A DNA stretch of 64,000 bases, taken from contig CAAETY010000147.1 of assembly GCA_900759105.1 (NCBI GenBank), forward strand, positions 7,431 through 71,430, given 5' to 3'. The notes beneath the pieces were generated by a model that saw nothing but the letters and a program-made list of their open reading frames with translations, was not told the origin of the DNA and made no database searches. Position 1 is the stretch's first letter; the number at the start of each line of letters is the position of its first letter. The position numbers and the translations under genes are program-made. Below, piece by piece: positions 1-64,000 of this stretch. The DNA comes from Peptococcaceae bacterium (GTDB lineage Bacteria > Bacillota > Peptococcia > Peptococcales > Peptococcaceae).

Positions 1-426
1 GGAGGTGGAGGGGAGCGCCAAAGGGGTGATGCCGGTTTGCGCCAAAAGGTGTTCCTTATAAAGGGCTTCGGCCTTCTTGCCGGTGGTGACAACGGTGGTG
101 ATGTGTGGGTAACGCGCAAGAAGTCCCGCTACATCGTTTGGCACGGCGTCTGCGATGGTGCTATCGGCGGCACCTTCGATATCGCAGGCGGCAAGGACAT
201 CCCAAAGGGCAATATGGTGTCGGCGGGCAAAGTCGTGTGCCGCTTCGGGCGTGGTCGGCACCTCCTCCTGCCACAGCGCAGCCAAGGTGCGCCAGAACCG
301 ATTTTGCGGATGGCCGTAATACATCATGCGTGCGCGAGATTTGGGCGAGGGCATGGTGCCCAAAACAAGCACACGGCTCTCATCATCCACCCACGGCGCG
401 AGGGTGTGTTGGACACGCTCAGCCAT
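1..426 (-). CDS. UDG-superfamily DNA glycosylase (Mug/TDG-like DNA-deoxyinosine glycosylase); 3' end lies beyond the window
   Basis: Manual reverse translation from the ATG at 426 gives MAERVQHTLAPWVDDESRVLVLGTMPSPKSRARMMYYGHPQNRFWRTL... The G-x-M-P-S and HPxNRFW motifs match the Mug/family-2 UDG signature. The start lies 2 nt after the pncA-like stop. No in-window stop, so it is absent from the ORF track. Confidence 0.6.
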   Translation of the reverse strand, partial: MAERVQHTLAPWVDDESRVLVLGTMPSPKSRARMMYYGHPQNRFWRTLAALWQEEVPTTPEAAHDFARRHHIALWDVLAACDIEGAADSTIADAVPNDVAGLLARYPHITTVVTTGKKAEALYKEHLLAQTGITPLALPSTS

Positions 427-961
427 GGATAATGGCCATTTGGCAAGCGGCCATGGCATCCAGTGCGGTCCGGTGAGACTCTGGGGTGACACCGGCGCAG
501 AGGTCGGCGTTGATATAGATTGGCACATTTGGCAGGCTTGCCTTTACGAGCATGGCGTTGGAAATGACACAGATGTCAGTGCACACACCAACGATGGTAA
601 TTGAGGTAAATGGTTTTTCCATATTGGCACGTGCCAAGGCATGCGCAAGCATGGTAGCGCCGAAGGTATTCTTTTCGAAAGCCTTTGCCCCTTGCATGGT
701 GAGTGCTTTGGCAATTTCAGGGTTTAATTCCCAACCCACGGTGCCCTTGATGCAGTGTTCAACCGGCAAATAGTGCCCCTCTTGGGTTTCGAGGTAGTCG
801 CTTGCGTGGGTATCCATGGTGTAGTAAATAGGGCCGTGGTGACGGCGAATGCGTTCTACAACGGCAGGTACAATGGCTTGTGCTTCCTTATTGGCAAGGC
901 TACCGTCAATAAAGTCATTTTGCATGTCAATGACAATGAGTAAATCGTTGGTGGTTAACAT
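419..961 (-). CDS. isochorismatase-family cysteine hydrolase (nicotinamidase/pyrazinamidase-like)
   Basis: 180 aa; VIDMQNDF (Asp), conserved Lys and VGVCTDICV (Cys) of the cysteine-hydrolase triad; GGAGG RBS. Confidence 0.7.
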   Translation of the reverse strand: MLTTNDLLIVIDMQNDFIDGSLANKEAQAIVPAVVERIRRHHGPIYYTMDTHASDYLETQEGHYLPVEHCIKGTVGWELNPEIAKALTMQGAKAFEKNTFGATMLAHALARANMEKPFTSITIVGVCTDICVISNAMLVKASLPNVPIYINADLCAGVTPESHRTALDAMAACQMAIIHG

Positions 962-1056
962 AGGGTGTCCTCCTCAGGTGGTTTTTTTCTATTATATCAA
1001 TTAAACTGTCCACCGTCAGCATATTCGTCACTCGCGTACAATTATCCACGTATATG

Positions 1057-1085
1057 TTGCAAATTCTGCTGAGCTTTGGTAGAAT
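1057..1085 (+). promoter_or_regulatory. sigma70-like promoter TTGCAA-N17-TAGAAT
   Basis: -35/-10 hexamers with a 17-nt spacer, about 50 nt upstream of the 1136 start. Confidence 0.4.
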
Positions 1086-1135
1086 AGCAAATGCATGAGT
1101 TCATGCAAGAATAAAGAGGGGGGCTATAACCTAAT

Positions 1136-2359
1136 ATGGCTGAGAAGAAAAAAATTGGCTTGGTAACACGTCTCATCATCGGGATTGTTATCGGTCTCCT
1201 GCTTGGGATGGTTGTACCTGAGTTTGTCATCCGTGCGTTGGCAACTGCCGGGGCCATCTTTGGCAGCTATTTAAGTTACATTATTCCATTGATGATCGTG
1301 AGCTTTGTTGCAACCGGGATTGGGCACTTAACCAGCGGTGGTGCCGGCAAGCTTTTGCTTGCAACCGTGGCAATTGCATATTGCTCCACCATTATTGCCG
1401 GGACCTTTGCATATACTGTTGACAGTGCAATTTTCCCTAGCTTCATTACACCTGAAATCATCGCTAATTTCAAAGAAACCAGTGGTGTAGCGGTTGAACC
1501 GTACTTGGAATTCGTTCTTACTCCGGTTTTTGACGTAACCACCGCAATTGTGCTTGCATTTATTTTCGGGATTGGCATTATTACCCTTCGTAACACCAAA
1601 GAACACAACGAAGTGGCTGAATTAATGCTCAAACTCTTTGACGGCTTCCAAGCCATCATCAACCTCGCACTTTCTAAGACCATCTTGCCATTGCTTCCTT
1701 TCTACATCGGTATCACCTTCGCTAAGATGAGCTATACCGGTGAAGTATGGAGCGTACTCAAGGTATTCTGGAAGGTCTTTGTCATCATCTTGATTCTCCA
1801 CCTCATTTACTTGACCGTTGCATTCTGCATCGCCGGTGGTATATCCAAGAAGAGCCCACTCTTCCTCATGAAGAACCAAATCCCTGGCTACATGACTGCA
1901 GTTGGGACTCAAAGCTCTGCAATCACCATTCCTGTAAACGTGAAGTGTGCGGAAGCAAACGGCGTATCCAAGAGTATTCGTGAATTCGTTGTACCGCTTT
2001 GCGCAACCATCCACTTGGCAGGTAGTACCATTACCATCACCAGCTGTGCGACCGGGGTATTGATGATGAGCAACATGCCACACAACTTGAGCTTGATGCT
2101 TCCATTCATTTTCACCCTCGGCGTTGTTATGATTGCTGCACCGGGTGCACCGGGCGGCGCAATCATGAGTGCACTTTCCTTCTTGCCAATGATCGGCATT
2201 CCTGTAGAAGGTGCATTGGCATCCTTGATGATTGCCCTTTACCTTACCCAAGACTCCTTCGGGACTGCTTGTAACGTATCCGGTGACAACGCTATCGCTG
2301 TCATTATCGATACCTTAAAGGACAAAATTACCGGGACGAAGAGCGGCAAAGCTGCATAA
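1136..2359 (+). CDS. dicarboxylate/amino acid:cation symporter (DAACS family)
   Basis: 407 aa polytopic membrane protein; C-terminal N-V-S-G-D motif and re-entrant-loop G-rich segments typical of the GltP/SstT family. Confidence 0.7.
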   Translation: MAEKKKIGLVTRLIIGIVIGLLLGMVVPEFVIRALATAGAIFGSYLSYIIPLMIVSFVATGIGHLTSGGAGKLLLATVAIAYCSTIIAGTFAYTVDSAIFPSFITPEIIANFKETSGVAVEPYLEFVLTPVFDVTTAIVLAFIFGIGIITLRNTKEHNEVAELMLKLFDGFQAIINLALSKTILPLLPFYIGITFAKMSYTGEVWSVLKVFWKVFVIILILHLIYLTVAFCIAGGISKKSPLFLMKNQIPGYMTAVGTQSSAITIPVNVKCAEANGVSKSIREFVVPLCATIHLAGSTITITSCATGVLMMSNMPHNLSLMLPFIFTLGVVMIAAPGAPGGAIMSALSFLPMIGIPVEGALASLMIALYLTQDSFGTACNVSGDNAIAVIIDTLKDKITGTKSGKAA

Positions 2360-2369
2360 TTTGTTATCA

Positions 2370-2405
2370 AAAAGCGACTGTTTGCGAAAACAGTCGCTTT
2401 TTTTG
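2370..2405 (+). terminator. rho-independent terminator
   Basis: GCGACTGTTTGCGAAAACAGTCGC hairpin followed by a T7 run. Confidence 0.8.
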
Positions 2406-2642
2406 TTGGGTTTTGGCATAAAGTGGGCAAATACCCCTTGAATTATCGGTAAGAAACATTTATAATAAGTAAAAACAAAGATTATGAAAGAGAAAACGTA
2501 GGCCAGGGGGCCTACGGGAACATTGCAAATCGTTTGTTTTCTCAATCAATCCTTCTTCGTTTTATTTTCTGCTTATCACAGGAACGGCCCCAGAACATTC
2601 CCTTCAGACTGTTTTGGGGTCGTTTCACGTCATGGCAACAAT

Positions 2643-2686
2643 AAAAAAGCAGCGTTTTTTGCTTGTGCAAGAACGCTGCTTTTTTG
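2643..2686. terminator. bidirectional rho-independent terminator
   Basis: AGCAGCGTT...AACGCTGCT hairpin flanked by A6 and T5 runs; sits downstream of the minus-strand Crp/Fnr gene. Confidence 0.7.
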
Positions 2687-2690
2687 ATGG

Positions 2691-3359
2691 TTATTTTTTG
2701 TAGTCAATTTTTCGAATGCCTTGGGCATACTCTTGAAGCATGTCTTCATCGATGATTTCGATGCAATTGCCATTGTAGGCAATGCAGCCGGCGCTTCTGA
2801 GTGCAAGGATGATTTTGTTGGCGGTAATGCGGTGCATGCCCAAAAAACGGGCGATGTCAGCAACGCTGCAAAAACGTGAAAAGCGAAGCTTGCCGTCGAC
2901 TCTTTCCGAACGCTCAATGATAAAACTTGCCACGCGCGGTGCGGCTTGTCCTTTTTGTTTGGCCACGAAATTACTTACAAGGGTGGAATATTCGCCAAGC
3001 AGACGGTATAAGAGCTCCTTCATCACTGTCGGGTGACGATCGAGAAATTCGTCAAATTCTTCGGCAGTAAGGCGGTGCGCGCGAATTGGTGAAAGCGCAA
3101 TCATTTCACTGCTGCTAATGGTTGCTTGCGGGCTGCTGTATTGGATATAGGGGCCGACTAAGGAATAAACAGATTCTCCGGGTGTATATTCTTCAAAAAA
3201 GATATTTTCACCGGTGGTGGTGGTCATTTGACGCATACAGTTACCTTCTACAAGGTAGTAAACGTAGCTGGCCTCGTCATCGTAGCTGAGTAAGTGCTCT
3301 CCTTTGGCAAATTCGACGAGCGGATACGACATGAGTTCTTTTAAAGCGACTTCGTCCAT
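2691..3359 (-). CDS. Crp/Fnr family transcriptional regulator
   Basis: 222 aa; N-terminal cNMP-binding-like beta-roll and C-terminal HTH (RITANKIILALRSAG). Confidence 0.8.
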   Translation of the reverse strand: MDEVALKELMSYPLVEFAKGEHLLSYDDEASYVYYLVEGNCMRQMTTTTGENIFFEEYTPGESVYSLVGPYIQYSSPQATISSSEMIALSPIRAHRLTAEEFDEFLDRHPTVMKELLYRLLGEYSTLVSNFVAKQKGQAAPRVASFIIERSERVDGKLRFSRFCSVADIARFLGMHRITANKIILALRSAGCIAYNGNCIEIIDEDMLQEYAQGIRKIDYKK

Positions 3360-3650
3360 AAAAACTTCAAAACCTCCTGACGCATGATTTTTATTTCCTA
3401 TTATATAAGGATACCAGATTTTTGCGTTTGTATCAAACCAGACTGTTCCTAATTGGCCAAAAACTGCGTGATTTTTTCTTATTTGCGTGGTTTGTATGTG
3501 CTTGCAAGTGATTCATGCAATGAAGGTGGGAGGGTAACAGTATAATTGGGGATAAAGCATGGAGGGGTTTATCCCCTGTGGACATGGCGGCGATTCACGA
3601 AAATGCATAAAAATCTATTATTGCGGGTTAGTGTTAAATTAAAGGGCAAA

Positions 3651-3674
3651 AAATTAACGAGGGTTAATTATTTT
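3651..3674. promoter_or_regulatory. 24-bp conserved operator AAATTAACGAGGGTTAATTATTTT containing the palindrome TTAAC-N4-GTTAA (copy A)
   Basis: Perfect 5-4-5 inverted repeat. An identical 24-mer recurs upstream of the paralogous gene at 5389-5412. It lies about 80 bp upstream of a TAGAAT -10 box. Confidence 0.55.
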
Positions 3675-3852
3675 GCCGTAATCTTTGCGTTGTGACCGGG
3701 AAGTGTAGCATGGGCTACTGACAAATCCCTCTGCAAAGTGATAGAATGCTGATTGTCTAGCTGTGAGATAGAAATGATAAATAACCATTATGTACAGCTG
3801 GGACACTCTTTTTTTGATAAAAAGCAGAAGATGAAAGGATGAAAGTAAAAAA

Positions 3853-5331
3853 ATGAGTGCACAGAAGCAAAAACGTAATCTGTACCCTCTCCACGTAGTC
3901 GTTGGTTTTGCGATTATCGCGGCTTTCTGGATGATGCCACCAATCGAACCAATTACTGCCTTGGGGATGCGTTGTGCAGGCGCTTTCTTGGGTATGGTTT
4001 ACCTTTGGAGTGCGGTAGACACCCTTTGGCCAAGTATGGTTGGCCTTTTCATGTTGGCAATTTCCGGTTATGGTGGCGAAGCCGGCTTTAACGGCGTATG
4101 GATGCAAGCAGTCGGTGTATACACCGTTCTCTTGACCTTGTTCGCAATGGTACTTTTCGGTGCGATGGACGAAGTTGGCGATACCAAGTATATTGCGAAA
4201 TGGTTCCTCACCCGTTCTATCTTTAAGGGTCGTCCATTGGTATTTATGGCAGTGTTCTATGCAGCAGCCTTTGTTATGAGTGCTGTTTGCCAACCAATGA
4301 CCGCGCTCATCATTCTCTGGCCTGTTGCCAGAAGCTTGATGGACACCATGAATGTTACACGTGAAGACAAAATCTGGAAATTCTTCTTTGTTGGGATGTT
4401 TGCAGTTTCCACTTTGGCGCAACCACTCTTCCCATTCATGGGTGCTCAGCTCATTCCTTACTCTGCTTTCCAAAGTATGACTGCTGCCATGGGCAACCCA
4501 ATGACCATCCCAATGGCACAATATATGGTTGTTAATATGGTAATGACCACCCTCATCATGGCAGTTTTCCTTTTGGGTCTCAAGCTTTTGCGCGTGGATA
4601 TGTCCAAGCTCAAGGCCATTGACCCTGAAATGATCAAGAAGGAAATGGAACTTCCTCCAATGACCTTGCCACAAAAGCTTTATCTCCTTATGGTACCTGC
4701 ATTCTTGGTAATGATGCTCGTACCAAGCTTCTTCCCTGATTTTGCTATTTGCAAAGCCCTCAATATGATTGGGCCAATGGGGATTACCCTTCTTTGGGTT
4801 ATGCTCTTCTTGATTGTTCGTATTGATGGCAAGCCACTCTTGGACTTCAAGGAAGTAGCATATCATCAATTCAGCTGGGGCATCTTCTTTATGATTGCTG
4901 CTGCAGTATTTGGTGCAAACACCTTGTCCAATCCTGAAACCGGGATTCCTGATTTCTTGATTCAAGCATTGACCCCAATCCTCGGTGGTCGCAGTGAAAT
5001 GGTATTTGTTGCTATTCTCTTCACTACCGCATTGATTGTTACCAACTTTGCGAACAACGCTGCAATGGCAGTGGTGCTCATGCCGGTTGTACTCAACTTC
5101 TCCGATCAAATGGGTATCAACCCAATGCCTGTTGCAACCGGGGTTATTCTCATGGTATTCGTGGCAATGTTAACCCCTGCTGCATCTCCACACGCCGGGA
5201 TGATGCACGGGATGAAACCAATCTATTCCACCAAGGAAATCTTGAGCGTTGGTTTCCCTATTTGTATGATTGCGCTCTTGCTCTATATCTTTGTAGGGTA
5301 TCCACTTTGCAAGATTCTCATGGGCGTGTAA
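3853..5331 (+). CDS. ion-transporter-superfamily permease, paralog A (anion/organic-acid permease-like; family not assigned)
   Basis: 492 aa, about 12-14 TM helices, internal two-fold repeat with hairpin-like G/A-rich segments (TNFANNAAMAVVLMPV); about 80% identical to the ORF at 5584. Confidence 0.55.
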   Translation: MSAQKQKRNLYPLHVVVGFAIIAAFWMMPPIEPITALGMRCAGAFLGMVYLWSAVDTLWPSMVGLFMLAISGYGGEAGFNGVWMQAVGVYTVLLTLFAMVLFGAMDEVGDTKYIAKWFLTRSIFKGRPLVFMAVFYAAAFVMSAVCQPMTALIILWPVARSLMDTMNVTREDKIWKFFFVGMFAVSTLAQPLFPFMGAQLIPYSAFQSMTAAMGNPMTIPMAQYMVVNMVMTTLIMAVFLLGLKLLRVDMSKLKAIDPEMIKKEMELPPMTLPQKLYLLMVPAFLVMMLVPSFFPDFAICKALNMIGPMGITLLWVMLFLIVRIDGKPLLDFKEVAYHQFSWGIFFMIAAAVFGANTLSNPETGIPDFLIQALTPILGGRSEMVFVAILFTTALIVTNFANNAAMAVVLMPVVLNFSDQMGINPMPVATGVILMVFVAMLTPAASPHAGMMHGMKPIYSTKEILSVGFPICMIALLLYIFVGYPLCKILMGV

Positions 5332-5344
5332 GCAAACTGTAAAA

Positions 5345-5386
5345 TCTCGAACACTCGCTTCAATATCGAAGCGAGTGTTTTTTTGC
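5345..5386 (+). terminator. rho-independent terminator
   Basis: AACACTCGCTTC-aatat-GAAGCGAGTGTT hairpin followed by a T7 run. Confidence 0.8.
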
Positions 5387-5388
5387 AT

Positions 5389-5412
5389 AAATTAACGAGG
5401 GTTAATTATTTT
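5389..5412. promoter_or_regulatory. 24-bp conserved operator with TTAAC-N4-GTTAA palindrome (copy B)
   Basis: Identical to 3651-3674. Confidence 0.55.
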
Positions 5413-5583
5413 TGGACGAATTATGTCATCATTTAAAATGTGAAGTCTAGACTACTAATAAAAACCATTTATAAGTGCTATTATATGGCATACAGGGGGT
5501 GAGATTGAAACGATAAATAAAAATTATTCTCCCGTAGCAATTTTTCTTTATGTTTATCCTAAAAAGAGAGAGGATGAAAAAAG

Positions 5584-7065
5584 ATGAGTGAACAAAAACA
5601 AAAACGTAATCTTTATCCGGTTCATTTGGTAGTTGGCTTTGGCATCATGGCATTATTCTGGCTCATGCCACCAATTGAACCTATTACAGCACTCGGGATG
5701 CGCTGTGTTGGTGCGTTCCTTGGGATGGTCTATCTCTGGAGTGCTGTTGACACACTCTGGCCTAGTATGGTCGGGCTCTTCATGTTGGCAATTTCCGGTT
5801 ATGGCGGTGATGGTGGCTTTAACGGCGTGTGGATGCAAGCTGTTGGGGTATACACCGTTCTCTTGACCTTGTTTGCAATGGTACTCTTTGGTGCGATGGA
5901 TGAAGTTGGCGACACCAAGTACATTGCTAAATGGTTCTTGACCCGTTCTATCTTCAAGGGTCGTCCAATGGTGTTTATGGCAGTATTCTATGCATGCTGC
6001 TTCGTTTTGGCGGCAATCTGCTCTCCAATCACTTCTTTGATTATTCTTTGGCCTATCGCATTGAGCTTGATGGATTCTGTTAACATCACTCGCGAAGACC
6101 GTTTGTGGAAGTATTTCTTCGTAGGGATGTTTGCGGTATCTACATTGGCACAGCCATTGTTCCCATTCTTGGGTGCACAGCTCATTCCTTATGCAGCATT
6201 CCAAAGTATGACCGCAGCAATGGGCAACCCAATGACCATTCCTATGGGCCAATACATGGCTGTTGACCTTATCATGACTACTTTGGTAATGGCACTCTAC
6301 CTCGTTGTTTTAAGATACGTATTGCGTGTTGACATGTCCAAGTTAAAAGCTGTTGACCCTGCAATGGTAGAAGAACAAATGCCACTGCCTAAGATGAATT
6401 TCCAACAAAAGGCATTCCTCTACATGATTCCTTGCTATTTGATAATGATTCTTTTGCCTAACTTCTTCCCTAACAATCCTGTATCCGCCGGTCTTAACTT
6501 TATCGGGCCTATGGGGATTACCATTGTTTGGGTAATGATTTTCCTTATCGTTCGTTGGAACGGCAAACCTCTCTTGGACTTCAAGGAAGTTGCATATCGT
6601 CAATTTAACTGGGGTATCTTCTTCATGATCGCAGCAGCTGTATTTGGCGCAAATACCTTGTCCAATCCAGACACCGGTGTTCCTGCCTTCTTGATTAAAG
6701 CCTTGACCCCAATCCTCGGTGGCCGCAGTGAAATGGCATTCGTTGCCATCATGTTCACCACCGCATTGATTATCACTAACTTCGCAAACAACGCTGCAAT
6801 GGCCGTTGTACTCATGCCGGTTGTACTGAACTTCTCCAATGAAATGGGTATCAACCCAATGCCTGTTGCAACCGGGGTTATCCTCATGGTATTCGTTGCG
6901 ATGTTGACCCCTGCTGCATCCCCACACGCTGGCTTGATGCATGGGATGAAAAAGATTTACAACACCAAGGATATTCTTTCGGTTGGGTTCCCAATCTGTA
7001 TTGCGACCTTGCTATTGTACATTTTCATCGGTTACCCACTTTGCAAGGTGCTCATGGGTGTATAA
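5584..7065 (+). CDS. ion-transporter-superfamily permease, paralog B
   Basis: 493 aa tandem paralog of 3853..5331; it has its own promoter region and a leader containing the shared element GTGAGATTGAAACGATAAATAA. Confidence 0.55.
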   Translation: MSEQKQKRNLYPVHLVVGFGIMALFWLMPPIEPITALGMRCVGAFLGMVYLWSAVDTLWPSMVGLFMLAISGYGGDGGFNGVWMQAVGVYTVLLTLFAMVLFGAMDEVGDTKYIAKWFLTRSIFKGRPMVFMAVFYACCFVLAAICSPITSLIILWPIALSLMDSVNITREDRLWKYFFVGMFAVSTLAQPLFPFLGAQLIPYAAFQSMTAAMGNPMTIPMGQYMAVDLIMTTLVMALYLVVLRYVLRVDMSKLKAVDPAMVEEQMPLPKMNFQQKAFLYMIPCYLIMILLPNFFPNNPVSAGLNFIGPMGITIVWVMIFLIVRWNGKPLLDFKEVAYRQFNWGIFFMIAAAVFGANTLSNPDTGVPAFLIKALTPILGGRSEMAFVAIMFTTALIITNFANNAAMAVVLMPVVLNFSNEMGINPMPVATGVILMVFVAMLTPAASPHAGLMHGMKKIYNTKDILSVGFPICIATLLLYIFIGYPLCKVLMGV

Positions 7066-7087
7066 AACAGTCATCAATTAACTTTAA

Positions 7088-7119
7088 GTGCGCTGACTTG
7101 CTCAGCGCGCTTTTTTTTG
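7088..7119 (+). terminator. rho-independent terminator
   Basis: GCGCTGACTTGCTCAGCGCGC hairpin followed by a T8 run. Confidence 0.8.
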
Positions 7120-7142
7120 TGTCGTGAATAAGTGCTTGAAGC

Positions 7143-7182
7143 GCACAATAAAAGCGCACATCCTATCAATTGGGATGTGCGC
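7143..7182 (-). terminator. rho-independent terminator for azlD
   Basis: GCGCACATCC...GGATGTGCGC hairpin, T-rich on the minus strand. Confidence 0.6.
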
Positions 7183-7219
7183 TTTGGTATTGATGTAGAT
7201 GGTTGTGTTAATCGGGATA

Positions 7220-7519
7220 TTACAGGATGAGCTCAATTCCCAACACAACGGTGCAGCAAAAAACAGCCACTTGAAATAAGCTTTTGCCTTGCCATGCGGC
7301 GATGATACCCACTAAAAGCGCACAAGCACCGGCAATGGGTGTATCGGTAGCGTGCAAAATTGCCGGGAATGTCATGACGGCGAGGGTCACGTAAGGCACG
7401 TAGTATAAAAAGGAGTTTAAGGTTACATTGGTAATGGGCTTGCGAATGAGTGTCAAAGGCAGTACACGAATGAGATAGCTTACAATGGCAATCACTGCGA
7501 TATAAATGTAGATATTCAT
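7220..7519 (-). CDS. azlD: branched-chain amino acid transport protein AzlD
   Basis: 99 aa small hydrophobic protein immediately downstream of azlC. Confidence 0.7.
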   Translation of the reverse strand: MNIYIYIAVIAIVSYLIRVLPLTLIRKPITNVTLNSFLYYVPYVTLAVMTFPAILHATDTPIAGACALLVGIIAAWQGKSLFQVAVFCCTVVLGIELIL

Positions 7520-7521
7520 GC

Positions 7522-8286
7522 TTAGACCTCCTCGGGATCGTTATGAACCGGGAACAGGATGGCAGCGATGCCGGAAATAACCACGGTTAGAATGATGATG
7601 ACGGTGCCGCTTGAAAGGTCACGCAGCCATGGGAGCAGGGTGGACGCATAGCTTGCAATAAAGCTAATCAGCACAATGGCACCGATTAAATGGTTGTTGC
7701 GACAAGGTGGGATGATAATGGCAAGAAACATTCCAAAGAGCGCCACGCCCAACGCTTCAACAATCACTGCCGGCAGCACATCTCCGGCAATAATACCGCA
7801 GGCGGTGCCAATTGCCCAGCCCGGAGAGGCGATGGCAAAGGCGCCGTAATTATAGAATGGGTTGATATAGCCGGGGCGCGCGATGCTGATGCCAAAGATT
7901 TCATCGGTAATGCCAAAGGCAACGAGAAAACGATGGTAGAAGGGCGTATTTTCGGAAAAACGTTGGCTCAAGGCGGCACTCATCAGCATGTAGCGGGCAT
8001 TGGCAATAAGGCTCATAAGCGCCATTTGCGTGTAGGTGCCCAATGCAGCGATGACAGTGAGGGCAGCATATTGACCGGCAGAGGCATTGACAAGGGCACT
8101 CAACAGAAAGCCTTGCAGTGCGTCAAGACCAACGGCACCGGCTTGGATACCCAAGGAAAAGGCGACGGCGAAATAACCGAGGGCGATGGGGATGCCGTCA
8201 AGAAACCCTTCGCGGAAGGCGGTGAGATTATCTTGATATGAATAGATACCGTGTTTTTCTTTTGGCAGGGATTGAAGCGCTGACAT
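7522..8286 (-). CDS. azlC: AzlC family branched-chain amino acid permease
   Basis: 254 aa polytopic protein with AzlC-type sequence pattern; a 2-nt gap separates it from azlD. Confidence 0.75.
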   Translation of the reverse strand: MSALQSLPKEKHGIYSYQDNLTAFREGFLDGIPIALGYFAVAFSLGIQAGAVGLDALQGFLLSALVNASAGQYAALTVIAALGTYTQMALMSLIANARYMLMSAALSQRFSENTPFYHRFLVAFGITDEIFGISIARPGYINPFYNYGAFAIASPGWAIGTACGIIAGDVLPAVIVEALGVALFGMFLAIIIPPCRNNHLIGAIVLISFIASYASTLLPWLRDLSSGTVIIILTVVISGIAAILFPVHNDPEEV

Positions 8287-8394
8287 GAAAATGCCTCCTC
8301 TTTCTGTATAATAATGAAGCTTATGGCACCCATTATACGATTAGCGTTGACATTAGTAAAACGCATAATTATTATGAACGTATAAGGAAATGAG

Positions 8395-9279
8395 ATGAAG
8401 GGAAGTGTGCCCATGCTATCGAAATATGACATTTTTTGTAAAGTGGTTGAATACGGTGGCTTTACCAAGGCTGCCAACGCCATTAGCTATTCTCAGAGTG
8501 CGGTGAGCCAAACAGTGAAAAATTTGGAGCAAGAGCTTGATTTGACCTTGTTGAATCGTGGGAAGGACGGTATTCACCTAACCGGTGACGGCGAAGCAAT
8601 TTTTCCCTATATTCAAGGCATTGCCAACGCTGAAAAGGCACTGGTGCGCCGTCAAAAAGAATTGCACGGTTTGACAAACAGTGTCATTCGCATTGGCACA
8701 TTTACGAGTGTGAGCCGCAATTTGCTTCCGGGCTGGATGGTTGATTTTAAGGCGCTGTATCCGGATATTCGCTTTGTCTTGGAGCAAGGGGAGTACACGA
8801 CCATCAGCGAATGGGTGCAAAATGATGTGGTCGACTTTGGCTTTGTGAATATGCATGCCGCTCCTGATATGGAAGGGCAGCTGCTTTACACCGATGAAAT
8901 GTGTGCGGTGCTGCCGTTGGATCATCCTTTTGCAAAAAAAGAGGTGGTTAGCTTGCAGGCGCTTGCCGAGGAACCCTTGATTTTATTGGACGAAGGGGAA
9001 TTTAACAGTCCCTTGCGTGCCTTTGAGCAAGCGGGGCTTGAGCCGCAAATCGCCTATGAAGTGTATGACGATTACACCATCATCGCCATGGTTGAAAAGA
9101 AGCTCGGCATTTCTATGATGTATCGCAAGGTGCTCTGTGGCTACGAAGACCATGTGGCGTTGTGCCCGGTGGATGCAGACCTGAGCCGCCCGGTGGGCAT
9201 GATTTGGAATAACTGGGACACCCTTCCGATTGCCGCACGCCGTTTTATCGAATTTATTGCCAAGCAACCGATTGCGTAA
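8395..9279 (+). CDS. LysR family transcriptional regulator
   Basis: N-terminal HTH (FTKAANAISYSQSAVSQTVKNLE) plus a LysR substrate-binding domain; divergent from azlCD. The start may be at 8413. Confidence 0.85.
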   Translation: MKGSVPMLSKYDIFCKVVEYGGFTKAANAISYSQSAVSQTVKNLEQELDLTLLNRGKDGIHLTGDGEAIFPYIQGIANAEKALVRRQKELHGLTNSVIRIGTFTSVSRNLLPGWMVDFKALYPDIRFVLEQGEYTTISEWVQNDVVDFGFVNMHAAPDMEGQLLYTDEMCAVLPLDHPFAKKEVVSLQALAEEPLILLDEGEFNSPLRAFEQAGLEPQIAYEVYDDYTIIAMVEKKLGISMMYRKVLCGYEDHVALCPVDADLSRPVGMIWNNWDTLPIAARRFIEFIAKQPIA

Positions 9280-9328
9280 TTTAGCAAACGATTCAAACGC
9301 TTGCTTACTTATCGAGAAGCATAATATA

Positions 9329-9375
9329 AGCCCATTGTCTGTAGCATAGTCAGGCTACAGACAATGGGCTTTTGT
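9329..9375 (+). terminator. rho-independent terminator
   Basis: 18-bp stem AAGCCCATTGTCTGTAGC/GCTACAGACAATGGGCTT followed by TTTT. Confidence 0.8.
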
Positions 9376-9538
9376 ATGTAAATGGTGAAAGAAAAAAGGA
9401 AACGTTAAATTCTCCTAAAACTGTAGCCCAGACTATCGGCGTATTGAAAAAGTTCTTGCTATACTTAGTATAAAGTTCGTTGATAACGACGATGAAAGCT
9501 AAAACTATTGTAAACAATAAGAATCGGAGGATATTCGA

Positions 9539-11425
9539 ATGGCTGAAATCAAATATACACACAAAGACCATATCATTACCTTACAAAAGCAAAGCGAAGA
9601 AGCATTCCTCGCAGAATTTGCTGCCGGTGACTACACTCTCACCAACCCACTCGTAAAACTCAACCCTTACATCATTTGCCCACTCAGCGCAATGATTCTC
9701 TTCAAGACCCCACGTGCAGAAGAAGTAACCATTATCGTTCACGGTAAAGAAGCTGCAGGCGACATCTGCCACACCTTCCCTGCTGCTTACGAACACATTC
9801 TTCCTATCTACGGTCTTTATGCAGACTACGACAACCAAGTTGAAATCGTACTCCAAGACGGCAGCCGTCACACCGTAACCATCAAGACTGAACCAAAGAT
9901 GGAAGGCGTACCTGAATCCACTTCTTGCGACACCACCCCGGAATACATGGGTGACAACATGGTATTCCTCACCGCTTCCATGCGTTCCTTCCCTGTAGGT
10001 TATGACTACAAAGGTGATCTTCGTTGGTACTGCGTAGAAAACCTCGCATTTGACATCAAGCGTATCGCTAACGGTCACATCCTCGTTGGGACCGAACGTC
10101 TTGTGAAGATGCCTTACTTCACCACCGGTTTGTATGAAATGAACTTCGGCGGTAAAATCTTCAAAGAATATGTTATTCCATGCGGTGGTTATCACCACGA
10201 CCAATTCGAAATGGAAGACGGCAACATCTTGGCGCTCACCTTCGATTTCTACTCCGGCACTGTTGAAGACGTTTGCGTACTCTTAGACAGAAACACCGGC
10301 GAAATCTTGAAGAAATGGGATTACAAAAACGTGCTCCCACAACAAGGCCCTGGCTCCGGCAGCCAAACCGAAGAAGACTGGTTCCACAACAACGCTGTTT
10401 GGTACGACAAAAAAACCAACTCCTTGACCTTCTCCGGTCGTCACGAAGACGCTGTTATGAACATTGACTTCGAAACCGGCGAACTCAATTGGATTATCGG
10501 TGACCCGGAAAACTGGCCACAAGAATATGTGGACAAGTATTTCTTCACCCCTGTTGGCGATGGTGACTTTGACTGGCAATACGAACAACACGCTTGCGTG
10601 GTTCTTCCTGACGGCGATGTGATGATGTTCGACAACGGTCACTATCGTTCTAAGAACCCAGATAAATACTGGGCAAACCATGACAACTTCTCCCGTGGCG
10701 TACGTTATCGCATCAACACCGATGACATGACCATCGAACAAGTATGGCAATATGGGAAAGAACGCGGTGCGGACTTCTTCTCCCCATACATCTGCAATGT
10801 TGAATACTACGATGAAGGCCATTACATGGTTCACTCCGGTGGTATCGGCTACTTGGACGGCAAATGCTGCGACGGCTTTGCTGTTATGATGGCAATGCAA
10901 CCGGAATACAAGGATCGCGTGACCTTCAACTCCATCACCTGCGAATTGGTTAACGATGAAGTGGTATATGAACTCCATGTTCCTGCAAACCTTTATCGTG
11001 CAGAAAAATTGCCACTCTACTATGCCGGTGAAACCTTCGAACAAGGTGCAGGCGAATACGTAGGTGGCCTCATCGAAACCAAGACCACCCGCATGAAGAT
11101 GAAAGCTGAAGAAACCGGCGAAATCGTTCCGGATCATTATCAAGCAAACATCGTAGAAGAAGAAGACCGCTTCCTCTTCAACGCTATCTTCGAATCCGGT
11201 GAAATGGCACAGCTCTTGCTCATTGATGGCGAAGGCAACATCCGTCGTTACCCAATCGAGACCGTGACCCAAGAATTCACCGCAATGTGCGTAGGGACCT
11301 TCCAAAAGGCAGACCCACGTAACATCGATACCTTCATCAACAAGACCGGCCTTGTTGGTCCACAAACTGTGAAGCTCTTGTGCGAAGACAAGATTTACGA
11401 TACCGGTATTGTTGTTAACAAGTAA
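9539..11425 (+). CDS. aryl-sulfate sulfotransferase (ASST family, PAPS-independent)
   Basis: 628 aa; length and beta-propeller-like sequence features fit the AssT family. Confidence 0.7.
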   Translation: MAEIKYTHKDHIITLQKQSEEAFLAEFAAGDYTLTNPLVKLNPYIICPLSAMILFKTPRAEEVTIIVHGKEAAGDICHTFPAAYEHILPIYGLYADYDNQVEIVLQDGSRHTVTIKTEPKMEGVPESTSCDTTPEYMGDNMVFLTASMRSFPVGYDYKGDLRWYCVENLAFDIKRIANGHILVGTERLVKMPYFTTGLYEMNFGGKIFKEYVIPCGGYHHDQFEMEDGNILALTFDFYSGTVEDVCVLLDRNTGEILKKWDYKNVLPQQGPGSGSQTEEDWFHNNAVWYDKKTNSLTFSGRHEDAVMNIDFETGELNWIIGDPENWPQEYVDKYFFTPVGDGDFDWQYEQHACVVLPDGDVMMFDNGHYRSKNPDKYWANHDNFSRGVRYRINTDDMTIEQVWQYGKERGADFFSPYICNVEYYDEGHYMVHSGGIGYLDGKCCDGFAVMMAMQPEYKDRVTFNSITCELVNDEVVYELHVPANLYRAEKLPLYYAGETFEQGAGEYVGGLIETKTTRMKMKAEETGEIVPDHYQANIVEEEDRFLFNAIFESGEMAQLLLIDGEGNIRRYPIETVTQEFTAMCVGTFQKADPRNIDTFINKTGLVGPQTVKLLCEDKIYDTGIVVNK

Positions 11426-11522
11426 TGCCGTTCGGATACGGTCCGTCTAAATCCTTCAAATAAACAAATGCCCTGCTTTTCTTTCGAGAAAGGTAGGGCA
11501 TTGTTATCGTTGCCGACAGAAA

Positions 11523-11562
11523 AACAAGGGCCGAGGAGGGGGTTCCTCTAGCCCTTGTTTTA
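11523..11562 (+). terminator. rho-independent terminator
   Basis: AACAAGGGC...GCCCTTGTT hairpin followed by TTTT. A second, convergent hairpin at 11466-11505 probably serves the minus-strand genes. Confidence 0.7.
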
Positions 11563-11589
11563 CAGGAAAGCACCTTGTATGGAATTGTA

Positions 11590-11943
11590 TTACATAGCGA
11601 GAATGTTCAAGCGATCGATTTTGCCGTCTTCAGTGACGGATGAGAGGTAGGCGACCACCGGAACAGTCACGCCATTATACACGATAAAATACCAGGCAAC
11701 ATTGTCATCGGTGAATTTGACACCACTGACAGTGAATGGCCCTCTGTTCATCCCAAATTTGTGGTGATACATCATTTCAACAGCCATTTTGCCACAGAGG
11801 TGAACGGTATCATAGCCAATTCGGCGCCAGGAAGCGTCGTGAAGGACGCCGTTATCATCAAAGAGGTCGGCCATGCCGACATTGTCGCCGCGCTTTAAGC
11901 AGTCAATAAATTGTTCTAATAAAGTCATATCCGTTCCCTCCAA
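11590..11943 (-). CDS. NTF2/SnoaL-like protein (ketosteroid-isomerase-like fold)
   Basis: 117 aa; the N-terminal pattern LLEQFIDCLKRGDNVGMADLFDDNGVLHD parallels the KSI/SnoaL alpha+beta barrel; 1 nt downstream of the SDR gene. Confidence 0.5.
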   Translation of the reverse strand: MEGTDMTLLEQFIDCLKRGDNVGMADLFDDNGVLHDASWRRIGYDTVHLCGKMAVEMMYHHKFGMNRGPFTVSGVKFTDDNVAWYFIVYNGVTVPVVAYLSSVTEDGKIDRLNILAM

Positions 11944-12717
11944 TCAGAATCTTTCAGAACGTAAGAGGGCGTCAATCCCGCCGTCTACGAAAAGGATAAC
12001 ACCATTAATACCACTGGCCTTCTTGGAAGCCAAGAAGGTAATGCCGTTGGCGACTTCTTCTGCATCCAAGAATTCCTTGGTGCCGTAACGGGTTGGAATT
12101 GGGATAACCAACGCAGCCTCGCGTTGTGCATCGGTGAGCCCTCTGGTCATGGCAGTGGTGGTATTCCCCGGTGCAACGGCATTGAGGCGAAGTCCGTCAA
12201 CTGCCCAGGATGCACTCATGCGACGTACCCAGCGTGCCAAGGCAAATTTAGAGGAGCTATAGCAGGATGCTGCTTGTTCCGGCTTGGCAAGGTCGGCAAG
12301 CTCAAGACCACGCTCTTTGTTGCGCACATGGTTCAAAACGTGTGCCCAGTCCAAACGAACTGTCGCATTGGTGATAGAGTTGGAAGCGGTCATCACGCAA
12401 TTGCCCTTTTTCATTTTAAGAAGTTGGCGCAGACCCTCTGCCAATTCAATCGCAGCGTAGTAGTTCAAAGAGAAAATAACTCTAGGCGGTGCGGTTGGAC
12501 CAACCCCGGCATTGCAAATCAGACAATCAATACCATCTGGATAACGGTTTTTAACTTCTTGGATAGCGGCTTCAACCCCTTCTGGGGTTGACAAGTCTAC
12601 TTCGAAATCACCGTGTTTATAGTCAATGTTAAATACTTCGTGACCCTCTGCTTCAAGTTGTTGCTTGGCAGCTAAACCAATCCCGGCGCCACCACCGGTA
12701 ATTACATAAACGCCCAT
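11944..12717 (-). CDS. short-chain dehydrogenase/reductase, 3alpha-hydroxysteroid dehydrogenase/carbonyl reductase-like
   Basis: 257 aa; TGGGAGIG Rossmann motif; Y-x3-K (SSSKFAL...); C-terminal VDGGIDALLRSERF closely parallels the Comamonas 3alpha-HSD/CR C-terminus, and the length is the same. Confidence 0.7.
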   Translation of the reverse strand: MGVYVITGGGAGIGLAAKQQLEAEGHEVFNIDYKHGDFEVDLSTPEGVEAAIQEVKNRYPDGIDCLICNAGVGPTAPPRVIFSLNYYAAIELAEGLRQLLKMKKGNCVMTASNSITNATVRLDWAHVLNHVRNKERGLELADLAKPEQAASCYSSSKFALARWVRRMSASWAVDGLRLNAVAPGNTTTAMTRGLTDAQREAALVIPIPTRYGTKEFLDAEEVANGITFLASKKASGINGVILFVDGGIDALLRSERF

Positions 12718-13051
12718 CGTAAATCCTCCTTACAGCTTGTATCATCATTGCATGTTCAAATCGTTCTCGAAACGTTTCTGGTTGGAATTTGTTGTTGTAA
12801 TGGAGTATAATTCGGATTTCTTCATTCGTCAATATTTTCTGTGCTTTCCAAACAGTCTGAAAATTTATAATACGGATAAATGGCGTTCGAAATGTTAGAA
12901 TAAGATGCAGCATTTATGTTATTATTTGTAGATTTTATTGAAAAAAGGCAGAAAAATCCACATATAATGCGCAAAAGTACGCGTATAGAAAACAAAACAC
13001 AGATATGCACATGCATAATGGACAAAGTAAAAATTTCACAAAGTTAAAATC

Positions 13052-13092
13052 CCCGTATCCTAGCGTGAATACGGGGATTAAGTATATGTTGA
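13052..13092 (-). terminator. rho-independent terminator
   Basis: ATCCCCGTAT...ATACGGGGAT hairpin downstream of the patatin gene. Confidence 0.6.
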
Positions 13093-13118
13093 AATTTATG
13101 GTCATTCGGTATTTTTCT

Positions 13119-13994
13119 TTAGGCGTGTTCCATCCAGTCGAGCCATTCTTCCAGATGATTTTTTGCTTGTTCGCGACCCAGTGCCCAAGTTTTTTCCAAA
13201 ACCTCACGCTCATGATCGGTACGACTCACCGGCATGGTTTCCGGATAAAGCACCAAAGCGCGCCCATCGGCTTCCATTTTTTCAATGAGCGCCATTTGTA
13301 TATTGTATCGTTCGGCACGTAATTTCAAGGCCTCGGAAACTTTTGGATGGTCGCGGTAGAAGTATTTGGCGATTTTTTCACTGGTAGAGGTTTCGCGGCG
13401 ATACCCACGCTGGTGGGTTGGGAGGATGACAAAGCGTTCAATGCCGGCATCAATCGCCGGTTGAATTACAAAGCATTCGCGCACACCGCCGTCAACATAG
13501 CCGATGCCATCAATATAGGTCGGTGGCATCATCATAGGCAGTGAGCTGGAAGCACGGCAAATACGCATGAGGTCGCGGTAGCTGGAAATATCCGCTTGGT
13601 GCCAATAACGGATTTCACCGGTGTCTTGATTAAAGGCACTTAGCGCGATTTCTACGCCGCTATCGTGGAAAATGCGCCAATTTTCCTCCATCCCTTCTTC
13701 ATTGTAGAAAGCTTCTTCGTAGATGGAAAAGGAATTAAAATAGCCTTCACCGCGTAATAAGGGCTTCAAGCCTACATTGTTTGGATCGGAGGAAAGGTCG
13801 ATAAAACCTGTGCGCATACGTTCAATATTTTGCATGACATAGTTAACGGCAATGGTGGTGCCGGCGCTTACGCCGGTAACGTATGGAAATTTAATACCTG
13901 CTTCAAGCATCACCGAAGCCATACCACCGGTATAAACGGCACGCATACCGCCGCCTTCGCAGATGAGCGCCGTATTGGGAATGAAGTGCTGCAT
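13119..13994 (-). CDS. patatin-like phospholipase
   Basis: GGGMR oxyanion motif, GVSAG nucleophile elbow, and a downstream DGG Asp. Confidence 0.8.
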   Translation of the reverse strand: MQHFIPNTALICEGGGMRAVYTGGMASVMLEAGIKFPYVTGVSAGTTIAVNYVMQNIERMRTGFIDLSSDPNNVGLKPLLRGEGYFNSFSIYEEAFYNEEGMEENWRIFHDSGVEIALSAFNQDTGEIRYWHQADISSYRDLMRICRASSSLPMMMPPTYIDGIGYVDGGVRECFVIQPAIDAGIERFVILPTHQRGYRRETSTSEKIAKYFYRDHPKVSEALKLRAERYNIQMALIEKMEADGRALVLYPETMPVSRTDHEREVLEKTWALGREQAKNHLEEWLDWMEHA

Positions 13995-14169
13995 AAACAG
14001 AGCTCCTTTCAATCATAAAATGTGCAATACTGCACGTGGTTCGTGTTTATTATAGCACAATCCACTTGTTTACTTGCATTAAAAAGCCTGCCGCCGAAGC
14101 AGCAGGCGAGGGGGAGCAATGATCAATTGAATCGGTGGACGTTCGCATTTCATGCGCATGTCCACACGC

Positions 14170-14523
14170 TTATTTCTTCTTTTTGTCTTTTTTCTTTGCG
14201 TTCTTCTTCGCTTTTTTATCTTTTTTGGCTTTTTTAGCCTTTTTAGCAGTTTTTTTCTTTTTTGCTTTCTTTTTATCTTTTTTCTTCTTGTCCTTTTTGT
14301 CGTCCTTTTTCTTCTTTTTCTTGTCTTTTTTCTTTTCGACAAGTTCAGTTACCAAGACGGCAAGTGGCGCTTCTTCTGCCTGAGGGGCATCTTCAGCGCA
14401 TTCACCGGTCAAAGGAATGGCTGTTTCAGCAAGAATTTCTTCGGTGGTGTCTGCACATGGGGTATCGTTTACGCCTGCAATGATTTCCTCTTCAAGTCGT
14501 TCTTTTTCATTGATGGTAGACAT
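14170..14523 (-). CDS. acidic N-terminal / poly-lysine C-terminal intrinsically disordered protein
   Basis: 117 aa; good RBS (AAAAAGGAG) embedded in the end of the PPK2 gene; the start is 4 nt after the PPK2 stop; C-terminal roughly 55 residues are about 75% Lys. Confidence 0.5.
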   Translation of the reverse strand: MSTINEKERLEEEIIAGVNDTPCADTTEEILAETAIPLTGECAEDAPQAEEAPLAVLVTELVEKKKDKKKKKKDDKKDKKKKDKKKAKKKKTAKKAKKAKKDKKAKKNAKKKDKKKK

Positions 14524-14526
14524 GGT

Positions 14527-16062
14527 TTAGGACTCCTTTTTTTCTTTGCCTTGTGTGCTATCGTCTTTCAATGCTTTGGTGGCATCTTTTTCAAGATGCA
14601 CATTAACACCTTTCTTTTCAAGTGCCTTGGTTGCGGCTTCGACAAAATGTTTCAAAACCTCAATACGGGCATATTGCTTGTTCATTCCCGGAATAATCGT
14701 CCAAGGTGCATGAATGGTCGAGGTGCGTACAATCATGTCATTCATAGCGTCGGTATAATCATCGAATTTTTCGTGATTACGCCAATCCTCATCGGTAATT
14801 TTATAGGTTTTTTCCGGTGTGTTTTCGCGTTCTTTGAAACGCGCCAATTGCTCTTCCTTGTCGATGACGAGCAGGAATTTCAAAATAACGTAGCCGTCCT
14901 CAACGAGGGACTGTTCCATCTCGTTGATTTCCGAGTAGGCCTCTTGCCAACGTTCTACCGGTGTAAAGCCTTCGATACGTTCTACCATAACGCGCCCGTA
15001 CCAGCTGCGGTCATAAATGGTGAGATGACCGGGGATTGGGAAGGTTTGATAGAACCGCCAGAGATAATGGTGAGAAAGCTCGTATTTTGTTGGTGCGGCG
15101 GTTGTCGCCACTTGATAACTGCGTGGATCCATCAGACGTGTCAAACGTTTAATGCAACCACCCTTGCCGGCCGCATCGGTGCCTTCAAAGACAGCAATCG
15201 TTGGGATTTTGTGACGGTAGAGCTGATAAAGCAAATCAGCCGCTTGCTTTTGCAGTGGACGTAATTGTGCACGATATTCTTCTTCGCTGATGGACTTGCT
15301 TAAATCGACCAAATCCAACGGGCGGGTGATGGTTGGTGGCAACGGCTGCGTGCAGGATGGCGCCGGTGTGTTAAGATGCCATTGCAAGCTGTGAATCACA
15401 GTGACCAACACCTGCTGAGATGTGCGCTTTTTGTCCGGCCCGATTTCAATAACGCGCCATGGACAAGAAAGCGTTGATGTATGATTGATAATGCGTTCAA
15501 AATGATGACGGAATTTATCGTAATGCTTGAGCTGATGATGGTCAAAATCCGAAAGCATGTAACGACGATTTTCATCCTTGGAAATTTCCTCGATGTTTTT
15601 CTCCATATGCTCCTTGCTTTGGTCTAAGAAGATTTTGACAATCATACAGCCGTCATCGTTTAAAAGACGTTCTAAGAAGGAAATATCGCGAACGGCATGC
15701 ATAAATTCCACGTCATCCATATCAGGGTGGCGCATCAATTCACGGTAATAGCTGTGGTCAAAAATTCCAACTCGTCCATGAATAGGGAGCGATTGGAAGA
15801 AACGCCAAAGCATAGGGTGCTCCTTGTCTGTTTCCGTCGCATCCTTGAATTGCGAGAGATGGAAATAACGTGGGTCAATTTCACGTACAAGGTCATTTAA
15901 AATAAGCCCCTTGCCGGTGGCTTCCCAACCGGAAAGAACAATAAGCAAGCTGCGATCGGTATCCTTGAGCTGGCGCTGCAAAGTTCCCAAGAGCTCACCC
16001 AGTTCGGAGATTTCCATATCCATCATTGGATCGTCGATGGAAAAGGCCATTTTTCTGAGCAT
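14527..16062 (-). CDS. two-domain polyphosphate kinase 2 (PPK2; polyphosphate:AMP/NDP phosphotransferase)
   Basis: 511 aa with two PPK2 domains; canonical Walker A (FEGTDAAGKGG) in the second domain and a degenerate one (SGWEATGKG) in the first. Confidence 0.85.
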   Translation of the reverse strand: MLRKMAFSIDDPMMDMEISELGELLGTLQRQLKDTDRSLLIVLSGWEATGKGLILNDLVREIDPRYFHLSQFKDATETDKEHPMLWRFFQSLPIHGRVGIFDHSYYRELMRHPDMDDVEFMHAVRDISFLERLLNDDGCMIVKIFLDQSKEHMEKNIEEISKDENRRYMLSDFDHHQLKHYDKFRHHFERIINHTSTLSCPWRVIEIGPDKKRTSQQVLVTVIHSLQWHLNTPAPSCTQPLPPTITRPLDLVDLSKSISEEEYRAQLRPLQKQAADLLYQLYRHKIPTIAVFEGTDAAGKGGCIKRLTRLMDPRSYQVATTAAPTKYELSHHYLWRFYQTFPIPGHLTIYDRSWYGRVMVERIEGFTPVERWQEAYSEINEMEQSLVEDGYVILKFLLVIDKEEQLARFKERENTPEKTYKITDEDWRNHEKFDDYTDAMNDMIVRTSTIHAPWTIIPGMNKQYARIEVLKHFVEAATKALEKKGVNVHLEKDATKALKDDSTQGKEKKES

Positions 16063-16231
16063 AATCCTCAGTCCTTTACATTTATTTAATAAATCCTTGA
16101 TTTTTACTCAGTATATCATAAAGAATACGAGGCAGATAGCGAAAAATGGTAAAAAAATGACAAGATTCTGTTAAGTTCTCAACATGATAGAACCTGTTGT
16201 TGTAAAAATGAACATGCAAAAGAAGTGCACA

Positions 16232-16262
16232 AAAAAACGCCTCCCTAGCGGGAAGCGTTTTG
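16232..16262 (-). terminator. rho-independent terminator
   Basis: CGCTTCCC...GGGAGGCG hairpin, T-run on the minus strand, downstream of brnQ. Confidence 0.6.
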
Positions 16263-16274
16263 AATATAAACCAA

Positions 16275-17621
16275 TCAGTCGCTTTGACCTTCGTCGTAAA
16301 CTTCGAAAACAATTTCGCTGGTATCTTTGCGACGTGGGATGAAGGATGCAAGGATAGCACAAACAATAGCAGGAATCACCCAAGCTAAGCCAAAGCTTGC
16401 AAGTGGAAGCTTTTGTTCAAAGCCAACCAATGCATCAACCCAAGCACCACTAACGCCGAGGCTGCCCATGGTGGAGAGTGCATCGATGATACTGATCAAG
16501 AATGCCCCTACAACAGCGCCGATGTAAGCGTTTTTGTTTTTGATGTATTTGTCGAAGCAAGTGCAAACGGTCAATGCCATGAGCACTGGATATACCAAAT
16601 AGAGGAAAGGTACTGCCAAGTTGATGATTGCGGTAACCCCAAGCACGGAGATTAAGCAGGATACAACAACAGTGATAACAACAACGAGCTTATAGCTTAA
16701 TTTGCCACCGGACAATTCATTGAAGTATTGACCGGTAGTAACGCAAAGACCGACAGCGGTGGTTAAGCAAGCCAAGGTGATTGCTGCGGAGAGGCAGTAA
16801 GCACCAATGTTGCCGAGAAGACCTTGGGTCATGCCAACGAGCAAAGCACTACGTTCGATGTCAGCCGGGAAAGCGCCGGTGCAACCTGCGCCACCGAAGG
16901 TGAGACCGCAGTATACCAAGCCCAAAAGAACCGCTGCAATAACACCAGTGCGGATAGACATGGAAAGCTGCTCTTCGCGGTTGTTATAGCCACGTGCCAC
17001 AATATTGGAAAGTGCAACGCCGGCGAACATGGTAGCTGCCAAACCGTCCATGGTTTGATACCCTTCGGTGAAACCGCCTGCAAAGTTGTAGGCAGGATCT
17101 GCTGCAGTCCCCGGAGTCCCAACAGGATTAACAATAGCGGCAATAATAATGGAGAATAAGGTAAGGATTAAGAATGGGGTTAAGAATTTACCCAAACGGT
17201 CGACAACCTTAGAATTGTTAATGGAAAGAACAAGCGCGAAAGCAAAGAAGATGATGGAGCTTATGGTAATACTTACATTAGGAAGAATTGGGAATACCCC
17301 AACTTCATATACAGTTGCTGCGGTACGTGGGATTGCAAACATTGGCCCAATAGAAAGAACCACCACAAACCCTAATACGCGACCGAACGGACGCCCAACG
17401 TGGCGTGCCATGGTCATGATGGTACCGCCACTACGAAGTACTGCATATACAGCAAGTAATGGCAAACCAACACCGGTCAAAACGAAACCAATTAACACTG
17501 GTAGCCAGTTTTCGCCGGAATGAAGCCCCAAGTAAGGTGGGAAAATAAGGTTACCTGCCCCCAAGAACATAGAAAACAGGGCAAAACCAACGATCAGTGT
17601 GTCTTTTGTTTTGCGATTCAT
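16275..17621 (-). CDS. brnQ: branched-chain amino acid transport system II carrier (LIVCS family)
   Basis: 448 aa, 12 TM helices, N-terminal GAGNLIFPP signature. Confidence 0.85.
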   Translation of the reverse strand: MNRKTKDTLIVGFALFSMFLGAGNLIFPPYLGLHSGENWLPVLIGFVLTGVGLPLLAVYAVLRSGGTIMTMARHVGRPFGRVLGFVVVLSIGPMFAIPRTAATVYEVGVFPILPNVSITISSIIFFAFALVLSINNSKVVDRLGKFLTPFLILTLFSIIIAAIVNPVGTPGTAADPAYNFAGGFTEGYQTMDGLAATMFAGVALSNIVARGYNNREEQLSMSIRTGVIAAVLLGLVYCGLTFGGAGCTGAFPADIERSALLVGMTQGLLGNIGAYCLSAAITLACLTTAVGLCVTTGQYFNELSGGKLSYKLVVVITVVVSCLISVLGVTAIINLAVPFLYLVYPVLMALTVCTCFDKYIKNKNAYIGAVVGAFLISIIDALSTMGSLGVSGAWVDALVGFEQKLPLASFGLAWVIPAIVCAILASFIPRRKDTSEIVFEVYDEGQSD

Positions 17622-17996
17622 CTAAATAACACTCCCTTTTAATAAATTTTGTCGTGAATTCACGCAACCCATTTTTTTGATGATAGCTTGATAGTTATTC
17701 TGCGTCAAAAATGGATAAACTCGTCAGAATATGAAATATGTCCCCTTATCAAACATATAAGACATATTTTAGGGGATACTTTTGAAATTTGCAATAGAAC
17801 TTGATACTTTGATATATGAGATTCCTATATGGACTGTATAAGTACAGATTGTAGATAAAACAAACTGTACAAGAACAGACGTCTGTTTTAGAGAAATAAT
17901 CTCTTACGAACAGTGCTTGAATCAAAGGGAACACACCAGTATACTAAAGAAATAATCAAAAAATCAACATATAAAGTAAAACAGAGAGGACCTATT

Positions 17997-19004
17997 ATGA
18001 TACAGATTCAAGAAGCCATTCTTCATTTTTACGACGCTGCTGCATTGAGCGAAACCTTATCCGACACCACCTTGGACCTTCGCAGTGGGCTCATGGTAGA
18101 CTATTTGGCGCACCATATCGAACGCGGTCTCAAAGACCCCGCAGCAAGCCATGCCCAATTTTCCCAGACCAGCGCTGTGCCGGAACGTCTCAAAACCTTC
18201 ATTAAAGGGGATGAAGGACTGGTTGATTTCTCGAAATGGGCAGCGGGCCTGTTTTTTGGCGAGCTCCGCGACCTCGGGGTAGAAGAAAATTACCATTTGG
18301 CACTTGCGCGTTTTCACACAGAAATCGGCACCCCATATTTGGCAATTTTGGCCCTTGCCGATAAGCTTGCCTATACCCATCAGGTAGATGCCGCTGACGA
18401 TGGCACCCTTTCTGCCTCCATTGCTGTGCATCGCTCCATTATGCCACAGCCAACCCAACGTATTAAGGGGTATGCGTTTATTAATTTGGAAGACTTGGGC
18501 ATTCGCTTGTGTGACATCAAGGTAAAATTTGAAAAAGAAACCATTCTTCTATTTGAAGAAGTGCTTTTGGGTTGTCTGACTGAACCGTCAAGCCGTGAAA
18601 GCTACCGCCAGATTCGCCAAATGACTTTGGCCGTAGCGGACGACTATTCACAAGACGGTGTGGAAGCCTTTACACGCGCAAAAAAATTTCTCGCCGATAA
18701 CGCCGATAACAGCGACCTCGTTGATACCCACACTTTGGCTGAAAAGGTTTTTCCAAACTCCATTCAAATGCAAAACAGCTTTATGGGCGAAGTAAGCTAC
18801 GCAAATCTGCCGGAAAATCTCGTTTTGGAGCAAGAATTTGCTCGCAAGCAAACCGCTACCCACAAGCTCGTGTGCGACGGCGAAATCACCATCACCATTC
18901 CGGCCGAATGGTATGACGATCCCGACCGTGTGGAAATTCGTATGGAAAGTGACGGCACAACCACCATCACCTTGCGTGGCATTGAAACTATGACCGCTAA
19001 ATAA
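17997..19004 (+). CDS. putative nucleoid-associated protein (YejK/NdpA-like)
   Basis: The N-terminus MIQIQEAILHFYD resembles the NdpA N-terminus; about 335 aa from this Met. The ORF-track start at 17913 has no RBS. Confidence 0.4.
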   Translation: MIQIQEAILHFYDAAALSETLSDTTLDLRSGLMVDYLAHHIERGLKDPAASHAQFSQTSAVPERLKTFIKGDEGLVDFSKWAAGLFFGELRDLGVEENYHLALARFHTEIGTPYLAILALADKLAYTHQVDAADDGTLSASIAVHRSIMPQPTQRIKGYAFINLEDLGIRLCDIKVKFEKETILLFEEVLLGCLTEPSSRESYRQIRQMTLAVADDYSQDGVEAFTRAKKFLADNADNSDLVDTHTLAEKVFPNSIQMQNSFMGEVSYANLPENLVLEQEFARKQTATHKLVCDGEITITIPAEWYDDPDRVEIRMESDGTTTITLRGIETMTAK

Positions 19005-19292
19005 TGTGAAATTTGAATAATAAGAAATAAAAGTGTGCGAAGTGTTTGCCTATTATATAGGTAGGGAATTGCGGTTTTGCAGCAGTAGTAGTAACCGATG
19101 AAAAAGCACAACCACACAAAAAACATCAAATGCCAAACGGAATGTGCAGAATAACGCCATAACAGGCTTGCAGTTTTTAGCATTAAGGCCTGAAACAATG
19201 ACGGATTTTATGGCTAAAAATGATGCAAAATATAGCATTTTGCACCCTAAATGAACGGTAAATCAAGCGTGATGTAAACTGACGGCGGACAA

Positions 19293-19462
19293 ATATCCAC
19301 AGATATGAACACTGTTTTCCACAAAAACTGTGGAAAACCCTTCGGATAAGTGGTGAGTTTTCCACAAAATGCCGTGGAAAACTCGCTGTCATAAGGGGAA
19401 AACTCTCAAAGAATCCCGTAAAATCCCAAAATGTATCGTGTGGAAAATGTGGAAAGTTAAAA
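19293..19462. repeat. cluster of TGTGGAAAA / TTTTCCACA boxes (two palindromic pairs plus direct copies, and one ATATCCACA)
   Basis: TTTTCCACA-aaaact-TGTGGAAAA (19315-19337); GAGTTTTCCACA-aaatgcc-GTGGAAAACTC (19355-19384); GTGTGGAAAATGTGGAAAG (19438-19456); ATATCCACA at 19294. Confidence 0.5.
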
Positions 19463-19651
19463 ATAGGTAAACTTTGGAAAAGTATATTCGATATTAGTGT
19501 ATAAAGAATATTGTACATTTTTTCCGAATTTTATTGTCCGTCATGGTTGCATTTTTGTAATGCACACTTTATCATACAAGTACGTTCATATTTTATAGAT
19601 ACGGGCGTTCATCCAAATTGAATGTAGAATAGTAGAATGGGGGATATGAGG

Positions 19652-20674
19652 ATGAAATTTAAAAAGTGGGTTGCCGGGATGGTTCTCGGCAGCATGGTAG
19701 TATTAGGCGGGTGTGGCGGCGGAAATACCACCGCAGGCAGTGCGACTGCTGAAAAAGCCGCCGATTCGGATGCTTTGCAAGTGGGGATTGTTCAGCTTGC
19801 GGATCACGTAGCACTTGACCGTGCACGTCAAGGCTTTGAAGACGGTTTGGAAGAAGCCGGCTTTAAGATTGGCGAAGATGTCGTGATTGATTTCCAAAAT
19901 GCACAGGCAGACCAATCGAATTTGGACACCATTACAAAGCAATTCGCAAGTGACAAAAAAGACCTTGTGTGTGCCATTGCGACCCAAGCGGCCGTGCAAA
20001 TGGCAAGTGCAAGCAGTGACATTCCTATTGTAGGGACTGCGATTACCGACTACGAAGCAGCCAACCTTGTTCAATCCAATGACAAGCCGGGCGGCAATGT
20101 AACCGGTACCAGCGACATGAACCCTATTGCCGATCAAGTGGCATTGATGCAAAAGATGTTACCGGATATCAAGACTGTCGGGATTATCTACAGCTCTTCC
20201 GAAGAAAACTCTCGCATTCAAGCAGAAATGTATACCAAAGAATGTGAAAAGGCCGGTATCAAGGTTGAAGAAATGACCATTTCCAACGTCAACGAAATTC
20301 AACAAGCAGCGACCAGCTTGATTGGTAAAAAGATAGATGCCATTTATGTGCCAACCGATAACCTGATGGCAAGCGCGTTGACCACATTGACCGGCATTAC
20401 CAATGAAAAGAAAATTCCGGTATTTGGTGGCGAAGTGGCACACTTAAACAGTGGTGCACTGGCAACCGTAAGTATCGATTACTATGAGCTTGGCAAGCAA
20501 ACCGGTGCCATGGCAGCAAAGATTTTGAAGGGCGAAGCAACGCCTGATAGCATGCCAATTGAAATGCCGGAAGTGACCACCACAGCGATTAACAAATTGG
20601 CTGTAGACACTCTTGGCATTACTGTACCGGATGATTTGACCGAATTCGTGAGTGAATATAGTCAAGAAAAGTAA
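19652..20674 (+). CDS. ABC transporter substrate-binding lipoprotein, paralog 1
   Basis: Lipoprotein signal with LGGCGG lipobox; periplasmic-binding fold; about 85% identical to the next gene. Confidence 0.75.
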   Translation: MKFKKWVAGMVLGSMVVLGGCGGGNTTAGSATAEKAADSDALQVGIVQLADHVALDRARQGFEDGLEEAGFKIGEDVVIDFQNAQADQSNLDTITKQFASDKKDLVCAIATQAAVQMASASSDIPIVGTAITDYEAANLVQSNDKPGGNVTGTSDMNPIADQVALMQKMLPDIKTVGIIYSSSEENSRIQAEMYTKECEKAGIKVEEMTISNVNEIQQAATSLIGKKIDAIYVPTDNLMASALTTLTGITNEKKIPVFGGEVAHLNSGALATVSIDYYELGKQTGAMAAKILKGEATPDSMPIEMPEVTTTAINKLAVDTLGITVPDDLTEFVSEYSQEK

Positions 20675-20759
20675 TTGAGTAGGTAGTTACAGCAAGGTCT
20701 GTATTGAACCGGGCTGTGATGATAAATTTGTAGGATTTTGTAGAATGGAGGCAATCAAT

Positions 20760-21794
20760 ATGAAGTTAAAGAAATGGATCGCAGGTGTAGCGCTCGGTAG
20801 TATGATGGTTTTGGCAGGTTGCGGTGGAGCTGGTTCCACCACAGGAAGTACGGCAGATGAAGGCAGCGCAACTGCGGAAGCAAACAGTGATGCACTGCAA
20901 ATTGGGATTATCCAACTTGCGGACCACGTGGCACTTGATCGTGCACGTCAAGGCTTTGAAGACGGCTTGGAAGAAGCAGGCTTCAAAATCGGCGAAGATG
21001 TTGAAATTGAATTCCAAAATGCACAAGGTGACCAGTCCAACTTGGACACCATCACCAAACAATTTGCATCTGACAAAAAAGATTTGGTGTGCGCGATTGC
21101 AACACAAGCAGCTGTTCAGATGAAGAGCGCAAGCGCAGACATTCCAATTGTAGGGACCGCAATTACCGACTACGAAGCAGCCAAACTCGTTGATTCCAAC
21201 GAAAAACCGGGAGGCAACGTAACCGGTACCAGCGATATGAACCCAATTAAAGACCAAGTGGCATTGATGCAAAAAATGATTCCGGACCTTAAGACTGCCG
21301 GGATTATCTACAGCTCTGCCGAAGAAAACTCCCGCATTCAAGCAGATATGTTCAAACAAGAATGTGAAGCGCTTGGTATTGCGGTTGAAGAAATGACCAT
21401 TTCCAATGTTAATGAAATTCAGCAAGCAGCAACCAGCTTGATTGGCAAAAACATTCAAGCCATCTACGTGCCAACCGATAATATGTTGGCCAGTGCCATC
21501 ACCACATTGACCGGGATTACCAATGAAAAGAAAATCCCTGTATTCACCGGTGAAGTTGGTATGATGAGCGGTGGCGGCCTTGCTACTGTCAGCGTTGACT
21601 ACTACGAACTCGGGAAGCAAACCGGTGCGATGGCAGCAAAAATCTTGAAGGGTGAAGCAACCCCAGACAGCATGCCAATCGAAATGGCCGATGTAACCAC
21701 CACTGCAATCAACAAAGCAACTGTTGAAGCATTGGGCATCGAAGTGCCTGAGGACCTCAAAGAATATGTTCAAGACTACAGCGCTGAAGAATAA
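20760..21794 (+). CDS. ABC transporter substrate-binding lipoprotein, paralog 2
   Basis: Lipobox LAGCGG; GGAGG RBS 7 nt upstream of the ATG at 20760. Confidence 0.75.
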   Translation: MKLKKWIAGVALGSMMVLAGCGGAGSTTGSTADEGSATAEANSDALQIGIIQLADHVALDRARQGFEDGLEEAGFKIGEDVEIEFQNAQGDQSNLDTITKQFASDKKDLVCAIATQAAVQMKSASADIPIVGTAITDYEAAKLVDSNEKPGGNVTGTSDMNPIKDQVALMQKMIPDLKTAGIIYSSAEENSRIQADMFKQECEALGIAVEEMTISNVNEIQQAATSLIGKNIQAIYVPTDNMLASAITTLTGITNEKKIPVFTGEVGMMSGGGLATVSVDYYELGKQTGAMAAKILKGEATPDSMPIEMADVTTTAINKATVEALGIEVPEDLKEYVQDYSAEE

Positions 21795-21971
21795 CAGCCG
21801 GATATAGTTCAATACAAAACGAAGGAGTTAAGCCAACGCCTTCGTTTTGTTTGTTTATTCCGAAAATAATAATTTGCTCGTAAGATGTTAGGATAAATGC
21901 CTTTCTTATGCTATAATAGCTAATAGGTGTTACAAACATCTTATAATTTTCAATGTAAGATGGAGGATACT

Positions 21972-22847
21972 ATGGAACTCATTATGTCTACTGTCGCACA
22001 AGGGCTTTTGTGGGCAGTGCTCGCGATTGGTTTATTTTTAACCTTCCGTATTTTGGATATTGCAGACCTTTCGATTGAAGGCTCCTATCCGTTGGGTGGG
22101 GCGATTGCCGTTATGACAATTACAGCCGGTCGTTCACCGGTATTGGCCGTTGTTTTGGCCTTTTTGGGTGGCTGCGTTGCAGGCGCTGTAACAGGCTTTT
22201 TGCATACCAAGCTCAAGATTCCGGCGCTGTTGGCGGGGATTTTAACCATGATTGGTTTGTATTCTGTCAACCTTCGTATTATGGGTCGTGCAACCACATC
22301 CATTCTTGGGATGAACACGGTATACACTGCTTTTGAAGGCAGCATGAGCAAGGTAATGTCAACCTTTACCGTTGGTTTGCTTGTGACCGTACTTGTATGG
22401 GTGTTCTGCTATGTGTTTTTCGGTACCGAGCTTGGTGCGGCGATTCGTGCAACCGGGGATAACCCTCAAATGATTCGCGCGCAAGGGGTTAATACCGATA
22501 TTACCATTATCCTCGGCTTGGTGCTTTCCAATGGTTTTGTAGGGATTACTGGTGCGTTGATTTCACAATCCAACGGCTATGCCGATGTTGGGATGGGGAC
22601 TGGGGTCCTCGTTACCGGCTTGGCTTCCATCATCATTGGGGAAGTATTGTTTGGCACCCGTAGCTTCAAAAACTGGCTCATCAGCGTAGTTTTGGGGTCC
22701 ATCGCTTACCGTGCGGTGGTTGCCTTCGTGCTCTGGCTTGGCATGAATCCAAATGACCTCAAGCTGCTCACTGCTGTGATCGTTGCTGTTGCACTTGCGC
22801 TTCCATTGATTAAGAGCAAGATGCAAAAGATGTGTTCCAATGCGTAA
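21972..22847 (+). CDS. ABC transporter permease
   Basis: About 290 aa polytopic membrane protein; GGAGGA RBS. Confidence 0.75.
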   Translation: MELIMSTVAQGLLWAVLAIGLFLTFRILDIADLSIEGSYPLGGAIAVMTITAGRSPVLAVVLAFLGGCVAGAVTGFLHTKLKIPALLAGILTMIGLYSVNLRIMGRATTSILGMNTVYTAFEGSMSKVMSTFTVGLLVTVLVWVFCYVFFGTELGAAIRATGDNPQMIRAQGVNTDITIILGLVLSNGFVGITGALISQSNGYADVGMGTGVLVTGLASIIIGEVLFGTRSFKNWLISVVLGSIAYRAVVAFVLWLGMNPNDLKLLTAVIVAVALALPLIKSKMQKMCSNA

Positions 22848-22862
22848 TAGGGGGTCAGTACT

Positions 22863-23657
22863 ATGTTAGATATCAAATCCATTGAAAAAACCTTTAATGC
22901 CGGGACCGTCAACCAAAAGAAAGCGTTAAATGGTCTGAGCTTGCACTTGGATGAAGGCGACTTTGTTACCGTCATCGGGGGCAACGGGGCAGGCAAATCT
23001 ACCATGATGAATGCCATCGCCGGTGTTTTTCCTGTTGACAAAGGTGAAATTACTATAAATAATGTAAATGTAACAAAGTTTCCTGAGCATAAGCGTGCGC
23101 AGTATATCGGTCGCGTATTCCAGGACCCAATGATGGGCACTTGTGCCAATATGCAAATCGAAGAAAATCTCTCCATTGCGTCTCGCCGTGGGCAAACCCC
23201 GGGCTTGCGCTGGAGTGCACGTGCAAAGGACCGTGCCTTTTTTAAGGAACGTTTATCCATGCTCGGCTTGGGGTTGGAGGAACGTCTTACCGACCGTGTA
23301 GGGCTATTGAGTGGTGGCCAACGTCAAGCATTGACCCTTTTGATGGCAACCTTGAAGCGTCCGGATATTTTGTTGCTTGACGAACACACCGCTGCGCTTG
23401 ACCCAAAGACTGCAGCGAAGGTGCTTGAAATCACCGAACAAATCGTCGGTGAATACGGCTTTACCACCATTATGATTACGCACAACATGCGCGATGCCAT
23501 CAATCATGGCAATCGTTTGGTTATGCTCGACAGTGGGCGCGTGGTGGTTGATATCAAAAAAGCCGACTATCCAAACTTGTCCGTACAGGACTTATTACAA
23601 ATGTTTGAGAAGGCCAGCGGCGACGCTATGCTTAGCGATGGGTTGCTCCTTTCTTAA
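22863..23657 (+). CDS. ABC transporter ATP-binding protein
   Basis: Walker A GGNGAGKST, LSGGQRQ signature motif, Walker B LLLDE. Confidence 0.9.
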   Translation: MLDIKSIEKTFNAGTVNQKKALNGLSLHLDEGDFVTVIGGNGAGKSTMMNAIAGVFPVDKGEITINNVNVTKFPEHKRAQYIGRVFQDPMMGTCANMQIEENLSIASRRGQTPGLRWSARAKDRAFFKERLSMLGLGLEERLTDRVGLLSGGQRQALTLLMATLKRPDILLLDEHTAALDPKTAAKVLEITEQIVGEYGFTTIMITHNMRDAINHGNRLVMLDSGRVVVDIKKADYPNLSVQDLLQMFEKASGDAMLSDGLLLS

Positions 23658-23686
23658 TAAAATACTTTATGAGGTGAACAAAAGAA

Positions 23687-24889
23687 ATGATCGTATTAGT
23701 CATGAACAGCGGGAGCTCTTCTTTGAAGTTCCAGCTCATCAACATGGAAAACGGCGAAGTTATGTCCAAGGGTCTTGTAGAACGCATTGGTCTTGGCGGT
23801 ACCGCGGGCTTTGAAGTAAAAGCTAAGGGTGAAAAGTTGAAAAAGGACGTTACTGCAGATGACCACAAGCAAGCTGTGGCTCTCGTTGTAGACGCACTTA
23901 CCAAGGGTGACCTTGCAGTTGTTGACGATCTCAGCATGATCAGCGCTATTGGTCATCGTATCGTACAAGGTGGGGACTCCTTCCCTAAAGCAGCTGTTGT
24001 CGATCAACGCGTGAAGGACCTCGTTGAAGGTTACGGCGTAATGGCTCCACTTCATAACTACGCTGCACTCGCTGGCATCATCGCTTGCGAAGAAAACATG
24101 CCAGGCATTCCATCCGTGTGCGTATTTGACACTTCTTACCACATGACCATGGATGCAGCACACTACATGTATGCAATTCCTTACGAAGACTACGAAAACC
24201 TCAAGGTTCGTCGTTACGGCGCTCACGGCACCAGCCACAAGTATGTAGCTCGTGAAGCTGCTAAGGCGCTTGGTCGTCCAATCGAAGACCTTAAGATTAT
24301 CACCTGCCACCTCGGTAATGGTGCAAGTGTATCCGCAATCAACGGCGGTAAAGTAATGGATACCTCCATGGGCTTCACCCCACTCGAAGGTCTTGTAATG
24401 GGTACCCGTACCGGTGATATGGACCCAGCTGCAGTTCTTTACATCATGAAGAACAAGGGTTACACCCCAGACGAAATGGATACCTACGTAAACAAGAAAT
24501 CCGGTCTTCTCGGTGTAAGCGGTATCTCCAATGACTTCCGTGACATCGAAGCTGCTATGGACGAAGGCAACGAACGCGCACAACTCGCTTATGACATGTT
24601 CGCTCTCCGCGTGAAGAAGTACATCGGTGCTTACTACGCAGAACTCAACGGTTGCGATGCTATCGTATTCACCGCTGGTATCGGTGAAAACGACGACCGT
24701 GTTCGCGCTTCCATCTGCGCTGATCTCGAAGCACTTGGCATTGCTATCGATGCTGACAAGAACAGCGGTTGCCGCGAATTCCGTGACATTAGCGCTGAAG
24801 GTGCTAAGGCTCACGCTTTCGTTATCCCAACCAACGAAGAATACGCTATTGCTCTCGAAACTGTTGAAGCAATTTCCGAAGCAAAGTAA
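23687..24889 (+). CDS. ackA: acetate kinase
   Basis: 400 aa; N-terminal VLVMNSGSSSLKFQL and full-length AckA architecture. Confidence 0.95.
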   Translation: MIVLVMNSGSSSLKFQLINMENGEVMSKGLVERIGLGGTAGFEVKAKGEKLKKDVTADDHKQAVALVVDALTKGDLAVVDDLSMISAIGHRIVQGGDSFPKAAVVDQRVKDLVEGYGVMAPLHNYAALAGIIACEENMPGIPSVCVFDTSYHMTMDAAHYMYAIPYEDYENLKVRRYGAHGTSHKYVAREAAKALGRPIEDLKIITCHLGNGASVSAINGGKVMDTSMGFTPLEGLVMGTRTGDMDPAAVLYIMKNKGYTPDEMDTYVNKKSGLLGVSGISNDFRDIEAAMDEGNERAQLAYDMFALRVKKYIGAYYAELNGCDAIVFTAGIGENDDRVRASICADLEALGIAIDADKNSGCREFRDISAEGAKAHAFVIPTNEEYAIALETVEAISEAK

Positions 24890-24900
24890 GTTAAACCTCA

Positions 24901-24935
24901 AAAACAGCCTTCTTAGGAGGGCTGTTTTTTTTATG
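24901..24935 (+). terminator. rho-independent terminator
   Basis: AACAGCCTTCTTAGGAGGGCTGTT hairpin followed by a T8 run. Confidence 0.85.
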
Positions 24936-25056
24936 CGAAAATAATCACAAATGTTGCATGTAACCCCTTGACGCGAACCTTGTGAAAGATTACATTAAGT
25001 ATAGAATGTATTGATGATTCGTTATATTAAAAGTTATATTAAAAAGGGGATTTGAA

Positions 25057-26019
25057 ATGCAAAACGAAAACGAAAAAGAAAATGACAACGACAATAACGG
25101 TGGTGCGTTCGGTAGATTGGTGGTTTCGCTGATTTTGGCGATTGGTGTAATCTGTCTGATTGGTCTGATTGCCAACAGTGGAGAGGGGCGCATGAATATT
25201 CCCTATGGGAAAGAGGCGCGTGACTGCCAAGTCAGTGAAGAACGCATGGACAGTTTAGATAATAAATTGCGCGATTATGTGGCGCAAATTGACGGCCAAT
25301 GGAGCGTATACGTGAAGGACCTGCGCCATGGGCTGACCTTGAGCATGAATAATGAACCTATGTATGCAGCCAGCTTGATTAAAATCTATGTGATGGAAAG
25401 CACTTATGCGCATATGGATACGGTGCTCGACAATGCGTCTGCACTTTATGGGGAAGACGAGGCGCAGACAATCGTTGATATGCTGCTTGAAAATATGATT
25501 GCTCGCTCTGATAACGATTCCTTCAATGAATTGGTACGTTTGCACAGTGCAAACCATAGCTTTACCGAAGGAGCGGAAACCATCAATGCTTATTTAAGCG
25601 AACAAGGCTATAAGGATACCGTCATTTTCCATACCCTGCATCCGGCAGAATCTGAACCGGAAGCAATTTCTGATAATCCGGGTGATTTAAATGAAACCAG
25701 CGTGAAGGATTGCGGCTTGTTGTTGGATCGTATCTATAACAATGAATGCGTGTCCTACGATGCCTCTCAAGCCATGCTGTCATTATTAAGTATGCAAGAA
25801 AATGACACCAAGATTCATGCGGGCATTGCGGATGCGAAAAAAATTGTTAACAAAACCGGTGAAACCGATAAGCAACAGCACGATGTTGCCATTGTGTACA
25901 CCACAGACCGTGACTATATTCTTTGCATCATGTCAACTGCGTTGACATCAGAGGATGAAGAGGCAGGCGTGGAAAACGTGAAAAACGTGGCAAGCCTTGT
26001 CGGAAAAACGTTGACCTAA
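25057..26019 (+). CDS. membrane-anchored class A beta-lactamase-like serine hydrolase
   Basis: N-terminal TM helix; S-x-x-K (ASLIK), SDN (RSDNDS) and KTG (NKTGET) motifs appear in class A order. Confidence 0.6.
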   Translation: MQNENEKENDNDNNGGAFGRLVVSLILAIGVICLIGLIANSGEGRMNIPYGKEARDCQVSEERMDSLDNKLRDYVAQIDGQWSVYVKDLRHGLTLSMNNEPMYAASLIKIYVMESTYAHMDTVLDNASALYGEDEAQTIVDMLLENMIARSDNDSFNELVRLHSANHSFTEGAETINAYLSEQGYKDTVIFHTLHPAESEPEAISDNPGDLNETSVKDCGLLLDRIYNNECVSYDASQAMLSLLSMQENDTKIHAGIADAKKIVNKTGETDKQQHDVAIVYTTDRDYILCIMSTALTSEDEEAGVENVKNVASLVGKTLT

Positions 26020-26028
26020 CAATAAAAT

Positions 26029-26066
26029 AAGAGCACTTCGAAATCGAAAGTGCTCTTATTTTTTTA
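26029..26066. terminator. rho-independent terminator (probably bidirectional)
   Basis: AAGAGCACTTCGAAATCGAAAGTGCTCTT hairpin followed by a T7 run. Confidence 0.8.
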
Positions 26067-26495
26067 TGCTTTTTCAAAAATTTGGGCAACGCCATGCTCA
26101 TTGGGGCGGCGTTCGATATTGAGATCCAGGAGTTCTTGAATGACCAGCTCGGCAAGATAGAGAATACGGCAGCCATGGTTGAGATGTCCGGCGTAGGTGT
26201 GAGTGGTATCGGCAAGCACGCCGTGAAGGTGCACATCGCCATCGCAGATAAAGCCGTCAATAGCAACGACTTCACAGGAGGTGATACTGTGGTCGGTGAT
26301 AAAATCTATGGGATACTCGTTTCCTTGTACGACATTGAGGGAAGCACGGTCCAGTGTGGCGATACCAGTGAGAATGACGGCGTTGGCAACATGGTGCGCT
26401 TGCACCAAGGCTTCAATGCCTGCGATTAAATCCTCGCCCTGTTCCAGCTTCAAAATAAAGGTGCGACCGACTTGGTTGGAAATAAAGGTTTGCAT
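26064..26495 (-). CDS. PPC (DUF296) domain protein
   Basis: 143 aa; GRxFxLKLxxGEDL ... HLHxxL ... GHL pattern characteristic of the PPC domain. Confidence 0.6.
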   Translation of the reverse strand: MQTFISNQVGRTFILKLEQGEDLIAGIEALVQAHHVANAVILTGIATLDRASLNVVQGNEYPIDFITDHSITSCEVVAIDGFICDGDVHLHGVLADTTHTYAGHLNHGCRILYLAELVIQELLDLNIERRPNEHGVAQIFEKA

Positions 26496-26514
26496 AGGGG
26501 TTCCTCCTTTTATG

Positions 26515-27327
26515 CTATACGTCCTCGCCTAAGCGAAAGGCTTCCATCATTTTGGCAGTTAGACTCAAAGTGGCGTCGCTCATCGGTAAAAACTCACGCT
26601 CCATCCAAACCGCTTCGGAAAGCTCGTTTTGGTCCAAGACAATATCCGGACTGCCATCTAGGTCGCAAAAAAAGCCTACCAATAATGAGCGCGAAAATCC
26701 CCATGGTTGGTTGTCAAAGTAGCGGATGTTTTTGACACGAAGTCCCACTTCTTCCATAATTTCACGGCGTACAGCATCCTCTAAAGCTTCGCCGATTTCC
26801 ACAAAGCCGGCAATCAGTGCATAATTGCGGTAACTTCCATGGGCATAGCGGGATAATACCATGCGCTCTCCGTCTAAAATGCCGACAATAACAGCAATGG
26901 CAATATCCGGATAAATAATATGCCCACAATCAGGACAAACCAAAGCGCGTTCATCATCCTTGTGAATCAATGGTGTGGCGCAACGGCCGCAATAACGGTG
27001 GTCGTGGTACCATGTGGCAAGATGATGCCCTGTTACCATTGCAAAAGCGAGCCATTGCGGAAGCTTAGCACGTAAGGTGCGAATGTCGCAGTAGGTGAGG
27101 GTGTCTGTTTCGTCAACCGTCTCGCAGGCGAGATAAAAGCCGACATCGGAAATCGTAAAGAGAAATTGCGGTGGGGTGGTGGTAGAAATTGCTGATACTA
27201 ACGGCAAATCCGCTTCTCCCGAAAGCACTGCGCCATCACGATAACATAGCAATACATCCGTTTCAGGATTCGGTGTCTTGTTGGTATATTCGCAGTGATA
27301 CGTCTTATCGCCAATATGGTGTAGCAT
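26515..27327 (-). CDS. nudC: NAD+ diphosphatase NudC (NUDIX hydrolase with zinc ribbon)
   Basis: C-x2-C...C-x2-C zinc ribbon (CGRCATP...CPDCG) followed by the Nudix box REIMEEVG. Confidence 0.8.
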   Translation of the reverse strand: MLHHIGDKTYHCEYTNKTPNPETDVLLCYRDGAVLSGEADLPLVSAISTTTPPQFLFTISDVGFYLACETVDETDTLTYCDIRTLRAKLPQWLAFAMVTGHHLATWYHDHRYCGRCATPLIHKDDERALVCPDCGHIIYPDIAIAVIVGILDGERMVLSRYAHGSYRNYALIAGFVEIGEALEDAVRREIMEEVGLRVKNIRYFDNQPWGFSRSLLVGFFCDLDGSPDIVLDQNELSEAVWMEREFLPMSDATLSLTAKMMEAFRLGEDV

Positions 27328-27456
27328 GCGTGCGACCTCCTTTTGTTGGTACTTTTATTGTAGGAGGCGAATTGCGACATTGCAATAAGGCATGAAAGAA
27401 TCTGTGGCCAATACATTGCCTTTGGTGGATGTGGCCTGTAAAATAGATGAAAAGGA

Positions 27457-28272
27457 GTGATTGAGATGAAAAAGATAATGGCAACGATGCTTGCCGTTTT
27501 GATGTTTATTGGTTCCTTTGCTATTGCACAACCGAGTCAAGCACAGACTATGGAGGTGTTGATTGACGGGCTGACATTGGAAACCGACCAGCCGCCGATT
27601 GTTTACCAAAGTCGCACCATGGTGCCATTGCGTGCGATTTTTGAAGCCTTGGGCGCAAAAGTGACCTGGACAGCAGGCAGTGGCTCCATTTATTGCCGCC
27701 GAGATGGCGCGTCCATCAGCCTCAAGGTGAATGACAGCACCGCCTATATCAATGGGGAGCGTGTGACCTTGGATGTACCGCCGCTTGCTGTCAACGGACG
27801 TACCTTGGTGCCGGTGCGTGTGGTAAGTGAGGCCCTGGGCGCTACCTGTGAATGGGTGCGCGAATCGAATCGCGTATATATTACCTCCAACGACGGGTAT
27901 GTGGGCGTGATGCGTGTGGATTATGATGCGCTTCTGCCAAGCGAATTAAAGAAGGTATCACAGAGTGCATTGGGCGTTATTCATAATGTAAGAGCGATTT
28001 ACGAAAACACGTCACCGTATCCGATTGTGGACTACAAGCTGATTGGCTCAAACAAGGAAACCGGTAATCGTCACTATTTCACCTGCTATGATACCATCAT
28101 GCCGGGCGAGGATTCTCCAAGAATGGAGTCCTTGTTGGCCAGAGCTGAATATGTGGATGATATTCAATATCAAAAGCTGAGCGTGCAGTTGAAAACATCC
28201 TATGGAAAATTCCGCGTAGAGTATGATTGCAGATTGCAAGAAATTGAATCTGTGAATAAGGTAACAAATTAA
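27457..28272 (+). CDS. secreted protein with two copper-amine-oxidase-N (stalk) domains
   Basis: Signal peptide; repeats MVPLRAIFEALGAKVTW / LVPVRVVSEALGATCEW. Confidence 0.55.
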   Translation: MIEMKKIMATMLAVLMFIGSFAIAQPSQAQTMEVLIDGLTLETDQPPIVYQSRTMVPLRAIFEALGAKVTWTAGSGSIYCRRDGASISLKVNDSTAYINGERVTLDVPPLAVNGRTLVPVRVVSEALGATCEWVRESNRVYITSNDGYVGVMRVDYDALLPSELKKVSQSALGVIHNVRAIYENTSPYPIVDYKLIGSNKETGNRHYFTCYDTIMPGEDSPRMESLLARAEYVDDIQYQKLSVQLKTSYGKFRVEYDCRLQEIESVNKVTN

Positions 28273-28317
28273 GGCAGACATAAGCATACGACTGATTCAT
28301 TGGAAAGGAGTCTTAGT

Positions 28318-28569
28318 ATGGATGCAGGACTTGATATTGCCGTTGCGATGGACAACGCTGCAAATGTTGCGATGAACGAAGCCTTGAATTCAGAATGGGA
28401 TAACGCTAAAAATGCGGGACACGTTGAAGTATGTGATCCAATGGCGGAGGAAGCTGTTGAAGCATTTTGCGATACCTACGGACTGGTGTTGCCAACCTTG
28501 GCCCCATCCGAGTATGACCTCAAGACGCGCCGAGACACAACGCCGATGACCCAAGAACCAATCGAATAA
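28318..28569 (+). CDS. small acidic hypothetical protein
   Basis: 83 aa; GGAAAGGAG RBS; followed by the hairpin at 28574-28604. Confidence 0.35.
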   Translation: MDAGLDIAVAMDNAANVAMNEALNSEWDNAKNAGHVEVCDPMAEEAVEAFCDTYGLVLPTLAPSEYDLKTRRDTTPMTQEPIE

Positions 28570-28573
28570 TCGA

Positions 28574-28612
28574 CTGCCCCCACAATTTGATGATTGTGGG
28601 GGCAGTTGTGTT
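28574..28612 (+). terminator. putative terminator hairpin
   Basis: CTGCCCCCACAAT-ttgatg-ATTGTGGGGGCAG; the T-run is weak. Confidence 0.45.
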
Positions 28613-28648
28613 ATAATGAAGCGTATCAAAAAAGAAAGGAGCCTAGCC

Positions 28649-28900
28649 ATGACAAACCATCATCCCTATGCGGATATTTTGAACGCCACACGTCCCGAGC
28701 CGTCCTCACGTCATCCGCGTATGGAAACGCGAGAACGCGCCGGACAGTTTGGCTCCTTTGCAGCCTTAGTAGGCTATGAGAAAGCCGTTGCAGCACTTTC
28801 CGCACAGCTTGCCACCGGCAATTTGGCGCCGGAAGAAATCGACGCCTTTGTCGAAGCCTATTTCGGTGAAGTGCTCGGCCAAGAACCGCCGATGGAATAG
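28649..28900 (+). CDS. YolD-like small protein (possible)
   Basis: 83 aa; RBS AAAGGAG; the motif ERAGQFGSFAALVGYEKA resembles the YolD-family core R-A-x-QF-x-PFAAL-x-GY. Confidence 0.35.
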   Translation: MTNHHPYADILNATRPEPSSRHPRMETRERAGQFGSFAALVGYEKAVAALSAQLATGNLAPEEIDAFVEAYFGEVLGQEPPME

Positions 28901-29049
28901 CCTTGCCGCGGACGCGGTATATGCAAAATTACTAAACAGCCACTTGCGCAATCGCCCTATCATTGAACCCATTTGTCGTGTGTGATGACTGAAATATACC
29001 AATCTAAAATGCGTTATCCGATACAAGGACAACGCATTTTTCTGCAATG

Positions 29050-29142
29050 ATATGTGACAAATCCATGCAAAACAAGGAAATTGTCACACGAGATGGCTTG
29101 GTGTGTGACAAATTTACATAATTCGGTGGATTTGTCACATAT
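29050..29142. repeat. four TGTGACAAAT boxes; the outermost pair are perfect 15-bp inverted repeats
   Basis: ATATGTGACAAATCC (29050-29064) and GGATTTGTCACATAT (29128-29142) are exact reverse complements; inner copies at 29081-29090 and 29101-29115. Confidence 0.55.
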
Positions 29143-29198
29143 GTTTGCGATGGTTTTTTAATGAAGGGGTGTCGGGGAAAAATATTTTTGAAAAAATT

Positions 29199-29228
29199 TG
29201 TAACGAAATACGGTTTACGCCGTCTAAT
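29199..29228 (+). promoter_or_regulatory. ECF-type promoter TGTAAC-N16-CGTC
   Basis: AAC and CGTC elements with 16-nt spacing directly upstream of the ECF sigma gene; typical of autoregulated ECF promoters. Confidence 0.5.
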
Positions 29229-29246
29229 TGATGTAAAAGAAAAGAG

Positions 29247-29732
29247 GTGAGCACACTGGATATTGAAAAACTCTACCGAACCTATTATATGCAGGTCTAC
29301 GCCTATGCGATGACCGTGGTGAAGGATTCGAATGTGGCCGAAGAAGTGACCCAGCAAACCTTTGTAAAGGCGCTGAGTGCCGATTGCAAGGGCACGGCAA
29401 GTGCCTATACGTGGCTCTGTGCCATTGCCAAAAATGTCGCCAATGACCATTTTCGCGCCGCAAAGCGTATGGCACCATTGGCGGAAGCGGAGACGCAAGC
29501 AAGCGACTCGCTGCAAGCGGATGTGATTGCCCGAGCAAGTAGCTTGGAAATTCATCGCATTTTGCATGCGATGGAGGAGCCGTACAAGGAAGTGTTTGAG
29601 CTGCGCGTATTTGGTGAGCTTAGCTTTCGAGATATTGCCGATATTTTTGGCAAAACCGAAAGCTGGGCGCGTGTGACCTATCACCGTGCTCGCCTTAAAA
29701 TCAAAGAAAGGATGACGGATAATGACAGATAA
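29247..29732 (+). CDS. RNA polymerase ECF sigma factor
   Basis: 161 aa; sigma70 region 2 and region 4 patterns. Confidence 0.8.
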   Translation: MSTLDIEKLYRTYYMQVYAYAMTVVKDSNVAEEVTQQTFVKALSADCKGTASAYTWLCAIAKNVANDHFRAAKRMAPLAEAETQASDSLQADVIARASSLEIHRILHAMEEPYKEVFELRVFGELSFRDIADIFGKTESWARVTYHRARLKIKERMTDNDR

Positions 29733-30660
29733 AAAACTATCTTGCGTTGTGGTGCAGGATTTGCTACCACTTTATGTAGATGGCGTATGCAGTGATGAGA
29801 GCAAACACTTGGTGGAAGCTCATCTGGCGGAATGTGCCGATTGTCGCGCGCTCTGTACAGCGTTAAAAGAAAGTGAAGCGGAGACACTGTTTCAAGCTGA
29901 TACCAAGACGGTGCTAAGGGCTCATGCTAAGCGTCAATCTAAGCTTGCACTGGCGATGGGCGTGCTGATTGCAGTCTTTCTTACAGCGATAATGGGCGTG
30001 ATGCTCTATGTGACCTTGCGCGGTTGGAGCGATTGGCAAACCACGGTCACAGTGGGTGCTTCCTTGCTGCTTCTAGCCGGTCTTACGGCAGTGCCACTGC
30101 TTGCGAAAACAAAGCGCACGACAAAGGCCATTGTTTTTTCGACCTTGACGCTGGTTGCTGTTATTTATTGCGAGGAAATCTTTTTTAGCAATGACGGCTG
30201 GATGGAAATATTGCAGGTTATCACGGCAGTGATTTTTACCATTTCACTTTTCGGCTTTCCTTTTGTAGTGCGTCAGGCGGATTTGCCAATGCCACTGTGT
30301 AATCATAAGCTCTTTATCACCCTGCTTTGGGATTCGCTTTGGTTTGTATTCATGATGCTGCTCTTGGCCTTTGATGAACCAACAGAGATTGGTTTTGTGA
30401 TGGTAGCGACACTTTCTCTTGTGGCAGTGGCGTGGCTGATTGCCTTGACGGCGCGGTATTTGCCGGTGCATTGGCTCGCAAAATGTGGCGTGATGGTGGT
30501 GCTTGTGGCGATTTGGTTGGCGCTTGGCGTGCAATTTGGCTGGGCGATGTTTGACGGCGTCAAAAGTCCGGTGCTTGTCGGTGGTGTCGGCGTTGCAATG
30601 GGTGCGGTGCTTGCAATCATTGGTGCCATCATTGGCAATCGGGGAAAATGCAAACGCTAA
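29722..30660 (+). CDS. multi-pass membrane anti-sigma factor with N-terminal zinc-binding (ZAS, H-x3-C-x2-C) domain
   Basis: 11-nt overlap with the sigma gene; HLAECADCRALC motif; about 8 predicted TM helices. Confidence 0.65.
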   Translation: MTDKKLSCVVVQDLLPLYVDGVCSDESKHLVEAHLAECADCRALCTALKESEAETLFQADTKTVLRAHAKRQSKLALAMGVLIAVFLTAIMGVMLYVTLRGWSDWQTTVTVGASLLLLAGLTAVPLLAKTKRTTKAIVFSTLTLVAVIYCEEIFFSNDGWMEILQVITAVIFTISLFGFPFVVRQADLPMPLCNHKLFITLLWDSLWFVFMMLLLAFDEPTEIGFVMVATLSLVAVAWLIALTARYLPVHWLAKCGVMVVLVAIWLALGVQFGWAMFDGVKSPVLVGGVGVAMGAVLAIIGAIIGNRGKCKR

Positions 30661-30753
30661 AATAAAATATCGACCCCATGGGCAGCTTGGTGTATGATAA
30701 AAGAAATCACCGAGCTGCCTTTTTGGCTCGGCATTCAGTAGGAGGAATAATGA

Positions 30754-31371
30754 ATGAAAGTTTTAATGATTGACGGCAGCCCACGCAAAGACGGAAACGT
30801 AGCGACTGCCTTGGCTGAAATGGAAAAAACCTTTGTAGAAGAAGGCGTTGAAGTAGAAATCGTAAAAGTTGGCAACCAGCCTGTACAAGGCTGCATGGCA
30901 TGCGGCGCCTGCGCAAAGCTTGGCTGTTGCACAGTGGATGACGTGGTAAACGAGCTTGCGCCAAAGTTTGAAGCCGCTGATGGTTTGGTTGTGGCAAGCC
31001 CTGTCTATTACGCCAATGCCAACGCAACCCTCATTGCCACCTTGGACAGACTTTTCTACAGCAGCAAGTTTGACAAGACCATGAAAGTCGGCGCCAGTGT
31101 AGTAGCCGCTCGTCGCGGTGGTTGCTCTGCGACCTTTGACGAACTCAACAAATACTTTACCATCTCCGGCATGCCGGTGGCATCCAGCCAATATTGGAAC
31201 AGCGTGCATGGCCGTTTGCCTGGCGAAGCGGTACAAGATGTGGAAGGCATGCAAACCATGCGTGTGCTGGCTCGTAACATGACCTTCCTCATGAAGAGCA
31301 TTGCCCTCGGCAAAGAAGCCTTTGGCTTGCCGGAAAAAGAAGAAAAAACCCCATTTCACTTTGTGCGCTAA
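30754..31371 (+). CDS. flavodoxin-fold NAD(P)H-dependent FMN reductase / iron-sulfur flavoprotein-like
   Basis: 205 aa; MIDGSPRKDGN N-terminus typical of the NADPH-dependent FMN reductase fold; Cys cluster CMACGACAKLGCC. Confidence 0.6.
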   Translation: MKVLMIDGSPRKDGNVATALAEMEKTFVEEGVEVEIVKVGNQPVQGCMACGACAKLGCCTVDDVVNELAPKFEAADGLVVASPVYYANANATLIATLDRLFYSSKFDKTMKVGASVVAARRGGCSATFDELNKYFTISGMPVASSQYWNSVHGRLPGEAVQDVEGMQTMRVLARNMTFLMKSIALGKEAFGLPEKEEKTPFHFVR

Positions 31372-31391
31372 GCAAAAAGGAGGAATTCACC

Positions 31392-31748
31392 ATGGATCAA
31401 CAACTCAAAGATTACCTTGTAGAACACGTTAATGCCCTTGTTAATGCACCAATGACCTACGAAGGTACAAAAAAAGTCGGCGAAGAATGGCTCGCTGCCT
31501 TGGGAACCGATGCTGAAGCCGAAGCAAGCAAAAAGCTCATCGCTGAAGCAGAAGCAGATATCATGCCGATTGATGCACTCGTTAGCTTTGCTGAATCCGA
31601 TGCAGCAGTGGCTGCCTTTGGTGATGCAGCACCGGGCTTCTTGGCTCATGCCAAGAGCCTCAAAGAAGCCGGCGCACGCTACTGTGATTGCACAGCTTGC
31701 GCAGCCTGCGAAGCCATCCTCGCAAAGAAAGATGAACTTTTGGGCTAA
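31392..31748 (+). CDS. hypothetical small protein with C-terminal C-x-C-x2-C-x2-C motif
   Basis: 118 aa; GGAGG RBS; Ala/Glu-rich helical region followed by CDCTACAACE. Confidence 0.4.
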   Translation: MDQQLKDYLVEHVNALVNAPMTYEGTKKVGEEWLAALGTDAEAEASKKLIAEAEADIMPIDALVSFAESDAAVAAFGDAAPGFLAHAKSLKEAGARYCDCTACAACEAILAKKDELLG

Positions 31749-31761
31749 TCCCACACAAACG

Positions 31762-31798
31762 AAAACACCTCGCTAAGCTAAAAAGCGAGGTGTTTTTG
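31762..31798 (+). terminator. rho-independent terminator
   Basis: ACACCTCGCT...AGCGAGGTGT hairpin followed by a T5 run. Confidence 0.8.
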
Positions 31799-31897
31799 TC
31801 ATCATGAAAGAATGATATTAGAAACTTAAAATTTCCATTTTTTGAAAGCGACGCACTTAGGTTGTATAATAAAATCATCACGATAGGAGGAAAGAAA

Positions 31898-32404
31898 ATG
31901 GAACACATAAAAGATATGAACGTTGATATTTTTAAGCTCTTTGACGATCACTGGGCGCTTCTTACTGCAGGTACGCCGAAAGACTACAATACCATGACCA
32001 TTAGCTGGGGAAGCTTGGGTACCATTTGGGCACCGCGCGGAAACGGCAAGCAAATCGCAACCGTCTATGTAAAGCCAAGTCGCTATACCTTCGAATATCT
32101 GGAAAAAAGCGACTACTACACCATCAGCTTCTTCCCGGATAGCTATCATAAAGATATGGCCTATCTCGGCAGCCACTCCGGCCGTGACGGCGATAAACTC
32201 ACTGCCACAGACCTTACCCCTATAGAAAAATCCCATGGCACCATGGGATTTGCCGAAGCCAACCTCACCCTCGTTTGCCACAAGCTCTACAGCGACGCCT
32301 TCAAAAAAGATGGTATCCCACAGGATGTGGTTGATGCCTACTACAGCGGCGAAGACCCACACCATTTCTATATCGGTGAAATCGTAGACTTTGACGAACA
32401 ATAA
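31898..32404 (+). CDS. flavin reductase-like (FMN-binding split barrel) protein
   Basis: About 168 aa from the ATG at 31898 (RBS AGGAGG); family pattern LLTAGTPKDYNTMTISWGSLG. Confidence 0.6.
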   Translation: MEHIKDMNVDIFKLFDDHWALLTAGTPKDYNTMTISWGSLGTIWAPRGNGKQIATVYVKPSRYTFEYLEKSDYYTISFFPDSYHKDMAYLGSHSGRDGDKLTATDLTPIEKSHGTMGFAEANLTLVCHKLYSDAFKKDGIPQDVVDAYYSGEDPHHFYIGEIVDFDEQ

Positions 32405-32416
32405 GTGATTACACAC

Positions 32417-32453
32417 AAAAGCCGCTCTGCAACAACTCGCAGTGCGGCTTTTG
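32417..32453 (+). terminator. rho-independent terminator
   Basis: GCCGCTCTGC...GCAGTGCGGC hairpin followed by TTTT. Confidence 0.7.
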
Positions 32454-32634
32454 TATATGGTGCAGAAAAGTGCCAGCCCCCTCTGCCGTGCACCTGTGAC
32501 GAATCAATCCGTGAGTAACCGGTGGTCGAAGCGGTAAGACTGAAACTTGTCACTCTGCCGAGTGCGTCCCATCCTCACAAGCAAAGCGGCCCTTTCCCTA
32601 GAACCTCTGCCCAAAGACAAGGCGCGAGCATGGA

Positions 32635-33201
32635 TTATTGCATACACATGTCTACCAAATATGGTTGAATCTGTTCGCGGAAATCATCTACAGTCATATA
32701 GTCTTTGCCGTTACTGTGTAACATTTTGATATCTATACTTTCACCGTTGGCAATAAAATGCCCATTCAAATCAAAATAATATTTGAGATTTCCTTTGTTG
32801 GCATTGTAGCGATGCATCAAGGTGGTAATATCCACCCCCTTGAAATACTTTTCACTGCCCATATCGCCATTCCAGTTATGAACCTGATCCTTTACATAGA
32901 CAAAGGTTGGCTGGTCAATGCTAATCCCTTCCGGCAAACCGCCACCAAGTTCCTGATCATGGTATCCTTGTGGCACAAACTCAATACCCATGTTGGTGAT
33001 ACCAGACAATTCACGAAGCTGAACATAGGTGTGACCGCCATAGGTGATGGCATTGTTAATCTTCACCGGTGCACCGTTTACATAAGTTGGAAAAGTAAGC
33101 GGTTGAATCGGAGATGCCTCCGCAGCCCCAACTGGTGCCACGGCTCCCAAACCTACCACTGCCGCCAAGGCAAGGGCGGTCAAACGTTTTTTCATTTTCA
33201 T
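32635..33201 (-). CDS. secreted protein with N-terminal copper-amine-oxidase-N (stalk) domain
   Basis: AAGGAG RBS 8 nt upstream of the ATG at 33201; signal peptide MKMKKRLTALALAAVVGLGAVAPVGAA. Confidence 0.55.
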   Translation of the reverse strand: MKMKKRLTALALAAVVGLGAVAPVGAAEASPIQPLTFPTYVNGAPVKINNAITYGGHTYVQLRELSGITNMGIEFVPQGYHDQELGGGLPEGISIDQPTFVYVKDQVHNWNGDMGSEKYFKGVDITTLMHRYNANKGNLKYYFDLNGHFIANGESIDIKMLHSNGKDYMTVDDFREQIQPYLVDMCMQ

Positions 33202-33213
33202 AATAATCACTCC

Positions 33214-33396
33214 TTATCGCATGTTAATGCTGACCTTGAAATTTCCTAGAAAGAAAGCTAATAATAAAATACTGACTAATTCAAGAATTGACAGAAAAAG
33301 TAGTTCTAAACCATAACTGTAGAGTGTTTTCTCTGATTGTGAAATAGCTCCTTGGTGAATAAGAAATTCTGCTGTTTTTGTAATAAAATTAGTCAT
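33214..33396 (-). pseudogene. AgrB-like N-terminal fragment (truncated) or small membrane protein
   Basis: 60 aa; a hydrophilic 30-aa stretch (…TLYSYGLELL…) then one TM helix parallels the AgrB N-terminus; the stop falls where AgrB families continue; no downstream frame continues the AgrB pattern. Confidence 0.3.
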
Positions 33397-33509
33397 TGCT
33401 TCACCTCTTTTTCAACATATCATAAAAAAACAGCTTGTGCGAAAACATGACGTGAAATGCAAAAAAATTTCCCACCGGCCAAAAAACCGTGTGGGAAAGG
33501 TTGTGGATG

Positions 33510-34805
33510 TTAGTGACATAGCGCAAATTGAAAGGTAAAGAGGCCGTCCTTCCATGAAAATTCCGGCGTTACCTCGTAGTTCTCGAGGGCTTCGCGAATG
33601 TTGCGCATGCCGAAACCATGGTTGATTGAATCGGCTTTGGTGGTGCGCCAATCGCTGTGTTGCGGTGGCAAGGCGGTATTGGTGATTTTACAAAAGAGGG
33701 AGGTGGCATCTTGCACCAAGGTGAGGGTGATGGTTTTGTCAGCGTCTTGAGGAAGTTGGGCACAGGCTTCGAGGGCATTGTCCAGTGCATTGCCAAAGAT
33801 GACGCAAAGGTCATCCGGCGCAATCGAGAGTCGGTCGGCAATACGGAGCGAAGTCGTAAAGGCGATGCCCTTGCTTTGCGCCACTTCCTTTTTGGCATTT
33901 AGGATAGCATCCAAGGCGATATTGCCGGTATTGATGCCGGTACCGATGGCTTGCAGCTGGTCGATTAGGGAACGGATATAGTGCTTTCCGCCTGCAAGGT
34001 CACCCTGGTCCATATAGCCGTCAATGGCCAGTAGTTGATTGGTCATGTCATGCTTGAGGCGGCGCACCTCTGTTTGTTGGACAATAATTTCGTCCACATG
34101 CTTGAGTTGCCCTTTAAGTTGCTGCTCATACTGTGCTTTGCGTTGAAGCTCTAGGCTTTGGCGGGCAAAGCGTTCATATAAATATAGCACAAAAAAACTA
34201 CAAAAAATTAGGACAAAGGAGCAAATGCCTGCCATGGTGTTGTAGGTAAAGTCGTTGAGCTTGTAGGTCATCCAAAATAAGATAAAGACCACAAGGATAA
34301 CACCGGAAAAGAGAACAACAAAGAGAAGCCAGTAGATTTTGCCCAATTTAAAGTCGCGCATGTTACTTTTTACACGGATGGCATCACATACCATCAAACC
34401 TAAGGTCTTAGAAACGATGAGGCCCAGTAATAAATAGGAAGGGATTTGAACCGCTTCTTCAATGTTAATCTTAAAAATAAAAGAAATGCTATAGAGGACG
34501 CCTATTTCAATTGCAATTATAATAGCCATGCAAAAAATTGCAGCCAGACTTCGTTTGGGCAAGAGTCCTTTATAAAAATAATATGAAATACCGATAGCGC
34601 TTAAAATCATTCCAATATAATTGATGAATATATATAAGAAATAGTGATTAACAAGCCATATTAAGCCTCCCAATAAAACAATGCCCATTCCGTAGCGCCA
34701 AAGGGAAAGAGGGAATCGTCGCTCCATAAAGGCATCAAAAAGCATAAAAAACATCAAGGCTTCAATCCATCCGGTAAGGTTCATGGCAAGTTCGACAATG
34801 CTCAT
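33510..34805 (-). CDS. AgrC/ComD-like GHKL sensor histidine kinase (HPK10-type)
   Basis: 431 aa; 6-7 N-terminal TM helices and a C-terminal GHKL ATPase; 4-nt overlap with the upstream LytTR regulator. Confidence 0.75.
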   Translation of the reverse strand: MSIVELAMNLTGWIEALMFFMLFDAFMERRFPLSLWRYGMGIVLLGGLIWLVNHYFLYIFINYIGMILSAIGISYYFYKGLLPKRSLAAIFCMAIIIAIEIGVLYSISFIFKINIEEAVQIPSYLLLGLIVSKTLGLMVCDAIRVKSNMRDFKLGKIYWLLFVVLFSGVILVVFILFWMTYKLNDFTYNTMAGICSFVLIFCSFFVLYLYERFARQSLELQRKAQYEQQLKGQLKHVDEIIVQQTEVRRLKHDMTNQLLAIDGYMDQGDLAGGKHYIRSLIDQLQAIGTGINTGNIALDAILNAKKEVAQSKGIAFTTSLRIADRLSIAPDDLCVIFGNALDNALEACAQLPQDADKTITLTLVQDATSLFCKITNTALPPQHSDWRTTKADSINHGFGMRNIREALENYEVTPEFSWKDGLFTFQFALCH

Positions 34806-35506
34806 ACGGAATATTCCTCCTCTTTAAAATGTAAAAATGCTTGATTGAGATGGTCGCGATAGGCACGCCCCAAAGGGAGTGGTGTGGCACAATGGGTGAG
34901 GGTGACTTCGGTGTGACTAATGGCAGTGAGGTGGCTTAGATTGATAAGGCAGCGTTTGCTGATACGGCAAAAGCTTGTGTCCAGTTTTTCGGCCAAATCT
35001 TTGATGGGCTGGCGGATGGTATAGGTGGTATCGGCGGTAGTGTGAATATGAATACGGTGATCTTTGGCTTCAAAATAGAGTATCTCATCGTAACGCAATC
35101 GCACAGAGTGGCGACTGTCCTTGAAGGAAAAGACGCGTTGCCGGCGTTTGAAGCGATGGGCAAGATGCGCCAAGGCATCGTTTAATTCGTTGGAATTGAT
35201 GGGCTTGCGCAAAAACCACACCGGGTTGCATTTGAAGCACTCAAAGACGTATTGACTATAGGCAGTGACAAAGACCACCAGCACCGAGTCGTCAATGGCG
35301 TAAATGGCGTTGGCAAGGTCAAAGCCTTCCATTGTCTGTAGTTTCAAGTCCAAAAATAGCGCATCAAAACGCAAGCCCTGTTGCTCGTAGGCTGCCAATA
35401 AGGATTCGCCGGTTTCATAAACTTCTACCTCATACCCTTGAGCAAGCAAGGCGTTTTCAATTTGTCTAACATCGTCGTATTGGTCATCGCAAATGGCAAT
35501 GTACAT
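34802..35506 (-). CDS. LytTR-family response regulator (AgrA-like)
   Basis: Receiver domain (MYIAICDD...) plus a C-terminal LytTR DNA-binding domain. Confidence 0.85.
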   Translation of the reverse strand: MYIAICDDQYDDVRQIENALLAQGYEVEVYETGESLLAAYEQQGLRFDALFLDLKLQTMEGFDLANAIYAIDDSVLVVFVTAYSQYVFECFKCNPVWFLRKPINSNELNDALAHLAHRFKRRQRVFSFKDSRHSVRLRYDEILYFEAKDHRIHIHTTADTTYTIRQPIKDLAEKLDTSFCRISKRCLINLSHLTAISHTEVTLTHCATPLPLGRAYRDHLNQAFLHFKEEEYSV

Positions 35507-35678
35507 AAAATCCCTCCTATACAGCCATTTCTTAATAACGAGGCTATTATATACCCTGCTGTGGCAAGGTTGTCAAGTCCGGAGCAAATTGGGCGGCATT
35601 AAGAGCGCTTTTGTGGTTCAAAGAAAAAACACTCTACACATGTAGAGCGTTTTAGTATGCGATTTAAGAGCACATGGC

Positions 35679-36971
35679 TTACTGTCTGGTAAAGACCACT
35701 GCGCCCGGGGCGCCGCCGGTGCCTGGGAGGTAGTTCACGTCATAGCCCATGACCTCTGCGACAAAACGAATTGGAACCATGGTGCGGTTGTCGGCGCTGA
35801 CAAACGGTGTGGTGTCCATTTGGTAAACGGTGCCGTTAACGGCATAATTGTTGTAGCCGATGGACATGGTCAGCCGTGTATCGCCCATGGTGGTGGTGAT
35901 GGTTTGTACGGTGCTGTCATAGTCCACGCGAGCGCCCAAAAGCTCGCCGATGGCGCGGAATGGTACGAAGGTGCGATTATCCCTTACACATGGCGGGCTG
36001 TCGATTTCCATGGTACGACCGTCTACATTCATTTCATTGCTGCCGATGGTGAGGCGCACTTTTTCCGGTCGGTAGGTGTAGCTTTTGAGCGGAATGGTTA
36101 CCGGTGTTTCCGATAGAGAGCATCGGAGCTGGAGGGTGGCATCTTTTTCGATGGTGCCGTGTACCCTGAAACGGACAATGCCGTTGGCATCGGTGCGCAC
36201 CAGAACATTTGAAATAGAGAGGGACGCCGTGTTGGAGCTGATGTAAACAGGCACATCGCGTCCCACAGGTAGGCCGTTGTTGCGCAACAAGGCGAGCTGC
36301 ACCTCTGTTGGGGTGGCGGCACTGGCGTCAATGGAAATTGGTGTGGAGAGGGTTTGGTTGCGTGGGTTTGCAATTGGGAATGAATCCACGCTGATGCCGC
36401 GAATTTTGGTTGAAACAATCATCATGGCGACATCTGCTGCCGGGGTAGGGTTAACCTTGACGATGCGTGTGGCGCTGTTACCGCCGGTGAGCTCGTATGG
36501 CCAGTAGTTGGTGATAGCTTCCGGGTCAACGCTGCCGGTAGGCATATACAGCGTATGCAGGGTGTAGGTGCCGGTGGCGTCCAAGGTGAAGTTCATCTTT
36601 TGTGATTTGATAAGGGCGCGCGCATCCATAACAAACACGCCTTGGCGTGCAGTTTCGTGGATGTAAACGCCTTGGGGCACGGAAATACCGACCAAATCCA
36701 GACCGCTTGCGACAAGGTCATCGCCATCGGTGGCCCACACATAAACCTTTCCGGTAGGATTGGCAGAAAGGGCGTTGCCGTGGGCGTTTTTGAGGGTGAT
36801 GATGTAGTTAAAGCTTTGATACGGATCAACAACGGTATTGTTGGCGCCGGTCGTAACCACAGACTGGGATGGCGATACGTCGCTATCCGCTGCTAGGGCA
36901 GCTGTTGCCAAGCAGGGAATGGAAAAAAGCGCCAGCAGAAGCGCCAGAGATTGCAAGATGCGTTTTTGCAT
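35679..36971 (-). CDS. secreted protein: N-terminal Ig-like (Big-type) region plus two C-terminal copper-amine-oxidase-N (stalk) domains
   Basis: Signal peptide; C-terminal repeats FVPFRAIGELLGARVDYD / MVPIRFVAEVMGYDVNY. Confidence 0.55.
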   Translation of the reverse strand: MQKRILQSLALLLALFSIPCLATAALAADSDVSPSQSVVTTGANNTVVDPYQSFNYIITLKNAHGNALSANPTGKVYVWATDGDDLVASGLDLVGISVPQGVYIHETARQGVFVMDARALIKSQKMNFTLDATGTYTLHTLYMPTGSVDPEAITNYWPYELTGGNSATRIVKVNPTPAADVAMMIVSTKIRGISVDSFPIANPRNQTLSTPISIDASAATPTEVQLALLRNNGLPVGRDVPVYISSNTASLSISNVLVRTDANGIVRFRVHGTIEKDATLQLRCSLSETPVTIPLKSYTYRPEKVRLTIGSNEMNVDGRTMEIDSPPCVRDNRTFVPFRAIGELLGARVDYDSTVQTITTTMGDTRLTMSIGYNNYAVNGTVYQMDTTPFVSADNRTMVPIRFVAEVMGYDVNYLPGTGGAPGAVVFTRQ

Positions 36972-37074
36972 GGTAAGACCTCCTTTGGCTTTATTGTAAC
37001 AAATCGTGGGGTCAAGTTCCTTTCAATGTGATGACAAGAAAAGAACCATGCATTGGATGTGCATGGTTCAATGG

Positions 37075-38763
37075 TTAGCTAATTTGCTGAATAAAGAGAA
37101 TGGTTTTGTCAGCGCTCAAGGCATTTTTGCCGTAGCCGCTGATATAGTAGGAATGGTCGTTAATGCCATAGGTGCCGGCAAAATAACCATCGTCCATTCC
37201 GTAGAAATTGAACCCACTTGCATTTGCAGGGGCGTCGCCTACTTCAAGGGCAATGCCCAGCACTGCGGAAAGATCGGTCACACTCATGGATTCAGGGGCG
37301 TTTTTTATAACAAAACCCAAATCCGCCCATACCACACCGGTTGCAACAGCAGTGTTGGATGGGAAGGTTGGCATATCGGGAATTTCAACCTTATATTCCT
37401 TGTCTTCCTTATCTTCCTGCTGCTCCTGGGTGGTGCCGGTGTTTGGTTCGGTGGTAGTGGTTCCACCGGTGGTGCCGCCGTTGCCTGTGCTAGGCTCGGT
37501 GGTTGGCTCATTGGTCGTTTCACCCGGTGTAACAGGGCTGGTATTGGTAAGCGGCACAACCTTATACGCTTCGCCGTTGCTTTGATTGAGGGATACCGTA
37601 TTGTAGGAGGTGCCGGTGCTTTGCTTGAGCGGCACGGTTTCGCCGGAAAATTGAACGGCAAAGTTCCCGCCATCGGCACGGAAGATAATGTACTGGTCAT
37701 CACCCACAACACTCAAAGAGCCCGGACCGTAGGTGCCGGCAAGGTCAGCGTAGGTGCGGCCGACAATGTTAAAGGCTTCGGTGTTGACGGAAAGGCTGTG
37801 GGTCATGGTGCCGTCCTGCCCCACACGACCGGCAATATAACCGGATTCAAACGCCGGATTGGTAATAAGCCCACCATTTGCATCCTTGCTATCGGCCAAC
37901 TGAATGGTATCGGCATTTACAAGCACAAAGGTATAGGTGCTACCGGTTTCATCCTCGAAAATGTATTGGTTATCCTTGAAATTGAGCTGGTAAACCTTAT
38001 CCTCGATAGTCCAACGATAGCGACGGGTACCGATTTTTTCAATCACACTACCGGTGTTGTAGTGACGCCAATGCCCAACAATGGTATCTTCGGCAAGACT
38101 GGTATCCGGTGCGACAGTATCTGCATTTTTGACCTGAGCAGCCGGATCTACCGGCGCATTATTGCCAAAATGGCTGCTAAAAAGATAAACCGCTGCCAAT
38201 GCGGCGAAGACAATCCCGACAACAAGCGCGGCAATGGTCAGGATTTTTTTGCGCTTTTCGGGACTCATCCTTTTTATCAGTGGCTCCTCGATAGAAGAAA
38301 TATCAATATCATCGAGTGCCACTTCCTCATCAGAAACGGCATCATTTTCATCAAGGGCATCGTGTGGGATAGCATCTTTATCGGACGCTTCTAAAGTATC
38401 ATCATCGGCGTCAGCAAGGGTATCCTCTAAGATAGCATCCTCGTTGGAACTATCCAATGAGGCATCTTCGCTTACGGCGTCATCGATTTCAGCGGTCGCT
38501 GTATCGGTGGTAAGGTCGTCAGCCATTTCATTTTCCGGAGTGGCAATGTATGCGTCAATCGCATCCGGTGTTTCTTCGGCGTCCTCCGAAGGGGTATCTA
38601 TATCGTTGGCACTGCTTGCTTGATTGGATTCAGCCTCATCATGCAAATCCTCAAGCGGTGGCATGACACGGGTCAAATCACTGACCGACTCATCGAGCGG
38701 CTTGCCGCATTTGGTGCAAAAGAGCCCGTCTTGGTCTTCTGCCTGACAGTGTGGACATTTCAT
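37075..38763 (-). CDS. zinc-ribbon / acidic-linker / single-TM membrane protein with a large extracytoplasmic domain
   Basis: MKCPHCQ...CTKCG zinc ribbon, a roughly 150-aa Asp/Glu-rich disordered linker, the TM helix ILTIAALVVGIVFAALAAVYLF, and a 370-aa outside domain containing a Thr/Gly-rich linker. Confidence 0.55.
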   Translation of the reverse strand: MKCPHCQAEDQDGLFCTKCGKPLDESVSDLTRVMPPLEDLHDEAESNQASSANDIDTPSEDAEETPDAIDAYIATPENEMADDLTTDTATAEIDDAVSEDASLDSSNEDAILEDTLADADDDTLEASDKDAIPHDALDENDAVSDEEVALDDIDISSIEEPLIKRMSPEKRKKILTIAALVVGIVFAALAAVYLFSSHFGNNAPVDPAAQVKNADTVAPDTSLAEDTIVGHWRHYNTGSVIEKIGTRRYRWTIEDKVYQLNFKDNQYIFEDETGSTYTFVLVNADTIQLADSKDANGGLITNPAFESGYIAGRVGQDGTMTHSLSVNTEAFNIVGRTYADLAGTYGPGSLSVVGDDQYIIFRADGGNFAVQFSGETVPLKQSTGTSYNTVSLNQSNGEAYKVVPLTNTSPVTPGETTNEPTTEPSTGNGGTTGGTTTTEPNTGTTQEQQEDKEDKEYKVEIPDMPTFPSNTAVATGVVWADLGFVIKNAPESMSVTDLSAVLGIALEVGDAPANASGFNFYGMDDGYFAGTYGINDHSYYISGYGKNALSADKTILFIQQIS

Positions 38764-38960
38764 TGTATCATCTCCTTTGGTAAAGAGAACGTATTTAATC
38801 ACTTCATTATCCCAAAAAGTGACACTTATCGCAAGAGCCTATTATATTGGGATATGGTAAAAACAAGAAGACACTGCCTAGAGGTTTTTCTTGTGCTATA
38901 ATGAAAGCATAATACATAAAGCGCGCCGCCTGCACGACGCGGAAGGAAGGAGATTCTTTT

Positions 38961-39611
38961 ATGAACGAAGAAAAAACCCCGATGTCCTGTATTGATTGTC
39001 ACGTGCTCCATTGCCGTTACCCGGAAAAAGGCGAAGCACCGAAATTTTGCCTCACCGAAAATATTCCGGCGGAAACCCAACAACGTGCCATGGATTACCT
39101 CATGAGTCCGGAGGACAACCGTATCGCTGTCGCTGCCGCTGAAGTAGAATATGAAGGCTACTGCAAACGCACCCGCGTAGAAGAAATCATCGAATTTGCC
39201 AAAAAGATAGGCGCCAAAAAGCTTGGCATCGCAACCTGCATGGGCCTCATCGACGAAGCACAAATTCTGGCAAAAATTCTCCGCGCCAACGGTTTTGAAG
39301 TATATGGCGTAATCTGCAAAGTAGGCTCCAACAAAAAGAGCAGCATCGGCATCCCGGTAGAATGCGAAGAAATCGGGCCATACATGTGTAACCCTGTGCT
39401 CCAAGCCGAAGCATTGAACGACGCCAACACCGACCTCAACATCATCAATGGCCTCTGCGTTGGCCACGACAGCCTCTTTATCAAACACTCCAACGCCATC
39501 GTTACCACCGTTGTAACCAAAGACCGCGTACTCGGCCACAACCCATGCGTGGCACTCTATCAAGCAGACAAATACTTCAAGAAAAAATTCTTCCCTGAAG
39601 AAAACAAGTAA
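38961..39611 (+). CDS. Cys-rich putative metal-binding protein (DUF1847-like)
   Basis: 216 aa; strong RBS GGAAGGAGG; Cys-rich N-terminus CIDCHVLHC. Confidence 0.4.
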   Translation: MNEEKTPMSCIDCHVLHCRYPEKGEAPKFCLTENIPAETQQRAMDYLMSPEDNRIAVAAAEVEYEGYCKRTRVEEIIEFAKKIGAKKLGIATCMGLIDEAQILAKILRANGFEVYGVICKVGSNKKSSIGIPVECEEIGPYMCNPVLQAEALNDANTDLNIINGLCVGHDSLFIKHSNAIVTTVVTKDRVLGHNPCVALYQADKYFKKKFFPEENK

Positions 39612-40073
39612 TTGACAGAAGGAAGGGCTGACAGCATGCATTACAAAAATGCGACGATGGATGATTTTGATGTGGCGTTTGATTATATCGAAAAGCTCTG
39701 GACCTACAACACCTACGACAAGGATGTGATTCGTAAGGTGTATGCCGATGTGCTTAACGATGCCGATAGCTTTGCGTTCTTTCTTGTAGACGATGAAGGA
39801 GGCTATCACGGTTTTTGTCACGGCACCTATTTTAATACGTTCTGGCTTTCAGGCATGACCTGCTATGTTTCCAGTATTATCACCAATGAAGATGAACGTG
39901 GACAAGGCAACGGCATCAAGCTCATGGACCATGCTCGCGATCTTGCCAAGGAACGCGGCTGCAAAGGCCTTGTGCTCGATAGTGGCATGCCACGCACCCA
40001 AGCCCATCGCTTTTATGAAAAATACGGCTTCGAAAAAAGCTGTTACGGCTTTGACTATTACTTGGAGCCATAA
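39612..40073 (+). CDS. GNAT family N-acetyltransferase
   Basis: Acetyl-CoA-binding motif (R/Q)GQGNGIKLM and GNAT core; the start may be at 39636. Confidence 0.75.
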   Translation: MTEGRADSMHYKNATMDDFDVAFDYIEKLWTYNTYDKDVIRKVYADVLNDADSFAFFLVDDEGGYHGFCHGTYFNTFWLSGMTCYVSSIITNEDERGQGNGIKLMDHARDLAKERGCKGLVLDSGMPRTQAHRFYEKYGFEKSCYGFDYYLEP

Positions 40074-40120
40074 TGAACGACACCCCACCATGCGCCACAT
40101 GGTGGGGTGTTTTGTTGGAG

Positions 40121-41416
40121 CTATTTTTCCAAACTTTTTTCATCCAAGAGAAAATCGTAAATATTCATGGTAAGAATACCTTTTTCATCGTAATAAGTTG
40201 GGACGATATCTTTGGTAATAACAATTTTTTTGAAGGAGTCGTCAATTTTTTTGAAGGGACGAATTTCTTGGGTCCGCTTGGCATTATCCGGCAAGGCGTA
40301 GGCGGATTGGATGTAATAGCGTTCAGAGCCGAGGTTACAGACAAAGTCAATTTCCAATTGTTTACGCACGTTGTTGCCGTTTTCATTTTTTTCACTGGTT
40401 TCTACCACACCGATATCTACTTGATAGCCACGCATTCGGAGTTCGTTATAAATGACGTTTTCCATCGTGTGGGTTTGCTCAAATTGACGGAAGTTGATGC
40501 GAGCGTTGCGCAAGCCGAGGTCAGAGAAATAGTATTTTTTGGGTGTTTCTATATAAGCCTTGCCCTTGATATCATAGCGCATGGTGGCTTCAATGAGAAA
40601 AGAATCCTCAAAGTAATTTAGGTATTTTTTAAGGGTGTTTGCGGTTACCTTAACATTTTCCCTGCTTTTGAAGGTTTTTTCGAGTTTGGTAGGATTGGTG
40701 AGAGCCCCGATTGATGATGAGAGGATACTGAGAAGGTCTTCTAAGATATCCGGATTTTTCACACGATGGCGTTTGGTAATGTCACGCAGATAGATCTCAT
40801 CAAAGAGATTTTGTAGAGTAGCTGCCTTGTCAGCAGTGTCTTCGCGGAGTACTACCATCGGAATGCCACCGTAGAGCATATAATCACTGAGACCCATGTA
40901 GCGGTCACCCGGATATACACTCATAAATTCCGAAAAACTCAGTGGGTACATATGAATTTCATCACCACGCCCGGCAAATTCGGTGATGATATCTTTAGAA
41001 AGAAATTTGGCGTTGCTGCCGGTAACAAAGACGTCTATGTTATCCTTGCGAAGATAGCCGTTGAGAACACTTTCAAAGCAATCGAGAAGCTGGACTTCAT
41101 CCAAGAGAAGATAATACATGGCATCATCAGTTATTTTGCTTTGGATGTAGGACATGAATTTTTCCGGATTGGCGCCACGTTTTTCTTTTTCGAGCTTGAT
41201 GAGGCTATCTCCCATAGCACTAATATCCTCTGCGGCGTCAAAAGCAAAGCGGATAATGTGATCTGCAGGGACACCACTCTCCAAAAGGTGATGATAGAAG
41301 AGGGTGTTGAGCAAATAGGATTTACCACAGCGGCGAATACCGGTGATGATTTTAATGAGCCCATTACCCTTTTTTTGAATGAGCTTATTGAGGTATAAAT
41401 CGCGTTGTATTTCCAT
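40121..41416 (-). CDS. AAA+ ATP-binding protein (AAA_14 N-domain plus DUF4143 C-domain)
   Basis: Walker A GIRRCGKSYLL and Walker B LLLDEVQ; start assigned to MEIQRD with an AGGAGG RBS. Confidence 0.7.
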   Translation of the reverse strand: MEIQRDLYLNKLIQKKGNGLIKIITGIRRCGKSYLLNTLFYHHLLESGVPADHIIRFAFDAAEDISAMGDSLIKLEKEKRGANPEKFMSYIQSKITDDAMYYLLLDEVQLLDCFESVLNGYLRKDNIDVFVTGSNAKFLSKDIITEFAGRGDEIHMYPLSFSEFMSVYPGDRYMGLSDYMLYGGIPMVVLREDTADKAATLQNLFDEIYLRDITKRHRVKNPDILEDLLSILSSSIGALTNPTKLEKTFKSRENVKVTANTLKKYLNYFEDSFLIEATMRYDIKGKAYIETPKKYYFSDLGLRNARINFRQFEQTHTMENVIYNELRMRGYQVDIGVVETSEKNENGNNVRKQLEIDFVCNLGSERYYIQSAYALPDNAKRTQEIRPFKKIDDSFKKIVITKDIVPTYYDEKGILTMNIYDFLLDEKSLEK

Positions 41417-41547
41417 GAAAAGCCTCCTGTTTAGAAAGGATTTTTGCAACTAATTGCACTTTTGCTTCCTAAAACCACTTATTCGTATTGCTTTGACATC
41501 AAAAAAGACCATTCCGCGGGGAATGGTCTTTGTGATGAGAGGTATGA

Positions 41548-42759
41548 TTATGCCAATTTTTTGTCGAGGCATGCAGCGATGGCATCGAGGAATTGTTCGG
41601 AGTTTACTGCGTGCTTGTTTTCGATGGTGGAGAGGCCCATGAGGTCTTTGGTCATGGTGCCGTTTTCGATGGTTTCGATGGTTGCTGCTTCTAAGGCATC
41701 GGCAAATTTTTGTAAGTCTTCGAGGCCGTCTTTTTCGCCACGCTTGCGGAGGGCACCGGTCCAAGCAAAGATGGTTGCCACGGAGTTGGTGGAAGTTTCT
41801 TCACCTTTGAGGTGCTTGTAGTAGTGGCGTTGTACGGTGCCGTGTGCTGCTTCGTATTCGTAGTCGCCATCTGGGCTAACGAGGACGGAGGTCATCATAG
41901 CAAGGCTGCCGAATGCGGTTGCAACGAGGTCGCTCATGACGTCGCCATCGTAGTTTTTGCAAGCCCAGATAAAGCCACCTTCGCTACGTACAACACGTGC
42001 TACAGCGTCATCAATGAGGGTGTAGAAGTATTCAATGCCTGCTTCGTCAAAGCGTGCTTTGTAGTCGCGGTCAAATACTTCTTGGAAGATGTCTTTGAAG
42101 CGGTGGTCGTAGATTTTGGAGATGGTGTCCTTGGTTGCAAACCAAACGTCTTGCTTGGTGTCGAGGGCATAGGTAAATACAGCATTGGCAAAGCTTTCGA
42201 TGGAAGCATCGCGGTTGTGCATCCCTTGGATAACGCCCGGTGCGCTAAAGGTGAAGATTTCTTTTTCATCGGTGCGGCCGTCTTCGTATTCTACCTTGAG
42301 GCTTGCCTTGGCAGGGCCGTCAACGCGGAGTTCGCTGTTTTTGTAAACGTCGCCGTAAGCGTGACGCGCAACGGTGATTGGTGCTTTCCAAGTGCGTACG
42401 AATGGGTGGATGCCGTCAACCAGGATTGGGGCACGGAATACGGTGCCGTCCAAGATGGCACGGATGGTGCCGTTAGGGCTCTTCCACATTTCCTTGAGAT
42501 TGTATTCTTTAACGCGTGCAGCGTTTGGGGTGATGGTCGCACATTTTACACCAACGCCGTATTTTTTGATGGCATTAGCAGCATCAACGGTTACTTGGTC
42601 GTTAGTTTGTTCGCGATATTCCAAACCGAGGTCATAGTATTCGGTCTTGAGGTCCACATAAGGGAGGATGAGCTTGTCCTTAATCCAAGCCCAAAGGATA
42701 CGGGTCATTTCGTCGCCATCCATTTCGACAAGCGGCGTGGTCATTTTAATTTTTTCCAT
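41548..42759 (-). CDS. icd: NADP-dependent isocitrate dehydrogenase (eukaryotic-type, IDH1/2-like)
   Basis: About 403 aa; the N-terminus [13 protein letters not shown] matches the monomer-type IDH family. Confidence 0.9.
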
Positions 42760-42946
42760 CAATGAAAGACTCCTTTATCATAGTATTAACTTCATTTTAC
42801 TGTAATGGTAGGGGTTGGTGCAACTGCCAGAAAAGCACTTTTATTATTTCCGTAAGATGTTATAATTTAATTGATACCCCGCTTTTGCAATTAAGGGTAA
42901 ATGAGGACGGATGACGTGGTGTGTGACAATGACAGGAGGGTCATTG

Positions 42947-44155
42947 ATGAAAATGATAAAGAGCAAAAAATTATTGGCTGCAACCTTGGCGTTTTCCTTG
43001 ATGCTGACAAGCGCACCGGCGTTTGCTATGGAACAAGAGGCGTCGGTAGAGCCATCGACAGAAACGCAAACACCGGACCAATCCGAGGCTCAAGCGCCGG
43101 AAGTGACCTTGACCGTTCCGGCCTACAGCGATGGTCACTACGAAATGGATGGCACAATGGTTGTTAGTGGGCTCCTGCTGGTCAATAAACAATATTCCTT
43201 ACCGGCGGCGTATGCGCCAAGTCATGCCGGTGGTGCCGGTCAAAGCTCAGCCCTTTACGGCGAGGCCAATCAAGCGTTGCAGCGCTTTTTGGCAGATTGC
43301 AATGCGCAAGGCAACAGCATGTATGTGCTCAGCGCTTACCGCAGCTATAATGTACAATCCTGGCTTTTCCAAAATTACGCAGCGATGCACGGCACCGACA
43401 AAGCCAATACATTTTCTGCACGTGCCGGTCAAAGCGAACACCAAAGCGGACTTTCTTTTGACGTGGGGGATGCTCGTTACAGCGGACACAATTTGCAAAT
43501 CAGCATTGAACAATTTCCCGGTGTGCAATGGATGATGAAGCATTGCGCCGATTATGGGTTTATCTTGCGTTTTCCTAAAGGCAAGGAAAATATTACCGGC
43601 TATCAATATGAGCCATGGCATTTCCGCTATGTGGGCGTAAAAGCGGCGCAGGAAATTAAAGCGAGTGGTTTAACCTTAGAAGAATTCATCGGTGCCGTAG
43701 GGGATCGTAAGATTGCCCTCGGTCATAGCGATAACAATATGCACATTGACGGCGAGGGTAGCAAGGTATCCAGTTATACCATCGACCAATTGAACTATTT
43801 CCGTTTGCGCGATTTGGCTACCATCTTAAAGGGTACCGACGTTGCCTTTGAAGTGGGCTACGATGCGGAAAAGAAATTGATTTCCATTACCAGCCACACC
43901 GATTATACCGATAATCCAACCTTGATTCGTTTGGATCGCAACGATATTGCCGTGCCAAACACCTTGTCTGTCATGGTGGATGGGAAAATTGTGCAGCCAA
44001 AGGCCTACACGGTAGACGGCTTTACCTATTTTAAGCTTCGTGATTTGGGTGATTTATTGGGCTTTGGCGTATCTTGGGACAGCACGCTTCGCAGTATGGT
44101 GATTGATACCAAAGGAGCGCCACCAATTAAAAGCTTGATTGACGTAGAACAATGA
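42947..44155 (+). CDS. peptidase M15 (VanY-like D-Ala-D-Ala carboxypeptidase) with two C-terminal copper-amine-oxidase-N (stalk) domains
   Basis: Signal peptide; S-x-H-x2-G-x-A-x-D and EPWH zinc-site motifs; C-terminal repeats LNYFRLRDLATIL / FTYFKLRDLGDLLG. Confidence 0.75.
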   Translation: MKMIKSKKLLAATLAFSLMLTSAPAFAMEQEASVEPSTETQTPDQSEAQAPEVTLTVPAYSDGHYEMDGTMVVSGLLLVNKQYSLPAAYAPSHAGGAGQSSALYGEANQALQRFLADCNAQGNSMYVLSAYRSYNVQSWLFQNYAAMHGTDKANTFSARAGQSEHQSGLSFDVGDARYSGHNLQISIEQFPGVQWMMKHCADYGFILRFPKGKENITGYQYEPWHFRYVGVKAAQEIKASGLTLEEFIGAVGDRKIALGHSDNNMHIDGEGSKVSSYTIDQLNYFRLRDLATILKGTDVAFEVGYDAEKKLISITSHTDYTDNPTLIRLDRNDIAVPNTLSVMVDGKIVQPKAYTVDGFTYFKLRDLGDLLGFGVSWDSTLRSMVIDTKGAPPIKSLIDVEQ

Positions 44156-44217
44156 AGAAACGTCCACACGTTAGTGGATAAAAGCATACGATGTTTCAAT
44201 AGAAAGGATGAATAGAC

Positions 44218-44796
44218 TTGTTTGAACTCGAACACATTGCACAGGAGTTGGAAACCATTTTGCAAGAAATGGTGGAACGCCAAGCCCCTCAAGATGATGA
44301 TATCCTTGTGATTGGCTGCTCAACCAGCGAAGTTATCGGCAAACGTATCGGCAAGGCAGGGAGTCCGGAGGTAGCGGCAGAGCTGTTCCCGGTATTGCGT
44401 CGCTTTGCAGCCGACCATCATTTGCACCTTGCTTTTCAATGCTGTGAACACTTAAACCGCAGTCTTGTGGTGGAACGTGAAACCATGCGCCGCTTTGGAT
44501 TAACTGAAGTGAGTGCGGTGCCACACTACCATGCCGGCGGTTCAATGAGTAGCCATGCCTATCGCCATATGACCAACCCGGTATTGGTAGAAGGGGTGCA
44601 AGCAGGCTATGGCCTTGATATCGGCGAAACCATGATTGGTATGCATATGCGCCCGGTAGCGGTACCAATGCGCTTGGCACATCGTAGCATTGGCGAAGCC
44701 CGTGCCAACCCTAGCTTCTCTCGCCCACGCTTGATTGGTGGGGTGCGTGCACGCTACACCTTAGAAGACGCCGACGCTTTCGGAAAAGAAGACTAA
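44218..44796 (+). CDS. TIGR01440/DUF436 family protein
   Basis: 192 aa; conserved GCSTSEV...CCEHLNR pattern of this Firmicutes family. Confidence 0.55.
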   Translation: MFELEHIAQELETILQEMVERQAPQDDDILVIGCSTSEVIGKRIGKAGSPEVAAELFPVLRRFAADHHLHLAFQCCEHLNRSLVVERETMRRFGLTEVSAVPHYHAGGSMSSHAYRHMTNPVLVEGVQAGYGLDIGETMIGMHMRPVAVPMRLAHRSIGEARANPSFSRPRLIGGVRARYTLEDADAFGKED

Positions 44797-44799
44797 GTA

Positions 44800-44843
44800 A
44801 AATAGCCTATCCGTGCGCATATCAGCGCGGATAGGCTATTTTT
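44800..44843 (+). terminator. rho-independent terminator
   Basis: AATAGCCTATCCGTGCGC...GCGCGGATAGGCTATT hairpin followed by a T6 run. Confidence 0.85.
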
Positions 44844-45069
44844 TATGGGCATGAAAAAAATGACGGCTTAGGAAGTGTTTTCTAAGCCGCCGCTTTTAAA
44901 TGCAATATATGGGTGTGCCATCGGGTGGGTCCGATGGCAGTCACCCCAAAAGACTCTTGGCACAATTGAGTATGACTGCGTTTCTGTGTGTGTTGTATCT
45001 ATTATAGAAAGGATGCAGTTATAGGGTCTGTGAAGGATGTGCCGAGAGAAATAGGAAAATCGGATGATA

Positions 45070-45128
45070 TTGACACTATTATACGGTTTTCCTATACTAT
45101 ATTTAGTATAACCCGTTCACCCGTGAAC
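45070..45128 (+). promoter_or_regulatory. promoter TTGACA-N17-TATACT with two palindromic operators (TATACTA-TATT-TAGTATA; GTTCAC-CC-GTGAAC)
   Basis: Perfect 7-4-7 and 6-2-6 inverted repeats overlapping or just downstream of the -10 box, upstream of the MerR-family gene. Confidence 0.5.
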
Positions 45129-45157
45129 GAATCAAGATAAATTACGAGGATTATGCT

Positions 45158-45961
45158 ATGGATACCAAAAATTTATACCAAATTTCAGAGGTCGCGCATG
45201 CTTGCAATGTGTTGCGCAGTACCATTTTGCGTATGGAAGAAAAAGGTTTGCTGCATCCGTTTTATGTATCAGCGGAAAGCGGAAGGCGGTATTACGATAA
45301 CTATGATATTGCCAAGATTAATCACGTTGAGTATTTCAAGGAAATGGGCATGACGACAGAAGAAATTCGAATGTATTACACATCAAGTGATGGAGAGCAT
45401 GAAGTTTTGGCGCATTTGGAGGATAAACTTTATCTTTTGCAGCGCAGTGTCGAAGAAATGCGCTTGCGTGTGAACAGAACCGAAGACATGCTGGTGCAGT
45501 TGATTGACATGCCGACAGAATATTGCTGTGTGCAGCACAGCGAAGGCCGAACCTCACTTGATGTGAAAAAAACAGTGGATGCTTTCTGTAAATCGTGCAT
45601 CAAGCGTGGGGTGGTTATTGCACGGCGGCCGATGTTTGCGGTGCTCGAGAGTGATGTGTATATAACCAGAAATTTTGGCCAAGATCTATTTCCGTTTCAG
45701 GTCTGTATTCCCGTGGTACCGGAAAAGGCACCTGACGATGCGGTGGTGTTTCCGGCGTGCAAGGCATTGTCGGTCATTTATTATGGGGATTATCGCCGAA
45801 GCAACGACGCCTGGGAAAGATTGGTACAGGAGCTCAAGGCACGTGACTTGACGCCACAGGGATGGCCGCGGTCCATCGGCTTGGTAGCAGATTATTCGGG
45901 GCGAGAGCTTAAACGCGAGCGTTGGTGTACGCGCATTGCGGTGCCGGTGAGTGAGCCTTGA
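45158..45961 (+). CDS. MerR-family transcriptional regulator with C-terminal GyrI-like effector-binding domain (BmrR-like)
   Basis: N-terminal MerR HTH (YQISEVAHACNVLRSTILRMEEKGLL) and about 150 aa of GyrI-like C-terminal domain. Confidence 0.75.
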   Translation: MDTKNLYQISEVAHACNVLRSTILRMEEKGLLHPFYVSAESGRRYYDNYDIAKINHVEYFKEMGMTTEEIRMYYTSSDGEHEVLAHLEDKLYLLQRSVEEMRLRVNRTEDMLVQLIDMPTEYCCVQHSEGRTSLDVKKTVDAFCKSCIKRGVVIARRPMFAVLESDVYITRNFGQDLFPFQVCIPVVPEKAPDDAVVFPACKALSVIYYGDYRRSNDAWERLVQELKARDLTPQGWPRSIGLVADYSGRELKRERWCTRIAVPVSEP

Positions 45962-46082
45962 AAAGGACAGTGCTAAAATATATTGCGTCAATGAAGAAAT
46001 TGTTGTATGTCCCACCACCTTTCTATAGTATAATGAACGAAGAAATATTACTGCATATATCATAATTTGAGGAGGAATTTAT

Positions 46083-47069
46083 ATGTCAAATTATTCGCGT
46101 AAGCTTCCACGTGCTGAACTGAAAGCGGAAGCTAAGCAAGTGTTGCGACCGAACTGGGCAACGGTTTTGCTCGTCACACTAATCTACATGATTTTCATGG
46201 GCGTGGACAGCTATACCTATTCCCGTTATATTCCGGGAACCGAAAATGTCGCATCCTATTCTGTATCCGGTGCGGCAGGCATGTATGCGAGCTATATTGG
46301 TGAAAATATTGATATTGGTCGCATGCTGATTGGTGTACTCATTGCAATTGTTTCTGCTCTTTTGATTCAAGGGGTTATGGGCTATTGCTATACGGCGTTC
46401 TTTATTCGCATGGCAGAACACAAGGGCCAAAAAATAACCTTCGGGACCTTTGTGGAAGGATTTACCGATGCGGTTAAAGCCATTTTGGCATTTATTTGGC
46501 AATATATTTGGATTGCGATTTGGGGATTAACCGCTGTTCCGGGCGTTGTTTTATTGATGATTGGCGTTTTTGGCATTGTGGTGCCACAAGAAAACAACGG
46601 TGCATTGACTGCCATGGTGATTATTGGCATATTGCTGATCATTGCTTCAGCGGTGCTAATGACCATTGTGACCTTGCGCTACATGTTTATGTACCAAGTG
46701 ATTGCTGATGGTCGTGGCAAAGTTGGCGCACGTCAATCCATGCGTTACTCCATTGCGATTGCTAAAAACAATATTTGGGATCTCTTTGTGTTGATTCTCT
46801 CTTTCTTCCCATGGTTGCTTTTGAGTGTGTGCCTTTTCGGCTTGCCGTTCTTCTATGTCTTGCCTTATATGGAAGCGACCTATGCAGTTAGCTACCAATG
46901 GCTCCGCGATGAAGCGTTCCGTGCCGGTCGCTTGGACCCTGCGGCGCTGGGCTATGTTGCACAAGCCACTGCACCGGCGGTTGAAGTGCCACAAGCAATG
47001 CAAACACCAATGGCGACTGAAACACCGCTTGCCAATGAAGAGGCGAGCGATATGAAGGAGGACGAATAA
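46083..47069 (+). CDS. DUF975-like polytopic membrane protein
   Basis: 328 aa; about 6 TM helices; Ala/Pro-rich C-terminal tail. Confidence 0.45.
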   Translation: MSNYSRKLPRAELKAEAKQVLRPNWATVLLVTLIYMIFMGVDSYTYSRYIPGTENVASYSVSGAAGMYASYIGENIDIGRMLIGVLIAIVSALLIQGVMGYCYTAFFIRMAEHKGQKITFGTFVEGFTDAVKAILAFIWQYIWIAIWGLTAVPGVVLLMIGVFGIVVPQENNGALTAMVIIGILLIIASAVLMTIVTLRYMFMYQVIADGRGKVGARQSMRYSIAIAKNNIWDLFVLILSFFPWLLLSVCLFGLPFFYVLPYMEATYAVSYQWLRDEAFRAGRLDPAALGYVAQATAPAVEVPQAMQTPMATETPLANEEASDMKEDE

Positions 47070-48103
47070 TGAGCGAGTCCGACAATAGTCAATACATTCG
47101 CACCGACGAAATATCTGAGGATGTGCAGCAGTCGGTTTACAATCAACCGCCCCAAAAGAAAAAGAAACGCAGCAAATGGCTGGCGTTCTTTGTTGCAATC
47201 GGTATTTTGGTGGCATGCACAGCCATTGCCTGTGGATTATTTATAGGTGATAGCGCGCACGATGGCCCGTTTTCAAGTGGCGAAAAAAATGTTGTAATGA
47301 TTGACGTCAACGGTGAAATCACTGAAGAAGGCACAACCTACAATCAAAAATTTATTTTGAATCAAATCAACGAAGCCAAAAATGACAGCGATAATGAAGC
47401 TATTTTGCTGATGTTCAATACACCGGGTGGCAGCGTTTACGAGTGTGACGAAGTACACCGTAAGCTTGTTGAATACAAAAAAGAAACCAAACGTCCGATT
47501 TACGCATATTGTGAAGGCATGTGCGCATCGGCCGGGTATTATATTGCTACCACGGCGGATACCATCTATGCCAACCGCAATAGCTTGGTTGGTTCCATCG
47601 GCGTAATCTGTGGGCAGTTTGTCGATGCAAGCGGCCTGCTCGATAAGCTCGGTGTTCATGTGACAACCGTTCACAGCGGTGCCAACAAAACCATGGGCTC
47701 CATGTATGAAGCGCCAACCGATGAACAGCTAGCCATTATGCAAGCGATTTCCGACGAAGCCTATGAGCAATTTGTGGATGTGGTTGCTACAGGGCGTGAC
47801 ATGAGCGTGGAAAAGGTCAAAGCCCTCGCTGACGGCCGTGTGTATTCTGCCAAGCAAGGGAAGGCCAATGGCCTGATTGACCGGATTGGCACCATCGATG
47901 ATATGGATGCTCAAATTAAGAAGAATTTGGGCGATGACGTACGCTTTTATCACGAAGTATACGAACAAAGCCCCTATGCATCCCTCTTTAACAGCTTGAA
48001 GAGCTATCTCGACACACGCGGCATGTCCGGTGAATTGGCAAGCAGCGTCAAGACCATCGAAGGCATGCGCATCACCGAACCGATGTATCTCTATCAGCCA
48101 TAA
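47069..48103 (+). CDS. sppA: signal peptide peptidase SppA (S49, 36K type)
   Basis: N-terminal TM helix; S49 catalytic Ser context CEGMCASAGYYIA and conserved Lys. Confidence 0.8.
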   Translation: MSESDNSQYIRTDEISEDVQQSVYNQPPQKKKKRSKWLAFFVAIGILVACTAIACGLFIGDSAHDGPFSSGEKNVVMIDVNGEITEEGTTYNQKFILNQINEAKNDSDNEAILLMFNTPGGSVYECDEVHRKLVEYKKETKRPIYAYCEGMCASAGYYIATTADTIYANRNSLVGSIGVICGQFVDASGLLDKLGVHVTTVHSGANKTMGSMYEAPTDEQLAIMQAISDEAYEQFVDVVATGRDMSVEKVKALADGRVYSAKQGKANGLIDRIGTIDDMDAQIKKNLGDDVRFYHEVYEQSPYASLFNSLKSYLDTRGMSGELASSVKTIEGMRITEPMYLYQP

Positions 48104-48141
48104 GTTTTTACGAGCCACAGCCTTGCCTGTGGCTCTTTTTC

Positions 48142-48170
48142 TTGACTTTGTGTGGGCTTACGCATAAAAT
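48142..48170 (+). promoter_or_regulatory. sigma70 promoter TTGACT-N17-TAAAAT
   Basis: Consensus-like hexamers with a 17-nt spacer immediately upstream of the T-box leader. Confidence 0.6.
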
Positions 48171-48177
48171 AAAAGGA

Positions 48178-48397
48178 GCTATGAAGGGGCTTGTTGTGCC
48201 ATTCTTTACAGAGAGAGCCGGTGGTCGCTGTAAACCGGTTAAAGAAGGCATGATGTTCCACCCCGGAGCGTTGGCGTAATGGCCACGGTTGGCACCGTTA
48301 TCTGCTGCAAAGTGATGATGGCATATGCCGTCATAAACTGGGTGGTACCGCGGAACTTCTCCGTCCCTATGGATATAGGGACGGTTTTTTTATTTTT
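48178..48397 (+). promoter_or_regulatory. T-box riboswitch leader (tRNA-sensing antitermination)
   Basis: AGAGAGA (AG bulge) next to a short distal stem-loop GCCGG...CCGG; canonical T-box sequence AAACTGGGTGGTACCGCGG (48335-48353); terminator CCGTCCCTAT...ATAGGGACGG followed by T7 (48361-48397); candidate specifier UCC-A at 48257-48260. Confidence 0.8.
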
Positions 48398-48411
48398 GAG
48401 GAGGAATAGGC

Positions 48412-49926
48412 ATGAACATCCTATTAGAGGAACAGCTTTGCGACGAAGCCATGGATGCATTAAACGCTTCGGCAGCAGAGGTCGTTGTTGACCCGAGCCT
48501 TGCTGCTGTCGGCACTGCGGATGCGGTGATTTTGACCGGACGCAGTCCTGTCCCTGATGCCTTATATGATGAAAAATCCTTGTTGCGTGTCGTTGGCTGC
48601 TTAAATGCGAACAATGCAAATTTTGATTTATCTCGTGCGACCCGCGCCGGGCGCATGGTATTGGTGCCGCATTATGGTGAAGCCGCATCAGTGGCGGAAT
48701 ATGCCATGCGCGCCATGCTCGATATGGCACGTAACCGTGCAGACGGTGCCATCGAGCTCAAGGGCAAGACCATCGGCTTTTTGGGATTTCCTCCTTTGGC
48801 CGGGGAAATTGCCCAACGTGCCAATGCCTTTGGCATGAAGGGCTTGTGCTATGACCCGGAACTCAATCGTGGTCGTGCCATGCTGCACAATGTGGAACGC
48901 ACCAATTTGGTAGATCTCTTTGTGCGTAGCGATTTTGTGCTTTTGGTGCAGCCTGCAAGCGAGTGGAGCAAGGGGATGATTGGCAAGGATGAAATTCAGC
49001 TCTTGCAAAAAGGCGCCGGGTTGATTTGTCTTACCGACCCACAAATTTTCCGCTGGGATGAATTGGTCATGGCCCTTGATTGGGAGTATCTCAGTCATTT
49101 CGCCATCGACTTGCCACAAAATCGTGCGCACTTGGCACGTGAAGTAAAAAAATACGGTGCAGTGACCGTTAGCGAAGCGGCCAATACCCGTGAAGCCCGC
49201 TTGGCCAACCAAGTGGAAATGGCACAGGATGTAGTGGCTGCCCTTCGCGGCGAACAGGTTGAAACCGCTATCAACATCACACGTGTGCATCTTGCCAACC
49301 TGCGAGAAGGCGGCGAATGGTGTAACCTCGCCCATACCTTGGGGCTCTTTATGGGACAACGCATGAAAGGCCTTGGTGGCAAATGTATCATTACCGAAAG
49401 CGGCAATGTGCCTTGCACAGAAAGTGATGCCATAGTGGCTGCGCTATTGGAAGGCATGGCCAAGGGGCTCGGTGAAACCACCATTAACCGCATCAATGCC
49501 CTGCTTTGGGCCGAAGAAAACGGTCTCAATTTAACCATCGAAAAAAAACCGGATGCAGCGGAAAGCCGTCTGCACCTTTCGGTGGAAACCAAGGAAAGCC
49601 ACTTACAGGTGGCCGGTACCCGAAGCGGTGGCCAAGCGCTTATTGTGCAGGTAGATGATTATGTGGTGCATGCACAGCCACGCACCCATTTGTTGCTCGT
49701 ACCGCACATCAATCGTCCGGGCTTGGTTGGACAGATTGGGACATTGTTGGGCGAAAAAAATGTAAACATCGCAGAAATGGTGTTGGGGCACAAGCCGCAA
49801 GACCGTACCACTGCGTTAATGTGGATCCATATCGAAGAAGCGTTGGATAAATCCATCAGCGAAGAGAGCCGCAAACTCGCCAGCGTGCTCAATATGGAAT
49901 ATATTCATTTACCAAATCAAGATTGA
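48412..49926 (+). CDS. type-I D-3-phosphoglycerate dehydrogenase homolog (ASB+ACT domains) with degenerate NAD-binding and catalytic motifs
   Basis: 504 aa; 2-hydroxyacid-DH fold; Rossmann motif reads GFLGFPPLAG rather than GxGxxG; by-eye alignment puts Asp and Glu at the positions of catalytic Arg and His; C-terminal ACT (HLLLVPHINRPGLVGQIGTLLG). Confidence 0.6.
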   Translation: MNILLEEQLCDEAMDALNASAAEVVVDPSLAAVGTADAVILTGRSPVPDALYDEKSLLRVVGCLNANNANFDLSRATRAGRMVLVPHYGEAASVAEYAMRAMLDMARNRADGAIELKGKTIGFLGFPPLAGEIAQRANAFGMKGLCYDPELNRGRAMLHNVERTNLVDLFVRSDFVLLVQPASEWSKGMIGKDEIQLLQKGAGLICLTDPQIFRWDELVMALDWEYLSHFAIDLPQNRAHLAREVKKYGAVTVSEAANTREARLANQVEMAQDVVAALRGEQVETAINITRVHLANLREGGEWCNLAHTLGLFMGQRMKGLGGKCIITESGNVPCTESDAIVAALLEGMAKGLGETTINRINALLWAEENGLNLTIEKKPDAAESRLHLSVETKESHLQVAGTRSGGQALIVQVDDYVVHAQPRTHLLLVPHINRPGLVGQIGTLLGEKNVNIAEMVLGHKPQDRTTALMWIHIEEALDKSISEESRKLASVLNMEYIHLPNQD

Positions 49927-49948
49927 TTCTATTTAGGAGGGACTTTTA

Positions 49949-51214
49949 ATGTTAGATATTAAAGAAATGCGTCGTGACCCTGAACGTGTGGCAAAAGCTG
50001 TAGGCCGCCGTGGCAAAGAAATTGATATGAAGCCATTCCTTGAAGCCGATGAAAAGCGTCGTCAAATCATCGCCAAGGTTGAAGAATTACAAGCACAACG
50101 CAACGCAAAGAGCAAGGAAGTTGGCCAACTCAAGCGCAACGGTGAAAATGCCGATGCCCTCATGGCAGAAGTAAGCGCCATCAAGGCAGAAATCGAAAAA
50201 CTCGAAGCTTCCAAAGAAGAAGTGGATACCTTCGTAACCAACTTTGTGGCAAGCATTCCAAACATGCCAAAGGATGACATTCCGGACGGCGGCGAAGACG
50301 ATTATCATGTAGAACGCACCTGGGGCACCCCACGCGAATTTGCTTTTGAACCAAAGGCACACTGGGAACTCGGTGAAGCCCTCGACATTTTGGACTTTAA
50401 CCGTGCTGCCAAGGTAACCGGTAGCCGCTTTGTATTCTACAAAGGCTTGGCTGCACGCTTGGAACGTGCTGTTATCGCATTTATGATTGATATGCACACC
50501 GACAAGCACGGTTATACCGAACTCATTCCACCATACATGACCAACAGCACTTCTGACTTTGGTACTGGTCAATTGCCTAAGTTTGCAGAAGACATGTTCC
50601 ACTTGGAAAACACCGACTATTACCTCATTCCAACCGCTGAAGTGCCTGTAACCAACTATCACAGAGATGAAATCCTCACCGAAAAGGACCTTCCTGTAAA
50701 ATATTGCGCATTCAGCCCATGCTTCCGTTCCGAAGCAGGCTCTGCCGGTCGTGATACCCGCGGTATCATCCGTCAGCACCAATTCCACAAGGTTGAAATG
50801 GTAAAGCTCGCACATCCTGATCATTCCTGGGAAGAGCTTGAAAGCCTGACCCACGATGCAGAAGAAGTGCTTCAAGCATTGGGCCTTCCATATCGTGTGA
50901 TTACCTTGGCTGCCGGGGACATCGGTTTCAGCTCTGCCAAGACCTACGACATCGAAGTATGGCTCCCAAGCTACGGCAAATACCGTGAAATTTCTTCCTG
51001 CTCCAACTTTGTAGACTTCCAAGCACGCCGTGCCAACATCCGTTTCCGTGACAACGATGGCAAAGTACGCTACGTACACACCTTAAACGGCTCCGGCTTG
51101 GCTGTTGGTCGTACCGTTTCCGCTATTATGGAAAACTACCAAAACGAAGACGGCAGCATTACCATTCCGGAAGCACTCGTTCCTTACATGCACGGGTACA
51201 CTGAAATTCGCTAA
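49949..51214 (+). CDS. serS: seryl-tRNA synthetase
   Basis: 421 aa; N-terminal coiled-coil arm plus class II core motifs ([21 protein letters not shown]). Confidence 0.95.
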
Positions 51215-51236
51215 TTCGTAAGGAGTAATGGAATCA

Positions 51237-52637
51237 ATGAAAAAAGACTTGGATTTTACACGTATTCATCGATTCGTATTCGATGATTTACACATCATGC
51301 TCGACGTGAACAGTGGCTCTGTCCATGTAACCGACGAAGCGGTGGATGCCTTCCTCGATGCCCTGGAGGAAGGTCAAGCATGGGACGATGCCATTGCGAC
51401 CACCGCAAAAGCCTATGGCGAAGAAGACGCCAAGGACATTGCCGAAGGCATTGAAGCCTTGATTGACGAAGGCATGCTCTTTAGTGATGTAGATTTTGCT
51501 GATTATGTACCGCATACCCAACCAATCGTGAAGGCAATGTGCTTACACATGGCCCATGACTGCAACCTGCGCTGTGGCTATTGCTTTGCGGACACCGGCG
51601 CATATGGCGGCGGTCGTTCCTTGATGAGCCTTGAAGTCGGCAAGAAAGCCATCGACTTCCTCATGGAAGCAAGCAAGCACCGTACCCATGTGGAAATCGA
51701 CTTCTTTGGCGGCGAACCACTCTTGAACATGGATGTGTGCAAGCAGGTGGCAGCCTATGCCAAGGAAAAAGCCGCTGAAAAAGGCAAAATCGTAAAGATG
51801 ACCATGACCACCAACGGGGTGCTCTTGGACGATGAATGTGCAAAGTGGCTCAACGAAGAAGAAATGGACGCCGTACTTTCCTTGGACGGACGTCCGGAGG
51901 TACACGACAACATGCGTCGTTTTGCCGGCGGCCAACCAAGCTACGAAGTGTGCAAAAACCACTTCCAAAACTTTGTAAACAGCCGTGACCACAAGCAATA
52001 CTATCTCCGTGGCACCTATACCCACTTTAACCCTGATTTTGCACAAGATGCCATCCACATGGCAGATGATTTGGGCTTTGTAGAGCTTTCCTTGGAACCG
52101 GTTGTAGCACCGGCTGACATGCCTTATGCCTTGACCGAAGAAGACAAGCCAACCATTCTCGAAAACTACAACATTCTCGCACGCCACTATTTGGATCGCT
52201 GGCGCGAAGGCAAGGGCTACAATTTCTTCCACTTTAACGTGGACTTTACCGGTGGCCCATGCCTGCCAAAACGTTTGAGCGGCTGTGGCTCCGGCCATGA
52301 CTACTTGGCGGTTAGCCCGGAAGGGGACCTTTACCCTTGTCACCAATTTGTAGGCGAAGAAGATTACAAGATGGGGACCGTATTCACCGGCATTGAAAAA
52401 CCTGAAATTGCCGAACGCTTCCAAAAAGCCAACGTCCTCACCAAGCCAACCTGCATGAAGTGCTGGGCACGTTTCTTCTGCAGCGGTGGCTGCCACGCCA
52501 ACAACATTCGTTACGGCGGTGGCATTAACGAACCGTACGAATACGGCTGCGATTTGCAACGCAAGCGCATTGAAACGGCAATTTACGTACAAACCGTGAA
52601 AATGATCGAAAGCGCTGAAGGAGGCGAGGACCAATGA
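51237..52637 (+). CDS. radical SAM/SPASM peptide maturase, SCIFF-maturase (ScfB/CteB)-like
   Basis: About 466 aa; roughly 100-aa N-terminal RRE-like extension; CNLRCGYC radical SAM cluster; C-terminal SPASM C-x2-C-x5-C-x3-C (CMKCWARFFCSGGC); strong recalled similarity to thioether-forming SCIFF maturases; ATGA overlap with pheA. Confidence 0.6.
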   Translation: MKKDLDFTRIHRFVFDDLHIMLDVNSGSVHVTDEAVDAFLDALEEGQAWDDAIATTAKAYGEEDAKDIAEGIEALIDEGMLFSDVDFADYVPHTQPIVKAMCLHMAHDCNLRCGYCFADTGAYGGGRSLMSLEVGKKAIDFLMEASKHRTHVEIDFFGGEPLLNMDVCKQVAAYAKEKAAEKGKIVKMTMTTNGVLLDDECAKWLNEEEMDAVLSLDGRPEVHDNMRRFAGGQPSYEVCKNHFQNFVNSRDHKQYYLRGTYTHFNPDFAQDAIHMADDLGFVELSLEPVVAPADMPYALTEEDKPTILENYNILARHYLDRWREGKGYNFFHFNVDFTGGPCLPKRLSGCGSGHDYLAVSPEGDLYPCHQFVGEEDYKMGTVFTGIEKPEIAERFQKANVLTKPTCMKCWARFFCSGGCHANNIRYGGGINEPYEYGCDLQRKRIETAIYVQTVKMIESAEGGEDQ

Positions 52638-53500
52638 GTGGTCTTTTGCCATCCTTTGCAGAACCTGTAAAAAAACCGCGCATTGCATTCCAAGGCATTG
52701 AAGGCTCCTTTAGCGATGGCGCTTGCCAAAAGGTGTTTGGCTCTGACGTTGAACGTGTCGGCATGCCACACTTTCAATATGTGGTAGAAGGCGTATGCAG
52801 CGGAGAATATGATTACGGGGTGCTCCCAATCGAAAACTCTTCCACAGGGAGCATTAACGATGTGTATGATTTGCTCAACGAAAACCCATGTTACATTGTG
52901 GGTGAAACATCACTTGAAATCACCCAAAACCTCATGGCTGTGCCGGGCACCAAGCTTGAGGATGTGGCCTATGTATACTCTCATCCCCAAGGCCTCGGCC
53001 AAAGCCAACGCTTTTTGATGCAGCACAATATTGAACCGCGCCCTTATGCGGACACTGCCATGAGTGCACGCTACATCGCCGAAACCCGCCCGGCAGACGG
53101 GGCGGCCATTGCTTCCAAGCAAGCGGCGGAAGTGTACGGCTTGGAAATTTTGGTGCCGCATGTAAACTTTAACTTTTCAAATATCACCCGTTTTGTGGTT
53201 ATTCGCAAAGAACCGGAAATCACCCCAAACCAAAATAAGGTGAGTGTGGTCTTTAAGACTGCGCACCGTCCGGGGGCACTGTTGGAAGCCTTGCGATTTG
53301 TCGCGGAAGCACACATCGACATGAGCCGCATTGAATCTCGCCCGGTCATTGGTAAACCTTGGGAATACAGCTTCTATGTGGATCTCTTGGGTCACTGGGA
53401 TGATGAAAACTTTATGTACTGCTTGGAACAGATGCAAGCAGTAACGGAAGATTTCCGCGTGCTCGGCACCTACGAAGCCGCAGAAACACACTATCTCTAA
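52634..53500 (+). CDS. pheA: prephenate dehydratase (PDT plus ACT)
   Basis: 288 aa; PDT domain plus C-terminal ACT; ESRP motif. Confidence 0.85.
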   Translation: MSGLLPSFAEPVKKPRIAFQGIEGSFSDGACQKVFGSDVERVGMPHFQYVVEGVCSGEYDYGVLPIENSSTGSINDVYDLLNENPCYIVGETSLEITQNLMAVPGTKLEDVAYVYSHPQGLGQSQRFLMQHNIEPRPYADTAMSARYIAETRPADGAAIASKQAAEVYGLEILVPHVNFNFSNITRFVVIRKEPEITPNQNKVSVVFKTAHRPGALLEALRFVAEAHIDMSRIESRPVIGKPWEYSFYVDLLGHWDDENFMYCLEQMQAVTEDFRVLGTYEAAETHYL

Positions 53501-53519
53501 ATCGAAAGGAGACATCACC

Positions 53520-54455
53520 ATGAAAGATCTCTTTTCCCACGTTGTCGGCGAAAACAACGTGAAACTCAACGAACCCCTTAGCGCCCACACTACCTTCCGC
53601 ATTGGTGGCCCTTGTGATGCAATGGCTTTTCCACATAGTGTGGATGAACTCGCAGCTGTGGTGCGCATTTGCAAGCGTGAAGGCTTGGATTATTTTGTGC
53701 TTGGAAAGGGTAGCAATATCCTTGTTGCCGACAAGGGCGTGCGCGGTGTGGTCATTGCCACCGAGTGCTTGCGCGCTCTCTTTATTCAAGACAATGCCGT
53801 TTGTGCCAGCGCAGGCCTTTCCCTCATCAATGTGAGTAAGGCTTGTGCCGAGCTTGGTTTGAGCGGTCTTGAATTTGCCAGTGGTATTCCCGGGAGCATC
53901 GGCGGTGCAGCGTATATGAATGCCGGTGCTTATGACGGTGAAATGAAGGATGTTGTTACCAGTGTGACCGTGCTTGATGCAAGCGGTAACATCCGTGAAA
54001 TCCATGCTGATGACATGCAATTTAGCTATCGCCATAGCCGCCTCAAGGAGGAACCCCTTGTTTGTTTGGCGGTGACGATGCAACTCAAGGACGGCGACAA
54101 GAAGGACATCCTTGCCCATATCGCAGACCTTTCCGAACGCCGTAGCAGCCGTCAACCTTTGGAGCTTCCAAGTGCCGGGAGCACCTTCAAACGCCCAACC
54201 GGCTATTATGCAGGGCCACTCATCATTGAAGCAGGCCTGCAAGGCTACACCGTGGGCGGCGCCCAAGTCAGCACCAAGCATGCTGGCTTTGTCGTGAATG
54301 TGGGCGATGCCACCGCTGATGACGTGATTCGCCTCATCCATCACGTACAACAAACCGTCAAGGCTCACCACGGCGTGGACCTTGAAACAGAAGTACGCTT
54401 TATCGGAAAGTGGGATGACCATCCGCTCTATCATGAGATTTTGCGTGCCGAATAG
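53520..54455 (+). CDS. murB: UDP-N-acetylenolpyruvoylglucosamine reductase
   Basis: 311 aa; FAD-binding PCMH fold; N-terminal HTTFRIGGP motif. Confidence 0.9.
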   Translation: MKDLFSHVVGENNVKLNEPLSAHTTFRIGGPCDAMAFPHSVDELAAVVRICKREGLDYFVLGKGSNILVADKGVRGVVIATECLRALFIQDNAVCASAGLSLINVSKACAELGLSGLEFASGIPGSIGGAAYMNAGAYDGEMKDVVTSVTVLDASGNIREIHADDMQFSYRHSRLKEEPLVCLAVTMQLKDGDKKDILAHIADLSERRSSRQPLELPSAGSTFKRPTGYYAGPLIIEAGLQGYTVGGAQVSTKHAGFVVNVGDATADDVIRLIHHVQQTVKAHHGVDLETEVRFIGKWDDHPLYHEILRAE

Positions 54456-54467
54456 CATACAAATGTA

Positions 54468-54509
54468 AAATAACCCTGTTTCCTATCGTGGGAAACAGGG
54501 TTATTTTGT
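54468..54509 (+). terminator. rho-independent terminator (left copy of the 29-bp repeat)
   Basis: CCCTGTTTCC-tatcgt-GGGAAACAGGG hairpin followed by ATTTTGTG. Confidence 0.8.
54474..54502. repeat. 29-bp direct repeat CCCTGTTTCCTATCGTGGGAAACAGGGTT (left copy)
   Basis: Identical to 57356-57384. Confidence 0.9.
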
Positions 54510-54713
54510 GTTGTAGCATATCTTCCTACTTATTAAGCGCATCCAACTTTTCAAAATTGCATCTAATTGCAAATCATCCATGCGATTGAGTTTATTTTTG
54601 ATTTCACCCAGGCTCTGTTGTATCTCTAAACAAGATGAGCGAATTTGAATCACCATCACCAATGTTATTACAAGTAGTATTGGTACAACAACCCAAAAAA
54701 TTAATTCTAGCAT
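54501..54713 (-). CDS. small single-TM protein with coiled-coil tail (island cargo)
   Basis: 70 aa; TM helix FWVVVPILLVITLVMVI; AT-rich gene; immediately downstream of the secreted-protein gene. Confidence 0.45.
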   Translation of the reverse strand: MLELIFWVVVPILLVITLVMVIQIRSSCLEIQQSLGEIKNKLNRMDDLQLDAILKSWMRLISRKICYNTK

Positions 54714-54731
54714 TTTAATTATCCCCTTTGT

Positions 54732-55652
54732 TTAAGCGAGGTATTGAGCATGTCCTTCTTCACTACCCTTTCCGGAAAATGAAATAGATCCTACATTAAA
54801 AGAAACCTCCACTGTACCGGGTGTCCAACTATGAAAGTAATATGCATTAATTAAAATCGTTCCGGAGGTCACAGGGCTGGCATTCGCCACAAAAGCTTTA
54901 CCAGCCTGACAATACTGTGGACTCCAAGATGTGGCATGTAACATTTCAATATCAAATTTCACATTACCATTACTTGTATATACAGGGTAGATGCGTTTAT
55001 TGGTATCCTCTAAATATCCATTCTCATCTTTATATATTAATTTGGCAGTGCTAGAACCTTGAACTACATAGCCATTAGAAATACATGCAGCAATTGGATC
55101 TGTATATTTTACACTTGGTGCACTATCCCAATGCCAGTAAATATTGTAATTACATTGTCCTGATGTACGAGAAACACTTGCTATATTAAATGCCAATTTC
55201 GAAGAGGCCGCTCTTACATCGGCATCTGATAGGTTTTCATAATTTCCTGATTTAATATTAGCGATAGCTTCTTTGGAAAGTCCTTTACTCACTAGTGCTG
55301 TCTTAGAAAGTTTCGCAGCATTATCTAAGACAATCTTTTTAGTACTTTCCGTTCTCAGCTTTTTTATATCATTTTCTTCCATTTTAAGATTTATTAATTC
55401 TTTGTCAGACATTTTTTTCATTTCTTCAATAGAATCAATTTCATAGCGTATTGACGCACCAGGTAGACTTGCAATCTCTTCATAAGTCAGGGTATCGTCG
55501 TTTGCTAAAAAGCCCTCATAAGTGCTATCCATTTCCAAAACTTGTGTCATATGAGAATTTTGTGCTGTAGCTGCACTTAGTGGTAATGCTAAACTCATCA
55601 TTAATAATACACTACATCCAAGCGCTACTGTTCTTCTTAATGTTTTTTTCAT
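54732..55652 (-). CDS. secreted hypothetical protein (island cargo)
   Basis: 306 aa; signal peptide with an AxA-type cleavage site; low-GC codon usage unlike the surrounding genes. Confidence 0.5.
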   Translation of the reverse strand: MKKTLRRTVALGCSVLLMMSLALPLSAATAQNSHMTQVLEMDSTYEGFLANDDTLTYEEIASLPGASIRYEIDSIEEMKKMSDKELINLKMEENDIKKLRTESTKKIVLDNAAKLSKTALVSKGLSKEAIANIKSGNYENLSDADVRAASSKLAFNIASVSRTSGQCNYNIYWHWDSAPSVKYTDPIAACISNGYVVQGSSTAKLIYKDENGYLEDTNKRIYPVYTSNGNVKFDIEMLHATSWSPQYCQAGKAFVANASPVTSGTILINAYYFHSWTPGTVEVSFNVGSISFSGKGSEEGHAQYLA

Positions 55653-55948
55653 CGTGATAACCTCCTTGCAAAATAAAAAATAAATATTCTGAATTATTCG
55701 TGGCCACCACCTCTTTATTTTTAATCAACTTCATTTGCACATAATCAGCTATTAGACATTGATTTCGGATACCTAGATATTACCGAACGCTGTGCAAAAA
55801 ATACTTAATCGAGTATGTTTATTCTATTTTAACAAAATTCGGTAAATTTGTAAACGAATAACAAACGGTTCTACTATTTTTCGAGATTGTTATCGATGCT
55901 AATCTGAAAAATGTCAATAGTTCCTGTTGAAGATAGATAAAATTAAAG

Positions 55949-57349
55949 GCTCTTCACGGATTTCGGTTGGAAAATAAAATAATTACAAAAACACGAGCAT
56001 GCCTCATACTGTAAGTATCCACACAAACCAGTAAAGGGAGGACATGCTCGTGTTTGATTTAGAGTTTAATGAACTAGACATGCTTTGTCAAGATAACCAC
56101 AGAGATGATACTTCTATAATTGTACAACCCGAAAAACATTCTATACCTTCTTCCTGTCCGCATTGTGGTTCTAAAATGTATCGTCATGGACTATATACGA
56201 GAAAATTGAAAGATATGCCCGTTTATCCAGATACTTCCTATACACTGATTATTAAAGCACAACGTTACCGTTGTCCACATTGTGGTTGTTCTATACGGCA
56301 GGAAATTTCTCATCGTTATCCAGGTACTAATATCACCAAACGTGCAGCTGCTTGGATTAAAGCTTCTTTGAACGCTAAATTTCCGGTGTCTCAGATTGAA
56401 GATATTACAGGAATTCATTGGGATACTATTCGTAAAATTCAAGAGGAACTCATTTCTCAAGCATTGAATGAGTATGAAAATTTACAGGTTAAAAACGGAT
56501 ATAAACCAAAGTATCTTGCAATAGATGAATTTGCGATTCGTAAAATGCACAAGTACGCTACTTGTGTCATGGATTTAGAAAAGGGGCATGTTATTTGGGC
56601 AGGATTAGGTAGAGCAAAGGCAGATTTTGAATATTTCTTCAAGGATATCCCTACATCTTATCTCGAACAAGTCGAGGTAGTTGCTATGGATATGAACGCT
56701 TCCTACAATCTTCTTGTTGAACAATATTTGCCACAAGCAACGATTGTCTATGATTGTTATCATATGCAAGCACAATTTGGAAAAGTGGTGCTTGGAGAAA
56801 CTCGTTTGGAAGCTGTCAAAGCACATCGCAAACAGGCTGAGCAACTCACTACACAAGCTGCGTGTGAAACGCAGGATGAAACAAGAAAAGTGTTGAAAGC
56901 ACAAGCCAAAGAAGAAAAACGAATATCAAGTCTACTCAAGAACAGTAAACAGCTCAAGGATAGTGAACAACAAAAATTAGCAACCATAGTGGAAAGCCAC
57001 GAAGAAGTGGCTATTTGCTATGCGATGAAAGAAGAAATGATGCGATTATATGAATTGAGAGATGAACAACAAGCGAGAACTGAATGGTTAAATTGGTTTG
57101 TGGCAGCAAAAGCAAGTGGTATTCCTGCCCTAGTAAAGTTTGCACAGTTAAAAGAAAAACGCTTACTGGGATTAGTCGCACATGCGACTATCCCGATAAG
57201 CACAGGTAAATTAGAAGGATTCAACAACGTTATACAGACTGCCAAGAGAACTGCTTATGGTTATCTGAATAATGAATTCTTCCTTAGGCTGATAAGATAT
57301 CTATCGCTACCGAAGGGATGAATTCCAATCGAAATCCGCGATGAACCAA
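55949..57349 (+). mobile_element. ISL3-family insertion sequence
   Basis: Terminal imperfect 25-bp inverted repeats GGCTCTTCACGGATTTCGGTTGGAA (55949-55973) and GGTTCATCGCGGATTTCGATTGGAA (reverse complement of 57325-57349) bracket the transposase ORF. Confidence 0.8.
56044..57321 (+). CDS. ISL3 family transposase
   Basis: 425 aa; N-terminal zinc-finger (CPHCGS...CPHCGC) and a DDE domain of ISL3 type. Confidence 0.9.
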   Translation: MLVFDLEFNELDMLCQDNHRDDTSIIVQPEKHSIPSSCPHCGSKMYRHGLYTRKLKDMPVYPDTSYTLIIKAQRYRCPHCGCSIRQEISHRYPGTNITKRAAAWIKASLNAKFPVSQIEDITGIHWDTIRKIQEELISQALNEYENLQVKNGYKPKYLAIDEFAIRKMHKYATCVMDLEKGHVIWAGLGRAKADFEYFFKDIPTSYLEQVEVVAMDMNASYNLLVEQYLPQATIVYDCYHMQAQFGKVVLGETRLEAVKAHRKQAEQLTTQAACETQDETRKVLKAQAKEEKRISSLLKNSKQLKDSEQQKLATIVESHEEVAICYAMKEEMMRLYELRDEQQARTEWLNWFVAAKASGIPALVKFAQLKEKRLLGLVAHATIPISTGKLEGFNNVIQTAKRTAYGYLNNEFFLRLIRYLSLPKG

Positions 57350-57355
57350 AAAAGG

Positions 57356-57384
57356 ACCCTGTTTCCTATCGTGGGAAACAGGGT
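57356..57384. repeat. 29-bp direct repeat (right copy); also the terminator hairpin for the minus-strand Fe-S oxidoreductase gene
   Basis: Identical to 54474-54502. Confidence 0.9.
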
Positions 57385-57393
57385 TCTTTTACG

Positions 57394-58602
57394 TTACAGC
57401 ACTTGGCTGATATGCAAAACCTTCAAATCCTTGTGGCGTTGCTCGAGCTTGCCGAGCTGCATCAAGCAGCTTGGACATTCTGCTACGACAATGTCAGCGC
57501 CGGTGGCTTTGAAATCTTGGTATTTCTTTTCGAGGATTTTTGCGGAGGTATCCGGGAAATCAAGCTGGAAGGTGCCGGCGCCGCCACAGCACATAGTGGT
57601 GTTGGCAGCAGGCAGATACGTCACAGCTTGCTCCAACAGGGCTTGCGGCTCTTTGTGAATGCCTTGGCCACGGTTAAGGTGGCAGGAGGCGTGATAGGTT
57701 ACGCGCAATTCCTTGTGGGGGGTTGGTGTATAGCCCACCGCATAGAGGTATTCGCTCAGACCCATGACTTTCTTGCTAAAGGCACGGGCGCGGTTTTTCA
57801 TAGCCGGGTCATCGCTAAACAAATCGCCGTATTCCTTGAGCATGGCGCCACAGCTGCCGCAATCGGTAACAATCAAATCATAGTCCTCGAGCGCGGCGAT
57901 GTTCCTTTTGGCGAGGGCCTTGGCTTCATCGGTCATCCCATGGGAATGCTGCGGAAGCCCACAGCAATCCACCGTAGGAACCTCGGTGGTGCGGCCTGTT
58001 TTTTCCAATAGCGCTACGCTTGCTGAAGCAGCATCCGGGAAGAAGAGCTTCATGGCGCAGCCCTTGAAATAGGCAATGCGCTTGACATTGCTGACATCCA
58101 CATCGCTTCGTGGTGCCACCTTGTTGAAGTTAGCCGGGCCGCCGCTAATCGGTGCCTTGTGGTTTGTTGGCAAAAGGCCGCGCGTCAGGCGTGGAAATTG
58201 CAGGGTTTGCGCCAAGGCAATGGCCGGACGTCCGATTGTTTTGAGGGGACGATTGGCCATCCCGCTGCCGACAAGGCGTGTTTTCAGCGGTAGCCCGTAA
58301 TCATCGCGCAACCATTGGCGCACTTCAATCATGGCTTGGTCGGTCATGACCTTGCCCGGGCAAACCTCGGTGCAAGCTTTGCAAAGCAAGCAATAATCAA
58401 GGGCTTCACGCAATGCTTTTTCACCGCCGTCGAGCTTCCCTTCCAAAAAGGCGCGGGCAATCGCAATTTTGCCGCGGGCAGCGGCACGATCAATGTGATT
58501 GACCTTGTAGAGGGGGCAGACCGTGGTGCAGGCGCCGCAACGGTCGCATTTTTCGACGATGGCTTTGAGTTTTTCGGTGTGTTCGTGGTTCATGGCACTC
58601 AC
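57394..58602 (-). CDS. (Fe-S)-binding oxidoreductase subunit, GlcF/LutA-like (two 4Fe-4S motifs plus two CCG domains)
   Basis: C-x2-C-x2-C-x3-CP motifs (CDRCGACTTVCP; CLLCKACTEVCP) and two CCG-type Cys clusters. Confidence 0.75.
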   Translation of the reverse strand: MSAMNHEHTEKLKAIVEKCDRCGACTTVCPLYKVNHIDRAAARGKIAIARAFLEGKLDGGEKALREALDYCLLCKACTEVCPGKVMTDQAMIEVRQWLRDDYGLPLKTRLVGSGMANRPLKTIGRPAIALAQTLQFPRLTRGLLPTNHKAPISGGPANFNKVAPRSDVDVSNVKRIAYFKGCAMKLFFPDAASASVALLEKTGRTTEVPTVDCCGLPQHSHGMTDEAKALAKRNIAALEDYDLIVTDCGSCGAMLKEYGDLFSDDPAMKNRARAFSKKVMGLSEYLYAVGYTPTPHKELRVTYHASCHLNRGQGIHKEPQALLEQAVTYLPAANTTMCCGGAGTFQLDFPDTSAKILEKKYQDFKATGADIVVAECPSCLMQLGKLEQRHKDLKVLHISQVL

Positions 58603-59999
58603 CGATTAAAAATCTTGCCCGGATTTAAGATATTATTGGGATCAAGCGCCTTTTTGATCACCATAGAAGCATCAATTACCGTTTTTTCAAGGGCAATCTC
58701 AATGTATGGCTGTTTGGAAATGCCAATGCCGTGCTCCCCACTGAGCATGCCACCGCAATCAACGGCGGCTTGGAAAATTTCGCCCACACATTCATGCACC
58801 TTTTCCTTCATACCCGGCTGGGACAAATCAGTCAAGATGGATGGATGCAAATTGCCGTCACCGGCGTGGCCAAAAATAGAAACCATGAAGCCATAGCGGT
58901 TGCAGATTTCGACAATCTTTTTGGAAATAGCAGGCAATTCAGAGCGTGGCACAGTGATGTCTTCGCCCACACGGTCCGGTGCCAACACCTTGATTGCAGT
59001 GCTGAGCTTGTTACGCAGGCTCCACAGGCGTGTGCGTTCGGCATCGCTTGCAGCAAGAGTGAAATCGAGGGCGCCGTCGGCGCGGCAAACGTCCTCAAGG
59101 GTTTGCATGTCACTGGCGCAAATTTCCTCCGTGGCACCGTCAAGGTCAAAGACGAGCATCGCTCCTACCTCCGGTGCAATCGGAAAATCGTTAAACTTGG
59201 CGGTGGCGTCACAGCTGAGCTTGTCCATCAGCTCAGCCGCTGTTGGCGTAACGCCGCTGCGCAAGCAATCGCCCACAGCGGTGCAGGCATCCTCTACTGT
59301 GCGGAAGGTGGCAATGGCACTGCGCACATATTTTGGACGACCGATGACCTTGAGGGTTGCTTCGGTGATAATGCCCAAGGTTCCCTCAGACCCCACAAAA
59401 AGTTGGGTCAAGTTGTAGCCCGTTACATTCTTGATAAGCTTGCCGCCGGTATGGATGATATCGCCGTTTGCGAGTACTACCTCCAGCCCGACCACGTAGT
59501 CGCTGGTCACACCGTATTTAACCGCACGAATACCGCCGGCATTTTCAGCGATGTTACCGCCAATGGTAGAGTAGAGATAAGAAGAAGGTTCCGGTGGATA
59601 GTAGAGCCCATTGTCCGCACAGAACTCGTGCAGTACCTTGGTGCGAACCCCCGGTTGCACACGAACCATGAGATTTTTTTCGTCCAGTTCGAGGATTTGA
59701 TCCATTTCATCCAAGCTGAGCACAATCCCGCCTTGCACGGGAATGCTTCCACCGCTGCGACCACTGCCGGTACCGCGGCAAACCACCGGAATGCGGTGGG
59801 CATTGGCATACCGTAGCAGCTGAGATACCTCCTGGGTGGTGTGCGCCTTGCAAACAAAATCCGGCGTTTGCGCCACATCAAGCTCCTCAGGTGAAGCATC
59901 GTAGCTGTAGCCAAAGCAATCGAGTGGCTCGTGAAGCACACGCTCTTTGCCGAAAATATCTTGTAACGCATGTAAATGCGCAGGTTTGTTATCAATCAT
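58599..59999 (-). CDS. FAD-linked oxidase (GlcD / D-lactate dehydrogenase-like)
   Basis: FAD-binding PCMH domain (RGTGSGRSGG) plus FAD-oxidase C-terminal domain; 4-nt overlap with the Fe-S subunit. Start assigned to MIDNK, since the upstream ATGs sit on a TATAAT box with no RBS. Confidence 0.75.
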   Translation of the reverse strand: MIDNKPAHLHALQDIFGKERVLHEPLDCFGYSYDASPEELDVAQTPDFVCKAHTTQEVSQLLRYANAHRIPVVCRGTGSGRSGGSIPVQGGIVLSLDEMDQILELDEKNLMVRVQPGVRTKVLHEFCADNGLYYPPEPSSYLYSTIGGNIAENAGGIRAVKYGVTSDYVVGLEVVLANGDIIHTGGKLIKNVTGYNLTQLFVGSEGTLGIITEATLKVIGRPKYVRSAIATFRTVEDACTAVGDCLRSGVTPTAAELMDKLSCDATAKFNDFPIAPEVGAMLVFDLDGATEEICASDMQTLEDVCRADGALDFTLAASDAERTRLWSLRNKLSTAIKVLAPDRVGEDITVPRSELPAISKKIVEICNRYGFMVSIFGHAGDGNLHPSILTDLSQPGMKEKVHECVGEIFQAAVDCGGMLSGEHGIGISKQPYIEIALEKTVIDASMVIKKALDPNNILNPGKIFNR

Positions 60000-60286
60000 G
60001 CGAATCCGACCTTTCATATAATGATGGAATTTGCTAGGGTTCATTATACCACTGTTGGGTGGGGATAGATGTAAGGAATTTTGTTAAGAAACAGTATAAA
60101 TGGCGTTTGCTGTGTGTTTTGCCCATGAAGGATATTTATGATATCAGAACATAATGCGTGAGTATAAAATATAAGCATTTTGTGAATAAATGAGCTTGTT
60201 ATAGCCTGTGTGTGTGCGCTATGGTATAATAGACTTATATAAATAGTAAGAAAATTTTGCCAAAACGCATGAGAGGAGAGAGAACA

Positions 60287-61879
60287 ATGAAAAGGTCTTT
60301 TTTAACAAGCCTATGCCTGGGTGCGGCATTGGTTGTGGCAGCGATGCTTCCGCAAGCCGGCTGGGCGGCAAGTATAGACGTCAATGGGCACGTGATTGAC
60401 AAGGGGGTAGAAATTGTCAAAGGCACCACCATGATGGATCAAGCCAATTTGCAAGATGTGATGAAACTCAACGTGAAGCTGGACAAAAAAGCATTTACCC
60501 TCAAAAATGACGATGCAACCGTCATCATCGAAGGTACCGTTGGGCAAAAGTCCATGACTGTGAATGGCAAAAAGGTCAGCTTGTCTGCAGCATCAATTGT
60601 GAAGGACGGAAAGCTCTGGTTGCCACTTCGTCCACTGATGGAAACCTTCGGCACAGTTGATTGGGATGGCAGCAGCAAGCGCGTGCGTGCGTATTTTGAC
60701 TATACCGCATACAACAAGCTCAAAGATGCCAAGGAAGCCAAAAACACCGTTAAATATGAAATTCCGGCAAACAGCGGTATGGGCTGGGATGAGTCCGATT
60801 ACGCTATTGATTGTGATGAAACCCTCGGCGTTCTTCGAGAGGTCTACAAGAACAATAATCTCGTAAGCATTAATAACGGCGCCGGTCCGGTGATTCAAGT
60901 GGTCCATGATACGTACAAAATTATCCCGGTGGATACCGGACATGCTGCATACTATGTCGATGAAGAGGCGCTTGTGTGGCAAGAACGCCCGGCGTTCACG
61001 CCAACTGACCAAGACCGCATCTACCTGTATATCCAAGCGCGCAAGGACGGTGCCAAGCCGGTTTGCGTGGAGGAATGTGCCGTTAACAACGCCACTGCTC
61101 GTATCAACGATGCGTTTTACAACAACGGTAAACTGATTTGGAGCGTCGTTGAAGATGATAAGCAGCAAGTCACCATCAAATACTACGACGTTGACACCGA
61201 AAAAACCGTGGTGCTCGATGAAATCAGTATGCCAAATATCGTTAAATATGGATTCTGTATGGCAGCTGTCAGCATCGGTGATCATTATGCGGCCGCTGTT
61301 GTGCAGGTTGCTAGCATGGATATTGGCGATTGCGGGGACCTGTATCGTTATGACCTTGAAACCGGCGAGAAAAAAGCCATTGGCCGCGGCTACAATATGA
61401 AAAAGCCGGAAATCTATGGCGACAATTTGATGGTTGTTGCAACATCCGGTGGCTTTGAAATGAAGTCTGAATCCGTTGTTGTGCCATCCGACCTTTGGTG
61501 CTATGACCTTCAAAAGGATGAATGGCGTTACAAAGTCAGCGCCAACCTTCCAAGCCTGCCAAAGGGCGACTATCAACAGCGCACGCCAATGCGTCTGAAT
61601 GACAATCATCTGGCATTGAACCTCTATGGTGCGGATCGTGCCTATGATTTCACCATTCTCGATGTCGATAAAGGCACTGTGGCCGTCGCTGAAAACCAAA
61701 AGGGACGCGCCCTGCGCACCATCGGACAAGGCTCCCTTGAAAATGCCCTCGATACCGAGGAGACCGTGTTGTGCGACATCCGCCCATGCAGAAAGGGTAA
61801 CGTTGCCTACGCCACGGTTGCAAGCGTTGTCAAAGAAAATCTGCAGCTGACTGTGTATCCGATTTACTTTGAATGGTAA
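60287..61879 (+). CDS. secreted protein with N-terminal copper-amine-oxidase-N (stalk) domain and a large C-terminal domain
   Basis: AGGAG RBS; signal peptide; LWLPLRPLMETFGTVDWD stalk motif. Confidence 0.55.
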   Translation: MKRSFLTSLCLGAALVVAAMLPQAGWAASIDVNGHVIDKGVEIVKGTTMMDQANLQDVMKLNVKLDKKAFTLKNDDATVIIEGTVGQKSMTVNGKKVSLSAASIVKDGKLWLPLRPLMETFGTVDWDGSSKRVRAYFDYTAYNKLKDAKEAKNTVKYEIPANSGMGWDESDYAIDCDETLGVLREVYKNNNLVSINNGAGPVIQVVHDTYKIIPVDTGHAAYYVDEEALVWQERPAFTPTDQDRIYLYIQARKDGAKPVCVEECAVNNATARINDAFYNNGKLIWSVVEDDKQQVTIKYYDVDTEKTVVLDEISMPNIVKYGFCMAAVSIGDHYAAAVVQVASMDIGDCGDLYRYDLETGEKKAIGRGYNMKKPEIYGDNLMVVATSGGFEMKSESVVVPSDLWCYDLQKDEWRYKVSANLPSLPKGDYQQRTPMRLNDNHLALNLYGADRAYDFTILDVDKGTVAVAENQKGRALRTIGQGSLENALDTEETVLCDIRPCRKGNVAYATVASVVKENLQLTVYPIYFEW

Positions 61880-61975
61880 TGCTGCCGTTCTTGGTGAAAA
61901 AAATGACAGCGAGTACATTCAAGGAGATATCGAAGCACCAATACTCGTGATTGAATGATAAAGAGGAGAAATGAG

Positions 61976-62146
61976 ATGATTGCATTGTTGTATGCCTTGT
62001 TTACAGCGCTGATGCTTTGCTTGATTTTCATGCGTGTGCGCGATGAACGGTTGACGCTTTCTGATGAAATCAAGGCGTTGCAAAATGAAGTGGCTGCCTT
62101 GCGTAAGGAACTCGAGCAGAATCAGACGACTCAGAATCAACAATAA
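61976..62146 (+). CDS. small membrane protein with C-terminal coiled coil
   Basis: 56 aa from the ATG at 61976 (RBS AGGAGA); one TM helix, then LQNEVAALRKELEQ. Confidence 0.4.
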   Translation: MIALLYALFTALMLCLIFMRVRDERLTLSDEIKALQNEVAALRKELEQNQTTQNQQ

Positions 62147-62155
62147 CTATACCCA

Positions 62156-62191
62156 AAAAGAAAAGCACCTTGCGATTGCAAGGTGCTTTTT
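62156..62191. terminator. bidirectional rho-independent terminator
   Basis: GCACCTTGC-gatt-GCAAGGTGC hairpin flanked by an A-run and a T-run. Confidence 0.8.
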
Positions 62192-62197
62192 ATGTGC

Positions 62198-63091
62198 TTA
62201 TTTGTCGGTGCGTGGTTTGCCCCAATAGAAGAGTGCCACACAGCCCGGACCGCTGTGACTGCTAAAGGTCACGCCCAGCGGACGGATTTGCAAATCGGAA
62301 AGGTTTGGCACTTTTTCGCGGATGAGAGCGGCGGTTTCCATGGCCAGCGCCGGATCCGTATGAGAAATAATCAGCTTGCCGCGGTAGTTAAAACCGCCGA
62401 CAGCGAGCTCACCAATGTGTTCCACGGCACGTTGCACCGCTTTTTTCTTGGTGCGGATTTTGTCGCTCATGACAATGCGTCCCTTGGTGTCACCGACCAT
62501 GATGGGGCAAATCTTTATCTTTTGCGCCAAAAGCCCCACATAACGTGGAATGCGTCCGCCCTTGATAAAATGGGTCAAATCGTGGCTAAAGAAAAAGTGC
62601 TCCACCTCCAAACGGTGCTCTTCAATCCAATCGCGCACTTCTTCGATGTTTTTGCCGGCCTTGCGCATAAGCGCCGCTTCTTCGACAATCATCCCGTAAC
62701 CGCAGGAGCCGCCAAGGGAATCCACCACAATGACTTTGCGCTCCGGAAATTCCTCCATAAGATGATGCGCTGCTAAATTGGCTGCGTTGAACGTACCGGA
62801 CAAGCCACTGGATACGGTAATGTGCAAAATATTGCGCCCTGCTTCGAGGAAGGGACGAAAGAAATCTTTATATTCGCCGACACTGATTTGAGATGTTTTG
62901 ACATCACGACCGGCGCGCTGGGCATCCAAAAGTGCTTCGGCGCTCAAGGTTTGCCCGAAATCATCGAGGTAGTCTTTGCCGTCAAGAATGATATGGAAAT
63001 AAATGGTTTCGACATCAAGTGCCGCTAAGTCCTCTTTGGCGTAATCGACAGGGGAACAGCAGCTAATCACATAATTATTCAAGAAAGACAC
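62198..63091 (-). CDS. DegV family fatty-acid-binding protein
   Basis: 297 aa; DegV/EDD-fold N-terminus SPVDYAKE... and full-length architecture. Confidence 0.8.
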   Translation of the reverse strand: MSFLNNYVISCCSPVDYAKEDLAALDVETIYFHIILDGKDYLDDFGQTLSAEALLDAQRAGRDVKTSQISVGEYKDFFRPFLEAGRNILHITVSSGLSGTFNAANLAAHHLMEEFPERKVIVVDSLGGSCGYGMIVEEAALMRKAGKNIEEVRDWIEEHRLEVEHFFFSHDLTHFIKGGRIPRYVGLLAQKIKICPIMVGDTKGRIVMSDKIRTKKKAVQRAVEHIGELAVGGFNYRGKLIISHTDPALAMETAALIREKVPNLSDLQIRPLGVTFSSHSGPGCVALFYWGKPRTDK

Positions 63092-63301
63092 TCCGTTTCA
63101 TTTAGTGCTAAAGGTATACGCTATAGTATAACATTGTAATGGAGCGGTATATAGAAATCAATATGATTACAAATAATCTTGAAAATAAGATGAAAATCAC
63201 TGTCATTTTGTGTGAAGGGGGATTGACAAAGGCCTGTCGGGCTCGTATCATGAACATATGAACAAGTGCTCATATGTAAATATGAATGAGGTGAATGACG
63301 A

Positions 63302-63682
63302 ATGAATGTACAAGAACAAGAAAGCGTTGATGCTTGCAAAACCCACCACCAGCGTGAGGATTTTGTGGACCATACCAAACAAAATTTACCGGAATCCGGC
63401 GTTATCGGCGCCTTGGCAGAGCTTTTCAAAAGCCTGGGCGATCCAACGCGCGTGCGCATTTTGTGGGCATTGAGCCTGCACGAAATGTGCGTGTGTGAAT
63501 TGGCGTCATCGTTGGAAATGAATCAATCGGCGGTGAGCCATCAGCTGCGTTTGCTCAAAAACGCGCGCTTGGTGCGTGCGCGCCGTGAAGGGCGCAGTAT
63601 CTATTATTCCTTGGCAGACGCCCACGTATCCTTGCTCTTTTCTCAAGGGCTGGAACACGTTCAAGAAAGGAGGGAGGACTAA
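63302..63682 (+). CDS. ArsR/SmtB-family metalloregulator (CadC-like)
   Basis: HTH (ELASSLEMNQSAVSHQLRLL); CVC metal-sensing motif in alpha-4 (HEMCVCELA); N-terminal Cys. Confidence 0.8.
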   Translation: MNVQEQESVDACKTHHQREDFVDHTKQNLPESGVIGALAELFKSLGDPTRVRILWALSLHEMCVCELASSLEMNQSAVSHQLRLLKNARLVRARREGRSIYYSLADAHVSLLFSQGLEHVQERRED

Positions 63683-64000
63683 TGCGCTACAGCTATCGAT
63701 TGGACGGATTAAGCTGTGCCCATTGTGCCTCGGTCATTGAACGTGAGGTGCAGGGCTGGCAGGATGTCAAAAGTGCCAACTTAGATTTGATGAGCAACAA
63801 ATTGGTGGTAGAAACCGATACCGATGCACAGGCCTTTACAGAAAAGGTGAAGGACTGCGTGTATCGCATAGAATCCAAGGTCAAGGTGGTGCCGTTGGCC
63901 GGTGCGACAGTGGCAAAAGCACCACAAGGCGTGCATGACGCGCATCACACACACGACCACGCCCACACTCACGGTGATGGGTGCGATTGCGGCCAGGACC
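63682..64000 (+). CDS. heavy-metal-translocating P-type ATPase (CadA/ZntA-like), N-terminal part; continues beyond the window
   Basis: Manual translation: MRYSYRLDGLSCAHCASVIEREV... HMA domain with a CxxC motif, then a His-rich stretch and a CDCG motif; TAATG overlap with the arsR-family stop. Confidence 0.7.
   Translation, partial: MRYSYRLDGLSCAHCASVIEREVQGWQDVKSANLDLMSNKLVVETDTDAQAFTEKVKDCVYRIESKVKVVPLAGATVAKAPQGVHDAHHTHDHAHTHGDGCDCGQD

Follow-up and report, generated by a model that had tools for sequence, protein, structure and literature searches.

The 64 kb stretch of DNA analysed here (the window) carries, at positions 48412-49926 of its plus strand, an open reading frame for a protein of 504 amino acids with the architecture of a type-I SerA, the D-3-phosphoglycerate dehydrogenase (PGDH), which we call pseudo-PGDH. 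All other features of the locus given below lie on the same strand. The frame is preceded by a promoter-like site (TTGACT, a 17-nt spacer and TAAAAT; 48142-48170, 10 of 12 positions matching the consensus) located immediately 3' of the terminator of an S49 peptidase gene (48112-48135), and the leaders of the orthologues have a TTGAC-type box at the equivalent location. Next comes a T-box leader (48172-48371), which gives a full-length match to RF00230 with 104.2 bits as compared to a gathering score of 93. Its specifier codon, UCC for serine (48257-48259, followed by an A at 48260), recurs at the corresponding position of every orthologous leader aligned, while the bases around it differ. Further downstream the leader contains the T-box sequence GGGTGGTACCGCG (48340-48352) and an intrinsic terminator (48361-48384) composed of a 10-bp stem and TTTTTTTATT. 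Judged by its score, its stem I specifier, the T-box sequence and the terminator, the leader qualifies as a serine-class T-box, and as it heads the operon, induction is expected when tRNA-Ser is undercharged.

The gene for seryl-tRNA synthetase (SerRS), serS (49949-51214, 421 amino acids; TIGR00414, 547 bits versus a cut-off of 302), starts 22 nt downstream of the pseudo-PGDH gene, so that both the T-box and the co-operonic serS of an earlier, sequence-only reading of this locus were found as described. It is followed, probably within the same operon, by scfB for a SCIFF-type radical SAM maturase (51228-52637), a prephenate dehydratase gene (52634-53500) and murB (53520-54455), and the first strong terminator is found past murB (54467-54507). 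The linkage to scfB, the prephenate dehydratase gene and murB is confined to the closer Peptococcaceae group and is absent in distant members.

Domain architecture and fold

The type-I SerA architecture that had been proposed from the sequence is borne out by Pfam, an AlphaFold model and Foldseek, all four domains being present: a substrate-binding lobe (residues 1-100 and 266-295), an NAD lobe (101-265), an ASB domain (296-418) and an ACT domain (419-504). Pfam matches comprise 2-Hacid_dh, 2-Hacid_dh_C and PGDH_inter, which corresponds to the ASB domain, as well as an ACT match below the gathering score (21.5 versus 27 bits). The AlphaFold model, built from a 29-sequence input, has a pLDDT of 90.8 and a pTM of 0.79, and its top Foldseek matches are the type-I PGDH structures 3DDN, 1YGY and 3DC2 of Mycobacterium tuberculosis (Mtb), with E values of about 1e-39. 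Mtb SerA is also the best sequence match (HMMER, E 1.4e-25; 23-24% identity). Pseudo-PGDH does not reach the cut-off of the TIGR01327 equivalog (243.5 versus 454 bits).

Catalytic, substrate and cofactor motifs

Enzymes of the 2-hydroxyacid dehydrogenase (2HADH) superfamily rely on an Arg-Glu-His catalytic triad (PMC6303947). Residue correspondences were counted on the HMMER alignment to 1YGY and cross-checked in MAFFT alignments that included 8-33 canonical PGDHs. In these alignments pseudo-PGDH lacks the triad of type-I PGDHs at all three positions: D209 in CLTDPQ (residues 206-211; 49027-49044) takes the place of the catalytic Arg (Mtb R233), R238 in FAIDLPQNRA (residues 230-239; 49099-49128), a segment in which D233 is retained, that of the catalytic Glu (Mtb E262), and S254 in VSEAANT (residues 253-259; 49168-49188) that of the catalytic His (Mtb H280). 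A careful alignment thus does not restore Arg, Glu or His, and the by-eye replacements of SRG by TDP and of TPHIGG by SEAAN in the sequence-only reading were each right to within one residue.

The dinucleotide-binding motif is degenerate too. In GFLGFPPLAG (residues 122-131; 48775-48804), from which the same reading had deduced the loss of GxGxxG, G125, P127 and A130 occupy the positions of Mtb G149, G151 and G154. The NAD-ribose Asp, aligned to Mtb D172, is still present as D148 in CYDP (residues 146-149; 48847-48858); all 29 aligned sequences have it, whereas several distant dead relatives do not. Likewise, the loop that anchors the substrate in canonical PGDHs (vGRAGVGvDNiD) has degenerated to VGCLNANNANFD (residues 61-72; 48592-48627), with CLNANNANFD (about residues 63-72) in place of RAGxGxDN(I/V)D, and about 15 residues are deleted from the hinge loop after 'LAR'. 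Chance or misalignment can be dismissed as the source of these losses, as the HMMER-to-PDB alignment and three independent MAFFT alignments agree throughout and the same losses are seen in every orthologue and distant clade member examined.

Distribution, order of loss and selection

Proteins of this kind form a group of about 30 protein clusters, hereafter the dead clade. It includes 24 clusters with 36-100% identity to pseudo-PGDH, in addition P0025, and further P0061-P0070, which were added by an exhaustive HMM search of 1.84 billion representatives. HMM scores grade from 867 down to 275 bits, at which point canonical PGDHs start, and in a neighbour-joining tree a single branch separates all dead members from the canonical PGDHs, which cluster together. 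Pseudo-PGDH is present in 10 GTDB species and in distant lineages; a metagenome scan with a narrower alignment yielded 12 loci.

The triad is absent from every member of the dead clade examined, and its His position is variable (S, A, G, N, E, Q, K, T, R and others). The basal members P0025, P0065 and P0067-P0069 retain the dinucleotide motif as GLGNVG, which indicates that loss of the catalytic residues preceded that of the NAD motif.

All properly assembled loci, in lineages down to 28% identity, have an uninterrupted frame of full length, and the sole broken copy (L037) stems from a frameshifted assembly in which serS is broken too. By the NG86 method dN/dS of pseudo-PGDH ranges overall from 0.036 to 0.08 (0.054 between the window and L005, 0.036 between L008 and L009), similar to the neighbouring genes (SerRS 0.016-0.039, ScfB 0.013-0.057, PheA 0.02-0.08), and reaches its lowest values in the NAD lobe (0.009-0.045); the ACT domain gives 0.015-0.028. 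Together, low dN/dS and intact frames exclude a decaying pseudogene, and purifying selection on pseudo-PGDH is as strong as on its housekeeping neighbours. At the amino acid level pseudo-PGDH changes about 3-5 times as fast as SerRS.

Conservation is distributed differently among the domains than in active enzymes. Within the dead clade conservation is highest in the ACT domain, with a mean pairwise identity of 0.42 as compared to 0.37 in canonical PGDHs, whereas the NAD lobe is less conserved (0.39 versus 0.49) and the N-terminal substrate lobe shows the largest loss (0.28 versus 0.46).

The ACT domain and its putative effector site

In the AlphaFold model residues 426-499 adopt the beta-alpha-beta-beta-alpha-beta fold of an ACT domain (strands 426-433, 453-460, 467-474 and 496-499; helices 438-448 and 480-486), and the region gives weak matches to PF22629 and PDB 2FGC. 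The glycine-rich RPG turn of the ligand site is conserved. It lies in the first of two putative effector-site motifs, PHINRPG (residues 431-437) and VNIAEM (residues 451-456), which together span 49702-49779. In the alignment with Mtb SerA, H432, N434 and N452 occupy the positions of Y461, D463 and N481, which contact serine in that enzyme (PMC8238522). Of these, N434 stands in place of the Asp of most type-I enzymes and is lost in one distant dead member, P0067, and H432 and N452 are invariant throughout the dead clade, as is I453. In all, 8 of the 20 residues invariant in the dead clade belong to the ACT domain (H432, G437, G440, G443, G447, N452, I453 and M456).

HMMER matched E. coli SerA in its catalytic part only, and the correspondence to its ACT domain therefore rests on the Mtb alignment and on a motif, H-x-N-R-P-G followed by V-N-I, which we take to be the E. 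coli counterpart. On this basis H432 and N434 are of the same residue types as His344 and Asn346 of the E. coli feedback site, the mutation of which renders E. coli SerA feedback resistant (PMC9612172). Pseudo-PGDH and the type II enzyme of E. coli thus resemble one another in the putative effector site, whereas E. coli SerA is an active enzyme without an ASB domain. The idea of a serine sensor fits the sequence of the ACT domain.

Genomic neighbourhoods

Linkage to serS was counted in 18 distinct neighbourhoods, 17 of them with an intact serS and one a frameshifted assembly. In every locus with downstream sequence serS begins between -32 and +42 nt past the pseudo-PGDH gene, and the two frames often overlap or nearly so. 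A T-box precedes the pair in most loci; two lineages (L018 and L035) have the pair without it. Linkage to serS, and not to serC or serB, sets pseudo-PGDH apart from type-I PGDHs, and a canonical relative, P0074, adjoins serC and not serS.

Three distinct neighbourhoods (L004/L013, L018 and L038) also contain serC and an intact short serA, at a distance of 2-3 genes from that for pseudo-PGDH. The short SerA has 300 amino acids and intact RAGVG, ARG, EP and PH motifs, so that these neighbourhoods do not depend on the dead copy as their functional SerA. Neither serA nor serC was found elsewhere in the 64 kb window, and its ten closest loci likewise lack both genes within 10 kb of the pseudo-PGDH gene. 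A related species (L039-L048), recovered like L038 in a homologue search with the short SerA, has the gene order serC-serA-DUF975-S49 with no pseudo-PGDH gene alongside.

Discussion

The sequence-only reading took this protein for a pseudo-enzyme or an allosteric serine-sensing subunit, and our analysis agrees with and extends this view. The triad, the substrate loop and GxGxxG are gone while purifying selection persists, and the losses are shared by a coherent clade without the triad. Judged from sequence, loss of the catalytic residues, purifying selection and conservation across species would together mark pseudo-PGDH as a pseudoenzyme, and on the same grounds the dead clade represents a coherent branch of pseudoenzymes within the SerA family that is maintained by selection. 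A search of the PubMed Central open-access and bioRxiv literature returned no description of a PGDH pseudoenzyme or of a link between SerRS and PGDH. We tentatively favour the view, which we place a little short of an even chance, that the frame encodes a functional non-catalytic type-I PGDH paralogue, a 'pseudo-SerA', that is probably a serine-binding regulator tied to SerRS. Its constant position upstream of serS together with the loss of catalysis suggests a regulatory protein rather than an enzyme.

How might such a protein work? Selection appears to have left the catalytic cleft and to act now on the ACT module, in which the serine-contacting positions are still present, and the dehydrogenase body would now serve as an oligomerisation scaffold for an amino acid sensor, the most likely ligand being L-serine. 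The most likely output would be control of seryl-tRNA supply, because serS always adjoins, the frames often overlap or nearly so and the pair persists without a T-box. Such control could be exerted by direct binding to SerRS or by adjusting, in concert with SerRS, a step that consumes or produces serine. The term 'subunit', as used in the sequence-only reading, is a guess at the status of the protein. In view of the constrained NAD lobe and the retained D148 the ligand may also be of the nucleotide type. A general RNA or tRNA binder built on the degenerate Rossmann fold, an idea prompted by the same D148, is unlikely since the dead clade is acidic (isoelectric points of 4.9-5.8 versus a canonical median of 6.1). 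Then again, a shared need for induction or operon inertia alone could account for the common operon with serS, without any physical interaction.

In its most specific form the favoured view would make the dead SerA a serine-sensing allosteric partner of SerRS that tunes the charging of tRNA-Ser or protects or channels scarce serine. We consider this rather unlikely; we know of no aminoacyl-tRNA synthetase that is regulated by an ACT-domain protein. If true, it would establish a new class of aminoacyl-tRNA synthetase regulator and a mirror image of the HisZ-HisG pair. HisZ is a catalytically dead paralogue of HisRS that regulates the ATP-phosphoribosyltransferase HisG as an allosteric sensor. 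In both cases a dead paralogue of a housekeeping enzyme joins an amino acid pathway with the matching synthetase family; however, the direction is reversed, as pseudo-PGDH derives from the biosynthetic enzyme and its gene adjoins that of the synthetase.

Other known systems offer partial parallels. Mtb SerA1 (1YGY, 3DC2, 3DDN) shares with pseudo-PGDH the order of the four domains and the alignable effector positions of the ACT domain, whereas the triad, GxGxxG, the RAGxGxDN loop and about 15 hinge residues are missing from pseudo-PGDH. CtBP, which was among the sequence matches, is an NADH-sensing co-repressor and thus likewise a member of the 2HADH superfamily used in sensing and regulation rather than in metabolism; different from pseudo-PGDH, it is eukaryotic and retains both NAD motif and triad, which pseudo-PGDH has lost, and pseudo-PGDH has an ACT domain. 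IlvH/IlvN, the small subunit of acetohydroxyacid synthase, works in trans through an ACT module to which the amino acid formed by the pathway binds, but these are small stand-alone ACT proteins, whereas in pseudo-PGDH the ACT domain sits on a whole dead dehydrogenase.

Could pseudo-PGDH instead regulate an active PGDH? Pseudoenzymes mostly regulate their own active paralogues, and pseudo-PGDH might act in trans as the regulatory subunit of a short, domain-less (type-III-like) PGDH, to which it would lend its ASB/ACT module. Pairing would occur through the dimer interface of the NAD lobe and would make serine synthesis both sensitive to serine and, via the amount of regulator, inducible through the T-box. 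A short SerA without ACT domain is encoded with serC near the pseudo-PGDH gene in L004/L013, L018 and L038, none of these serC-serA pairs is preceded by a separate T-box, and the lowest dN/dS values fall in the NAD lobe, the dimer interface of PGDHs. However, serC-serA is linked in just three of about 18 neighbourhoods, and there on the opposite strand, whereas linkage to serS is universal, and the window and its ten closest loci have neither gene within 10 kb. In addition, the NAD lobes of pseudo-PGDH and the short SerA are only about 28% identical, and the related species with serC-serA-DUF975-S49 does without an adjacent pseudo-PGDH gene. On balance we regard this alternative as doubtful.

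It is very unlikely that pseudo-PGDH is a serine-sparing decoy, the ASB-ACT half of which binds the alpha subunit of L-serine dehydratase or another serine-catabolic enzyme and shuts down serine breakdown when tRNA-Ser is undercharged. The ASB-ACT half of PGDHs is homologous to the beta subunit of the iron-sulfur L-serine dehydratase, and residues 360-485 of pseudo-PGDH do weakly match TIGR00719 (sda_beta, E 7.6e-4), but this similarity is general to the ASB/ACT region of type-I PGDHs and not specific to the clade. Induction through a Ser T-box would agree with a serine-sparing role, as would the labelling of the host organisms as Peptococcaceae, which are amino acid fermenters; yet an sdaA gene was seen in none of the neighbourhoods, and to our knowledge such a decoy has no precedent.

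Equally improbable to us is that the protein remains catalytic, either through catalytic residues that have moved or been exchanged or by use of another cofactor or substrate. Altered triads are known in the superfamily, with His replaced by Lys in SERA type IIIK and by Trp in subfamily X4 (PMC6303947), the type-IIIK PGDH being a precedent. The NAD lobe is strongly constrained and keeps D148, and the basal members, which retain GLGNVG and YDP, probably still bind NAD(H). Against this, the triad has been lost at all three positions together with the main-chain substrate loop, the residues that replace the triad are not conserved across the clade, not a single new cleft residue is invariant, and the loss of conservation is greatest in the substrate lobe.

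Ser T-boxes are found upstream of serS in many Firmicutes. In species of Paenibacillus, Bacillus and Clostridium, serA is also preceded by T-boxes with UCC or AGC specifiers (PMC8002221), which makes an ancestral T-box-serA-serS operon plausible; the T-box-controlled serA of these Firmicutes encodes an active enzyme, whereas the 'serA' described here is dead and incorporated in a serS operon. That pseudo-PGDH is a functionless relic of such an operon, kept between leader and serS, is strongly disfavoured and to us scarcely credible, for despite its rapid amino acid evolution relative to SerRS it has a dN/dS of about 0.04-0.08, a full-length intact frame in all properly assembled loci, an ACT domain more conserved than in real PGDHs and a confident AlphaFold model.

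A non-catalytic SerA paralogue tied to serS would have consequences beyond this locus. The constant pairing with serS suggests that gut Peptococcaceae and related bacteria have a further layer of control on the use of serine or the charging of tRNA-Ser. The clade, in which decay of the triad was followed by that of the NAD motif and constraint on the ACT domain increased, would provide a natural example of an ordered transition from enzyme to sensor. Finally, at least one source labels a member of the clusters 'D-3-phosphoglycerate dehydrogenase', and metabolic reconstructions may therefore wrongly infer serine prototrophy, an error that would concern abundant gut metagenome-assembled genomes.

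Results and Discussion

The first gene of the serS operon (48412-49926, + strand) encodes a 504-residue protein, termed pseudo-PGDH here, with the Pfam domains 2-Hacid_dh, 2-Hacid_dh_C, PGDH_inter (the ASB domain) and, below threshold, ACT. Its match to the NCBIfam PGDH equivalog TIGR01327 spans the full length but scores 243.5 bits, where the cut-off is 454. The AlphaFold2 model, built on a 29-sequence alignment, is confident (pLDDT 90.8, pTM 0.79), ends in the beta-alpha-beta-beta-alpha-beta fold of an ACT domain, and finds the M. tuberculosis type-I PGDH (Mtb SerA; 3DDN, 1YGY and 3DC2) as its top PDB matches (E about 1e-39, 23-24% identity). Counted along the HMMER alignment to 1YGY, the GxGxxG glycines G149/G151/G154 of Mtb SerA correspond to G125/P127/A130, and the catalytic residues R233, E262 and H280 to D209, R238 and S254, while the NAD-ribose aspartate D172 is kept as D148. 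The sequence-only reading had claimed loss of the GxGxxG motif and, apparently, of the catalytic Arg and His; since MAFFT alignments with canonical PGDHs give the same correspondences, its motif placements were right to within one residue. The active site is more widely damaged than it reported, because in the MAFFT alignments the RAGVGxDN loop that anchors the substrate reads CLNANNAN and about 15 residues following 'LAR' are deleted.

The protein belongs to a family of its own kind. A homology search gave 24 clusters at 36-100% identity and a further one, P0025, at 31-32%; after a jump, the next matches, at 25-30%, are ordinary PGDHs. Clusters P0061-P0070 were added by a profile search that covered 1.84 billion representative proteins exhaustively. 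Profile scores of this dead series run from 867 down to 275 bits and the canonical continuum begins at about 270 bits; in the motif table Arg, Glu and His are absent from every member of the series and present in every sequence from P0071 on. Neighbour joining places the canonical enzymes in one cluster and all dead ones across a single branch from it. Intermediate dead members read GFGxxA at the NAD motif and the group of the window GF(P/T)Pxx. Since the distant members P0025, P0065, P0067, P0068 and P0069 lack the triad yet still carry GLGNVG and YDP, the triad was lost first and the NAD motif later.

Mean pairwise identities per domain show where constraint would have moved in the dead clade: they are 0.28 in the N-terminal substrate lobe (0.46 in canonical PGDHs), 0.39 in the NAD lobe (0.49), 0.27 in ASB (0.30) and 0.42 in ACT (0.37), so that ACT is the most conserved domain of the clade and by this measure is better conserved there than in real PGDHs. 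H432, N434 and N452 of pseudo-PGDH align with the serine-contacting Y461, D463 and N481 of Mtb SerA (PMC8238522), and the residue types H and N at 432 and 434 are those of the E. coli SerA feedback site, where mutation of His344 and Asn346 yields a feedback-resistant enzyme (PMC9612172). H432, G437, G440, G443, G447, N452, I453 and M456 are invariant in the 18 most diverse dead members. This alignment and invariance of ACT-site residues supports the inference that the site has retained ligand binding.

The gene is preceded by a promoter-like site (48142-48170) and a bona fide T-box leader (48172-48371; RF00230, 104.2 bits against 93) with the specifier UCC followed by A (48257-48260), the T-box sequence (48340-48352) and a terminator (48361-48384). 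serS starts 22 nt past the end of the pseudo-PGDH ORF, and no strong terminator lies ahead of 54467-54507, 3' of murB. Most lineages have a T-box ahead of the gene, with UCC as the specifier in all aligned orthologous leaders. The pair is nevertheless kept at two loci, L018 and L035, whose short ordinary leaders lack a T-box (4763-4916 and 3200-3384, respectively, with just a terminator and promoter or a short leader); regulation of the pair is different in these lineages. When one genome was scanned for each GTDB species, the gene turned up in 10 of them, every one labelled as uncultured Peptococcaceae; all ten share the order pseudo-PGDH, serS, scfB, pheA, murB and mostly also the upstream VanY, DUF436, DUF975 and S49 genes. 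More distant members have unrelated neighbours, yet serS always comes next (P0025 at L015, P0024 at L017, P0022 at L018, P0061 at L020, P0069 at L021 and P0067 at L023; further L033, L034/L035, L038 and the frameshifted L037), the gap being -32 to +42 nt at all loci. The canonical relative P0074 lies with serC, not serS.

As far as sequence analysis can establish it, pseudo-PGDH is thus a conserved non-catalytic SerA paralogue in which the ACT effector module is conserved best. It is transcribed together with serS, in the normal case controlled by uncharged tRNA-Ser. The reading that we rate most likely, if tentatively and somewhat short of an even chance, is that the dead dehydrogenase body serves as scaffold for an amino-acid sensor, of L-serine, which would act together with SerRS on seryl-tRNA supply. 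That it binds SerRS directly is unlikely.

Alternatively, pseudo-PGDH might be a regulatory subunit acting in trans on a catalytic SerA. At L004/L013, L018 and L038 a divergent serC and a 300-residue 2-hydroxyacid dehydrogenase lie two to three genes upstream; this short SerA keeps RAGVGIDNID, CARGG, EP and TPH and is 77% identical to a Peptococcus niger protein named D-3-phosphoglycerate dehydrogenase in UniRef and D-2-hydroxyacid dehydrogenase by NCBI. The intact pair is flanked by DUF975 on one side and by DUF436 or LPG synthase on the other (L004 3600-5601, L018 180-2177, L038 8908-10903). Such a role would follow the usual logic of pseudoenzymes and fit the proximity in three distinct neighbourhoods, but it is the linkage to serS that is universal, and most copies have neither serC nor serA nearby; we therefore consider it doubtful. 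The window and its closest relatives lack the pair in that slot and have a MerR-family gene instead (45158-45961 in the window), and the serine pathway may have been lost or moved in this species.

A decoy for L-serine dehydratase, to which a weak sda_beta similarity might point, is highly improbable, as this similarity is generic to type-I PGDHs. Much the same low probability attaches to a re-tooled enzyme, since what replaces the catalytic residues is not conserved. A functionless relic is hardly credible in view of dN/dS (NG86, unsaturated pairs only), which is 0.036-0.08 for the whole of pseudo-PGDH, 0.009-0.045 for its NAD lobe and 0.015-0.028 for ACT, next to 0.012-0.039 for SerRS, 0.013-0.057 for ScfB and 0.02-0.08 for PheA.

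Full-text searches of the literature turned up neither a PGDH pseudoenzyme nor a PGDH-SerRS link. The 2HADH classification describes the triad as conserved in almost all members; the exceptions that it lists are SERA type IIIK, where Lys replaces the His, and subfamily X4, where Trp does (PMC6303947). Ser T-boxes 5' of serA genes are already known (PMC8002221), but those genes are active, whereas the paralogue behind the T-box of the window appears dead. What seems new here is a pseudoenzyme branch of SerA with an unexplained serS partnership. One source names a cluster member D-3-phosphoglycerate dehydrogenase, a label that misleads metabolic reconstruction.

Several minor observations concern the surroundings of the gene. 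tRNA-Ser genes (anticodons UGA and GCU) directly follow serS at two distant loci (L015 7442-7774, L023 5313-5399); the window contains no tRNA genes. At L037 (3879-6080, contig BNJS01000496.1) pseudo-PGDH and serS are both fragmented, which suggests indel errors in the assembly rather than a true pseudogene. An extra ORF of about 477 residues, with no Pfam domain and absent from the window, separates the T-box leader from the S49 peptidase gene in several relatives (L006, L008, L009, L012, e.g. L008 8381-9760; L001 6164-7597). By its score (TIGR03974, 597 bits) the radical SAM gene between serS and pheA (51228-52637) is the SCIFF maturase ScfB; an ORF for a six-Cys SCIFF precursor was found neither beside it nor elsewhere in the 64 kb. 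An ISL3-family transposase gene (DDE_Tnp_ISL3, 56044-57321) lies 3' of the operon, and the low GC content (0.39) of the stretch directly before it (54001-56000) suggests an insertion. Finally, database gene calls for the orthologues P0002, P0010, P0017 and P0022 carry N-terminal extensions of 40-70 residues, which in P0002 and P0017 are translated T-box leader (e.g. 'HKLGGTAEF' from GGGTGGTACCGCGGAATTC) and in P0022 span the ordinary leader without a T-box (L018 4787-4915); the start codons of these four calls are mis-annotated.

Follow-up and report, generated by a model that had tools for sequence, protein, structure and literature searches.

The radical SAM maturase gene scfB in the window (the whole stretch of Peptococcaceae DNA that was analysed, 64 kb in length) is, in our judgement, highly likely to belong to a known ScfA/ScfB system whose two genes have become unlinked, with ScfB acting in trans on a canonical SCIFF precursor encoded at a separate single-gene locus. 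In the history that we propose, the usual scfA-scfB pair would have been broken up in the Peptococcaceae lineage of the window. The scfB gene would have ended up inside a housekeeping operon (T-box leader, serA-like, serS, scfB, pheA, and murB). Another site of the same genome would have kept or received scfA as a stand-alone gene of the type found at the metagenomic locus L066, with promoter-like and terminator-like elements to itself. The product of this action in trans would be a thioether-cross-linked ranthipeptide. The features of the scfB region are as follows.

48112..48135, plus strand: terminator-like hairpin (9-bp stem, 6 GC pairs, T-run) closing the S49 peptidase unit that lies upstream; the operon region starts here
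48142..48170, plus strand: promoter-like site TTGACT-17-TAAAAT just 5' of the T-box (10/12 matches; a consensus match only)
48172..48371, plus strand: T-box leader (RF00230, 104.2 bits, gathering score 93), with its own terminator at 48361-48384
48412..49926, plus strand: serA-like D-3-phosphoglycerate dehydrogenase gene (2-Hacid_dh, PGDH_inter, and ACT domains)
49949..51214, plus strand: serS, seryl-tRNA synthetase, with a product identical to NCBI MEE0229282.1
51220..51225, plus strand: ribosome-binding site AAGGAG, 11 nt 5' of the scfB ATG
51237..52637, plus strand: scfB, SCIFF thioether maturase of 466 aa with RRE, radical SAM, and SPASM domains
51237..51500, plus strand: RRE (leader-peptide-binding) domain, aa 1-88, from the alignment with CteB
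51561..51584, plus strand: radical SAM cluster motif CNLRCGYC, aa 109-116
52452..52493, plus strand: SPASM motif CMKCWARFFCSGGC (C-x2-C-x5-C-x3-C), aa 406-419
52634..53500, plus strand: pheA, prephenate dehydratase (PDT and ACT domains), overlapping scfB by 4 nt
53520..54455, plus strand: murB, UDP-N-acetylmuramate dehydrogenase, the final gene of the operon
54467..54507, minus strand (the strand on which it was scored): 17-bp hairpin 3' of murB, possibly a bidirectional terminator

The first-pass annotation placed the open reading frame at 51237-52637, with a gap of 22 nt from the end of serS (51214) and an overlap of 4 nt (ATGA) between the scfB stop and the pheA ATG (52634), and all of this holds on the sequence. 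A second candidate ATG at 51228 lies just 2 nt past the AAGGAG element (51220-51225). The 469-aa variant that would start there was rejected, since it is too near this element and is absent from the sequence collection. The 466-aa product is identical to P0317, the form recorded in public gene calls. The CNLRCGYC cluster and the C-x2-C-x5-C-x3-C SPASM motif that had been described are present at aa 109-116 and aa 406-419, and the N-terminal extension regarded as RRE-like deserves that name, as the CteB RRE domain can be aligned to the first ~90 aa. The earlier description of the scfB locus is confirmed as accurate and reflects no chance pattern.

The protein reaches 597.2 bits with the ScfB model TIGR03974 (cutoff 425; match over positions 1-449 of the 451 in the model) and aligns over its full length with CteB (PDB 5WGG; 483 bits; aa 9-454 of the window protein against 6-451 of CteB), so that its assignment to the ScfB/CteB type of thioether maturases stands. 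All 12 Cys residues that are invariant among 116 aligned ScfBs are present (102, 109, 113, 116, 342, 350, 368, 406, 409, 415, 419, and 438). It scored below the cutoffs of the "ScfB-related radical SAM/SPASM orphan maturase" model NF040492 (491.8 bits vs 855), QhpD (TIGR03906; 281.2 vs 453), and the PapB-type ranthipeptide maturases (NF047865; 250.4 vs 340). Membership among the anaerobic sulfatase maturases, which had been named as a finding that would speak against the assignment, was not found: the score with TIGR03942 was 103.1 bits against a cutoff of 349.45, and PDB anSME chains match at E=7e-12 only, across the core. Radical_SAM and Fer4_12 were found with Pfam, and the Pfam SPASM match (20.1 bits) is slightly under its gathering score of 21.5. 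By these family models, the window protein is a true ScfB.

The first-pass annotation had noted that no precursor adjoins scfB, and this extends to the full 64 kb. No SCIFF-like ORF was detected in the six frames of the window by Cys-density and regex scans, the matches of which were rejected as chance antisense frames only. We built two SCIFF HMMs of our own, the first from 10 peptides adjoining scfB in control loci and the second enlarged to 13, and the best score in the window was ~9 bits, compared with 79-99 bits for the 13 positive controls. A tblastn search of the window with the neighbours of sister-clade SCIFF loci gave no match, which argues that the window holds no decayed SCIFF locus. 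There is thus no SCIFF (TIGR03973) gene within ~500 bp of the window's scfB, which is a feature of genomic context and not of the protein, nor is there, as the annotation had allowed for, a co-transcribed scfA nearby. We found nothing in the literature on SCIFF together with Peptococc*, and no Peptococcus entry appears among the organism names of the best 120 SCIFF matches. As a separate observation, positions 8045-8119 on the minus strand encode 8 Cys in a stretch of 25 residues within a 73-codon open frame, which is un-SCIFF-like and probably a chance antisense frame.

The gene order around scfB was compared in relatives. The closest ScfB among species-representative genomes is that of UMGS1590 (assembly USCP01; 94% identical), and the complete 2.63-Mb chromosome OZ007004.1 encodes a ScfB that is 82% identical. 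The order DUF975, S49 peptidase, serA-like, serS, scfB, pheA, murB is kept in relatives whose ScfBs are 76-94% identical. In a distance tree of 116 ScfBs, the window protein falls in clade A, which comprises 41 sequences. Deeper members of this clade (L050 10001-19000; L051 1749-10665) show the order serS-scfB-gcvT-gcvH-gcvPA-gcvPB-pheA-lpd-murB, with gcv and lpd genes between scfB and murB, suggesting that the window's subclade lost the gcv/lpd block here. GcvH or GcvT as a link to the substrate was rejected, because the genes are absent in the window and its subclade and reflect inherited synteny. The clade-A loci that could be read (~25, among them L001-L019, L050, and L051) all lack a SCIFF in the 10 kb to each side of scfB. 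Sister clade B shows both states: a SCIFF adjoins scfB in L047, and none is present locally in L020, L021, L049, and L052. In the outgroups L046 and L048 (Desulfonispora), the genes follow the usual order, scfA then scfB.

L047 (10001-11685) is the closest SCIFF-linked relative (ScfB 59% identical) and has the inverted order, with scfA 152 nt downstream of scfB. Its scfA is followed by a nitroreductase gene, which also marks the SCIFF locus of the lineage of the clade-B maturase P0036. Two small ORFs beside scfB in relatives were rejected as precursors. One of 52 aa, upstream of scfB in L003-L005, has zero Cys and no family match. The other, of 96-112 aa with 8 Cys arranged as CxxC pairs, immediately precedes scfB, which has no local SCIFF, in L021 (9672-9962) and L020 (895-1233); it is zinc-ribbon-like, gave sub-threshold zinc-ribbon matches, and has no homologue in the window. 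Beyond this family, ScfBs from Proteocatella, Filifactoraceae, and Peptostreptococcaceae (L025-L031, L033-L035, L038, L041, L044) score 554-702 bits with TIGR03974, and a SCIFF was not found in their flanks (up to 10 kb per side). Two further loci, L094 and L096, have one SCIFF in common and lack a ScfB in the interval between -10 kb and +7 kb, and the tetranucleotide signature of L096 is nearest to that of Proteocatella L027 (r=0.74). Split scfA/scfB pairs may therefore recur in other families. The 90%-identity SCIFF cluster of P0123 includes four JGI entries of 397 aa that bear the name "cytochrome P450" (P0245-P0248), which could reflect either unusual clustering or a gene call that is a fusion.

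When metagenomes were scanned with an alignment of SCIFFs of the Peptococcaceae type, 80 loci were recovered, in 68 of which the ScfB start lies 63-877 nt downstream of the SCIFF. At L066, on the human-gut contig OLPO01000228.1, the ~9.4 kb flanking the SCIFF on each side are free of ScfB genes. This peptide, MSKHIKTISAQKLQKTLKTGGCGECQTSCQSACKTSCTVGNQVCKN, scores 84.6 bits with TIGR03973 (cutoff 50). Its gene is flanked by those for a GNAT acetyltransferase and a TPR protein, with a TATAAT-like box and a ribosome-binding site on the 5' side and two hairpin/T-run elements on the 3' side. The gene order at this locus is ABC-ABC-GNAT-scfA-TPR-MocR. The exact SCIFF is found in three accession series as MDO4923455.1, MEE0229021.1, and MEF2824286.1. 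In the MEE series, the ABC-transporter and MocR-like neighbours at L066 are MEE0229018.1 and MEE0229023.1, and the exact SerS of the window, MEE0229282.1, follows the SCIFF by 261 accessions in one run. In the MDO and MEF series, ScfB and MurB of the window's 90% clusters are present as MDO4923019.1, MDO4923021.1, and MEF2824027.1.

Contig statistics and composition point in the same direction. The entry "5 contigs, longest 128,230 bp" is common to the exact ScfB, PheA, and MurB of the window (P0317, P0442, and P0455) and to four exact L066 proteins (P0366, P0381, P0396, and P0426), which suggests that one contig carries both the scfB operon and the L066 locus. However, the accession gaps amount to 259-436 proteins, which agrees poorly with a single 128-kb contig for both loci. 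When the tetranucleotide signature of L066 was compared among 26 loci, the window ranked first (r=0.85), followed by L006 (0.78), and the next-ranking loci are all from clade A; a control pair of contigs from one MAG gave 0.87. The SCIFF cluster of the L066 peptide has a leader signature of its own, AQKLQKTLKTGG, and clade B differs from it (QNLQxTVKKGG), as would be expected if precursor and maturase diverged together. Based on the accession runs of the MAGs (in which mis-binning is possible), the contig statistics, and the composition, we suggest that the SCIFF precursor is very probably encoded in the genome of the window at a distant single-gene locus. The L066-type peptide would then be the substrate of the window's ScfB.

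An unlinked pair was also found within a single assembly of the sister lineage. GCA_949743265.1 carries the SCIFF P0125 on CATJSX010000118.1 (L054) and the locally orphan ScfB P0036 on CATJSX010000021.1 (L049), and the tetranucleotide correlation of these scfB and scfA contigs is 0.87. The nitroreductase gene, which is considered ancestral, still lies near the P0125 SCIFF, suggesting that in the P0036 lineage it was scfB that moved and scfA that stayed. In L053-L062 (e.g., L054 454-1776), the SCIFF lies 75 nt downstream of a gene for a 368-aa radical SAM protein. This protein was rejected as a short ScfB, because it belongs to the KamA family (TIGR00238, 252 bits), which is unrelated to ScfB. 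Since all ten contigs represent one species, the KamA-SCIFF pairing is so far without comparative support.

The state of the enzyme was assessed from its conservation. As a reference for the RRE, we took the 9 positions that are near-invariant in 11 ScfBs for which an adjacent SCIFF had been verified. Of these positions, eight (H11, L22, D23, S26, G27, H30, D33, and L75) are kept in ~100% of the 41 clade-A ScfBs, and the sole changed position is E71, replaced by G in 93% of the clade. The CteB strand with which the CteA leader pairs falls in this region (PMC6231123). The radical SAM and SPASM domains retain 93% and 95%, respectively, of the canonical invariant residues, similar to other ScfBs, and the dN/dS of scfB against four relatives is 0.06-0.10, comparable to serS and pheA. 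As judged from this conservation, the enzyme is constrained as would be expected of a SCIFF maturase that works and depends on the leader. From its homology with CteB and Tte1186 (PMC8326336), the window's ScfB would form a thioether in SCIFF, and the product would be a ranthipeptide.

The first-pass annotation called the maturase an orphan and proposed either that the precursor lies elsewhere or that the enzyme has been recruited to a different substrate. The former is the one that our results favour, with the SCIFF in the same accession runs as SerS, ScfB, and MurB in three MAGs and with matching composition; the orphan label and the recruitment are not borne out, as the RRE residues, the cluster Cys, and purifying selection are all retained. 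If scfA had been lost, ScfB might act on a protein of a neighbouring pathway or on an unrecognised Cys-containing peptide. Such a reading could draw on the lack of any SCIFF from -51 kb to +11 kb of the window's scfB and for 10 kb on either side in the ~25 clade-A loci, on gcvT and gcvH adjoining scfB in deeper clade A, on the change of the canonical E71 to G in 93% of clade A, and on the fact that NCBI holds a model for an ScfB-related orphan clade (NF040492). We consider it distinctly improbable, because in three MAGs a canonical SCIFF lies in the accession runs that also contain ScfB, SerS, and MurB of the clade, the leader-binding motif of the RRE is intact apart from E71, and the cutoff of NF040492 is missed (492 vs 855). 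The gcv neighbours are absent from the window's subclade, so the link of scfB with gcv is one of synteny and not of dependence, and of the small ORFs beside scfB in relatives, that of L003 (52 aa) has no Cys and the zinc-ribbon one of L020/L021 is missing in the window. We give practically no weight to the idea that the protein is a member of another SPASM subfamily that merely resembles ScfB (an anaerobic sulfatase maturase, QhpD, or PapB type). Although it has secondary matches to QhpD, PapB, and anSME (281, 250, and 103 bits), these are far under their cutoffs (453, 340, and 349) and the TIGR03974 score is far over its own; moreover, SCIFF genes adjoin scfB in L047, sister to the clade in which the protein nests, and in the outgroups L046 and L048.

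Even less likely than a true orphan is that the link to SCIFF is an artefact, in which L066 and the SCIFF entries of the MAGs come from another, co-binned organism and the proximity of accessions is accidental. MAG bins can be contaminated, accession blocks of successive MAGs abut, and a called copy of the exact SCIFF is present on 3 contigs only. However, the same pairing occurs in three independent accession series (MDO, MEE, and MEF), and the neighbour order at L066 agrees with MEE0229018, MEE0229021, and MEE0229023. The first rank of the window among the 26 loci by tetranucleotide similarity, the contig statistic common to exact L066 and exact window proteins, and the leader signature of the clade-A SCIFF cluster, which is distinct from that of the sister clade B, also argue against a co-binned source. 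We therefore retain the reading of a split ScfA/ScfB system.

In this split system, scfB is internal to the five-gene housekeeping operon serA-serS-scfB-pheA-murB. Its co-transcription with serS under T-box control is predicted from the 22-nt gap and the 4-nt overlap, and the T-box specifier, read by its position in the Rfam alignment, is apparently UCC (Ser). A serine T-box would thereby cover genes as different as those for a radical SAM peptide maturase, the phenylalanine pathway, and the cell wall. It is conceivable, but in our view rather unlikely, that the placement of scfB is functional, so that the serine T-box operon ties the level of the maturase and the output of mature SCIFF ranthipeptide to seryl-tRNA charging while the precursor is transcribed independently. 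If this were true, SCIFF would be a starvation or growth-state signal, and the coupling would offer a testable handle on its physiological role. Downstream of the operon, the minus strand carries a 306-aa ORF (54732-55652) whose N-terminus resembles a signal peptide and for which Pfam gave no match; a hydrophobic ORF of 70 aa (54501-54713) comes next. An ISL3-family transposase gene (56044-57321, plus strand; DDE_Tnp_ISL3 171 bits, Zn_ribbon_ISL3) lies 1.6 kb past the operon.

These results remove a false lead: a maturase that looks like an orphan in a 64-kb view is a normal ScfB with its precursor gene probably elsewhere in the genome. RiPP mining rules that require adjacency would miss the SCIFF systems of a whole clade of gut Peptococcaceae or mislabel them as orphans, and they may likewise fail for Proteocatella and Filifactoraceae. 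An arrangement with the maturase in a T-box-led serS operon and the precursor behind its own promoter-like site could also serve the study of SCIFF timing. The two genes are adjacent in 81 loci that we read (13 controls and 68 from metagenomes), and 234 radical SAM genes have been reported within 500 bp of scfA (PMC5300114), which makes the split atypical. As published pairs are adjacent, we regard the split layout as an organisational curiosity of relevance for genome-mining rules and not as a new kind of system.

Among known systems, the window's ScfB can be compared with CteB from Clostridium thermocellum (PDB 5WGG/5WHY), which matures the SCIFF peptide CteA. Both proteins have the RRE, the CX3CX2C motif, and the SPASM Cys. 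The gene cteA presumably adjoins cteB directly. In contrast, scfB of the window is internal to a T-box-led amino-acid and cell-wall operon, with no precursor for 51 kb upstream and 11 kb downstream. The NF040492 family resembles the window's ScfB as a close ScfB relative with no SCIFF alongside, but its score (492 vs 855) makes the window protein a non-member, and a SCIFF is predicted in the window's own genome.

The canonical scfA-scfB pairs (TIGR03973 and TIGR03974) were reportedly described by Haft and Basu in 2011. The window's ScfB and the L066 SCIFF resemble them in matching both family models, and the SCIFF core GGCGECQTSCQSACKTSCTVGNQ is identical. They differ in that the genes of the window's lineage are unlinked and have separate promoter-like sites. 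In the prochlorosin system, ProcM is a single leader-recognising maturase that acts in trans on ProcA precursors encoded at distant loci. ProcM, however, performs lanthionine chemistry on many diverse precursors, whereas the system of the window apparently has one highly conserved precursor.
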